In this document: in pieces, positions 1 to 36,545 of the stretch | How the letters are laid out: each line of letters begins with the position of its first letter | Numbering within the stretch: the first letter of the stretch is position 1 | IMG/VR virus record: IMGVR_UViG_3300029861_000010 | Reading direction: 5' to 3' (one strand) | Origin: a virus | DNA length: 36,545 nucleotides | The notes under the pieces: generated by a model | Databases searched by the model: none | Seen by the model: only the letters and a program-made list of their open reading frames with translations | What the model was told of the DNA's origin: nothing | Made by a program: the position numbers and the translations under genes

Positions 1-92
1 GATCCAAAATGAAAATTGAAAATCTGATTGCCGCACTGAGGCGGCTGAAGGTGCAGACCGGCTCTCTGGCCTGCCTGGGCTGCGGGCACGAG
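1..92. repeat. Terminal redundancy: identical to 36454-36545 (circular closure or contig-end overlap)
   Basis: Direct comparison of the first and last 92 bases shows no mismatch. The gene at 9..371 restarts at 36462. Confidence 0.9.
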
Positions 93-371
93 CACAACTG
101 TTCCACCAGTGGTTGCGCCATCATTCGGGCGGCGGTGGACGAGCTGTGCGGGATGGAATGGATTGACGCAGAGGTGGAGCTACCGCCGGAGGATGACGTG
201 ATTCTGTGCGTGGTCAGCGGCAAACCACGGACGAATCTCACACTGGATGAGGCGATTGAGATTGCCTCGTACAGCCGTACAGATGGGTGGATCGTGGATG
301 CGTATCCAGAGTGGGAAGGCCCGACTGTCACCTACTGGCGGCCAATTCCAGAACCACCGGAGGTAGGGTGA
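9..371 (+). CDS. Hypothetical phage protein: Cys-rich N-terminal module plus DUF551-like C-terminal domain
   Basis: 120-aa ORF. The N-terminus MKIENLIAALRRLKVQTGSLACLGCGHEHNC is shared with 1812..2132. The C-terminus WIDAEVELPPEDD...DGW...VTYWRPIPEPPE matches the DUF551 pattern. Confidence 0.7.
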   Translation: MKIENLIAALRRLKVQTGSLACLGCGHEHNCSTSGCAIIRAAVDELCGMEWIDAEVELPPEDDVILCVVSGKPRTNLTLDEAIEIASYSRTDGWIVDAYPEWEGPTVTYWRPIPEPPEVG

Positions 372-373
372 GC

Positions 374-601
374 ATGGACATGAAAAATTTTATACAGGAG
401 CGAGATGCAGCACTCATGTCCCTGGATGAGGAGAAGATAAAGGGATACTGCCGGAAGTATGGCGTGCCTATCCCGAGCAGTGATAAAGTATTCTGGCTGT
501 CGGTCCACAAGGCAATCTGTAATATCACCTCAGCATCCACAGAGCAGAGACGCAGGAGCGCACAGTGGCTGGTAGAGCACGGATCTACACCGGAGATATG
601 A
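374..601 (+). CDS. Hypothetical protein (75 aa)
   Basis: In-frame ATG at 374, just after the stop of the previous gene and downstream of GGAGG. The longer track ORF from 287 overlaps the previous gene. Confidence 0.55.
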   Translation: MDMKNFIQERDAALMSLDEEKIKGYCRKYGVPIPSSDKVFWLSVHKAICNITSASTEQRRRSAQWLVEHGSTPEI

Positions 602-610
602 GGGAGACGT

Positions 611-1048
611 ATGGAGAGATTAACATTTGATGGGGAATTTTGCGACATATCCATGTGCCGAGAGGAATTGGGTGGCCCATTTTGCGAGGAGGGCTACTGC
701 TCCCAGCGCAGGGTGTGGGAGCGGCTGAAATCCATTGAGGACATCCTGGGCGGCGACTACAATCTGGACCGCCTCCGGGAGCTGGTGCAGGCTGACCGAG
801 AGGGGCGGCTGGTGATGCTGGATGAACCTCGGAAGCCCCTTATATGGGGCGACGACAACCACGATTCTATCTTGTGCCCCAACTGTAAGCACGACCTCAT
901 GGGCGGATTCCAGGAAGCCGATTCCTGCGAAGTGCCTATGTATCAATGCCCTTACTGCGGACAGCCGATTGACGGAACACAGGCGCTAACCCATGAGGAG
1001 GCAGAGACGGCGCTGAAAGGAGAAAACCATGAAGCCAATCCTGTTTAA
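611..1048 (+). CDS. Hypothetical protein with C-terminal zinc-ribbon (CPNC...CPYC)
   Basis: 145-aa ORF with RBS GAGGGAG upstream and two CxxC pairs near the C-terminus. Confidence 0.7.
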   Translation: MERLTFDGEFCDISMCREELGGPFCEEGYCSQRRVWERLKSIEDILGGDYNLDRLRELVQADREGRLVMLDEPRKPLIWGDDNHDSILCPNCKHDLMGGFQEADSCEVPMYQCPYCGQPIDGTQALTHEEAETALKGENHEANPV

Positions 1049-1595
1049 TACCCAGATGGTTCGGGCCGTCTTGGATGGAAGGAAGACCGTCACCCGGCGG
1101 GTGGTAAAGCCGCAGCCATTGGACAAGCCTATGTGTTTCCACGACCCCGAAGAGGGCTTAAACATTGTGTGCCATGTTGCTGGGATGGATGTGCTGTACA
1201 ATTTCTTTCCACCCTACCAGCCCGGCGACATCCTGTGGGTGCGTGAGACGTGGAATGGCGACTGGTGCGACCATTATATCTACAAGGCGGACGGAGGCAG
1301 CGCAAAAGCTGCCGGATATGCAGCAGAGCCGAAATGGCGCCCATCCATCTATATGCCGAAGGAGGCCGCACGGCTATTCCTGAGGGTGAAGGAAGTGAGC
1401 GTGGAGAGGTTGCGAGAAATAAGCGCACTTTCTGCTATGGACGAAGGGGTTACAGACTGGAATGATTTCGTGAGGCTTTGGAATACAACCATCAAGTCGG
1501 CAGACCTGCCACTCTACGGATGGGAAGCAAACCCGTGGGTGTGGGTAATTAGTTTTGAAAAAATGGATGGAATTACAATTCGTAAGACTTTATAA
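1029..1595 (+). CDS. ASCH/PUA-like domain phage protein
   Basis: The N-terminus MKPILFNTQMVRAVLDGRKTVTRR and the later WRPSIYMPKEAARLFL...VERL match the pattern I associate with ASCH-domain phage proteins. RBS AAAGGAG. Confidence 0.6.
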   Translation: MKPILFNTQMVRAVLDGRKTVTRRVVKPQPLDKPMCFHDPEEGLNIVCHVAGMDVLYNFFPPYQPGDILWVRETWNGDWCDHYIYKADGGSAKAAGYAAEPKWRPSIYMPKEAARLFLRVKEVSVERLREISALSAMDEGVTDWNDFVRLWNTTIKSADLPLYGWEANPWVWVISFEKMDGITIRKTL

Positions 1596-1723
1596 ATTCT
1601 ACATTTTTGCAATCGAATTTCTTTCTTCTGTTTGAGTGCATAATACCACGCGAAATGTCGAAAGGAAAGTGAAATAATTGAATGTCACAAGAAAGAAATC
1701 CCACACGATTTGTCGCAGGCCCG

Positions 1724-1822
1724 AAAAAACAGGTGCGAGCCCACGGGATGACCTCCTACACGGTGATCCAGTGTCCGATGTACCTGGAGGATGAGGAGAG
1801 GGAGATCCAAAATGAAAATTGA
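1724..1822 (+). pseudogene. 3' relic of the Cys-rich gene found intact at 36254..36472
   Basis: Encodes ...KKQVRAHGMTSYTVIQCPMYLEDEEREIQNEN*, matching the last 33 codons of 36254..36472. It has no start codon or 5' part, and AT-rich non-coding DNA lies upstream. Confidence 0.75.
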
Positions 1823-1890
1823 AAATCTGATTGCCGCACTGAGGCGGCTGAAGGTGCAGACCGGCTCTCTGGCCTGCCTGGTCTGCGGGC
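1724..1890 (+). repeat. Direct repeat copy 2, near-identical to 36374-36545 plus 1-87 in circular coordinates
   Basis: Alignment at an offset of 1803 bp shows about 5 mismatches in the first 70 nt, then an 89-nt perfect stretch (1793-1881). Identity decays after 1890. Confidence 0.9.
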
Positions 1891-2132
1891 TGGAGCATGA
1901 CTGCGGGGTGCATGGCTGCCGGATCCTCCGGGAGGCGGCGGCAGAGCTGGAGGCGCTGAATACCCGAGTGCAGGAGCTAATGGAGTGCGAGGATTGTCTG
2001 CACTATGACGAGTTGGAGAAGTGCCCAGACTATGAGTACACACCATGCGAAGAATGTCTGGCGGATTGCTACTGTAAGGACTGCTATGGGGGGAGTAAGT
2101 GGGAATGGAAAGGGGCGGATCTGGATGCCTGA
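1812..2132 (+). CDS. Cys-rich hypothetical protein, N-terminal paralogue of 9..371
   Basis: ATG at 1812 corresponds to ATG at 9. The first ~27 aa are identical, then the sequences diverge. The C-terminal half has many Cys (CEDCLHYD...CPDYEYTPCEECLADCYCKDC). Confidence 0.7.
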   Translation: MKIENLIAALRRLKVQTGSLACLVCGLEHDCGVHGCRILREAAAELEALNTRVQELMECEDCLHYDELEKCPDYEYTPCEECLADCYCKDCYGGSKWEWKGADLDA

Positions 2133-2370
2133 GCTGATCCCATGGGAGCCGGGGAAGATCGGACCCCGGATCCGGTTGGTGCGGGAGGCTCGCGGGCTCC
2201 GGATGGCCGATCTGGAAGCCTGGGTGGGGCTGTCCGCCGGAAACCTGTACCAGATCGAGCGGGGGGTGCATGACCCCCGGGTGGACACCCTGTTCCTGAT
2301 CGCCCAGGCCCTGGAGGTGAGCGCGGATGAACTGCTAGGGCTCGGAGCCAGGATAGGAGGATTGACATGA
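2125..2370 (+). CDS. XRE-family helix-turn-helix transcriptional regulator (81 aa)
   Basis: The motif IRLVREARGLRMADLEAWVGLSAGNLYQIERGVHDPRVDTLFLIAQALEVSADELL is a classic HTH_3/XRE signature. The ATG at 2125 overlaps the previous stop. Confidence 0.75.
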   Translation: MPELIPWEPGKIGPRIRLVREARGLRMADLEAWVGLSAGNLYQIERGVHDPRVDTLFLIAQALEVSADELLGLGARIGGLT

Positions 2371-2600
2371 GCTGGAAATCATATACGCACGTCACCATGT
2401 TTGACCGGCCATATCCGCCCGAAAAGCAGGCCGAGGGGCTGGCGATCTCACAGGCCATCGTGGGCGGTCATTGTGAGACCTGCGGGTTTTTGCCGCAGTG
2501 CTCCACCCAAAAGGATTTTAAGTTCCCGGTGTTTGCCTGGTGTATGCGGCGGAAGGCGAAGATTATGACGAAAATGGAGGAGCAGGAAAATGGGACTTAA
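2367..2600 (+). CDS. Hypothetical protein (77 aa, CxxC...C)
   Basis: ATGA overlap with the previous gene and an AGGAGG RBS 6 nt upstream. Confidence 0.6.
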   Translation: MSWKSYTHVTMFDRPYPPEKQAEGLAISQAIVGGHCETCGFLPQCSTQKDFKFPVFAWCMRRKAKIMTKMEEQENGT

Positions 2601-2844
2601 TCTATGTGATAGTTGCCGAGCAGATTGCCGACACGAGCGGAATCCAAGAGAAATCGTCATAAAGTGTGGAGCATATAAGCCGCCAATGACCAACGCCGAC
2701 CGCATCCGGGCCATGAGCGACAAGGAGTTGGCTCGATTTCTCGCAGAAGTTGAGTACAGGAGAAGCGCTGCCGGTGGCGGTGCAATTTGGAAAGGAATGG
2801 CCCACGCTTTAGAATGGCTCCAGCAGCCACCGGAGGAGGGGTGA
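2590..2844 (+). CDS. Hypothetical protein (84 aa)
   Basis: ORF with a GGAGGAG RBS, in the same orientation and spacing as its neighbours. Confidence 0.6.
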   Translation: MGLNLCDSCRADCRHERNPREIVIKCGAYKPPMTNADRIRAMSDKELARFLAEVEYRRSAAGGGAIWKGMAHALEWLQQPPEEG

Positions 2845-2849
2845 CAGCA

Positions 2850-2981
2850 ATGGCTGATTATGTTTGTGAAGGCTGTATCCATGCCCCACCAGGCAGTGGT
2901 GACGGGAAACCATGCTGTATGTGTGACCATGATGATCCATTGATGAACTGTTATTGTGAAAGGGAGGAGCAGGATGGCTGA
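2850..2981 (+). CDS. Small Cys-rich protein (43 aa, 8 Cys)
   Basis: ATG at 2850 preceded by GGAGGAGGGG. Sequence MADYVCEGCIHAPPGSGDGKPCCMCDHDDPLMNCYCEREEQDG. Confidence 0.45.
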   Translation: MADYVCEGCIHAPPGSGDGKPCCMCDHDDPLMNCYCEREEQDG

Positions 2982-3327
2982 GTATATTGAGCGGCAGGCT
3001 GCCATTGACCTATTTTATCCGGTAGACCCGGAGAATGATGGATCAGACGGATGCACCGTGGTTTATAAGACAGAGAATTACACTTCCGATGAGATCGAGG
3101 CCGTGATTTCTGGCCTGCCTGCCGCCGATGTAGCCCCGGTACGGCACGGAAAGATTATAGAGACTATCAAAGATGGCAAAATGAATCGAGTGTTCTCATG
3201 CTGTGGACATGATTTTACGGAATTAACATGCTGGTATATGCCAAAATACTGCCCCAACTGCGGCGCTCCCATAGCGGACGAGGCCGTGGAGATGGTGCTA
3301 AAAAGAATGGAGGAAATTTACAAATGA
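2974..3327 (+). CDS. Hypothetical protein with C-terminal zinc-ribbon (CCGH...CPNCG)
   Basis: ATG at 2974 (MAEYIERQAAIDL) follows a GGGAGGAG RBS. Confidence 0.65.
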   Translation: MAEYIERQAAIDLFYPVDPENDGSDGCTVVYKTENYTSDEIEAVISGLPAADVAPVRHGKIIETIKDGKMNRVFSCCGHDFTELTCWYMPKYCPNCGAPIADEAVEMVLKRMEEIYK

Positions 3328-3596
3328 ACCTGAACGATACCGTAAAGATGATGAACAGCGCCAACTATAAGGAACGCTTTAAGGCGGAATACTGGCAGAC
3401 CAAAATCCGGTATGAAAAGCTCCACCGTATGACGGTGAAGTACGAAGCCGGAACTTTAGATTTTGAACCGGATTGTGAACTTAGTCTACTGCTGGAACAA
3501 AAAAAGTATATGGGCCTTTACCTGAACCGCCTGGAAGTTCGGGCAGAAGTCGAAAGGATTGATTTGGAGGCGCTGAAAGATGGCAAGGGCGATTGA
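3324..3596 (+). CDS. Hypothetical phage protein, resembles the crAss001_48-related family
   Basis: Recalled family pattern: ERFKAEYWQTKIRYEKLHRM...DFEPDCELSLLLEQKKYMGLYLNRLEVRAEVE. The ATG at 3324 overlaps the previous stop. Confidence 0.55.
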   Translation: MNLNDTVKMMNSANYKERFKAEYWQTKIRYEKLHRMTVKYEAGTLDFEPDCELSLLLEQKKYMGLYLNRLEVRAEVERIDLEALKDGKGD

Positions 3597-3629
3597 TGCC
3601 AGTGAACTAAGGAGAGAGGAGTTGAGGGC

Positions 3630-4007
3630 ATGGAACCCAGAATCCAGATAAGCTGGGGGATCGAGTCCTTTTTGGACTACCTCCGGGAGACGGAACAGCA
3701 GTTACATATAGCGGAGCAAGCCGAACAAGAGGCAAACGACGCCACGCAGGACATCCTCCACCGGCTGGAGCTGTGCGAGCTGGAGGACGAGAATGCGGGA
3801 CGGCTGGCCTATAAACTGCGGGAGGTGCGGCGGCAGCGCCGGGAGGCGAAGGACCGGATCGACCAGACTGCCCCGGTAGCAGCGTGGCTGGAGGAACGGC
3901 GCGCGGTGGTCAAGGAGTTGGAACGTCTGCTGGGCGAGGTGCGCAAGCAGGAGCGGCGGGCCAGCGACCGCATCTATACGCCAAAAACCAAGGTATTGGA
4001 GGAGTGA
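3630..4007 (+). CDS. Hypothetical coiled-coil protein (125 aa)
   Basis: ORF with a purine-rich RBS and a charged, heptad-like sequence. Confidence 0.65.
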   Translation: MEPRIQISWGIESFLDYLRETEQQLHIAEQAEQEANDATQDILHRLELCELEDENAGRLAYKLREVRRQRREAKDRIDQTAPVAAWLEERRAVVKELERLLGEVRKQERRASDRIYTPKTKVLEE

Positions 4008-4010
4008 CCC

Positions 4011-4229
4011 ATGGCACGATTGACTTATCAGGACGCTGACGGCAGCTGGGGGCTGCACGGCGTGAGCTGGGACCAGCTGGCGGCCCTGCCGCCCCGGGTG
4101 TATGGTGCGCTGGTCAAACTGCGGGACCTGGAGGCCCGCATGGAGACGGAGACCGGGGAGACCCAAGCAGAGAAGGAGGAAGGAGGCGGGATGTCATGGC
4201 TTCAGCAGAGATTTGTTCGTGTGAACTGA
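4011..4229 (+). CDS. Hypothetical protein (72 aa)
   Basis: ORF with a GGAGGAG RBS. Confidence 0.55.
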   Translation: MARLTYQDADGSWGLHGVSWDQLAALPPRVYGALVKLRDLEARMETETGETQAEKEEGGGMSWLQQRFVRVN

Positions 4230-4687
4230 TACATCAGGTACTGGTGATCCAGCTACCCCGGGGAGACAGGGGGGAGGCGGATCTGACAGCATACCGGGAC
4301 TATGTGGTGGCGTCGCTGGCCCAGGGGGTGCTGGTCCTGGGCTCCGGAACCACCTGGGCGGTGGAGACCGTCCCAAGCCTGGGCGGGGTTCAGATCCAGC
4401 GGGACGCTGGCATCCTCCGGGCCCACAGCGTCCAGGGGCCCAAGGCGGATCCAAAGCCGGACCGGCCAAACCCGTGGCGGGAGAAGAAGGAGACCCTGGA
4501 ACGGCTCCAGCAGTACCGTCAGGCGGGCGGCCTGGGCTGTCTGGAGGCGGTGTCCAGCCGGTGCGGCGGAGATCTCACGGCGGACAAGCTCCGGGGCGTC
4601 CTCACCGGAGCGGAAAAACTGCCCATTGAGCAGTGGCGGCTCATCCGCCGGGCCCTGGACCAGCTGGAGGAGGGCGGAGATGAGTAA
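4196..4687 (+). CDS. Hypothetical protein (163 aa); the C-terminal half may be helical and DNA-binding
   Basis: ORF with AGGAGG 9 nt upstream. Its stop overlaps the start of the next gene. No family recognised. Confidence 0.55.
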   Translation: MASAEICSCELIHQVLVIQLPRGDRGEADLTAYRDYVVASLAQGVLVLGSGTTWAVETVPSLGGVQIQRDAGILRAHSVQGPKADPKPDRPNPWREKKETLERLQQYRQAGGLGCLEAVSSRCGGDLTADKLRGVLTGAEKLPIEQWRLIRRALDQLEEGGDE

Positions 4688-5513
4688 GGCAATCAAGCAC
4701 ATCAAGGCCGGACTGCTCCACATTGAGGTTATTGGGACGATCCCGGACCGTCCACCCGGCAGGCAGGGGCGGGCGGCCCGGAGCCAGGCCACCTCTCCGG
4801 CCCAGCAGTTTTACAATGACAAGTGCTCCTGGCGGGAACTAGAGCTGGTGGTGGCGGCCAACTTCGGCCGCCGGGCTTTGGTCCTGACCCATACCTATGA
4901 TGATGACCACCTGCCGGAGAGCAAGGACGCGGCCAATCGGTACTTTGCACGGTTTATCCGCAGGTTCCGGGCGGCCCGGAAAAAACGGGGCGCGGAGCTG
5001 CAATATATCTACGTGACCGAGGGATACCACGAGAAGCGGGCGAACGACTGGCTGGTGGAGGACGGGACCCTGGAGGACCGGAGGATCCACCACCATGTGG
5101 TGATCAATGCCACGGATGTGGATGATCTGGAGGAGATCCGGAGTCTGTGGCAGGGCGGCGGATACATCCGGGCGGAGCCGCTGGACGTCCACTATTATCG
5201 GGAGCTTGCCAAGTATATGACCAAGGAGGCCCGGGAGTTTGGCCGGCCAAAGCCCGGTGAGCGGACCTGGCGGTGCTCGCGGAATCTCCGTCGGCCGGAG
5301 ATTGAGTACATCGAGATCCCAAGCGACAGCGTTACCCTGACGCCGCCATACGGAGCGGTGGACTACGAGCCCTTCTGCGAGCGCAATCCATACGGATACG
5401 GGGACTGCATCGGGGCGCGTTATCTTATGTTTCCTGTGAGGGAGCAACCCGAATATACCTATACACAGCCTAAGCAGCGGAAACAGCCGCCACCTAATAA
5501 TTTTTTCCCTTGA
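4680..5513 (+). CDS. HUH-superfamily rolling-circle replication initiator-like protein (Rep)
   Basis: Three ordered motifs are present: VLTHTYDD (motif 1), RIHHHVVIN (HUH) and YRELAKYMTKE (catalytic Tyr motif). The ATG at 4680 overlaps the previous stop. The upstream in-frame extension from 4302 overlaps another gene. Confidence 0.65.
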   Translation: MSKAIKHIKAGLLHIEVIGTIPDRPPGRQGRAARSQATSPAQQFYNDKCSWRELELVVAANFGRRALVLTHTYDDDHLPESKDAANRYFARFIRRFRAARKKRGAELQYIYVTEGYHEKRANDWLVEDGTLEDRRIHHHVVINATDVDDLEEIRSLWQGGGYIRAEPLDVHYYRELAKYMTKEAREFGRPKPGERTWRCSRNLRRPEIEYIEIPSDSVTLTPPYGAVDYEPFCERNPYGYGDCIGARYLMFPVREQPEYTYTQPKQRKQPPPNNFFP

Positions 5514-5561
5514 AACCAGTCTTAATAATTCGTCTATGATGGAGAAAAGGAGGAAAAGACC

Positions 5562-5771
5562 TTGAAGTTTGGACCGAAACCTGATAGAATATTCCCCGTG
5601 AAAGGCGGATATGTGCTGTGCCCGAAGTGTCTGGAGGCTGGTCTTCGAAATAAACTCCAGGAAGCACCGCCGGACATGAAAGCCATCCGGCTACGGCTGT
5701 ACTGCCGACAGTGCAAAAGCCGGTACATCGTGAATATCGCAGAGGGCCAGTGTCGAGAGGACCAGAGCTGA
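5562..5771 (+). CDS. Cysteine-rich KTR-type small zinc-ribbon protein
   Basis: TTG start 8 nt after AAAGGAGGAAAAG. The layout LCPKC...LRLYCRQCKSRYIVNI resembles the Cys-rich KTR domain family. Confidence 0.55.
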   Translation: MKFGPKPDRIFPVKGGYVLCPKCLEAGLRNKLQEAPPDMKAIRLRLYCRQCKSRYIVNIAEGQCREDQS

Positions 5772-5820
5772 TGATCTACCCAGTGGGTGGGATCGTTGGC
5801 TCTGGCCTTTTTTGTTTTCC
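5759..5820 (+). terminator. Putative intrinsic terminator at the early/late boundary
   Basis: GGaCCAGAGC (5759-5768) pairs with GCTCTGGCC (5799-5807) and is followed by TTTTTTGTTTT. The loop is long and partly self-paired. Confidence 0.4.
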
Positions 5821-5876
5821 TGGAGGTGATAGCCCAGGGACAGAGACCAGACGGCCAGCGGGAGGGAGGGATCAAA

Positions 5877-6347
5877 ATGGCCTGGGATGGCTACAAGAGC
5901 AAGCGGTGGGCCGCCAAGCGCAAAGAAATCCTGCGGCGTGATCGATACCAGTGCCAGCAGTGCCGGAGGTATGGTCTGGCGGTGGATGCCACGGTGGTAC
6001 ACCATGCGCATCCGGTGGAGGATTATCCCGAGCTCGCCTGGTGCGAGTGGAATCTGGTCAGCCTGTGCGCTGGCTGCCACAATGCCATGCACGACCGTGA
6101 GACTGGAGCTCTCACCGACCTGGGGATGTCCTGGCGGCGCAGGGTATCCCCCCCCTCTCTCGGCCCCCACCGGGAGCCCCCCGGAAGACCGGGGGGCAGG
6201 ACTCTTTCCGACGGCGAGAAAAACGGCGGAGGGGGTTCGGGCGTGCAGGAATTATCACGCGGGCAGGACGCGCCCGCAAACGACGCGGCCGCGCGGAGCG
6301 GCGGTGGATCACAGTACAGGAGGAAGCTATGGGCCGAGAGGCGATGA
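5877..6347 (+). CDS. HNH endonuclease (terminase-associated)
   Basis: Contains ILRRDRYQCQQC...VHHAHP...NLVSLCAGCHNAMH and lies directly upstream of the terminase. The 3' end is uncertain because all three frames are open across 6101-6347. Confidence 0.8.
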   Translation: MAWDGYKSKRWAAKRKEILRRDRYQCQQCRRYGLAVDATVVHHAHPVEDYPELAWCEWNLVSLCAGCHNAMHDRETGALTDLGMSWRRRVSPPSLGPHREPPGRPGGRTLSDGEKNGGGGSGVQELSRGQDAPANDAAARSGGGSQYRRKLWAERR

Positions 6348-8458
6348 TCCGGGCGGACATGGAATCTGTCGGGACCTACAACACGATCTTTGAGCCGACT
6401 ATCAAGCAGCTGGCTAAACTGGAGCGGGAACTTTCCAAGGCGGAAAAAAACTGGCGGGCTGCCGGCGGCCAGATGGTAGCAGAGCTGGTGAACAAGACCG
6501 GCGGGAAGTACACAGCCAAGGACCCTAACTACGCTGTGGTGGACCAGCTCCGTAAGGACATCCAGGCGTTACGCAACCAGCTTGGATTGACTCCTACCAG
6601 CCTGAAGCGGGCCCGTCAAAAGGCTGAGGCCATGTCAAGCGGACAGCAGAGCCCTTTGGAGGACCTGTTGGAGACAGCTCACAACTACGCTCTGGATCAC
6701 GCGGCCGCCTATCAGGCCGAGGTGGACGCCTATGTGGATGGTTGCCTCTCTGGTCGGATACGGGTATGCCCGGAGATTGTCCAGGCCTGTGAGCGCTATC
6801 ACCGAGACCTTCAGAATCCAAAATGGGAGTTTCGCCCGGACCCGGCCAATGAGATCATCGCTATCATCGAGACCACAATCTGCCACCAGCAGGGGGAGTT
6901 TTTGGATGCTACACCACTCCGTGGGACACCCTTCCTCCTCATTCCGTATCACAAGTTTATTGTGTACAACGTAATGGGTTTTTACCTGGCCGGCAGCCAG
7001 GAGCGCCGCTTTAAGGAGGCGCTGGACTTTATTCCTCGAAAGAATATCAAGACTACCTTTGCGGCGGCGCTGGCCTGGGCCCTGGCCCTATATGAACGGC
7101 GCTCCGGGTCCAAGGTATACGAGGTGGGCGGGGCCCTAAAGCAGGCCCTGGAGGGATTTGACTTTTTGCGGTATAACCTGCGTCGCCTCAAACTGACGGT
7201 GGACGATGACCCGGTGAACGGTCTGCGGATTATCAACAACAACATGGAGCGGAGCATCACTGGAGACATCGGTGAGGACGGCTTTATCAGCATCCATGCC
7301 TTAGCCGCCAGCCCGGATAAGCAGGACAGCTTTAATTGCAATATTGTCATCGCCGACGAGCTGCATACCTACAAAAGCCCAAAGCAGTATCAGGTCCTGA
7401 AAGATGCAACCAAGGCATATACCAACAAGCTGATCATCGGAATCAGCTCCGGCGGCGACCTGGCTACCGGATTCTGTGCTAAACGTGTGGAATATTGCCG
7501 GAAAATCCTAAATGGGACCGTCTCCGGGCCAGAGGCCGATAGTATTTTTGTTTTCATCGCAGCAGCACCCCGGCAAGAAAATGGGGATGTGGACTATACG
7601 AATCCGGAGGTCCTAGAATGTTGCAACCCGGGTTGGGGGCAGAGTATTCGTCCTCAGGAGATGATCAATGACGCCATGCAGGCCAAAGAGGACCCGCAGA
7701 TGCGGCCGGAATTTTTACAGAAGTCCCTCAATGTGTTTATTGCCAGCCTGCGGGCTTGGTTCAACATAGAAGAGTTTCGCGCCAGCGACAGCAAGTACAA
7801 CTGGAGCTTGGCTGAGTTGTCCAGGCTCCCGGTGAAATGGTACGGCGGCTCTGATCTTTCCAAACTCCACGACTTGACAGCGGCAGCACTGTTCGGCCAC
7901 TACAACGGGGTAGACATTATCATCCCACATTGCTGGTTCCCTTTGGCGGCTGCAATGGTCAAGGCTCACGAGGACCAAATCCCCCTGTTTGGCTGGAAGG
8001 ATGATGGCTGGCTGGATATGCCCAATGACAAAGTGACCAACCACAGCGACGTGGTCAAGTGGTATAAGGACCTGCGGGACCAGGGCTTTAAGATCCGACG
8101 GGTAGGCCACGACCGCAAATTCTGTCGAGAATATTTTGTGGAGATGAAACAGGCCCACTTCCGGATCAAGGATCAACCCCAGCTGTTTACTCGAAAGAAC
8201 GAGGGTTTCCGATACCTTGAGGCCAGCGCTAAGCGCGGAACTCTGTATTATCTCCACGCAGAACCCCTCGAGTATTGCGTGCAAAACGTGCGGGGAATCG
8301 AAAAAGCGGATGACATGGTCATGTATGATAAGCTCCAGCCCAATTTACGCATTGACATCTTCGACGCAGCAGTATTTGCCTGCTGTGCCTACTTGGAGGA
8401 CCTGGAGCAGGTCCGGAAAGAAAATAACTGGTTTGGGGAGGGACCCAAGGATGAGTAA
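6329..8458 (+). CDS. Terminase: P27-like small-subunit segment fused in frame to a Terminase_1-type large subunit (709 aa)
   Basis: The N-terminal ~105 aa (...LRNQLGLTPTSLKRARQKAE...PLEDLL) look like the C-terminal two-thirds of a P27-family TerS. The remainder (RIRVCPEIVQACERYHRDL, FIPRKNIKTT, IVIADELH) is TerL-like. There is no stop codon between the two parts. Confidence 0.85.
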   Translation: MGREAMIRADMESVGTYNTIFEPTIKQLAKLERELSKAEKNWRAAGGQMVAELVNKTGGKYTAKDPNYAVVDQLRKDIQALRNQLGLTPTSLKRARQKAEAMSSGQQSPLEDLLETAHNYALDHAAAYQAEVDAYVDGCLSGRIRVCPEIVQACERYHRDLQNPKWEFRPDPANEIIAIIETTICHQQGEFLDATPLRGTPFLLIPYHKFIVYNVMGFYLAGSQERRFKEALDFIPRKNIKTTFAAALAWALALYERRSGSKVYEVGGALKQALEGFDFLRYNLRRLKLTVDDDPVNGLRIINNNMERSITGDIGEDGFISIHALAASPDKQDSFNCNIVIADELHTYKSPKQYQVLKDATKAYTNKLIIGISSGGDLATGFCAKRVEYCRKILNGTVSGPEADSIFVFIAAAPRQENGDVDYTNPEVLECCNPGWGQSIRPQEMINDAMQAKEDPQMRPEFLQKSLNVFIASLRAWFNIEEFRASDSKYNWSLAELSRLPVKWYGGSDLSKLHDLTAAALFGHYNGVDIIIPHCWFPLAAAMVKAHEDQIPLFGWKDDGWLDMPNDKVTNHSDVVKWYKDLRDQGFKIRRVGHDRKFCREYFVEMKQAHFRIKDQPQLFTRKNEGFRYLEASAKRGTLYYLHAEPLEYCVQNVRGIEKADDMVMYDKLQPNLRIDIFDAAVFACCAYLEDLEQVRKENNWFGEGPKDE

Positions 8459-9656
8459 GCGAAAGAACCCGGCTCACGGAGCCCGAGACAAGCCCGCCCA
8501 GCGGCGGAGCAGTGTGGGCTTTGTAATGTCCGGAGCCTGGGACAGCCTGTGCAGTGAGGGGTACACCCGGCTGTCTGAAAACCCCGAGGTGCTGATGGCG
8601 GTGAGCCGGATCGCGGATTTGATCAGCTCCATGTCTATCCGGTTGATGGCCAATACGGCCTCCGGGGATGTTCGGCTTTATAACGCCCTATCTCGTAAAT
8701 TGGACATTACCCCAAACCGGTGGATGACCCGAAAGACCCTGATGGCGGCGGTCGTCCGGGTCCTCCTGCTGGAGGGCAACGGGAACGCAGTGGTCTGGCC
8801 AAGGACGGAGGGCGGAAATCTGGAGGAGTTGATCCCCATCCCGCCCAGCCGGGTGTCATTCCAGCCGGACGGCTTTGGTTATCATATCCAGTTGGGCGGC
8901 ATCCCCTATGACCCGAACAACCTGCTCCATTTTGCCATTAACCCGTCCCCGGAATACCCCTGGATGGGAACTGGCTTTCGGGTCGCGCTGCGCTCGGTAG
9001 TTAAAAATCTTCAGCAGGCCAGCAGCACCAAAAACGCATTTTTGTCCAGCGAGTGGAAGCCCAGCGTCATCGTCAAAGTGGACGGTAACTCCGACGAGCT
9101 GATCACGGAGACCGGCCGGAAGCGCCTGGCTGAGCAGTACCTAAAGCCCTTTGCTCCCGGGGCCCCCTGGATGATCCCGGCGGAGCAGATGGATATTTTC
9201 CAGGTGAAACCCCTGTCACTCAACGACCTGGCCATCTCTGACAGCGTCAAGATCGACAAACAGACGGCGGCGGCCATCCTGGGCGTCCCTCCTTATGTCG
9301 TGGGCCTTGGGACCTTCAATCAGACAGAATGGAACCATTTTATTTCCACAAAAATTATGACTATCGTCCGGGCAATCGAACAGGAGATGACACGCAAACT
9401 CCTGATCTCCCCAGACTGGTACGTCAGTATGAATCCATGGGCCCTGTATGCCTACGACCTCAAAGACCTATCCGAAATTGGGTCCAATCTCTACATCCGG
9501 GGCATGATGACGGGCAACGAGGTCCGAGGCTGGCTCCACCTGGCGCCCAAGGAGGGCCTGGATGAACTGGTGATCCTGGAGAACTTTATCCCCCAGGGTA
9601 TGATCGGAGACCAGAAAAAGCTGCTGCAAACGGGAGGTGAAAACAGTGGAACTTAA
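8451..9656 (+). CDS. Portal protein, HK97 family
   Basis: Phage_portal-like sequence (LSENPEVLMAVSRIADLISS..., AAILGVPPYVVG). The ATG at 8451 overlaps the terminase stop. Confidence 0.9.
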   Translation: MSKRKNPAHGARDKPAQRRSSVGFVMSGAWDSLCSEGYTRLSENPEVLMAVSRIADLISSMSIRLMANTASGDVRLYNALSRKLDITPNRWMTRKTLMAAVVRVLLLEGNGNAVVWPRTEGGNLEELIPIPPSRVSFQPDGFGYHIQLGGIPYDPNNLLHFAINPSPEYPWMGTGFRVALRSVVKNLQQASSTKNAFLSSEWKPSVIVKVDGNSDELITETGRKRLAEQYLKPFAPGAPWMIPAEQMDIFQVKPLSLNDLAISDSVKIDKQTAAAILGVPPYVVGLGTFNQTEWNHFISTKIMTIVRAIEQEMTRKLLISPDWYVSMNPWALYAYDLKDLSEIGSNLYIRGMMTGNEVRGWLHLAPKEGLDELVILENFIPQGMIGDQKKLLQTGGENSGT

Positions 9657-10221
9657 TCGGCGCACCATGATCCCACTTCAGAGTGAATTTACCGCTCGGG
9701 AGGCGGAGGACGAACTTTACATCGAGGGCTATTTTTCCGTGTTTGGATCCCCCTATCACATCATGGCCGGGGTAGACGAGCAGATCGCTCCTGGGGCCTT
9801 CACTGACACCTTGGGAGAAGACATCCGGGCTCTGACCAACCACGACACCACCCTGGTGCTGGGCCGGAACAAGGCTGGCACTCTGACCCTCTGGGAAGAT
9901 TCCCACGGCCTTTGGGGCAGCATCCGCATCAACCGGGAGGACCAGGATGCCTTAAACCTGTACTGGCGGGTACAGCGGGGAGATGTGGATCAGTGCTCCT
10001 TTGGATTCTACATTCTGGATGAGGAGCGGATTGTCAATGCGGACGGCAGCGTACTGTACCTAATCAAAAAGGTCCGGTTACTTGAGGTGTCGGTGGTCAC
10101 ATTCCCTGCTTATGAGGCGACCGCCGTCTCTGCTCGGGAAGCCCAGGAAGCAGATATTCGCCGGAGGACGTTGGAGGAAAAACGAGAGGCCCTGCGGGCC
10201 AAGCTGAAAGGAGCATCATAA
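9637..10221 (+). CDS. Prohead maturation protease, HK97 family
   Basis: YIEGYFSVFGSPY...IAPGAF...LTNHDTTLVLG...LWEDSHGLW is an S78-type pattern. The true start may be GTG 9646, 9 nt after GGAGG. Confidence 0.9.
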   Translation: MKTVELNRRTMIPLQSEFTAREAEDELYIEGYFSVFGSPYHIMAGVDEQIAPGAFTDTLGEDIRALTNHDTTLVLGRNKAGTLTLWEDSHGLWGSIRINREDQDALNLYWRVQRGDVDQCSFGFYILDEERIVNADGSVLYLIKKVRLLEVSVVTFPAYEATAVSAREAQEADIRRRTLEEKREALRAKLKGAS

Positions 10222-11907
10222 ATGGCACTCAAAGCACTTTTGCTGAAACGGAAAATTGAGGAAATGAATGGCCGCATGGCAGCCCTGTCCCAGCACACAG
10301 GCGAGCTGACCCAGCGGGAGGCCGAGTTAGAGCAGGCTATGGACGAGGCCAGGACCGAGGAAGACCTGCGGAGCGTGGAGCAGTTGGTGGAGGAGTTCAC
10401 CGCAGAGCAGCGGACCCATCAGGAGGCTATTATCGCCCTCCAGCGTGAGATCGACGCCGCCCAGGAGGAGCTGCGGACCCTGGAGGCCCAGCAGCCAAAG
10501 GACAATGCCTCTACGGACACCACCCCCGCCTCCAGCGGGGAAAGAAAGGATGAGAATATGACGAACCGCCAGACCCGCGCCTTTGGCGCCATGACCATGG
10601 AGCAGCGCTCCGCCTTTATCCAGCGGGAGGAAGTTCAAGAGTTTTTGACACGCTTCCGCGCCACCTTTGCCAACGCCCCCAAGGGCCAGCAGCGGGCCGT
10701 CACCGGCGGAGATCTGCTGATTCCCACGGTGGTGCTGGACCTGGTCCGGCAGAATATTGAAGACTACTCCAAGCTGATCCGCCGGGTATGCTTCATTTCT
10801 GTGACAGGGGCTGCCCGTCAGCCCATCATGGGCACGATCCCTGAGGCAGTGTGGACCGAGGCCTGTGCCGCGCTCAATGAGCTGAATTTTGCCGTCAACC
10901 AGACCGAGGTGGATGGCTACAAGGTAGGCGGCTATGTGGCCATCTGCAATGCCCTCCTGGAGGACACGGACTATGCCCTGCTTAGCGAGGTCATCATCGG
11001 CATCGGGGCTGCCATCGGAATCGCCCTGGACAAGGCCATCCTGTTCGGCACAGGCATCAAAATGCCTGTTGGGATCGCCACCCGTCTGGCCCAGGCGTCT
11101 GCTCCCAGCGACTACCCCGCAAACGCCCGACCCTGGATCAACCTGTCCCAGTCCAACGTGATCACCATTCCCACCGGATCTGCCACCGGCCTGACCCTGT
11201 TCCAGCAGATTATCCAGGCCGCCGGCGCAGCCAAGGGCCGCTATTCCCGGGGGGCCAAGTTCTGGGCGATGAATGAGGAGACCTATACTCGCATCCAGGT
11301 GGAAGCCACCAATGTCAACGCGGCTGGGGCCATTGTTTCGGTGCTGGATGGCACTATGCCGGTGGTGGGCGGCGATGTGGTTGTATTTTCCGATGACGTG
11401 ATGCCGGACAATACAATCATCGGCGGCTACGGTGATCTTTATTTGCTGGCGGAGCGGGCCGGCACCTCTGTCGGGTACAGCGACATCCCCCTGTATATCC
11501 AGGATCAGACTGTGGTCAAGGGCACTGCCCGGTATGATGGTGTGCCTGTGATCGCGGAGGGCTTTGTGGCCATCGGGATCGGCAAGGCCCCTGTTACCTC
11601 GGCAAGCTTTGCTCCTGACACCGCAAACCCCGCTGTGGCCGCCCTGCGGGCGCTGGCCATCGGCGCCCTGCCTCTGACCCCCGCCTTTGACCCTAACGTC
11701 ACCACCTACACCGCCAGGGCTACCAACGACAGTGACGTGATTAGCGCTGTCCCCGCCACTGGGGCCCTGGTTAACGTCCGGGCCAACGGCTCCAAAATCC
11801 AGAACGGTGGGGCAATCACCTGGATGGATGGGGAGAACCCTGTGAGCGTCACCGTGACCAACGGCACCCAGACCAAGCAGTATACTGTCACTGTGACCAA
11901 GTCCTGA
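10222..11907 (+). CDS. Major capsid protein, HK97 fold, with N-terminal coiled-coil (delta-like) region and C-terminal cadherin-like beta-sandwich extension
   Basis: Lies immediately after the protease. It has a coiled-coil N-terminus, a capsid core (GGDLLIPTVV...) and a tail segment LPLTPAFDPNVTTYTARA...YTVTVTKS. Confidence 0.9.
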   Translation: MALKALLLKRKIEEMNGRMAALSQHTGELTQREAELEQAMDEARTEEDLRSVEQLVEEFTAEQRTHQEAIIALQREIDAAQEELRTLEAQQPKDNASTDTTPASSGERKDENMTNRQTRAFGAMTMEQRSAFIQREEVQEFLTRFRATFANAPKGQQRAVTGGDLLIPTVVLDLVRQNIEDYSKLIRRVCFISVTGAARQPIMGTIPEAVWTEACAALNELNFAVNQTEVDGYKVGGYVAICNALLEDTDYALLSEVIIGIGAAIGIALDKAILFGTGIKMPVGIATRLAQASAPSDYPANARPWINLSQSNVITIPTGSATGLTLFQQIIQAAGAAKGRYSRGAKFWAMNEETYTRIQVEATNVNAAGAIVSVLDGTMPVVGGDVVVFSDDVMPDNTIIGGYGDLYLLAERAGTSVGYSDIPLYIQDQTVVKGTARYDGVPVIAEGFVAIGIGKAPVTSASFAPDTANPAVAALRALAIGALPLTPAFDPNVTTYTARATNDSDVISAVPATGALVNVRANGSKIQNGGAITWMDGENPVSVTVTNGTQTKQYTVTVTKS

Positions 11908-11923
11908 GAGGAGGTCGCCCGGA

Positions 11924-12208
11924 ATGGATGATCTGATCCTATTGGAACTGCTCAAGGCGGATCTCCAGCGGACGGGCGTGGAGTTGCCGGGAGATCGTCT
12001 GTATCTCCCGGCACTCCTGAATACGGCCCGGACCAGCCTGGCGCGTCAAGGTATCAAGCCTGATTGCTCCGCAGACTACATCCAGACAGTGGTAGGGACC
12101 GCCGCCTGGATCTACCGGAAGCGAATCACAGGAGAGGCGGAACCGGCCTATCTGCGCCGCCTGCGTCTGGACCTGCTACTGGCCCGGGGCCGGGAGGTGG
12201 GACCATGA
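11924..12208 (+). CDS. Head-tail connector (gp6-like) protein
   Basis: Assigned by position after the capsid gene and by the LLELLKADLQ...LLNTARTSL pattern. Confidence 0.7.
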   Translation: MDDLILLELLKADLQRTGVELPGDRLYLPALLNTARTSLARQGIKPDCSADYIQTVVGTAAWIYRKRITGEAEPAYLRRLRLDLLLARGREVGP

Positions 12209-12564
12209 TCCTGGACTCTGGTGTGCTGTCCGTTTATCGGGTGGATTACCACGAAGGGAAGGGGCCTAAGCAGACAAAACCCACCCTGACGCTCCGGATG
12301 ACTGTCCAGTACGGGGAGCGGGTTGTGGGTATCACCCGTTATTATGAGGCCGCTAAGGTTGGCCGCCAGATTGACCGGACAGTACGGATCTGGCGGCAGC
12401 ATAGTATTACAATCCGGGATGTGTGCCAGCTGGATAGTCAGTGGTATCTCATCCGCAAGGTCACCCCAACCTCCGACGAGGACGGCCTGTTGGTGACTGA
12501 CCTGGATCTAGAACAGTCAGATGACAATGTATGGGAGGGAGCGACTGGTGAAAATCAGAGTTGA
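12205..12564 (+). CDS. Head closure / head-tail adaptor protein
   Basis: ATGA overlap with the previous gene. The TVRIWRQHSITIRDVCQLDSQWYLIRKV pattern is typical of head-tail joining proteins. Confidence 0.7.
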   Translation: MILDSGVLSVYRVDYHEGKGPKQTKPTLTLRMTVQYGERVVGITRYYEAAKVGRQIDRTVRIWRQHSITIRDVCQLDSQWYLIRKVTPTSDEDGLLVTDLDLEQSDDNVWEGATGENQS

Positions 12565-12937
12565 CGAGATCTCTAAAGAGATAACCGGCGCCCTGGAGGA
12601 GTACGGAGAAAAAATCGCACAGGGTGTGGAAAAGGCTGTGGACAATGCAGGAACAGAGGCTCTCAAAGTGGTCCGGGATAAGTCCCCCAAGCGCACAGGA
12701 CGGTACCGTCGTGGATGGCGCAAAACTAAAAGCGGTGGCAATGTCGACCAAAATGTGCACAGTGTGCGTATTTACAACAAGACTGCGTATCAACTTACCC
12801 ACCTCTTGGAGAACGGTCACCAAAAAGCTGCCGGAGGCCGCGTGGAGGGCACTCCTCACATCCGCCCGGCGGCGGAGGATGCCGAACGCCAGCTGGAGCG
12901 GGATGTAACCAGATTGATCCAGAGCACGGGGGTATAG
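12521..12937 (+). CDS. HK97 gp10-family tail-attachment protein
   Basis: SPKRTGRYRRGWR...LLENGH motif. The start may instead be GTG 12548, after GGGAGGGAG. Confidence 0.7.
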   Translation: MTMYGRERLVKIRVDEISKEITGALEEYGEKIAQGVEKAVDNAGTEALKVVRDKSPKRTGRYRRGWRKTKSGGNVDQNVHSVRIYNKTAYQLTHLLENGHQKAAGGRVEGTPHIRPAAEDAERQLERDVTRLIQSTGV

Positions 12938-12940
12938 AAT

Positions 12941-13252
12941 ATGACCTATGATGAGCTATACCAAATCTTGGAGCCCACAGGCATCCCATTTGAGATCCAC
13001 CATTGGGAGCAGCCCCCCGCCCCGCCCTACGGAGTGTATTTTGACGACTACACGGATAATTTCGGCGCAGATGATAGGGTGTACTGCCAGATCACCCATT
13101 TCTGCGTGGAGCTCTACCAGCTCCGCCGTGACCGGGCCCTGGAGCAGAAAATAGAGGATGCTCTGGATGCCGCCGACCTCTTTTGGGACCGGGTAGTCGA
13201 GTATATCGACAGCGAACGCCTATATCAAACCAGATACGAGATCGAGGTGTAA
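12941..13252 (+). CDS. Putative tail completion/terminator protein (position-based)
   Basis: 103-aa ORF between the gp10-like gene and the major tail gene, with RBS GGGGG. Confidence 0.5.
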   Translation: MTYDELYQILEPTGIPFEIHHWEQPPAPPYGVYFDDYTDNFGADDRVYCQITHFCVELYQLRRDRALEQKIEDALDAADLFWDRVVEYIDSERLYQTRYEIEV

Positions 13253-13255
13253 CCA

Positions 13256-13831
13256 ATGACAAAGAACAAGGTAAAATTCGGTTTGAAAAATGTCCACTAT
13301 GCTCTGCTGACCGTGTCCGAGGAGGGGGCGGTCAGCTTCGGCGCTCCGGTGCCCATCCCCGGTGCGGTGAGTATGTCTCTATCCCCCCAGGGCGAGACCG
13401 AGACGTTTTATGCAGATGACATCGCCTACTATGTCTCCACGGCCAACAACGGCTACCAGGGGGATCTGGAGATCGCTCTGCTCCCTGATTCTTTCCGCAC
13501 AGATGTGCTGCGAGAGGTGGAGGACGAGACCGACCACGTCCTGGTGGAGAAATCCACTGCTGAGCCCCAGCCCTTCGCCCTGCTGTATCAGTTCACGGGG
13601 GATCAGCAGGCCAGCCTGCGAGTGCTGTATAACTGCGCCGCCGCCCGGCCCAGTGAGGCCAGCTCCACCATCAAAAATACTAAGACCCCCACCACGGATA
13701 CCCTGTCCCTCACTGCCTCTCCCCTGGCCAACGGAAACATTAAAGCCAAGACCACAGCGGATACTCCGGATGAGATCAAAAAGAACTGGTTTAAGTCGGT
13801 CTGGCAGCCTGGTGCTGCCGCCGCTATGTGA
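13256..13831 (+). CDS. Major tail (tube) protein, phi13-like
   Basis: The N-terminus VKFGLKNVHYALL...PIPGAVSMSLSPQGETETFYADD matches the major tail protein pattern. Confidence 0.85.
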   Translation: MTKNKVKFGLKNVHYALLTVSEEGAVSFGAPVPIPGAVSMSLSPQGETETFYADDIAYYVSTANNGYQGDLEIALLPDSFRTDVLREVEDETDHVLVEKSTAEPQPFALLYQFTGDQQASLRVLYNCAAARPSEASSTIKNTKTPTTDTLSLTASPLANGNIKAKTTADTPDEIKKNWFKSVWQPGAAAAM

Positions 13832-13843
13832 TCGGGGGCATAC

Positions 13844-14206
13844 ATGGAGACCAGTATTTTGATTGACGGCAAGCCTGTCAAATTTCGGGCGTCCGCCGCT
13901 ATCCCACGACTGTACCGCATCAAGTTCCGTCGGGACATCATCCAAGATATGCAGGCAGTCAAGGAGGCGCTGGACGCCAAAGAACGGCAGGGAGATAATA
14001 TCCCGCCTCAAGCTCTCCAGCTATTTGAGGATATGGCCTATATTATGGCCAAACATGGAGACAAGGACGCCGTTCCCGCCACCCCGGACGAGTGGTTAGA
14101 GGGCTTTGGAGCATTCTCTATTTATAAGATTTTCCCGGTTATTTGGGCTCTGTGGGAGGCCAATACGGAGGCCTTGGACATCGCTAAAAAAAAACTGGGG
14201 CAGTAG
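13844..14206 (+). CDS. Tail assembly chaperone (G-like, short product)
   Basis: Lies between the tube and tape measure genes and ends in an A9 slippery run. Confidence 0.8.
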   Translation: METSILIDGKPVKFRASAAIPRLYRIKFRRDIIQDMQAVKEALDAKERQGDNIPPQALQLFEDMAYIMAKHGDKDAVPATPDEWLEGFGAFSIYKIFPVIWALWEANTEALDIAKKKLGQ

Positions 14207-14379
14207 ACCGGGAGATCACCACGCCGCTCCTCCTCCTCCGGGCGGTACAGCTGGGGATTTCGGTCCGTGACATGGACCTGCTGACTATCGGCATGATCAA
14301 CGAGATGTACGCCGAGGCATCGAACGATACACTGGAGTACCCCACACTGGCCACCCAGGAGGACATGGACCGATTTTAG
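13844..14379 (+). CDS. Tail assembly chaperone, -1 frameshift extended product (GT-like)
   Basis: After a -1 slip in the A-run 14186-14194, the -1 frame reads KKTGAVDREITTPLLLLRAVQLGISVRDMDLLTIGMINEMYAEASNDTLEYPTLATQEDMDRF* to 14379. This fills the otherwise non-coding gap before the tape measure gene. Confidence 0.65.
14186..14194 (+). promoter_or_regulatory. Slippery A9 run for programmed -1 frameshift
   Basis: GCT AAA AAA AAA CTG in the zero frame. The -1 frame has TAA at 14185-14187 and is open from 14188 onward. Confidence 0.6.
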
Positions 14380-14388
14380 GAGGACTCT

Positions 14389-16257
14389 ATGGCAAATAAA
14401 ATCAAAGGCATCACCATTGAGATCGGCGGCGACACCACGAAGCTGGACAAAGCCCTGTCTGGGACCAACAAGCAGATCACCACTACCCAAAAAGAGTTGA
14501 AAGCGGTGGAAAAGGCGCTGAAAATGGACCCGGGTAACACCGAGCTGCTGGCCCAAAAGCAGCGCCTGCTGGCGGACTCCGCCTCCGCCACCAGCAAAAA
14601 GCTCCACACCCTCCAGGAGGCAGCCAAGAGCGCCGACAGCGCCCTGGCCCGGGGGCAGGACTACCAGGCCAAGTATGAGCCGCTGAGACAGCAGATCGAT
14701 ACGGTCTCGGCCTCCCTGAAGGGTCTGATGGACAACCAGCAGCAGATGGAGGCTGGGCTGGCCTCCGGGACAATCTCGGCCAAGTCCTACGAGGCTTTCC
14801 AGGCCAAAATCCAGGACACTACCCAAAAATTGGACGAGTTGAAAGCCGCTCAGCAGGCAGTGGAGCAGGAATTTTCCGGCGCCAAGCTGAATCAGAGTCA
14901 GTACGACGCCCTCCAGCGGGAACTTGTGGAGACGGAACAAGCTGCGGAGGATGCTGAGAAGGCCCTGAAGAATTTTGACACCGCCGGAGAAAAACTGAGT
15001 GCTGGGGCCGGTAAGATCGCTGATGGGGCCTCAAAGGTCAAGAATGCCACCAGCGGGCTTTCTACGGCTGCCGGCGGCGTTTTGACTGCTGCCGTGGCCA
15101 CAGTCCCGGCCACGGAGGAACTGCGCAACGCTCTGGCCACCTTAGAGACCAATGCCCAGCGGGCTGGAGTTGGCTTGGGCAGTGCTCAGACTGCTCTGCG
15201 GGACTTTACGGTAGTATCCGACGAATTGGACAGCAGTTTGGAGGCTACATCCAATCTGCTTCAGGCCGGCTTTACGGAAAGCAATCTGCAAAAAGCTGTG
15301 GAAAACCTTTCTGGGGCCTACCTTCAATTCCCGGACACGATGAAAATTGAGAGCCTTGCAGACAGTCTGCAAGAGACCCTGGCCACCGGCGAGGCCACCG
15401 GGCAGTTCGGCGAGCTGCTGGATCGCTTGGGTATCGGCGCCGCCGATTTTTCTGTTCAGTTGGAAAAAATCACTACCGAGGCCGACCGGCAGAATTTTGC
15501 TCTGGATACACTGGCACACGCCGGTCTATCAGATACTTATAACGCCTGGCTGCAAAACAACCAGGCCATTGTGGACAGCCGCCAGGCGAGCTATGATTTT
15601 CAGCAATCGATGGCGGAGTTGGCTGCTACGATTCAGCCTTTTTTAACCGAGTTCGTAGAGCTTGGAACCGGCATCCTGGATTTTTTTAATTCCTTACCCA
15701 GCGGTGTCCAGGCGTCGATTGGAGTGATTCTGCTGCTGATAGCTGCCATCAGCCCCCTTGCCGGTCTTATTTCTTCCATCTCTACAGTAGTAGGTATGGC
15801 CGGACTCTCTATGTCATCTTGGCTGCCCATTATCTTGGCCGTGACCGCAGCGCTGGTTGCGCTGGCCTCAATCATCGCCCTGGTCACAGGGCGGCAGAAG
15901 GAGCTTGATACCAGCATGGCCGGCACATCCACAGACCGAGGCGGCGGGTTCTCCCGGGCGGTGCCAACGCTTGGAACAGAGGCTCTCCCCCATTTGGCCT
16001 CCGGCGGTGTGGTCCGTCGGAACAGTCCCACGCTGGCGGTGATTGGTGACAACCCTCAGGAGTCGGAGATCGTCGCCCCAGAGTCCACCATCAAAAATTG
16101 GACCATTGAGGGAATCCGCGAGAGCGGCCTGCTGCGCTCCGGAGGAGGGACCCAGCGCTCGGTTATGACGCTTGACGGACGGACCTTTGCTCGGCTGGAG
16201 ACGCCATATATCCTGGAGGAGCTTTCCCGCCTTGGCATCAAAGTCACTCGCAACTGA
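14389..16257 (+). CDS. Tape measure protein (622 aa)
   Basis: Has the typical N-terminus ITIEIGGDTTKLDKAL, long coiled-coil regions and a hydrophobic segment (VILLLIAAISPLAG...). Its position also fits. Confidence 0.9.
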   Translation: MANKIKGITIEIGGDTTKLDKALSGTNKQITTTQKELKAVEKALKMDPGNTELLAQKQRLLADSASATSKKLHTLQEAAKSADSALARGQDYQAKYEPLRQQIDTVSASLKGLMDNQQQMEAGLASGTISAKSYEAFQAKIQDTTQKLDELKAAQQAVEQEFSGAKLNQSQYDALQRELVETEQAAEDAEKALKNFDTAGEKLSAGAGKIADGASKVKNATSGLSTAAGGVLTAAVATVPATEELRNALATLETNAQRAGVGLGSAQTALRDFTVVSDELDSSLEATSNLLQAGFTESNLQKAVENLSGAYLQFPDTMKIESLADSLQETLATGEATGQFGELLDRLGIGAADFSVQLEKITTEADRQNFALDTLAHAGLSDTYNAWLQNNQAIVDSRQASYDFQQSMAELAATIQPFLTEFVELGTGILDFFNSLPSGVQASIGVILLLIAAISPLAGLISSISTVVGMAGLSMSSWLPIILAVTAALVALASIIALVTGRQKELDTSMAGTSTDRGGGFSRAVPTLGTEALPHLASGGVVRRNSPTLAVIGDNPQESEIVAPESTIKNWTIEGIRESGLLRSGGGTQRSVMTLDGRTFARLETPYILEELSRLGIKVTRN

Positions 16258-16269
16258 GGAGGAGCAGCC

Positions 16270-16674
16270 GTGCCAAATTTCATGTATGTCGTTTTGGATG
16301 GAAGAGAGTATAAGGTCCGTGTTCGGGCAGATACACCATTGGTGGAGAGTTTTCATATCGATGATGGCGAAAATCAAATGATCCTGCTGGATGGCACGGA
16401 GAGCCGGGACGTGATTGGTACCTATTACGACCACACGCTGACAGTGGCGGCCGATCCAAGCGCCCCGGATGACTATGACGCCTTTTTCGAGGCCATCTCC
16501 GCCCCGGTAGACTCTCACACAATCGTCATGCCCCACGGGCAGACTGAGCTTACCTACCGGGCCAAGGTCACCAGTGGCAGTCATAGCTTGCGCGGAATGT
16601 TCGCCGGCCGGCGGCATTACTACGGGTTACAGGTCAATTTCCAAGCTATCGGCCCCCAAAGAGAACCAGATTGA
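16270..16674 (+). CDS. Putative small distal tail component
   Basis: GTG start 5 nt after GGAGGAG, directly after the tape measure gene. No family recognised. Confidence 0.55.
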   Translation: MPNFMYVVLDGREYKVRVRADTPLVESFHIDDGENQMILLDGTESRDVIGTYYDHTLTVAADPSAPDDYDAFFEAISAPVDSHTIVMPHGQTELTYRAKVTSGSHSLRGMFAGRRHYYGLQVNFQAIGPQREPD

Positions 16675-16696
16675 TCAATCATTAGGAGGACAGGAC

Positions 16697-18919
16697 ATGG
16701 CCAAGAACACGCTGAAATACCGGGACACGCTGTATGCAAAGCTGGGCTCGGGTAGCCTGCATCTGGCCATGTCCTTTTTGCCGGACTCTCTGGAGCCTAA
16801 TACTCTGTCTGCTGAGGTGGAGACTGAGTCCCGGGCGCTGCTCGACTTTAATCTGGATGACCCGGTCACGGTCTATCACCGGGAGGAGCAGATGGGGATT
16901 TTTTATCTTCAGAGCGTCACACAGATTGCACCCAACAAATACGCTCTGTACGCCACCAGTGCGGTGGGCCTGCTGATCCGGCGGCGCCACCGTGGAGGAC
17001 TCTACACTGGCCAGACTGTGGCCGAGGTACTACCGGAGATCTTTGGCCCAGTCCCATACAGCATCAAGAGCAACCTGGCTGGCATCAAGCTGTACGGCTG
17101 GCTCCCCTATGTAAAGCCGCCGGACGCCTCTGCCCGAGACAACCTGTGTAAGATCCTGTTTAATATCGGTGCCATCGTCAAGACTGACTTAGACGGTGTG
17201 ATCCGCATTGAGCCCCTTTGGGATGGTATCGCCTCCAGCATTCCAAGGGGGCGGATGGGCTTGGCGGCATCGGCGGTCCGGGACGGCAAGGTGACCGCTG
17301 TATCGGTCACGGAGCACCAGTATGTGGCCGGCACGGATGAGGAGGATCTATTTGAGGGCACTACCCAAAGCGGTGATGAGATCTCTTTTGATGCACCGAT
17401 GCACTCTCTAACGGCCACTGGCTTTTCGATTTTGGAGCATGGGGCCAACTACGCTGTCCTTTCCGCCGGCTCTGGGACGCTTACCGGCAAGAGCTACGTC
17501 CATAATACCCGTGTGGTTACCAAGATGGTTAACAACTCACAGATCGAGAACGTCCAAGACTACTCCGACCAAACTCTGGTCTCCTTGGTCAGTTCCGTGT
17601 CTGTTGCTGAGCGTCTGGCGGCCTATTACAAATGTTTTGAGTCCATCGACGCTCCAGTGGTCTATCGGGGCGAGGCTCCAGGGGACCGGATACTCACATA
17701 TCATCCCTACGATATGGTCAGCGTTCCGGCCTGCCTGGAATCCACAGACATCAACCTGTCCAATGTTCTCAAAGCAGATGAGAAACTCTTGGTTGGGTAT
17801 ATCCCGCCTAAGGCGGCAGCTGGTTATTACGACGCATCCGAGATAATCACACAGGAAGGAGAATGGACGGTCCCGGATGGAGTGACGTCACTGCGAGTTG
17901 TAATCATTGGCGGCGGGCAGGGAGGCTGGTCAGGCCTGCCAGGCAGCACCACAAAGGATGCGACCATCGTAAATGAAACCACTGAGCTAACCGGAAGAAC
18001 ATCGTATGTTACAGGGTATCCATCTGTGGCCGGAGGCGCTGGCGGAAGCGGCGGCGAAGGTGGGGATGGCGGAAGGGTCTACATCATCTCCCTGGATGTC
18101 ACGCCAGGGCAGACATTTCACATTTCCATAGGACAAGGTGGAACAGGTGGTGCTTCCGGCGAGGACAGCAGCCAAGGGAGTGATGGAACGGACACTACCT
18201 TCGGGGGCTATTCTTCTGCTTCCGGGGCCTCTACTCCGGGCGGTTATACAGATGAGACAACTGGTACTGTATACGGGGCTATGGGCCAATCCGGGATCTC
18301 GGGCGGAGCCGGAAACGGACGGGTCTATACGCCTGGCGAGGGGTGGGGCGATGTGCAAAACGGGCCGTCTGTGATATTCGGCGGAAAAACCTGGAACCCG
18401 GGTGAAAATAAGGACAAAGACAGCATTGCGGATGAGGCAGGCCGCTGGGACAGCGGAAAAGGACACTTTGAGGCTACAGCAGACGGCGGTTTTGGCGGCG
18501 GCGCGGCTGTCGGTGCAAACGGTAACCCAGGTTACGCAGCCTCTGATGGGCGTGTGTATGCAAGCAGCACCGGTGCAAGTGCAAGAGGTGCAAGAGGTGG
18601 GAAAGGTGCCGACGCATCTCCACCACCTGCGCAGACACAGATTGGGCACGGAGGCCTTGGCGGAAATGGCGGCGGCGGTGCTGGCTCCGGTGGCACATCC
18701 CTCATCGAGAACAGCGTGTCAACGAGCTTATCTGGAGGCAGCATGAACCCATCACGCCCGGAGAAGTCGCCCGGTGGTGCTGGCTCAGCAGGAGGAAAAG
18801 GCGGTCCTGGCGGCGTACTCCTGTTTTATGCCAAGCCAAAGCCTGACACTTCCGGCCAACTCAAGGACAAAAACGATCTATCCATCTTAGACCGCCTGGG
18901 CCGCAGGATCATTGTATAA
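16697..18919 (+). CDS. Tail tip protein with C-terminal glycine-rich domain (740 aa)
   Basis: ATG at 16697 follows AGGAGGA. The C-terminal third is Gly-rich (GGGQGGWSG, GGAGGSGGEGGDGG, GGLGGNGGGGAGSGG), as in phage glycine-rich receptor-binding domains. Confidence 0.8.
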   Translation: MAKNTLKYRDTLYAKLGSGSLHLAMSFLPDSLEPNTLSAEVETESRALLDFNLDDPVTVYHREEQMGIFYLQSVTQIAPNKYALYATSAVGLLIRRRHRGGLYTGQTVAEVLPEIFGPVPYSIKSNLAGIKLYGWLPYVKPPDASARDNLCKILFNIGAIVKTDLDGVIRIEPLWDGIASSIPRGRMGLAASAVRDGKVTAVSVTEHQYVAGTDEEDLFEGTTQSGDEISFDAPMHSLTATGFSILEHGANYAVLSAGSGTLTGKSYVHNTRVVTKMVNNSQIENVQDYSDQTLVSLVSSVSVAERLAAYYKCFESIDAPVVYRGEAPGDRILTYHPYDMVSVPACLESTDINLSNVLKADEKLLVGYIPPKAAAGYYDASEIITQEGEWTVPDGVTSLRVVIIGGGQGGWSGLPGSTTKDATIVNETTELTGRTSYVTGYPSVAGGAGGSGGEGGDGGRVYIISLDVTPGQTFHISIGQGGTGGASGEDSSQGSDGTDTTFGGYSSASGASTPGGYTDETTGTVYGAMGQSGISGGAGNGRVYTPGEGWGDVQNGPSVIFGGKTWNPGENKDKDSIADEAGRWDSGKGHFEATADGGFGGGAAVGANGNPGYAASDGRVYASSTGASARGARGGKGADASPPPAQTQIGHGGLGGNGGGGAGSGGTSLIENSVSTSLSGGSMNPSRPEKSPGGAGSAGGKGGPGGVLLFYAKPKPDTSGQLKDKNDLSILDRLGRRIIV

Positions 18920-18932
18920 GGGGGAGGACAAC

Positions 18933-19109
18933 ATGACACAAGAACAGCGCCTGGATGCGCTGGAGCGTCAGGTATTGACGCTGACAGAGCGGGTGTCAAT
19001 GAAGGCAGCTGCGGAGGAACCCACAGAATATTACACCAGCCGGTATTCTGGCGAAGAGATCGACTCCCTGCTGGACTGGGTCAAGGCCCAGCAGGGCAAA
19101 ACCACATGA
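18933..19109 (+). CDS. Hypothetical small tail-module protein (58 aa)
   Basis: ATG follows GGGGAGGA. The N-terminus is coiled-coil-like. Confidence 0.5.
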   Translation: MTQEQRLDALERQVLTLTERVSMKAAAEEPTEYYTSRYSGEEIDSLLDWVKAQQGKTT

Positions 19110-19123
19110 TTGGAGGGGCATCT

Positions 19124-19771
19124 ATGCTGTATCTCAAAGATTGGCGGGTATGCACTCCTCCTGGGTTTTCCTTGGGCTTTGAGGGGGATAATCTGGCCAT
19201 TACCTTGGCACTGGATACAGATCTGCCAGAGGGATGGGACCTAAAACTCGACGTGGAAAAAGAGGGAAAGAAAAATATCATCCAGCTGGAGCGGAGCGGT
19301 CAGGTTTACTCCGTCCAGCTCACATCATCCATGCTGGCCTCCGGTGGTCTGTACCTGTTGCAGGTCCGCGGGACACTGGGCGAGCAGATCCGGCACAGCA
19401 ATCAGTTTTACGCCGCTGTGCATCACAGCATTAATGCGGTAGACGCTTTCCCACCTCCCCTCCCCTCTGAATTTGAGCAAATGGAGGACCGCCTGACAGA
19501 CATCAATAACCATCCCCCCAGGCCGGGAGCAAACGGATTTTGGCAGATCTACGACCCTGATACCCGGGAATATGTCCCATCCGACATCCCCTTGCCGGAT
19601 GGGGGTGGCGGGACTGGATATGTTATTGGCCACGGCCTAAAGATTACCGGCGGCACCACTCTGGAGGTAAATGCGGTCAACAACTTTACTGGGGACAATA
19701 CACTACCTGCCACAGCGGCCCTCGTGCAAGAGCAGGTCGGAAATATCGAGGTACTCCTCGGGACAATTTAA
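19124..19771 (+). CDS. Hypothetical tail/baseplate-associated protein (215 aa)
   Basis: ATG at 19124 follows GGAGGGG. The C-terminus ...ALVQEQVGNIEVLLGTI resembles fibre-type termini. Confidence 0.6.
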   Translation: MLYLKDWRVCTPPGFSLGFEGDNLAITLALDTDLPEGWDLKLDVEKEGKKNIIQLERSGQVYSVQLTSSMLASGGLYLLQVRGTLGEQIRHSNQFYAAVHHSINAVDAFPPPLPSEFEQMEDRLTDINNHPPRPGANGFWQIYDPDTREYVPSDIPLPDGGGGTGYVIGHGLKITGGTTLEVNAVNNFTGDNTLPATAALVQEQVGNIEVLLGTI

Positions 19772-19784
19772 GGAGGTAAGCACT

Positions 19785-20660
19785 ATGAGCGTAGCAACAG
19801 AGATCAGCAGACTCCAGGCAGCCAGAAACAAGATCCGGGCCAAAGCAGTGGAACTTGGGATTGGGGCCAGCAACGACCAGTTGGACACCTTGGCCACGGA
19901 GATCGACGCGATTGAAAACCGGGGCGCGGTGTCCGCTCAGGTACAAGAGGGCGATACTTATACCATCCCAAAGGGATACCACAACGGATCCGGCACCGTC
20001 TCCGGCGTCGCTGGTGGCGGTAATTACAATCTCCAGAGCAAGACCGCAACTCCCACCAAGGCGCAGCAGAATGTGACTCCGGACCCCGGCTATTATGGCC
20101 TGTCCGATGTAACTGTGGGCGCTATCCCAGACAGCTATCAGGATGTGTCTGCCGTAACAGCAGTTGGGGCAGATGTCCTCACAGGCAAAATTTTTGTGGA
20201 CAAGGCCGGCAAAACCACCACGGGAACGATGCCCAACAATGGGGCGGTAGCCAAGACGTTGACCCTGGAAGAACCGTCTTACAGTGTCCCCAAGGGGTAT
20301 CACAGCGGCGCCGGGACAGTGAAGATCGTCCCCGAGACGAAAACCGCAACACCAACAAAGAGCGCGCAGACCATTGAACCGACCGAGGGTAAGGTTCTGT
20401 CCTCTGTTGAGGTTGCGGCAATCCCTGAGGCATTCCAGGACGTGACTGGTGTTACTGCTGGTGCGGCTGATGTGCTGACTGGCAAAAAGATCGTGGATGC
20501 AAAGGGTACTCTAGTGACTGGCTCCATGGCAAACAACGGACCCGTCTCTGGGACCATTGACGGACTCACACAGACGTCCTACACAGTCCCGGCGGGTTAT
20601 ACCTCCGGCGGTACGGTAAGCCTCTCTGGGGACATCGAGGAAGCCCTTGCGGCTATCTAA
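19785..20660 (+). CDS. Tail fibre-like protein with internal ~100-aa tandem repeats
   Basis: AAGGAGG RBS. Repeats begin at TYTIPKGYH, SYSVPKGYH and SYTVPAGY. Confidence 0.7.
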   Translation: MSVATEISRLQAARNKIRAKAVELGIGASNDQLDTLATEIDAIENRGAVSAQVQEGDTYTIPKGYHNGSGTVSGVAGGGNYNLQSKTATPTKAQQNVTPDPGYYGLSDVTVGAIPDSYQDVSAVTAVGADVLTGKIFVDKAGKTTTGTMPNNGAVAKTLTLEEPSYSVPKGYHSGAGTVKIVPETKTATPTKSAQTIEPTEGKVLSSVEVAAIPEAFQDVTGVTAGAADVLTGKKIVDAKGTLVTGSMANNGPVSGTIDGLTQTSYTVPAGYTSGGTVSLSGDIEEALAAI

Positions 20661-20671
20661 GGAGGTGCGGC

Positions 20672-21364
20672 ATGAGCGTACAAAGCGAAATTGACCGCAT
20701 TAAGAAAAACGTAGACGATACCCTGAAAGCCATCAGTGATACCGGCGTACAGGTGGGGATGGGCAGTGATGCCCTCCCTGCCGCCGCCCGGGCGCTCGCA
20801 AACGAGAAGCAGGATAAGCTAACCGGAACAGCTGGGCAGTTCGTGGGGTTTGACGAAAAGGGCAACGCCATACCTCAAAATGCACCACAATCTGGGATGA
20901 CCCAAACCCAGGCCGACGAGAGGTATTTACAGTTGTCTGGCGGGGTAGTACACGGGGATGTCGCTTTTGATGGTACTTTTACTGCTACATCGTATGCACA
21001 GTTTCACTCCCCTACAGTATTCAACGGAGAGGTTCGGCTTAAAGTCTATCCAGAACACTCTGAATCTGCTGCCAATAAAGAATATGTTGATGACCAAAAA
21101 CCAAAAGCGGCAAAGGTCACACTCACCACTGCTGGTTGGGATTCTGTTTCCAAGACCCAAACGATCACTGTGTCTGGTGTGCTGGCCGATGAGGACAAGC
21201 AACTCATCATTCCGATGCCTGCAATGGCCTCCCAAGCTAACTATGCCACCGCCGGGATCGCCTGCACCAAGCAGGGAGCAAACTCCCTGACTTTTAAATG
21301 TCAAACGGTTCCGACAGCAGACATCACAGTCTATGTGGCGGTGCAGGAGGTGGCGCAGGCATGA
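20672..21364 (+). CDS. Tail fibre / receptor-binding-like protein
   Basis: AAGGAGG RBS. The N-terminus MSVQSEIDRIKKN resembles that of the preceding fibre gene (MSVATEISRLQAA). Confidence 0.7.
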   Translation: MSVQSEIDRIKKNVDDTLKAISDTGVQVGMGSDALPAAARALANEKQDKLTGTAGQFVGFDEKGNAIPQNAPQSGMTQTQADERYLQLSGGVVHGDVAFDGTFTATSYAQFHSPTVFNGEVRLKVYPEHSESAANKEYVDDQKPKAAKVTLTTAGWDSVSKTQTITVSGVLADEDKQLIIPMPAMASQANYATAGIACTKQGANSLTFKCQTVPTADITVYVAVQEVAQA

Positions 21365-21669
21365 TTTTTAACCCAATTATTGTGGGTGGTTCGGGCAGCG
21401 GAGGAACAGACCCGGAGGAGACGCCGAACTTGTATATTACAGTCGATACGTTTATTGGTGCCGGAACAGAATCACTAAATATGTCTGGGCCTAACGGAGT
21501 CAGATGGAGCGCTCCATGGGATAGTGTTGACCAAGGTTACACATATCACCTATTTGTCACCCGATATGGAACGTATACGTTCACAAAAGATGATGGCAGA
21601 GAAGGAGAGTCCACATCAAAGGTGACGTTCGAAAAGGGTGGACCAACCAAGAAATCTGTAAACTTGTAA
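21361..21669 (+). CDS. Hypothetical protein (102 aa), AT-richer ORF ending the tail module
   Basis: ATGA overlap with the fibre gene. No family recognised. Confidence 0.55.
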   Translation: MIFNPIIVGGSGSGGTDPEETPNLYITVDTFIGAGTESLNMSGPNGVRWSAPWDSVDQGYTYHLFVTRYGTYTFTKDDGREGESTSKVTFEKGGPTKKSVNL

Positions 21670-21702
21670 GAGCCGTCCAGGCGGGCGGCGGAAAGGAGTG
21701 AA

Positions 21703-22008
21703 ATGGAGGAGTTAACGAGGATCCTGGCGGCGTGCTCGCCGGTGCTGGCACTGGTGGCCGGCTGGGCGGCCGGGCAGCTGCGGTCCGTTCACAAAAAGGA
21801 CAGGGCTATGGAAAACGGAGTGAAGATGCTGCTGCGGGCCAAGCTGATCGACAAATGCCTGCACTACATCGAGAAGGGCAGCGTACCGCCGTTTGCCCTG
21901 GAGACCATCAAGGGACTGTACCAGTCCTACCTGGAGCTCGGAGATGGGGATCCGTCGGTCGGGGATCTGGTGGGCCGGGTGGAGCAATTAGAAATTAGAG
22001 GAGGGTAA
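21703..22008 (+). CDS. Hypothetical protein with N-terminal transmembrane segment (lysis-cassette associated)
   Basis: RBS AAAGGAG and a hydrophobic ILAACSPVLALVAGWAAG segment. Confidence 0.55.
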   Translation: MEELTRILAACSPVLALVAGWAAGQLRSVHKKDRAMENGVKMLLRAKLIDKCLHYIEKGSVPPFALETIKGLYQSYLELGDGDPSVGDLVGRVEQLEIRGG

Positions 22009-22012
22009 GACT

Positions 22013-22273
22013 ATGGACTTTGGGATTGCGAGCGTGGCGGCCATCACGGTGATCTGCTACCTGATTGGTCAGGTGGTCAAGGCGTCCGGGGTGGACAACA
22101 AGTGGATCCCCATCGCCTGCGGCGTGTCCGGCGGACTGCTGGGCGTGGCCTGCATGGCCCTGGCGGTGCCGGATTTTCCCGCCGCCGACCCGGTGACCGC
22201 CCTGGCGGTGGGCATCGTGAGCGGCTTTGCGGCCACCGGCGTCAACCAGGCGGCCAAGCAGCTGAGTAAGTAA
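22013..22273 (+). CDS. Holin
   Basis: 86 aa with multiple hydrophobic helices and a conserved-looking ...KWIPIACGVSGGLLGV...GIVSGFAATGVNQAAKQL, immediately upstream of the lysin region. Confidence 0.8.
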   Translation: MDFGIASVAAITVICYLIGQVVKASGVDNKWIPIACGVSGGLLGVACMALAVPDFPAADPVTALAVGIVSGFAATGVNQAAKQLSK

Positions 22274-22309
22274 CCACAAAACCGACACAACATGAGAGGA
22301 GAAAACAAC

Positions 22310-22570
22310 ATGAACGCCAATTACATCTATGACATTTTTGCCACCTGTGAGGAGCTGGATCTCCCCGACCTGACCATTGCCCTGGCCCACCACAAGGAGG
22401 CTCACCCCATCCCTGAGGGCATGACTGAGAAGGGCATCAACGAGTTTGTGGGCGGCCACTACGAGGCTCTGGTGGACGCCTTCGCCGACCACGACCGGGA
22501 GGCCTTCGCCGCCGCTGTGGCCGCCGGCGTCAAGGAGGACGAGGAGCGCGAGGCCGGCCAGGAGGGCTGA
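22310..22570 (+). CDS. Hypothetical acidic protein between holin and endolysin
   Basis: ATG at 22310 follows GAGAGGAGAA. Confidence 0.55.
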   Translation: MNANYIYDIFATCEELDLPDLTIALAHHKEAHPIPEGMTEKGINEFVGGHYEALVDAFADHDREAFAAAVAAGVKEDEEREAGQEG

Positions 22571-22574
22571 GCCC

Positions 22575-24104
22575 ATGCTGATCTGCATTGATGCGGGTCA
22601 TTACATCGGGACCCCGGGGAAGCGGTGCCTGAAGGGCATCGACCCCGGGGAGACCCGGGAATGGACCCTGAACAGCCGGGTGGCGGACAAGCTGGAGGCC
22701 ATCCTGGCGGGGTACAGCTGCCAGACCATGCGGGTGGACGACGTGACCGGGCAAAGGGACGTGACCCTGTCCCAGCGGGTGGCGGCGGCCAACCGGGCCC
22801 GGGCAGACGTATATCTGTCCATCCACCACAATGCCGGGATCAACGGCGGCTCCGGCGGCGGCATCGTGGCCTATGTGGCCCCCAGCCATCAGACGCAGAG
22901 CGAGGTGGTGCGGGACGCGGTGTACCGCTATACCGTGGCGGCTACCGGCCTGCGGGGTAACCGGGCGCAGCCGCTGGCGGAGCAGAGCCTGTATGTGCTC
23001 AACTACACCACTATGCCCGCCACCCTGATCGAGCTGGGGTTTATGGACAGCCTGACAGACACCCCCATCATCCTGACGGAGGAGTTTGCGGCCAAGGCGG
23101 CGGCAGGGCTGGCGGCGGCGCTGGTGGAGGTGTATGACCTCCAGGCCAAGGACAGCGGGCAGGTCCTGATGACTGCGGTGCAGGCAGAGGACCTGACGGT
23201 GGAGCTGGTGGACAAGCCCAAGGGTGAGTGCGGAGACAACTGCGCCAACGCGGGGTACTTTGCCAACTACTCCGAGGCGGGCGAGCCGTTCACGCTGCCG
23301 GTGGGCCATCTGGTGGGCGACTACAAGGCCGCGGGTAAGTGGACGCGGCACTACTGCCAGGAGCGCGGGCGGTTCCGGGGGGACAAGTTTACCTTTGACT
23401 CCGGCGGGTGGTCCTATGCCAACCCCCTGCACGGCAAGGCGGTCTCCACCCTGCTGATCTCCGGCGGCAAGGCTCGGGTGGAGGAGATCCGGACGGTGCC
23501 GGATGGGACGGACTACGCCGTGTCCGGTATCCCCGTGCTGCGGGGCGGGAAAGCCTGCACCACCGCCCAGGCCAAGGGGCAGGGCTGGGACACCTCCCCG
23601 CTGCGGGCCACCTGGCACACGCTGGTGGGCCTCAAGGGAGACGGCATGGTGTACGTCATGGGCTGGCAGTCCAGGACCGCCAACCTGCTGGACAGCGGCG
23701 AGGCCGCCCGGGTGTTCCGGGGGCTTGGATTCTCTGACGTGCTCAAGCTGGACGGCGGCGGGAGCTACTACCAGAGCCGGGACGGGGCGGTCTCCAAGAC
23801 CGCGGAAAACCGGCGGATCAACAGCGTACTGCGCTGGACGGTGAGAGAGGAGGAGCCGGAGTTGACGGAGGACAGAGTGCGGCAGATCGTGCGGGAGGAG
23901 CTGGCCGCTCAGGAGGCGAAGCTGGCCAACGCGCCGGCGGACAGCTGGGCAGTGCCTTACATCCGGCAGGCCGTGGAGGCCAGGATCCTCACCGGCGTGG
24001 ATGACGGCCAGGGCGGCGTGACCATCGCCAGGCCCAGGGCCCACACCACCAGGCAGGAGCTGGCCACCATGGGCGTGGCCATCCTCAAGGCGGCAAGAGA
24101 ATGA
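22575..24104 (+). CDS. Endolysin: N-acetylmuramoyl-L-alanine amidase (Amidase_3) plus phosphodiester-glycosidase-like central domain plus SLH-like C-terminal motif
   Basis: MLICIDAGH...YLSIHHNAG...LIELGFMD is an Amidase_3 pattern. ...VLKLDGGGSYY resembles NAGPA/DUF2233. The C-terminus is SWAVPYIRQAVEARILTGVDDG...TRQELATM. Confidence 0.85.
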   Translation: MLICIDAGHYIGTPGKRCLKGIDPGETREWTLNSRVADKLEAILAGYSCQTMRVDDVTGQRDVTLSQRVAAANRARADVYLSIHHNAGINGGSGGGIVAYVAPSHQTQSEVVRDAVYRYTVAATGLRGNRAQPLAEQSLYVLNYTTMPATLIELGFMDSLTDTPIILTEEFAAKAAAGLAAALVEVYDLQAKDSGQVLMTAVQAEDLTVELVDKPKGECGDNCANAGYFANYSEAGEPFTLPVGHLVGDYKAAGKWTRHYCQERGRFRGDKFTFDSGGWSYANPLHGKAVSTLLISGGKARVEEIRTVPDGTDYAVSGIPVLRGGKACTTAQAKGQGWDTSPLRATWHTLVGLKGDGMVYVMGWQSRTANLLDSGEAARVFRGLGFSDVLKLDGGGSYYQSRDGAVSKTAENRRINSVLRWTVREEEPELTEDRVRQIVREELAAQEAKLANAPADSWAVPYIRQAVEARILTGVDDGQGGVTIARPRAHTTRQELATMGVAILKAARE

Positions 24105-24105
24105 G

Positions 24106-24135
24106 AGAGGGGGAGCGCGTGGGCGCTCCCCCTCT
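24106..24135. terminator. GC-rich hairpin between convergent genes (bidirectional terminator candidate)
   Basis: AGAGGGGGAGCGC-GTGG-GCGCTCCCCCTCT forms a perfect 13-bp stem. It sits between the endolysin stop and the stop of the minus-strand gene. Confidence 0.7.
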
Positions 24136-24139
24136 TGAA

Positions 24140-24625
24140 TTATCCAATTGACAGTACATTCCGGAGTTTCGCCATGCTCTCCTTGTTTGGGACGACCTTG
24201 CCGGACTCCCAGCGGGAGATCAGAGCCTGGTCCACTCCGATGGCCTCGGCCAGCTGTCCCTGGGTCATCTTCTGGGCCCTTCGGGCGGCGGCGATGTCAA
24301 CCTTTGCGGTGGGGAGAGGACGCTTCCCTTTCCCGACAAAATACCCCAGTTGCCAAGAGCCTTGGATTTCGAGCGGCTGGTATTTTTCAGAGCTGCCCTC
24401 CATTGGAGCAACAATGCTGTCGATCTCAAAGAGCGCCTCCCCGACCTGCTGCTCCAGATCGCCTTTCAAAATTCCGATGCGGTGGGCGTCCGAAATAACG
24501 CGGGCGTTGGCTGTATACGGGCGCGGTGCCGCAAGGACGACGTCGCCGCCTATATCTTCTGGGAATGCCTCCGCAGATAATCTACCAAATACCCAGCCAA
24601 ATACATAAGCTTCTCTGTTTGTCAT
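24140..24625 (-). CDS. Two-domain protein: unknown N-terminal domain plus C-terminal XRE-type HTH
   Basis: 161 aa with RBS GAGGAG. The C-terminal MTQGQLAEAIGVDQALISRWESGKVVPNKESMAKL is an HTH_3 signature. The first ~100 aa are unrecognised. Confidence 0.75.
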   Translation of the reverse strand: MTNREAYVFGWVFGRLSAEAFPEDIGGDVVLAAPRPYTANARVISDAHRIGILKGDLEQQVGEALFEIDSIVAPMEGSSEKYQPLEIQGSWQLGYFVGKGKRPLPTAKVDIAAARRAQKMTQGQLAEAIGVDQALISRWESGKVVPNKESMAKLRNVLSIG

Positions 24626-24649
24626 GTCAGGATCTCCTCTTTCTCGTCA

Positions 24650-25078
24650 TCAGGGCAGCAGGGCCTCGTCATTGCGATAGATAGGCGCCTCATCTGGATG
24701 AGCCTCATTCCAGGCGCGCATCAGAGCCATATCGGTTAGATTTTCAGCGCCATGCAGCCACGCAACGCTAAGGAACATCCCGCCGGGGACCGCAGACAGC
24801 ATACACAGTGCTGCGACCATCTGCTCCCGGCTGACTCCGGACATCCACAGATTCAGGGAAGCTTTTTTGAGCTCGTTCCAGGCGTCCGAGATAACCGCAG
24901 CTTCCGGGGTGCGGCCACACAACTGATTCATCATGGCCTGGCCAGGCAGGGCGTTATCGGTATAGACTCCGTTGTCCCATGCAGCCTGATACTTAGCGGT
25001 GATTTCATCGGCCACTGTACCAAGGGCAACATAGACGTTGCTTCCGTACTTCGCTAGGATTTCGTTTTCGATATTCAT
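24650..25078 (-). CDS. Hypothetical protein (142 aa), first gene of an orphan accessory operon
   Basis: RBS AAGGGGGAG. No recognisable family. It has a hydrophobic stretch VAALCMLSAVPGGMFLSVAWL. Confidence 0.7.
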   Translation of the reverse strand: MNIENEILAKYGSNVYVALGTVADEITAKYQAAWDNGVYTDNALPGQAMMNQLCGRTPEAAVISDAWNELKKASLNLWMSGVSREQMVAALCMLSAVPGGMFLSVAWLHGAENLTDMALMRAWNEAHPDEAPIYRNDEALLP

Positions 25079-25106
25079 GATTCTCCCCCTTGCTCTTTAT
25101 GCTCTC

Positions 25107-25134
25107 ATTATAGCATAAAATATGTATTTGTCAA
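25107..25134 (-). promoter_or_regulatory. Near-consensus sigma-70/sigma-A promoter for the 25078..24140 operon
   Basis: The minus strand reads TTGACA (25134-25129), a 16-nt spacer ending in TGc, then TATAAT (25112-25107). Confidence 0.7.
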
Positions 25135-25141
25135 TACATAT
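25120..25141. promoter_or_regulatory. Perfect 9+9 bp inverted repeat (operator candidate) overlapping the -35 box
   Basis: ATATGTATT-tgtc-AATACATAT. Confidence 0.65.
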
Positions 25142-25228
25142 TTTGAGGAGGTGGGAAGAAAAATTTTGTGAGGGGGAACATCGTCTGGCGGGGGTGTTTG
25201 GGAGCAAAAACAATCAGTAATACAAGAG

Positions 25229-25258
25229 GGAGCAGCTGGTAAGCTGCTCCTTCTATTT
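25229..25258. terminator. Hairpin with flanking T-rich tract
   Basis: GGAGCAGC-TGGTAA-GCTGCTCC is followed by TTCTATTTAT on the + strand. It could also stop leftward int transcription. Confidence 0.45.
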
Positions 25259-25264
25259 ATATCA

Positions 25265-25292
25265 TTTTGCACAATGTTTTGGCGTTAGAGAC
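25265..25292 (+). repeat. 28-bp direct repeat copy 1 (attP arm-site candidate)
   Basis: TTTTGCACAATGTTTTGGCGTTAGAGAC matches 25471-25498 at 26 of 28 positions. Confidence 0.8.
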
Positions 25293-25470
25293 GGATTCTG
25301 CACTTGTGTGTGACACGAAATGTCGGAATCCCTTGGGGCACAATGGGTAAGAGGTCGGCATGAGATACGAACTGTTTAAATTTTGCCCGGCGGCTTTACG
25401 GTACACCTTCCACCTGGGGGAAGGTCAAGGGGAAAATGGCCGCAAATACGGAACTTTTTCTGCCTCTCTG

Positions 25471-25498
25471 TTTTGCACAATGTTTTACCGTTAGAGAC
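25471..25498 (+). repeat. 28-bp direct repeat copy 2, abutting the integrase stop codon
   Basis: TTTTGCACAATGTTTTACCGTTAGAGAC. Confidence 0.8.
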
Positions 25499-25501
25499 AA
25501 A

Positions 25502-26539
25502 TCACGCGATTTTGCAGAGCTCCTGGCGGAGGTAGTCCAGGCTGATATGGGTATAGTGCTCGGTGACGTCCTTATTGGCGTGGCCCATCATGCGCTTGAT
25601 GGCCAACTCATCGGCGCCGGCCTGATGCAGGCGGCTCGCGAAGGTATGGCGGCACCAGTGGGGCGTGGCTCCGACGGCGCCGATCTGCTCCATGAGGGCA
25701 GCGAAGCGGACGCGGAACACCTGGGTGGAGACGGCGTGACCGGACGGATCGCAGATAATCCGCTCCCCGTTTTGTGCCAGGCGGGCGGCGAGGTAGGGTT
25801 TGATTTTGGGGTGGACTGGGACGAGCCTGTCCCGGCCTGCGGCGGTTTTCATTCCGCCCTGGAGGTAGTCTCCATCGGCGTGATAGGAAAATCTGGTGAG
25901 GGCCAGAAACTCAGAGATCCGGAATCCGGTATAGCACAGGATCAGGATGGCGTCCGCCCAGGGATCGCCGGCAGCGGCCAGCTGTTCCAGCTGCTTGAGG
26001 TGGAGATCGGTCAGGACCCCTTTCTCGTGCTTGGCCTGGACAGAGGGCAGGCGAATGAACTGGGAATAGTCCTTGATGATGATGTCACGCTCCATAGCAA
26101 ACCGGAAGAGCGCGGAGATCAGGCCCTTGTCATTCTGGATGCTGGACTTGGAGAGCCCGTCGACCTCATCCTGGTCAATGATCTGCTGCAAATCGTCGAT
26201 GGTGATGCGCCGGACCTTTTTGCCCGCCAGAGCGGAGACTCTACCCCAGGCGGCCCGGTGGGAGGAGACGGAGGCGGGACCCAGCCGGGGATATTCCCGG
26301 CTGCTCCAGAGGTCATAGACCTGCTGGAGGGTGTAGTCAATGACCTCGGTGGCCGGGGCGGAGTGGGTACGACACCACTCGTCCAGCGCGGCCTGGGCGT
26401 CGCTGGCCTTGGCGTGGTAGGATAGATACCTCTGCCGGATCCGCCCCCGCTGGGTGCGGTAAGGGATCCGGACTGCCCAGGGGCGGCGGCGGTTGCCGGA
26501 GAGCTTGACGATGCTCCCGGTTCCATTGGCTCGCTTCAT
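25502..26539 (-). CDS. int: Tyrosine recombinase / phage integrase
   Basis: N-terminus MKRANGTGSIVKLSGNRRRPWAVRI. The C-terminal catalytic region is HWCRHTFASRL...MMGHANKDVTEHYTH. The ATG at 26539 follows GGGAGG. Confidence 0.9.
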   Translation of the reverse strand: MKRANGTGSIVKLSGNRRRPWAVRIPYRTQRGRIRQRYLSYHAKASDAQAALDEWCRTHSAPATEVIDYTLQQVYDLWSSREYPRLGPASVSSHRAAWGRVSALAGKKVRRITIDDLQQIIDQDEVDGLSKSSIQNDKGLISALFRFAMERDIIIKDYSQFIRLPSVQAKHEKGVLTDLHLKQLEQLAAAGDPWADAILILCYTGFRISEFLALTRFSYHADGDYLQGGMKTAAGRDRLVPVHPKIKPYLAARLAQNGERIICDPSGHAVSTQVFRVRFAALMEQIGAVGATPHWCRHTFASRLHQAGADELAIKRMMGHANKDVTEHYTHISLDYLRQELCKIA

Positions 26540-26586
26540 TTGATGGCCTCCCTTCAAAACAGATGTTCTAGTCAGAGGGTTTTGAG

Positions 26587-26612
26587 AAGCCGCCCGGTGG
26601 GGCGGCTTTTTT
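26587..26612 (+). terminator. Intrinsic terminator-like hairpin plus T6 (unit A)
   Basis: AAGCCGCCC-GGTG-GGGCGGCTT followed by TTTTTC. Confidence 0.6.
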
Positions 26613-26638
26613 CAAATCCGCAAGCGCTTGCGGATTTG
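26613..26638. repeat. Perfect 26-bp palindrome, family member A
   Basis: CAAATCCGCAAGC/GCTTGCGGATTTG. Confidence 0.9.
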
Positions 26639-26650
26639 ACATTTGTATGG

Positions 26651-26679
26651 TTGCGCTGCGGCGAAAAGTGTGGTATTCT
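26651..26679 (+). promoter_or_regulatory. Candidate promoter for the small-peptide mRNA
   Basis: TTGCGC, a 17-nt spacer ending in TGg, then TATTCT. Confidence 0.35.
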
Positions 26680-26768
26680 GACCTTGGCGCTGCCAGACAG
26701 CAGCGGTCAGCCCTTCCTCTGGAGGGCAGCTTCTTTGCCCTCTGATCTTGTGAAAGGGGGGCTGCCCA

Positions 26769-26852
26769 ATGGTTACATACTCTGACTTGATTCAGATTGG
26801 TATTCTCATTGTTGGTATTATCGGTCTCTTTGTGAGCCATAAAAAGAAGTGA
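26769..26852 (+). CDS. 27-aa hydrophobic peptide, holin-like/type I toxin candidate
   Basis: MVTYSDLIQIGILIVGIIGLFVSHKKK has one predicted TM helix and a Lys tail. RBS AAAGGGGGG lies 8 nt upstream. It resembles the short Hol-Tox-type peptides of Firmicutes. Confidence 0.5.
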   Translation: MVTYSDLIQIGILIVGIIGLFVSHKKK

Positions 26853-26936
26853 CCGCCGGCACCCTGACAAGTACGGCGATCACTTCAAAGTCATAATTCA
26901 GGGCTGACCGTGTTTGGCAGCGCCCTTTTCATTTTC

Positions 26937-26965
26937 AGTATAACCGCCTGATGTTCGATTGTCAA
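26937..26965 (-). promoter_or_regulatory. Strong minus-strand promoter firing antisense through the small-peptide gene, towards int
   Basis: The minus strand reads TTGACA, a 17-nt spacer, then TATACT. Confidence 0.6.
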
Positions 26966-26967
26966 GT

Positions 26968-26996
26968 CCGCCCCCGAGCCGGGGCGGCTTTTTTCA
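26968..26996 (+). terminator. Intrinsic terminator-like hairpin plus T6 (unit B)
   Basis: CCGCCCC-loop-GGGGCGG followed by CTTTTTTC. The 23 nt GGGGCGGCTTTTTTCAAATCCGC are identical to unit A. Confidence 0.6.
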
Positions 26997-27020
26997 AATC
27001 CGCCGACGTGGACGGATTTG
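26995..27020. repeat. 26-bp imperfect palindrome, family member B
   Basis: CAAATCCG-ccgacgtgga-CGGATTTG. The outer arms are identical to member A. Confidence 0.8.
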
Positions 27021-27041
27021 CTCTGTTTTTTGGTGTTTGGC

Positions 27042-27791
27042 TTACTCTAACCCTGATTGAGCTTTGGCCGTGACTTGCCCACCCTGGAAGGTAACATTGG
27101 CATTGGCCCCTAGAGTTCCCTCCCCTTCCCAGGCATAAATGGCAGTATAGTATTCATCTCCAAGGCCCATATCCACCTCAGACAGCAGTTCCCCTCGAGA
27201 GCCGACCAGGTCAAATACCTCCTGGTAACTCATACCGGTTTGGATCGCTTCAAATTCCTCTAAGCTGATAGTGGACGGGTTGTTCTGAGATCCGGTATTT
27301 TCCCCAAACATACTATATGTTTGCTTCCCGTTGATGTAGGTTGCGTAAATAACGCTCCCCTCCTCGTCTGCCTCTACGGAAAGTATAGCATACCCATCTG
27401 GATAATTTTGTGCCAAGACTTGCGCGTCAGCGGCCCAAGCCTCCTGATAAGCTTCCCATTCTGCCGGAGCTGCTCCGGCGGATCCTTGGACGGAAGAGAC
27501 AGCAGCAGTCACATCTGGGTCAAATGCGGATACCGACAATTTGGTATCTGTTTGCTCCACACTGATTTGCTCCGGAGCAAACGAGGAGATCAGGCCGGCA
27601 ACCTCCTGAGACAACACATCCTTATCATTGGCAGTTGACATTGACGCTGAGCCAGATGAACCCGAAGCACTTGTAGCGGCATCGGGCGTCTTAGGGTCGG
27701 TTGAGGTCTCTCCTCCTCCAGAAGCAGAGCAACCAGAGGCCAGCAGGAGCATCACAGCGCAGAGCGCAAAACCCCGAACATACAGTTTCAT
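27042..27791 (-). CDS. Prophage lipoprotein with C-terminal DUF3862/BLIP-like domain (superinfection-exclusion candidate)
   Basis: Signal peptide plus lipobox (MKLYVRGFALCAVMLLLASGC). The C-terminus EEFEAIQTGMSYQEVFDLVG...WEGEG...VTFQGGQVTAKAQSGL fits that domain pattern. Confidence 0.75.
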   Translation of the reverse strand: MKLYVRGFALCAVMLLLASGCSASGGGETSTDPKTPDAATSASGSSGSASMSTANDKDVLSQEVAGLISSFAPEQISVEQTDTKLSVSAFDPDVTAAVSSVQGSAGAAPAEWEAYQEAWAADAQVLAQNYPDGYAILSVEADEEGSVIYATYINGKQTYSMFGENTGSQNNPSTISLEEFEAIQTGMSYQEVFDLVGSRGELLSEVDMGLGDEYYTAIYAWEGEGTLGANANVTFQGGQVTAKAQSGLE

Positions 27792-27792
27792 G

Positions 27793-28227
27793 TCAGTTCC
27801 CCCTTTGATGAGTATCAAAATATCCGTGTTTGTACCAAAAAATAGCTTTGCATAAAAAAGCTTCTGTTACTCCAAAATATTCGGCCAACTCCCAAGGCTC
27901 ACGACAGCCTTGGAGAATAGCTTGCCTCAACTCATCCTCCGGGATGAGTTTTTTTATTGCCCATTTGTTGGCCCGGTTTTCATATTTCTGACGGACGTCC
28001 CGGGCGGCATAGCGGTTATAAAATGCCCCGGTCTCACAGTGGCCCAGTTCATGGGCCAGCTTGACCGTCTCATCTGCTACTGTTGGCATCCGCCAGGGAT
28101 TCATAGCAATGGCGCAGGAGCCGTCGGACAGGGGCATAGACAGGGATTCGGCGGCTTCCAGATCGAACCAGACAACCTGTGTGCCGTGATCCTCGGCCAG
28201 GCTGTATAAATCCAGAAGGTTAATCAT
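27793..28227 (-). CDS. ImmA/IrrE-family zinc metallopeptidase
   Basis: HELGH motif (KLAHELGHCETGAF). ATGATTAA overlap with the upstream XRE gene. Confidence 0.85.
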   Translation of the reverse strand: MINLLDLYSLAEDHGTQVVWFDLEAAESLSMPLSDGSCAIAMNPWRMPTVADETVKLAHELGHCETGAFYNRYAARDVRQKYENRANKWAIKKLIPEDELRQAILQGCREPWELAEYFGVTEAFLCKAIFWYKHGYFDTHQRGN

Positions 28228-28582
28228 TTTTACCTTTCTCCTGTTTCTTCTGATTCGCCAAGAAGGCAGCGAATCGAGACACATCGTTCCACATGGCGTC
28301 CAGATCTTCCTGAGACAGATCCTTCTCTCCACCCCAGAAAGCAGCCTGGAGGTTCTCTTTGGTATTACTTTCGTCTGATGATGGGATGGATTCTTTCCCA
28401 AGCAGCTCATCGGTAGTAACATCAAAAATTTCTGCGAGTTTTACCACAGTTTCTGGGTTTGGCGTTGCCTTGTCAGTTTCCCATCTGGCAATGGCCTGCT
28501 GACTTACAAATAATTTGCCTGCAAGCTCTTTTTGGCTTAAACCGGCCGCCAGCCGATACTTGCGCAGTTGACCACTAAACAC
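28220..28582 (-). CDS. XRE-family (CI-like) repressor
   Basis: LRKYRLAAGLSQKELAGKLFVSQQAIARWETDKATPNPETVVKLAEIFDVTTDELL. GTG start after AAGGGGGG. It is divergent from the cro-like gene. Confidence 0.85.
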   Translation of the reverse strand: MFSGQLRKYRLAAGLSQKELAGKLFVSQQAIARWETDKATPNPETVVKLAEIFDVTTDELLGKESIPSSDESNTKENLQAAFWGGEKDLSQEDLDAMWNDVSRFAAFLANQKKQEKGKND

Positions 28583-28605
28583 TGATACCCCCCCTTGTTT
28601 CCCTT

Positions 28606-28634
28606 AGAATACAACATAAAATTGTATAGTGCAA
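28606..28634 (-). promoter_or_regulatory. Candidate repressor promoter (PRM-like)
   Basis: The minus strand reads TTGCAC, a 17-nt spacer, then TATTCT. Confidence 0.5.
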
Positions 28635-28707
28635 TAGAAAAAATGAAATTCGCTATTGACAACAACAAAAAATAGTATTATATTAAACGCACAACAAAAG
28701 ATAGTTA
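28611..28707. promoter_or_regulatory. Three 17-bp operator-like repeats (28611-28627, 28662-28678, 28691-28707)
   Basis: The copies are ACAACATAAAATTGTAT, ACAACAAAAAATAGTAT and ACAACAAAAGATAGTTA. Two fill the spacers of the divergent promoters and the third lies at the predicted + strand transcription start. Confidence 0.65.
28656..28684 (+). promoter_or_regulatory. Early rightward promoter (PR-like)
   Basis: TTGACA, a 17-nt spacer, then TATATT. Confidence 0.65.
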
Positions 28708-28727
28708 AATAGAAGAGGTGGTGACTT

Positions 28728-28964
28728 ATGCACAACATTAGAGTGTTGCGAGAGAAGTTGGGTTTATCCCAGCAACAGGTTGCCGAAGCCGTCCATGTAA
28801 GCCAGCAAGCTGTGGCAAGATGGGAAAGTGGCCTAGCAAAGCCAAGGGCAGATTTACTCCCTCAGCTAGCATTGTTATTTAATTGCACTATTGACGAGTT
28901 GTTTTGGACGCCAGACAACAAAAAGCCCCCAGCCGGACCGGGGGAGAAAGAGAGGTTACCATGA
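28728..28964 (+). CDS. Cro-like XRE-family HTH regulator
   Basis: IRVLREKLGLSQQQVAEAVHVSQQAVARWESGLAKPRADLLPQLALLFNCTIDEL. Confidence 0.8.
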   Translation: MHNIRVLREKLGLSQQQVAEAVHVSQQAVARWESGLAKPRADLLPQLALLFNCTIDELFWTPDNKKPPAGPGEKERLP

Positions 28965-29302
28965 GACCAAGAACCAGAGAACTGAATATCCCCAGTGACC
29001 AGGAGATCCTGGCGCTGGACAACGTCCCGGTGGAGACGGCAGCCCGGTATTTGGGCAGCAGCACAGCCACCCTATACGAGGCCCTGCAAGATGAGCGGGT
29101 CCCCTTTGGGTGGGCAGTGCAGCACAACTCCCACTGGTCCTACAACATCAGCCCTGGGGCCCTGGTCCGCTACAAGCGGGAGGGGCTGCCCATGTACCGG
29201 CTGAAGGATGTGTCGGAGATCATCTGCGAGGACATAAACCGGCTGATCGACCAGCGGATGTCCCTGGTGGGCAAACTGACCAGCGTACTGCTGGAGACAT
29301 AA
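28961..29302 (+). CDS. Putative HTH DNA-binding protein (excisionase/MerR-like HTH; function uncertain)
   Basis: ATGA overlap with the previous gene. VPVETAARYLGSSTATLYEALQDERVPFG looks like an HTH_17-type motif. Confidence 0.5.
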   Translation: MRPRTRELNIPSDQEILALDNVPVETAARYLGSSTATLYEALQDERVPFGWAVQHNSHWSYNISPGALVRYKREGLPMYRLKDVSEIICEDINRLIDQRMSLVGKLTSVLLET

Positions 29303-29315
29303 GGAGGTTAACATC

Positions 29316-29513
29316 ATGCGCGCACTCAATTTATCTGAGGCGGCCCGGGTGACCCGGCGGCTGCTGGACCAGTACGGCCCGGCGCGGCTGCTCCGGGTGG
29401 AGGAGCTGGCCCCCGGGGTTTTTAGGGGGATGCTGGCCGGCGGGGCTCAGGCCCTGGCGGTGATCCGGGAGGACGGGCGGATCGCCGTCCGGGAGGCCGA
29501 GCCGTGGGCATAA
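29316..29513 (+). CDS. Hypothetical protein (65 aa)
   Basis: ORF with an AAGGAGG RBS. Confidence 0.5.
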   Translation: MRALNLSEAARVTRRLLDQYGPARLLRVEELAPGVFRGMLAGGAQALAVIREDGRIAVREAEPWA

Positions 29514-29543
29514 AAAATCCCCGGGGCCTTTCGGCACCCGGGG
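29512..29543 (-). terminator. Hairpin whose U-tract lies on the minus strand
   Basis: AAAAAAT precedes the stem CCCCGGGGCC-TTTC-GGCaCCCGGGG. Read leftward, this is a stem followed by a T6 run. Confidence 0.45.
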
Positions 29544-29557
29544 CGGCAGACAAGGGA

Positions 29558-29585
29558 TTGTCTACCATGAGAACAAATGTATTAT
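29558..29585 (+). promoter_or_regulatory. Candidate promoter for the replication module, flanked by 12-bp direct repeats
   Basis: TTGTCT, a 16-nt spacer, then TATTAT. TACCATGAGAAC (29563-29574) and TACCATGGGAAC (29585-29596) flank it. Confidence 0.4.
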
Positions 29586-29621
29586 ACCATGGGAACGTGT
29601 GTTTGACAAGGGGGAATTTGC

Positions 29622-29885
29622 ATGACCACAAATAATTTTGAGCCCCAACCGCGGGATGCCCAGCTGGAGACGCTGCATAACCTGGTTACCTTTTGCGAGA
29701 GGCTGATCCAAAAAAGCTTGGCGGAAAGGAGCTTCCGACTGGCTTGGAGTTGGCATGACAGCCTATCTGGCGCGTATATGCTGGCGAGGTGGCTGGGTCT
29801 GGAGGAGCCGGACCACCGTGACCGCGAAAAGATGTGGTTTGAGCGCATCAAGACGGCGCAGTTTGGGCCGCACGGGAAGGAGTAG
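29622..29885 (+). CDS. Hypothetical protein (87 aa)
   Basis: ORF with RBS AAGGGGGAA. Confidence 0.5.
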   Translation: MTTNNFEPQPRDAQLETLHNLVTFCERLIQKSLAERSFRLAWSWHDSLSGAYMLARWLGLEEPDHRDREKMWFERIKTAQFGPHGKE

Positions 29886-29890
29886 GCGGT

Positions 29891-30652
29891 ATGGGTGAGG
29901 GAACGGTACAGTTCCGCCGGAAAAAAGCCTTTGCCACCCTGTACCGGGAGGTGGCCCAGGACGAGCGCCTGAGCCTGGAGAGCCGGGGCCTGCTGGTCCT
30001 CATGGCCTCCCTGCCGGAGGACTGGGAGTACAGCGTTGCCGGCCTGGCCAAGAAGGCTGGCTGCGGGAAGGACAAGCTGCGCCGGATCCTGGGGGAGCTG
30101 GAGCAAGTGGGCTATCTGGCCCGGGAGCAGAGCCACGACAGCGGCGGCAAATTCGGGGGAAATATCTACATCATACAGGATGACGCGCCACCGTTGTCCG
30201 GGAAACCCGACAACGGTCAAACCCGTCAACGGGAAACGCCGTCACCGGGTTTCACGACACAACATAAGAATATCTTAACAGTAGAAGATAAGAAAGAACC
30301 CCCTAAAGCCCCCACGGGGGGCAGGCGGCCGAGTAAATACGATCTGGCGGAGGACGCCAGGCCGGTCCTCCAGGCCTACGTCGGGGAGGACGGGGAACTG
30401 CACCGGGCGTTGGCTGACCTGATCGAGATCCGGGTAGCCAAGCGGGCCATCAACTCCAAGCGGGCGATCCTGACCCTGCTGCGGGAGCTGGACCGGCTCA
30501 GTGAGGGCCGCCGGGAGGACAAGCTGCTGCTGATCCGCCAGTCGGTGACCAACAGCTGGAAGTCTGTCTTCCCCCTGCGGCAGGGCGGCGGCCAGAGACC
30601 GGAGCCCTCCCAGCCCACCCTGGTGGCCCGGGAGGAGGTGGCCACATGGTAG
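29891..30652 (+). CDS. Winged-helix replication initiator / replisome organiser (DnaD-like)
   Basis: LSLESRGLLVLMASLPEDWEYSVAGLAKKAGCGKDKLRRILGELEQVGYLARE is the typical wHTH pattern. It lies directly upstream of dnaB. Confidence 0.65.
   Translation: MGEGTVQFRRKKAFATLYREVAQDERLSLESRGLLVLMASLPEDWEYSVAGLAKKAGCGKDKLRRILGELEQVGYLAREQSHDSGGKFGGNIYIIQDDAPPLSGKPDNGQTRQRETPSPGFTTQHKNILTVEDKKEPPKAPTGGRRPSKYDLAEDARPVLQAYVGEDGELHRALADLIEIRVAKRAINSKRAILTLLRELDRLSEGRREDKLLLIRQSVTNSWKSVFPLRQGGGQRPEPSQPTLVAREEVATW
30191..30300. other. Candidate replication origin inside the initiator gene: inverted repeat, three iterons and an AT-rich tract
   Basis: CCGTTGTC...GACAACGG is an inverted repeat. AAACCCGACAACGG (30203), AAACCCGTCAACGG (30219) and AAACGCCGTCACCGG (30234) recur at 15-16 bp spacing. 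The AT-rich ACAACATAAGAATATCTTAACAGTAGAAGATAAGAAAGAA follows. Confidence 0.5.
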
Positions 30653-32013
30653 CGCGGGAGGAGGACAGGCTCTCCGCCCAGGTGGCGGTGCTGGGCTCCC
30701 TGCTCATTGACGACAGGCTGGTGGGGCAGGCCCTGGAGCGGATCCGCCCGGAGGACTTCCTGACCCCAAAGTGCCGCATGGTGTTCCAGGCCATCCGGGC
30801 ACTGTTTGCCGAGGGCAAGCCCACCGATGCGGTGACCGTCCGGAGCAAGCTGGGTGGCCGGGAGGATGACGGGTGGACCCAGTACCTGATGGAGCTCATG
30901 GAGCTCACCCCCACGGCGGCCAACATCTGGGAGTATGCCTCCATCATGCGGGAGCAGGCGCGGATGTCCAAAGTGGCCGAGCTGGGCGGCCTGCTCCAGG
31001 TGACCCAAGATATGGACAAGGCCCGGGGCTACATTGCCCAACTCAACGAGCTGCTGGTGGACCGCCGGGGCGTCCAGCGCATGGACATGGCCCAGATGCT
31101 CCTGGCCTTTTCCGAGCGGCACAGCGGGACGCCGGTGGATTACATGACCTGGGGCCTGCCCAAGCTGGATGCGGGTACATACACCGAGATGGGGGACATG
31201 GTGGTGCTGGGTGGCTACCCCTCCGCGGGCAAGACCGCTCTGGCGGTGGCTATGGCCTATCACCAGGCCAAGACAAGGCGGGTCGGGTTTTACAGCATGG
31301 AGACAAACCGCTACAAGCTGGCCGACCGGCTGTTGGCTAACCTGGTGGGCATTGAGATGTCTGCCATCAAGCGCAATCAGATCACCGGGGAGCAGTGGCA
31401 GCGGGTGGCCGACCAGTCCGACCGGATCCGGGCCCGGAAGCTGGAGCTGGTGGAGGCCAGCGGTATGTCAGCCCAGGATATTCGGGCGGACGCCCTGGCC
31501 CGCCGGTACGAGATCGTGTATGTGGATTATATGCAGCTCATCGAGCCGGAGACCCGCAAGGCCAACCGCACAGAGCAGGTGTCCGGGATCAGCCGGAGCC
31601 TCCAGCAGCTGGCCCACGGTACAGGACGCCTGGTGGTGGCCCTGTCCCAGCTCTCCCGGGCGGAGCATACCGGCAAAAACGAGCAGGTGGAGCCCACCAT
31701 GTCCGACCTGCGGGAGTCCGGGCAGATCGAGCAGGACGCGGACGCCATCCTGCTGCTCTATCTGGAGGAGCCCAACCGGCCGGAGGCCAGCCGGCGGGTG
31801 CTGAAGGTGGCCAAAAACAAGGAGGGCACCCGGGGGAGGATCTATCTGGTCTTTGACGGCCAGTACCAGCGCTTTCGGGAGAGCGCGCTGGAAGAACCCG
31901 CCCCGGCGGCAAAGCGGCAGACCTACAAGCGGCCGCCCAAGGCTCAGATGGACTTTTTTGACCTGCCGGACGAACCAGTTCCATTTGAAGAAAAAACGGA
32001 GGAATTACCATGA
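30646..32013 (+). CDS. dnaB: Replicative DNA helicase DnaB
   Basis: N-terminus AQVAVLGSLLID, Walker A GGYPSAGKTALAV, and SQLSR...ESGQIEQDAD motifs. Confidence 0.9.
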   Translation: MVAREEDRLSAQVAVLGSLLIDDRLVGQALERIRPEDFLTPKCRMVFQAIRALFAEGKPTDAVTVRSKLGGREDDGWTQYLMELMELTPTAANIWEYASIMREQARMSKVAELGGLLQVTQDMDKARGYIAQLNELLVDRRGVQRMDMAQMLLAFSERHSGTPVDYMTWGLPKLDAGTYTEMGDMVVLGGYPSAGKTALAVAMAYHQAKTRRVGFYSMETNRYKLADRLLANLVGIEMSAIKRNQITGEQWQRVADQSDRIRARKLELVEASGMSAQDIRADALARRYEIVYVDYMQLIEPETRKANRTEQVSGISRSLQQLAHGTGRLVVALSQLSRAEHTGKNEQVEPTMSDLRESGQIEQDADAILLLYLEEPNRPEASRRVLKVAKNKEGTRGRIYLVFDGQYQRFRESALEEPAPAAKRQTYKRPPKAQMDFFDLPDEPVPFEEKTEELP

Positions 32014-32801
32014 GAACATTTGCGATCGTCAACCGCAAGGGCGGGGTGGGCAAGACCACCACCGCCGTGGAGCTGGCCTTTATCTTGGCGACCAGCTGCA
32101 AGCAGCGCGTCCTGTTTATCGATGCCGACAGCCAGGGCAACGCCACCAGCATGATGCTGGCCTCCGGCCAGGATCCCCACGGGACCGGGCTGGCCGCCGC
32201 GCTGGAGTACCCCCTCGAGCACTATCTGGACATCATTTGGCGCACGGACTATGAGGGGCTGGACATCATCCCCGCCGGGGAGGATCTGGCGGACTACGAG
32301 CTGTCCTGCCTGCTGGGGCGGCAGGCCCCGGACTTTGACCGCCTGCGGGATCTGCTGGCCGTGGTCGCGGAGGATGCGTACTACGACACGGTGGTCATCG
32401 ACTGCCCGCCCTACTACTCGGTGAGCTGTCTGTCTGCCATCGCCGCCTGCGACAGCATCATCATCCCAGCCGGGATCGACGCCTATTCCACCACGGGGAT
32501 GGCTGGGCTGGTCCGGCAGATCGACAACATCCGGCAGGCCTGCCCCCAGATCCGGGTGGCCGGGGTGCTGGTGACCCAGTGGCGGCGGTCCAGCATCGGC
32601 GAGGACGCGGTCCAGACCCTCCGGGAGGAGAGCCCGGTCCCCATCTTCCGCACGGTGATCCGCCGCACGGACAAGGTAGTGGAATCCAGCTGGTCCCGTG
32701 AGCCGGTGGGGGCGCTGTCCCCCTTCAGCGCGGCCAGCCGGGATTACCGGACTTGGGTGGCGGAGCTGCTGGGGCGAGAGGGGGTGGCCAACAATGCTTG
32801 A
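32010..32801 (+). CDS. parA: ParA-family partition ATPase
   Basis: Deviant Walker A motif NRKGGVGKTTTA and overall ParA/Soj layout. Confidence 0.9.
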   Translation: MRTFAIVNRKGGVGKTTTAVELAFILATSCKQRVLFIDADSQGNATSMMLASGQDPHGTGLAAALEYPLEHYLDIIWRTDYEGLDIIPAGEDLADYELSCLLGRQAPDFDRLRDLLAVVAEDAYYDTVVIDCPPYYSVSCLSAIAACDSIIIPAGIDAYSTTGMAGLVRQIDNIRQACPQIRVAGVLVTQWRRSSIGEDAVQTLREESPVPIFRTVIRRTDKVVESSWSREPVGALSPFSAASRDYRTWVAELLGREGVANNA

Positions 32802-33768
32802 TCTGTCCGGAGTGCTGGCCCCCAAGGAGGGGCGCGACATCGAGGTCATCACCCAGGAGATCCTGGACGCCAAGCGCCGGGGCGGGGAGGCTATCCTCAC
32901 CATTGGCCGGTGCCTGACCGAGGCCAAGCAGACCATCCCTCACGGGGAGTGGCTTCCTTGGCTCAATGAGCGGGTGGAGTTTTCGGAGCGGACGGCCCGC
33001 AATTTTATGCGTCTCTCCCGGGAGTGGTCAAATCGGCAAGCGCTTGCCGATTTGGGCGCCGCCAAAGCATTGACTCTGTTGGCGCTCCCAGCTGAGGAGC
33101 GAGAGTCGTTTATCGCAGAAAACCATGTCGTGGGCGGAGAGGAGAAAACCGTCATTGACATGACCTCCCGGGAACTGGAAAGGGCGATCCGAGAGCGGAA
33201 GGAGGCCCAGGAGGCTGCGGCCAAGGCCCAGGCCGAAGCGTCAGCGGCGGAGCAGGCCCGGGCCAAGATGGCCGAGGACATGAAGCTGCTCAACGCCCGC
33301 CTGTCCGGGGCCCAGGAGGACCGGGAGCAGGCCGCCCAGGCTGTGGCCCGGCTGGAGGCCCAGCTGGCCGAGCTGAAGGAGAAGCCGGTGGAGGTGGCCG
33401 TGGAGACTGTGGTGGACCAGGCGGCCATTGAAAAGGCCCGGGCGGAGGCCGTGGCCGGGATGCAGGACAAACTGGACAAGGCCCGGGAGGCCAAGGCCAA
33501 GGCCGACGAACGGCGCAAGCAGGCGGAGGCCTCGGTGGAGATCCTGAAAAAGTCCATTGATGAGATGGAGCGGAAGGAGAAAAAGGCCGCCCTGGGGGCG
33601 GACAAGGATCTGGCCCAGTTCGAGGTGCTGTTTGACCAGACCAAAGAGACGGTCAACCGGATGCACGGGATCCTCATCAAGGTGCGGAGCCGGGATGAGG
33701 ACGCCGCCGGCCGGCTGAGCAAGGCCCTGGCAGCCCTGGCCGAGGCGGTGAGGAGGTGCGCGGAATGA
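32794..33768 (+). CDS. DUF3102-domain protein with long coiled-coil C-terminus (possible ParB analogue)
   Basis: GRCLTEAKQTIPHGEWLPWLNERVEFSERTARNFMRLSREWSN matches the DUF3102 pattern. The ATG at 32794 overlaps the parA stop. Confidence 0.7.
   Translation: MLDLSGVLAPKEGRDIEVITQEILDAKRRGGEAILTIGRCLTEAKQTIPHGEWLPWLNERVEFSERTARNFMRLSREWSNRQALADLGAAKALTLLALPAEERESFIAENHVVGGEEKTVIDMTSRELERAIRERKEAQEAAAKAQAEASAAEQARAKMAEDMKLLNARLSGAQEDREQAAQAVARLEAQLAELKEKPVEVAVETVVDQAAIEKARAEAVAGMQDKLDKAREAKAKADERRKQAEASVEILKKSIDEMERKEKKAALGADKDLAQFEVLFDQTKETVNRMHGILIKVRSRDEDAAGRLSKALAALAEAVRRCAE
33029..33054. repeat. Perfect 26-bp palindrome, family member C, inside the DUF3102 coding sequence
   Basis: CAAATCGGCAAGC/GCTTGCCGATTTG. 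It differs from member A only at the symmetric positions 7 and 20. Confidence 0.9.
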
Positions 33769-34118
33769 GCAGCTGGTATGAGCAGGCGGCGGCCAAACTT
33801 AAGGCTGAGTACAGCCAGGTCAAGGGGCAGAAGGAGCAGGCCATGCGCCCCGCCGTCCGGGACGTCCTGCTGGAGTTCTGCCGCCAGGACGAGGAGTTTG
33901 CCCAGGCAGTGGTCCAGGGTGGTTCGTTTGCGGCGTGTATGACCGCCGTGGCCAAAGGGGTGGGCGGCTCTATCTCTGATCTGGATGCCTATCGCCGGGC
34001 GGCGGCCTTCTACTTTGAGGGGGCGGAGGTCCAGTCTACGGTGACCATCCGCCTCACCCCGGCGGAGCCAGAGCCGGACCGGGGCGGGATCCTGCTGGAT
34101 CTGTCCGACTTCTTCTGA
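33765..34118 (+). CDS. PcfK-like protein (the family that includes the AcrIIA9 anti-CRISPRs)
   Basis: DEEFAQAVVQGGSFAACMTAVAKGVGGSISDLDAYRRAAAFYFEGAEV parallels the PcfK pattern (DELFA...C..YI...SD.E.Y..A.HYY.E). ATGA overlap with the DUF3102 gene. Confidence 0.55.
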   Translation: MSSWYEQAAAKLKAEYSQVKGQKEQAMRPAVRDVLLEFCRQDEEFAQAVVQGGSFAACMTAVAKGVGGSISDLDAYRRAAAFYFEGAEVQSTVTIRLTPAEPEPDRGGILLDLSDFF

Positions 34119-34131
34119 GGGGGTGGGCAGG

Positions 34132-35832
34132 ATGAGCTATACCAAACAGGAGCGCGAGATCTTGGACAGCTGGCCCACAGTGACAGCACAGGACCTGGAG
34201 GCCATGAACGACCTCTTTCCCCACTATCTATTTTTCAGCCGGGCAGGCGATCTGATGGGATTGAGCGGGATCAATCTGTGGGCTTCCTGCTGCGGGCACA
34301 AAGAGGCCCGCCCCTACCTCACACGGACCCAGGATCAGGAGCACTGGACCCTGATGGATCTGAGGCACAAGGCCCGGCTGACCTGCCCCTGGTGCGGCCG
34401 GGAGGTGACGGCCATCGACCTGTCCAGGGCCAAGGGGCGGAAATCTTTGCGGCAGACGGAATTGACGGTGCTGCTCCACGCCAAAGGAGACGCCCTCTAT
34501 GCAGACGCCTTGGTCCTGTACAAGGACTACGCCGACGAGGCGGCGCTGACCGCGGGCCCCGTCGCCTGGTGCTCCAGCGGGTACCGGTTTGTCCAGGGCG
34601 AGGTGATGCAGGTGGACCACCAGTGGGATGACAAGCACCCCCGCATCACCTATGAGCGGGGCAAGCTGGGGCGGAAAAAGCTGGTCCAGGAGCCGTTTAA
34701 GGCCGGATCCATCTCCTGGTACAATCACAGCCCCTATTCCATCCTCAACCGGGAGGCACTTGAGAGCCACCCCTTCTTTCGGTACTGCGGATTTTTTGGC
34801 CGGTGGCAGTACCGGCCCGGCGGGGACCGGGGCTATGCGGCAAAATTCCACGAGCTGATCTCCTATCTCACCGCCTACTCCATCTACCCCAGGCAGATCG
34901 AGATGCTGTCCAAGGCGGGGTGTTGGCAGCCCATTGCAGACCTGGTATGGAGCCGGAAGAAAAACGTCTGGGCCATGTGCTGGGAGGAGAGCGACCCCCG
35001 GAAGGCGTTCGGGGTGGACAAGCGGGAGCTGGCCTGGATCATGGGGGCCCATCCGCACATGAAGGTGCTGGAGGTGCGGAACTATGTGCGCAGGCACTGG
35101 GACAAGACCTGGGACCTGCCCTTCTGCAACGACTTTTGCCATTTGTGGGGCGGCCAAATGAATCCCATGGATGTTCTGCGTCTGGCCAATCGGTACCGGC
35201 TGGACCCGGACCGGCTGCTGAGATACTTTGACGGGGTCTTTGCCCAAAACGAGGACTATTACTGCACCCTGTTTGAGCTCTACCGGGATTACCTGGACGC
35301 GGCCTATGCCCTGGGCCGGTGCATGGAGCACAGCGCAGTGCTCTGGCCGGAGCAGCTGTATACCGCCCATGACGTGGCGGTGGCAGAGCTGGCTGACACG
35401 CAGGCCAGGACAGAGGGATCCCGTCGTGCAGTATCCCTCAAGGAGCGGCGGCTGAAGTATGAGTTTGAGATGGACGGCCTGCGGATCGTATTTCCGGCCA
35501 CAGCCGGGGCCATCCGGCGGGAGGGCAAGGTCCTGGACCACTGCGTAGGCGGCTACGCATCGCGGCACATGAGTGGGGTCTGCACCATCCTGTTCCTCCG
35601 GCGGGCGAATGACCCACATACCCCATATATCACCATCGAGATGGACGGCAACAAAATCCGGCAGATCCACGGCTACCACAATGATACCCTGGCGGGCAGT
35701 CCCAAGCCGCGGGAGGTACACAAGGACTTTTTGGACGCCTGGCTCCGGTGGCTACGGGCCGGGAGCCACCGGAATGAGGACGGGACGCCCAAACTGCCCA
35801 AGCGAACAAAGAAGCAAAAGGAAGTGGCATGA
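34132..35832 (+). CDS. PcfJ-like protein
   Basis: The C-terminal REGKVLDHCVGGYASRHMSGVCTILFLRRANDPHTPYITIEMDGNKIRQIHGYHN matches the PcfJ-like signature. There is an N-terminal CCGH...CPWCG zinc motif. Confidence 0.6.
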   Translation: MSYTKQEREILDSWPTVTAQDLEAMNDLFPHYLFFSRAGDLMGLSGINLWASCCGHKEARPYLTRTQDQEHWTLMDLRHKARLTCPWCGREVTAIDLSRAKGRKSLRQTELTVLLHAKGDALYADALVLYKDYADEAALTAGPVAWCSSGYRFVQGEVMQVDHQWDDKHPRITYERGKLGRKKLVQEPFKAGSISWYNHSPYSILNREALESHPFFRYCGFFGRWQYRPGGDRGYAAKFHELISYLTAYSIYPRQIEMLSKAGCWQPIADLVWSRKKNVWAMCWEESDPRKAFGVDKRELAWIMGAHPHMKVLEVRNYVRRHWDKTWDLPFCNDFCHLWGGQMNPMDVLRLANRYRLDPDRLLRYFDGVFAQNEDYYCTLFELYRDYLDAAYALGRCMEHSAVLWPEQLYTAHDVAVAELADTQARTEGSRRAVSLKERRLKYEFEMDGLRIVFPATAGAIRREGKVLDHCVGGYASRHMSGVCTILFLRRANDPHTPYITIEMDGNKIRQIHGYHNDTLAGSPKPREVHKDFLDAWLRWLRAGSHRNEDGTPKLPKRTKKQKEVA

Positions 35833-36254
35833 TGTTGAATCGGATCGTGATCATGGGCCGGCTGGGCCGGGACCCGGAGGTGCGGTACACCCAGGCAGGG
35901 CGGCCGGTGGCCTCCTTCTCCCTGGCGGTGGACCGGGACTTTAAGGACAAGGCCAGCGGTGAGCGGGCCACCGACTGGATCCCCGTGGTGGCCTGGGAGG
36001 CCCGGGCAAAATTTGCCCAGCAGTATTTTCACAAGGGCCAGCTGGCTGTGGTGGAGGGCCGCCTCCAGATCCGGGACTGGACCGACAAGGATGGCGGCAA
36101 GCGCCGCAGCGCCGAGGTGATCGCCGACGGCATCTATTTTGCCGGGGCCAGGTCCGCCCCGCCCAGCGAGGGCAACGCCGACGAGGGGACGCTCCCACCC
36201 CCGCCGGCCGGGGACCTCCAGGACCTGGACGACGACGGCGAACTGCCGTTCTGA
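35829..36254 (+). CDS. ssb: Single-stranded DNA-binding protein
   Basis: MLNRIVIMGRLGRDPEVRYTQAGRPVASFSLAV OB-fold start and the acidic tail DDDGELPF. Confidence 0.9.
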   Translation: MMLNRIVIMGRLGRDPEVRYTQAGRPVASFSLAVDRDFKDKASGERATDWIPVVAWEARAKFAQQYFHKGQLAVVEGRLQIRDWTDKDGGKRRSAEVIADGIYFAGARSAPPSEGNADEGTLPPPPAGDLQDLDDDGELPF

Positions 36255-36472
36255 TGGCGATGACCTTATGCTGGAGCTGCCGCCGGGCGCTGGGGACCAT
36301 GGGATGCCCCTGGTGCGAGTACGACGAGATAGAGCATCGGGTGCGGTTTGAGCCGGTGCCCGGCTGGACAGCCAAAAAACAGGTGCGGGTCCACGGGATG
36401 ACCTCCTACACGGTGATCCAGTGTCCGTTGTACCTGGAGGACGAGGAGAGGGAGATCCAAAATGAAAATTGA
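36254..36472 (+). CDS. Small Cys-rich protein (72 aa, CxxC...CxxC)
   Basis: Its start overlaps the ssb stop. Sequence LCWSCRRALGTMGCPWCEYDE. Its 3' end is duplicated as a relic at 1724..1822. Confidence 0.65.
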   Translation: MAMTLCWSCRRALGTMGCPWCEYDEIEHRVRFEPVPGWTAKKQVRVHGMTSYTVIQCPLYLEDEEREIQNEN

Positions 36473-36545
36473 AAATCTGATTGCCGCACTGAGGCGGCTG
36501 AAGGTGCAGACCGGCTCTCTGGCCTGCCTGGGCTGCGGGCACGAG
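36374..36545 (+). repeat. Direct repeat copy 1, continuing into 1-87 on the circular map
   Basis: Near-identical to 1724-1890. Confidence 0.9.

Follow-up and report, generated by a model that had tools for sequence, protein, structure and literature searches.

In acr-aca operons, a conserved HTH gene is preceded by diverse small acr genes, and the consensus core promoter, which the Aca protein represses, contains one or two inverted repeats (PMC9410906; PMC13551039). In Listeria prophages, the acr promoter of AcrIIA1 itself contains a palindrome to which this protein binds (bioRxiv 10.1101/787200). Here, we describe a two-gene operon from the virus record IMGVR_UViG_3300029861_000010 of IMG/VR (the whole analysed stretch of 36,545 nucleotides is called the window below). 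Its HTH gene comes last, inverted repeats lie in its core promoter and, across related loci, the genes upstream of the HTH gene are diverse and unrelated. Our preferred reading, to which we give a probability of about 0.5, is that the locus represents an autonomous cargo operon, autoregulated and of the acr-aca type. That the locus is a modular autoregulated cassette seems highly probable; that its cargo, encoded here by gene 1, has an anti-defence role is at best an even bet.

Layout and surroundings of the operon

Table 1. Positions of the two genes and of the predicted control elements in the window
Feature	Coordinates	Strand	Description
Gene 2	24140..24625	-	161 aa; N-terminal four-helix domain, residues ~1-105; C-terminal XRE HTH, residues 111-158; putative Aca-like autorepressor
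Gene 1 (cargo)	24650..25078	-	142 aa; pI 4.45; soluble, mainly helical; candidate anti-defence inhibitor
GC-rich hairpin, predicted bidirectional terminator	24097..24144		inverted repeat common to the convergent endolysin gene and gene 2
Putative operator O2	25098..25117		TATGCT-N8-AGCATA; overlaps the -10 box and the predicted transcription start
Sigma-70-type promoter	25107..25134	-	TTGACA (25134-25129), 16-nt spacer ending in TG, TATAAT (25112-25107); 12/12 match
Putative operator O1	25121..25140		TATGTA-N8-TACATA; core of a 12+12 inverted repeat; overlaps the -35 box
Hairpin upstream of the promoter	25225..25254		13-bp stem

Both genes have good ribosome-binding sites (GGGGGAG, AGGAG), and the gap between them is 24 nt long, without a terminator. 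Downstream, the operon meets the convergent endolysin gene, which is of the Amidase_3 type, and the terminator hairpin overlaps the stop codon of gene 2. On the other side, the hairpin upstream of the promoter would shield the operon from transcription that arrives from the integrase gene or through the att/host side. The junction of phage and host DNA in integrated copies falls at about window position 25384; no other transcription unit lies between the operon and this att junction, about 245 bp away. The open reading frames, the terminator hairpin and the att junction agree with the preliminary description, which had placed two minus-strand genes in an independent unit between the endolysin gene and the attP/integrase region. 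The operon is supported as an insulated accessory transcription unit of the lysis-to-attP region. Its position differs among phages: the module is found at the att end here and between the early genes and the terminase at two related loci (L014 and L020).

Promoter, operators and the gene 2 family

The promoter had been described as a near-perfect TTGACA and TATAAT pair with a 16-nt spacer ending in TG. It is indeed the sole perfect one in the window, the pattern TTGACA-N16-18-TATAAT occurring a single time in 36.5 kb and in none of 100 shuffles. The 9+9 bp palindrome reported over the -35 box is also real, but its length had been understated and the second palindrome, over the -10 box, had been overlooked. 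The inverted repeat at O1 is perfect over 12+12 positions (AAAATATGTATT-N4-AATACATATTTT, 25117-25144); its centre lies 23 bp from that of O2, and both putative operators have a 6-N8-6 geometry. Within the window, the motif TATGYW-N8-WRCATA is found at O1 and O2 only, even when one mismatch is allowed (chance expectation, 0.25).

Among 188 loci examined for gene 2 homologues, this dual-operator promoter recurs 235-884 nt upstream at every locus that has enough upstream sequence and a gene 2 identity of at least 52%. Among the 25 distinct promoter blocks of related loci, all four TATG/CATA half-sites are invariant while their flanks vary, and the distal CATA of O2 is conserved amid variable positions even though it lies outside the promoter hexamers. 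At one locus where the gene 2 homologue is 44% identical (L026), the layout is unchanged and the palindromes are different (CGCCAAATTTGGCG, and TACGCCA-ATAA-TGGCGTA over the -10 box); the operator therefore changes along with the regulator. From these patterns, we naturally infer that the gene 2 protein would regulate its own promoter. Control of other phage promoters by the gene 2 protein was also considered and was rejected because the window contains no further operator sites.

Gene 2 had been described as an unfamiliar N-terminal domain of about 100 aa fused to a C-terminal XRE HTH, and the database searches agree. The HTH is recognized by the Pfam model HTH_3 (residues 111-158, E = 8e-12), and the N-terminal ~105 residues have no match in Pfam, PHROGs, PADLOC or NCBIfam. 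When the predicted fold of gene 2 was searched against PDB, the HTH alone was matched; C.BclI, C.Esp1396I and C.AhdI were among the top hits, and HigA2 and HipB were also present. A sequence search of PDB chains with the family profile returned generic XRE HTH proteins only, and no Aca or AcrIIA1 entry was among the matches listed for gene 2 in these PDB sequence and fold searches. MqsA-family models matched gene 2 weakly and across the HTH only, PADLOC matches were confined to the HTH segment of RmrA, CapH and similar models, and tblastn against GenBank phages gave a single match, to the HTH, at 41% coverage.

The gene 2 family comprises more than 200 homologous clusters. Across loci in which the upstream gene is replaced, gene 2 keeps an identity of 60-100%, N-terminal domain included. 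The N-terminal domain equals the HTH in conservation, with 18 of the 30 invariant residues at positions 1-98, and its four helices contain small-residue helix motifs. It probably serves dimerisation. Given its strong conservation, it may have a role beyond this, and by analogy with AcrIIA1 it may itself be an inhibitor or a sensor.

Gene 1 and the exchange of cargo genes

The term 'orphan', originally applied to the operon, is half right: it does not suit gene 2, with its more than 200 clusters, but describes gene 1 better, since the gene 1 family is small (about 24-43 clusters). Single-protein scans for loci of this family returned one locus in one case and none in another. As had been stated, gene 1 has no recognizable family, scans of Pfam, PHROGs, PADLOC and NCBIfam all being empty. 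Its AlphaFold model is confidently globular (pLDDT 91, pTM 0.83). A fold search against PDB found no neighbour (best E = 3.7, TM <0.35), and in BFVD the model matched only uncharacterised gut-phage proteins. A sequence search of PDB chains with the family profile gave nothing informative, and tblastn against GenBank phages a marginal match only. The remark that gene 1 does not look like a known toxin is borne out by these remote-homology and structure searches, in which no toxin fold or family was found.

Gene 1 does contain the hydrophobic, helix-like stretch that had been noticed (residues 87-105; Kyte-Doolittle 19-residue maximum, 1.92). This stretch is not a membrane helix, since it is located inside the confident globular model and its hydrophobicity is not kept in relatives, and the idea of gene 1 as a membrane protein was discarded. 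A homology between gene 1 and the N-terminal domain of gene 2, for which there were weak BLAST matches, was likewise rejected at a profile-profile probability of 0.2%.

In related loci, the position of gene 1 is taken by other genes. At least 11 unrelated cargo families, of 61-175 aa, are found between the promoter and gene 2 in the 188 loci, and some operons carry two cargo genes. Loci whose gene 2 proteins are 100% identical can contain unrelated cargo, a 61-aa family on one side and a 99-aa plus a 78-aa family on the other; homology between such loci stops just past O2 and restarts exactly at the ATG of gene 2. A cargo gene with its own 5' UTR is swapped between a fixed promoter/operator and a fixed, putative repressor gene, and the boundaries of recombination are defined at the level of single bases. 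The 99-aa family, for which no match was found in plasmids or phages, is found recombined with gene 1 and with families of 78-91, 87 and 145 aa. The promoter is never followed directly by gene 2: even at the shortest spacing, a 61-aa gene lies in between.

The cargo proteins are nearly all acidic (pI 4.1-5.7), their mean hydropathy is negative in all cases, and no signal peptide or convincing membrane helix was found in them. None of the cargo families, gene 1 included, matches a toxin, a defence protein, an Acr or another anti-defence protein in Pfam, PHROGs, PADLOC, NCBIfam or PDB; a sequence search of PDB chains with two of the cargo proteins was uninformative. In related phages, the accessory regions neighbouring the module contain antirepressor (Bro-N/ANT) and RHH genes.

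A neighbourhood comparison of the two genes did not show the co-inheritance expected of a cognate pair, since identical gene 2 proteins stand beside unrelated cargo. As a counter-observation, the two families occur together again at L108-110, where their members are only ~25% identical to those described here, and this recurrence hints at a specific functional link between both families. Relatives of gene 1 are also accompanied by other regulators. The partner is a 93-aa HTH protein at L111, where a consensus promoter carries two inverted repeats of its own, a Zn-ribbon protein at L113 and, judging by its C-terminal resemblance to the weak RHH_1 match of L108, a protein of RHH type at L115.

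Possible function and comparison with known systems

We propose that the gene 2 protein, as an XRE-HTH dimer, would bind O1 and O2 and thereby block RNA polymerase. If the polymerase is occluded in this way, the operon would fire strongly wherever the repressor is absent, with a burst of expression upon entry of phage DNA into a repressor-free cell or upon induction, and would then be throttled to a low steady level, in the lysogen as well. The interval between the promoter and gene 2 forms a slot for interchangeable small cytoplasmic proteins, occupied here by gene 1. The cargo would most likely bind and inhibit a component of host defence, as an anti-CRISPR or another anti-defence protein. 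A related prophage is located beside a type I-C cas operon, and a type I-C system would be the first candidate target, ahead of type II-A and R-M systems; no evidence of a host CRISPR system or of self-targeting was found. This function is one that we infer, since no cargo matches a known anti-defence protein.

The operon had been put forward as a new toxin-antitoxin or abortive-infection pair of type II, resembling MqsRA or HigBA, with gene 1 as a toxin and gene 2 neutralising it via the N-terminal domain and repressing the promoter via the HTH. The gene order and the C-terminal HTH do recall MqsA and HigA2, gene 2 has its weak, HTH-only matches to MqsA-family models and counts HigA2 and HipB among its fold matches, the 6-N8-6 operators resemble that of HipB, and the two families co-occur again at ~25% identity. 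The bicistronic layout of seemingly autoregulated type with a palindromic operator, which is expected of toxin-antitoxin systems, does not discriminate because acr-aca operons have it too. What decides against such a pair is the exchange of cargo: unrelated upstream genes precede sequence-identical regulators, which is incompatible with cognate neutralisation through protein-protein binding, and one conserved 'antitoxin' would have to serve at least 11 unrelated cargo families, at times two per operon. Moreover, gene 1 is acidic, has no toxin fold, family or PADLOC match, and has relatives that occur without a gene 2-like partner. We regard this proposal as very improbable. It also seems improbable that the chief effector is gene 2 itself, with two functions as in AcrIIA1: an N-terminal domain that would act on a host factor as inhibitor or sensor, and an HTH for autoregulation, the upstream genes being accessory. 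There are precedents in AcrIIA1, AcrIF24 and AcrIIA15, in which an Acr domain is fused to an HTH (PMC9410906; 10.1101/787200). Gene 2 is the sole constant gene of the module, and its N-terminal domain, without relatives in PDB, is conserved like the HTH; yet this four-helix domain with its small-residue motifs looks like one for dimerisation, and gene 2 was never seen alone behind the promoter.

An unlikely explanation, but one that shares the autoregulated layout with our own, is a moron or lysogenic-conversion cassette, the cargo of which would act for the lysogen through intracellular phage exclusion, host physiology or modulation of the choice between lysis and lysogeny. The last unit before att is the classic position of morons in temperate Firmicutes phages, and the operon occupies it here, although in some phages the module is situated among early genes instead of the att end. 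Its promoter requires no phage factor and an autorepressor would give the lysogen steady expression, but a fast turnover of cargo at a fixed promoter of burst type is more typical of inhibitors engaged in an arms race. Antirepressor and RHH genes in neighbouring accessory regions would suit a moron. The cargo proteins themselves suit it less, being cytoplasmic, with no signal peptide or membrane helix, unlike most known superinfection-exclusion proteins, and having no enzymatic or defence-system domain (PADLOC). Should the acr-aca reading prove wrong, an ordinary autoregulated moron would remain, not a new toxin-antitoxin system.

Phages carrying the module are very common in human gut metagenomes, in which 377 contigs contain the exact sequence of gene 1 and 298 that of gene 2; relatives were found in Clostridia MAGs assigned to Agathobaculum, Pseudoflavonifractor and 'Clostridiales'. 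To our knowledge, few anti-defence proteins have been described in phages that infect the dominant gut Clostridia; conserved regulators have led to most such proteins through guilt by association. No description of the gene 2 family was found in the literature on anti-CRISPR loci of Faecalibacterium or gut Clostridia prophages. It is tempting, if still tentative, to suggest that this family represents an autorepressor of Aca type not described before, with a novel N-terminal domain, a C-terminal HTH and dual TATG-N12-CATA operators, which marks a portable expression slot in abundant Clostridia phages of the human gut, and that gene 1 and at least 10 other cargo families are new anti-CRISPR or anti-defence inhibitors. 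If this is true, the gene 2 family and the 43-bp promoter/operator signature would provide a ready anchor for inhibitor discovery, a simple anchor search already giving at least 11 candidate families, gene 1 included. The locus also illustrates, in a clean natural form, how a modular expression cassette is built, with a fixed promoter/operator, a swappable cargo and a fixed, putative repressor.

Small XRE-HTH dimers that occupy a pair of neighbouring palindromic operators in their own promoter region are known from the controller (C) proteins of restriction-modification systems, which the gene 2 protein may resemble in this respect. However, the operon described here contains no restriction or modification gene. 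C proteins are usually encoded by the first gene, both activate and repress, and lack an additional N-terminal domain, whereas gene 2 is the last gene and has one. The association of one conserved domain with many unrelated partner genes recalls PanA (Panacea). The partners of PanA are recognizable toxins, and PanA sequences diverge along with them; here, in contrast, sequence-identical regulators accompany different partners, none of which is toxin-like. With MqsRA and HigBA2, the locus shares a two-gene operon, the second gene of which encodes a partner domain at the N-terminus and an XRE HTH at the C-terminus, and with these systems and HipB, palindromic operators over the -35 and -10 boxes. 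The operators of HipB have the form TATCC-N8-GGATA. The locus departs from MqsRA and HigBA2 in that regulator and upstream gene are not conserved together, identical regulators have unrelated partners, the cargo is acidic, no toxin fold is present and two cargo genes are sometimes found.

The AcrIIA1 loci are closer in being accessory loci of Firmicutes prophages with a two-domain HTH marker protein and variable small neighbours (10.1101/787200). The HTH of AcrIIA1 is N-terminal, whereas that of gene 2 is C-terminal, and there is no similarity beyond the HTH; moreover, AcrIIA1 need not be encoded last in its locus, and an anti-Cas9 role has been demonstrated for its second domain. With respect to the acr-aca operons (Aca1-Aca14), gene 2 is larger than most Aca proteins and has a ~105-aa domain that precedes its C-terminal HTH, and in the comparison with PDB it resembles known proteins only by a generic XRE HTH. 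The shared features are a strong consensus promoter, inverted repeats in its core and unrelated small, often acidic proteins encoded upstream (PMC9410906; PMC13551039; PMC12658196), together with a constant DNA-binding gene at the 3' end, a location in prophages or mobile elements, and cargo families common to different regulators, RHH types included. The anatomy of this locus fits acr-aca operons better than toxin-antitoxin systems.

The operon at the prophage end

The window comprises the complete genome of a temperate, siphovirus-type phage, in which terminase, portal, capsid and tail genes, a holin and an Amidase_3 endolysin are followed by an operon of two genes, gene 1 (small upstream cargo gene) and gene 2 (XRE-HTH gene), and then by the attachment region, a tyrosine integrase, a lipoprotein, an ImmA-like peptidase, a CI-like HTH repressor and replication genes. 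Metagenomic contigs show this phage in two states, either with the integrase placed upstream of the operon (the arrangement of the window) or integrated beside a host aldehyde-dehydrogenase gene. The match to the integrated copies stops at about position 25384, the phage/host junction; transcribed inward, the operon thus closes one end of the prophage as its last transcription unit, with about 245 bp between it and the junction. Two 28-nt direct repeats (TTTTGCACAATGTTTTGGCGTTAGAGAC; 93% identical) sit about 90 bp either side of this point and are probably arm-type integrase binding sites around the attP core.

The two ORFs lie exactly where the preliminary description had placed them, each with a good Shine-Dalgarno sequence, and are separated by 24 nt. 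The promoter, described there as near-perfect, matches at 12 of 12 positions; no other perfect TTGACA-N16-18-TATAAT exists in the 36.5-kb window, and 100 dinucleotide-preserving shuffles produced none. The inverted repeat at the -35 box (operator O1) is real, with arms of 12+12 rather than the 9+9 bp first given, and a second palindrome (operator O2) had been overlooked. Even with up to one mismatch tolerated, TATGYW-N8-WRCATA occurs in the window at just these two sites (chance expectation 0.25), whose centres are 23 bp apart. The 6-N8-6 geometry falls in the known range for XRE dimers, an example of similar spacing being the HipB operator TATCC-N8-GGATA. Since hairpins bracket it, the operon is insulated on both sides.

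Elsewhere in the window, a 258-aa ORF between the integrase and ImmA-like peptidase genes (called as 249 aa in related contigs) begins like a lipoprotein (LLLASGCSAS). A family scan of this ORF at E <= 1e-5 gave no match, and precomputed Pfam annotation lists a BLIP domain for its gene in related contigs; it is a second candidate moron, perhaps encoding a surface or exclusion protein. A 709-aa ORF combines a Terminase_4 small-terminase domain (residues 9-99) with large-terminase ATPase and nuclease domains; this may be a TerS-TerL fusion or an artefact produced by choosing the longest ORF. In the related phage L014 the two subunits are separate genes.

Coordinates of features in the window and, where an L-number is given, in related loci
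Feature	Position	Strand	Description
Gene 1	24650..25078	-	142 aa
Gene 2	24140..24625	-	161 aa
Promoter	25134-25107	-	TTGACA, 16-nt spacer with TG end, TATAAT
Operator O1	25117-25144		perfect inverted repeat
Operator O2	25098-25117		TATGCT-N8-AGCATA; spans -10 box and predicted transcription start
GC-rich hairpin	24097-24144		common to operon and convergent endolysin gene
Second hairpin	25225-25254		promoter-upstream side
28-nt direct repeats	25265-25292, 25471-25498		
258-aa ORF	27042-27818	-	
709-aa ORF	6329-8458	+	
Cargo 5' UTR hairpin	L016 ~4420-4458, L026 ~3380-3414, L057 ~2915-2935, L111 ~3130-3167		
KQI-containing motif	L009 5181-5495, L016 4459-4743, L025 1762-2268, L115 3861-5063		
Prophage beside type I-C cas operon	L017 1-2856		Cas5d, Cas3
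Locus with type IV CRISPR-Cas genes	L111/L112 1-3049		Csf1, Csf3
Variable small genes	L108-L110 4600-6100		

Gene 2 and its operators across related phages

Family scans confirmed the proposed make-up of gene 2, an N-terminal domain of about 100 aa without known family fused to a C-terminal XRE HTH (residues 111-158); the N-terminal ~105 residues have no match in Pfam, PHROGs, PADLOC or NCBIfam. Homologues form more than 200 full-length clusters of 60-100% identity, and the 30 invariant residues, 18 of them in residues 1-98, include the small-residue helix motifs GW.FGR and WQ.GY..G. The model (pLDDT 90) predicts four helices and a short hairpin before the HTH. By fold and sequence, the PDB returned HTH matches only (P22 c2, HipB, HigA2, SinR and R-M controller proteins), and the N-terminal domain most likely provides dimerisation.

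We compared 188 loci encoding gene 2 homologues, drawn from collections of metagenomes, viruses and genomes. At all loci with enough upstream sequence (identity at least 52%), gene 2 is preceded by the dual-operator promoter at a distance of 235-884 nt. Over its 25 distinct versions (consensus TATGTATTGACAAtnnCATATTTTATGnTATAATnaantCATaAA), the four TATG/CATA half-sites are essentially invariant; the distal CATA is likewise kept, though it lies outside the promoter hexamers and amid variable positions. In the window the module stands at the att end; in the related phages L014 and L020 its place is between the early genes and terminase. It is a self-contained unit each time. At locus L026, where the gene 2 homologue is 44% identical, the layout is kept and the palindromes differ (CGCCAAATTTGGCG, and TACGCCA-ATAA-TGGCGTA over its -10 box); the operator therefore changes together with the regulator. 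Among the available sequence evidence, this co-change is the strongest sign that the gene 2 protein may bind its own promoter.

Exchangeable cargo and the gene 1 family

The architecture is modular, and it is conserved as such: between promoter and gene 2, the 188 loci carry at least 11 unrelated cargo families, singly or paired, in many combinations. The commonest is a 61-aa protein (88 loci), alongside a 78-91-aa acidic protein, a 97-119-aa basic protein, 94-aa and 104-aa proteins with the common start MKGTEKQI.WA, two 98-aa proteins, proteins of 87, 145 and 175 aa, and the gene 1 family. Nearly all are acidic (pI 4.1-5.7), mean hydropathy is negative in all, and family and PDB searches gave nothing informative for any of them. 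Unrelated cargo accompanies gene 2 proteins of 100% identity, and a 92%-identical one has a third kind. In two phages with unrelated cargo, a 95-bp promoter/operator block is 97% identical and ends just past O2, and homology returns exactly at the gene 2 ATG (98.7% identity); the unrelated stretch between includes the cargo's own 5' UTR.

Cargo led by the 94-aa or a 99-aa family has a 5' UTR conserved behind different regulators, in which a short GGG(N4-6)CCC hairpin abuts an AGGAGG ribosome-binding site. It may be a translational control element, comparable to Aca2 RNA motifs (PMC13551039); the window's own operon 5' UTR lacks this hairpin. The motif G(T/S)(E/P)KQI(A/S)(W/Y)(A/G) stands N-terminally in the cargo proteins of 104 and 94 aa and internally in 168-aa and 400-aa proteins beside related loci.

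Gene 1 has no match in Pfam, PHROGs, PADLOC or NCBIfam. Its family is small, with 24 representative clusters (31-45% identical, 130-150 aa) in an exhaustive HMMER search at E up to 1e-3 and 43 clusters in a profile search. The AlphaFold model, from an alignment of 22 family members, is confident (pLDDT 91, pTM 0.83) and predicts a globular, mainly helical fold with a short beta-hairpin; it has no neighbour in the PDB (best E = 3.7, TM <0.35) and three matches only in BFVD, all uncharacterised gut-phage proteins (TM ~0.7). The protein is acidic (pI 4.45). The hydrophobic stretch reported earlier is present (residues 87-105, Kyte-Doolittle 1.92), but relatives are not hydrophobic there; it includes Pro-Gly-Gly and is buried in the model. 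Homology of gene 1 to the gene 2 N-terminal domain was ruled out (hhalign probability 0.2%).

Distant relatives of gene 1 occur in four settings. At L108-110, a relative (26% identical) precedes a 165-aa full-length gene 2 relative (~25% identical, profile E = 2.5e-12). At L111, the 99-aa family leads, followed by a gene 1 relative, a 79-aa gene and an unrelated HTH protein of 93 aa, with a Zn-ribbon protein last; the promoter is TTGACA-17-TATAAT and has two inverted repeats of its own. Only a Zn-ribbon protein follows at L113, and at L115 the order is 99-aa family, gene 1 relative and a 143-aa protein, taken to be RHH-type from its likeness to a 131-aa L108 protein with a weak RHH_1 match. 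Gene 1 is thus mobile cargo with several kinds of DNA-binding partner.

A frameshifted 101-aa gene 1 variant (entry P0004) stands on a 34-kb contig, which shows that a phage contig can persist when gene 1 is lost. Clustered at 90% identity, gene 1 also groups with many 104-aa proteins encoded on the long contigs that carry the 142-aa form; these may be alternative gene 1 calls, or the clustering may have drawn in the neighbouring 104-aa cargo gene. At L108-L110, 3' of the distant pair and before the lysis genes, variable small genes, including a very acidic 135-aa protein, RHH proteins and a Bro-N/ANT antirepressor, look like an extended accessory island.

Likeness to acr-aca operons

The preliminary description had proposed a new toxin-antitoxin or abortive-infection pair. 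The MqsA/HigA2-like domain order of gene 2 would suit this, as would the co-occurrence of both families at deep divergence in L108-110, the sole observation favouring a specific link between them. However, the two genes do not behave as a cognate pair, identical gene 2 proteins having unrelated partners; gene 2 is kept while its upstream gene is replaced, and the gene 1 model matched no toxin fold in the PDB. We regard such a pair as very unlikely, and take the operon to be neither a toxin-antitoxin module nor a new type of system. That the N-terminal domain of gene 2 is itself an effector, making the protein bifunctional, is possible but improbable. A moron cassette of other function, expressed in lysogeny, would fit the att-adjacent position and the factor-independent promoter equally well, and is a serious if rather unlikely alternative.

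Since the operon has the defining anatomy of acr-aca operons, we read gene 2 as a putative Aca-like autorepressor, which would bind and repress its own promoter, and gene 1 as a candidate inhibitor of host defence. Counting against an anti-defence role, none of the cargo proteins matches a known anti-defence protein in Pfam, PHROGs, PADLOC, NCBIfam or the PDB. At L017, a prophage with a gene 2 homologue is integrated directly beside a type I-C cas operon, and at L111/L112 the locus with a distant gene 1 relative is divergent from type IV CRISPR-Cas genes and a PAPS-reductase-like gene; these neighbours are suggestive of an anti-CRISPR link and may be coincidental.

Both proteins are labelled 'hypothetical' in all sources, neither was found in GenBank phages, and our literature search found no paper describing their family. 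As an anchor in the search for anti-defence genes in phages of gut Clostridia, the gene 2 module is well defined and very abundant; its first candidate is gene 1, a small protein without solved-structure match. The kind of system is already known, and the regulator family, the operators and all cargo families appear to add new members to it. As in acr-aca operons, a consensus promoter is blanketed by one or two inverted repeats, the small acidic proteins turn over fast and are unrelated, the DNA-binding gene at the 3' end is conserved as the sole constant, and, in prophages, cargo is common to different HTH and RHH regulators. In those operons a burst of expression from a strong promoter comes first, and Aca then represses that promoter (PMC9410906, PMC13551039, PMC12658196). 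In Listeria prophages, the two-domain HTH protein AcrIIA1 recognises a palindromic site within its own acr promoter (bioRxiv 10.1101/787200).
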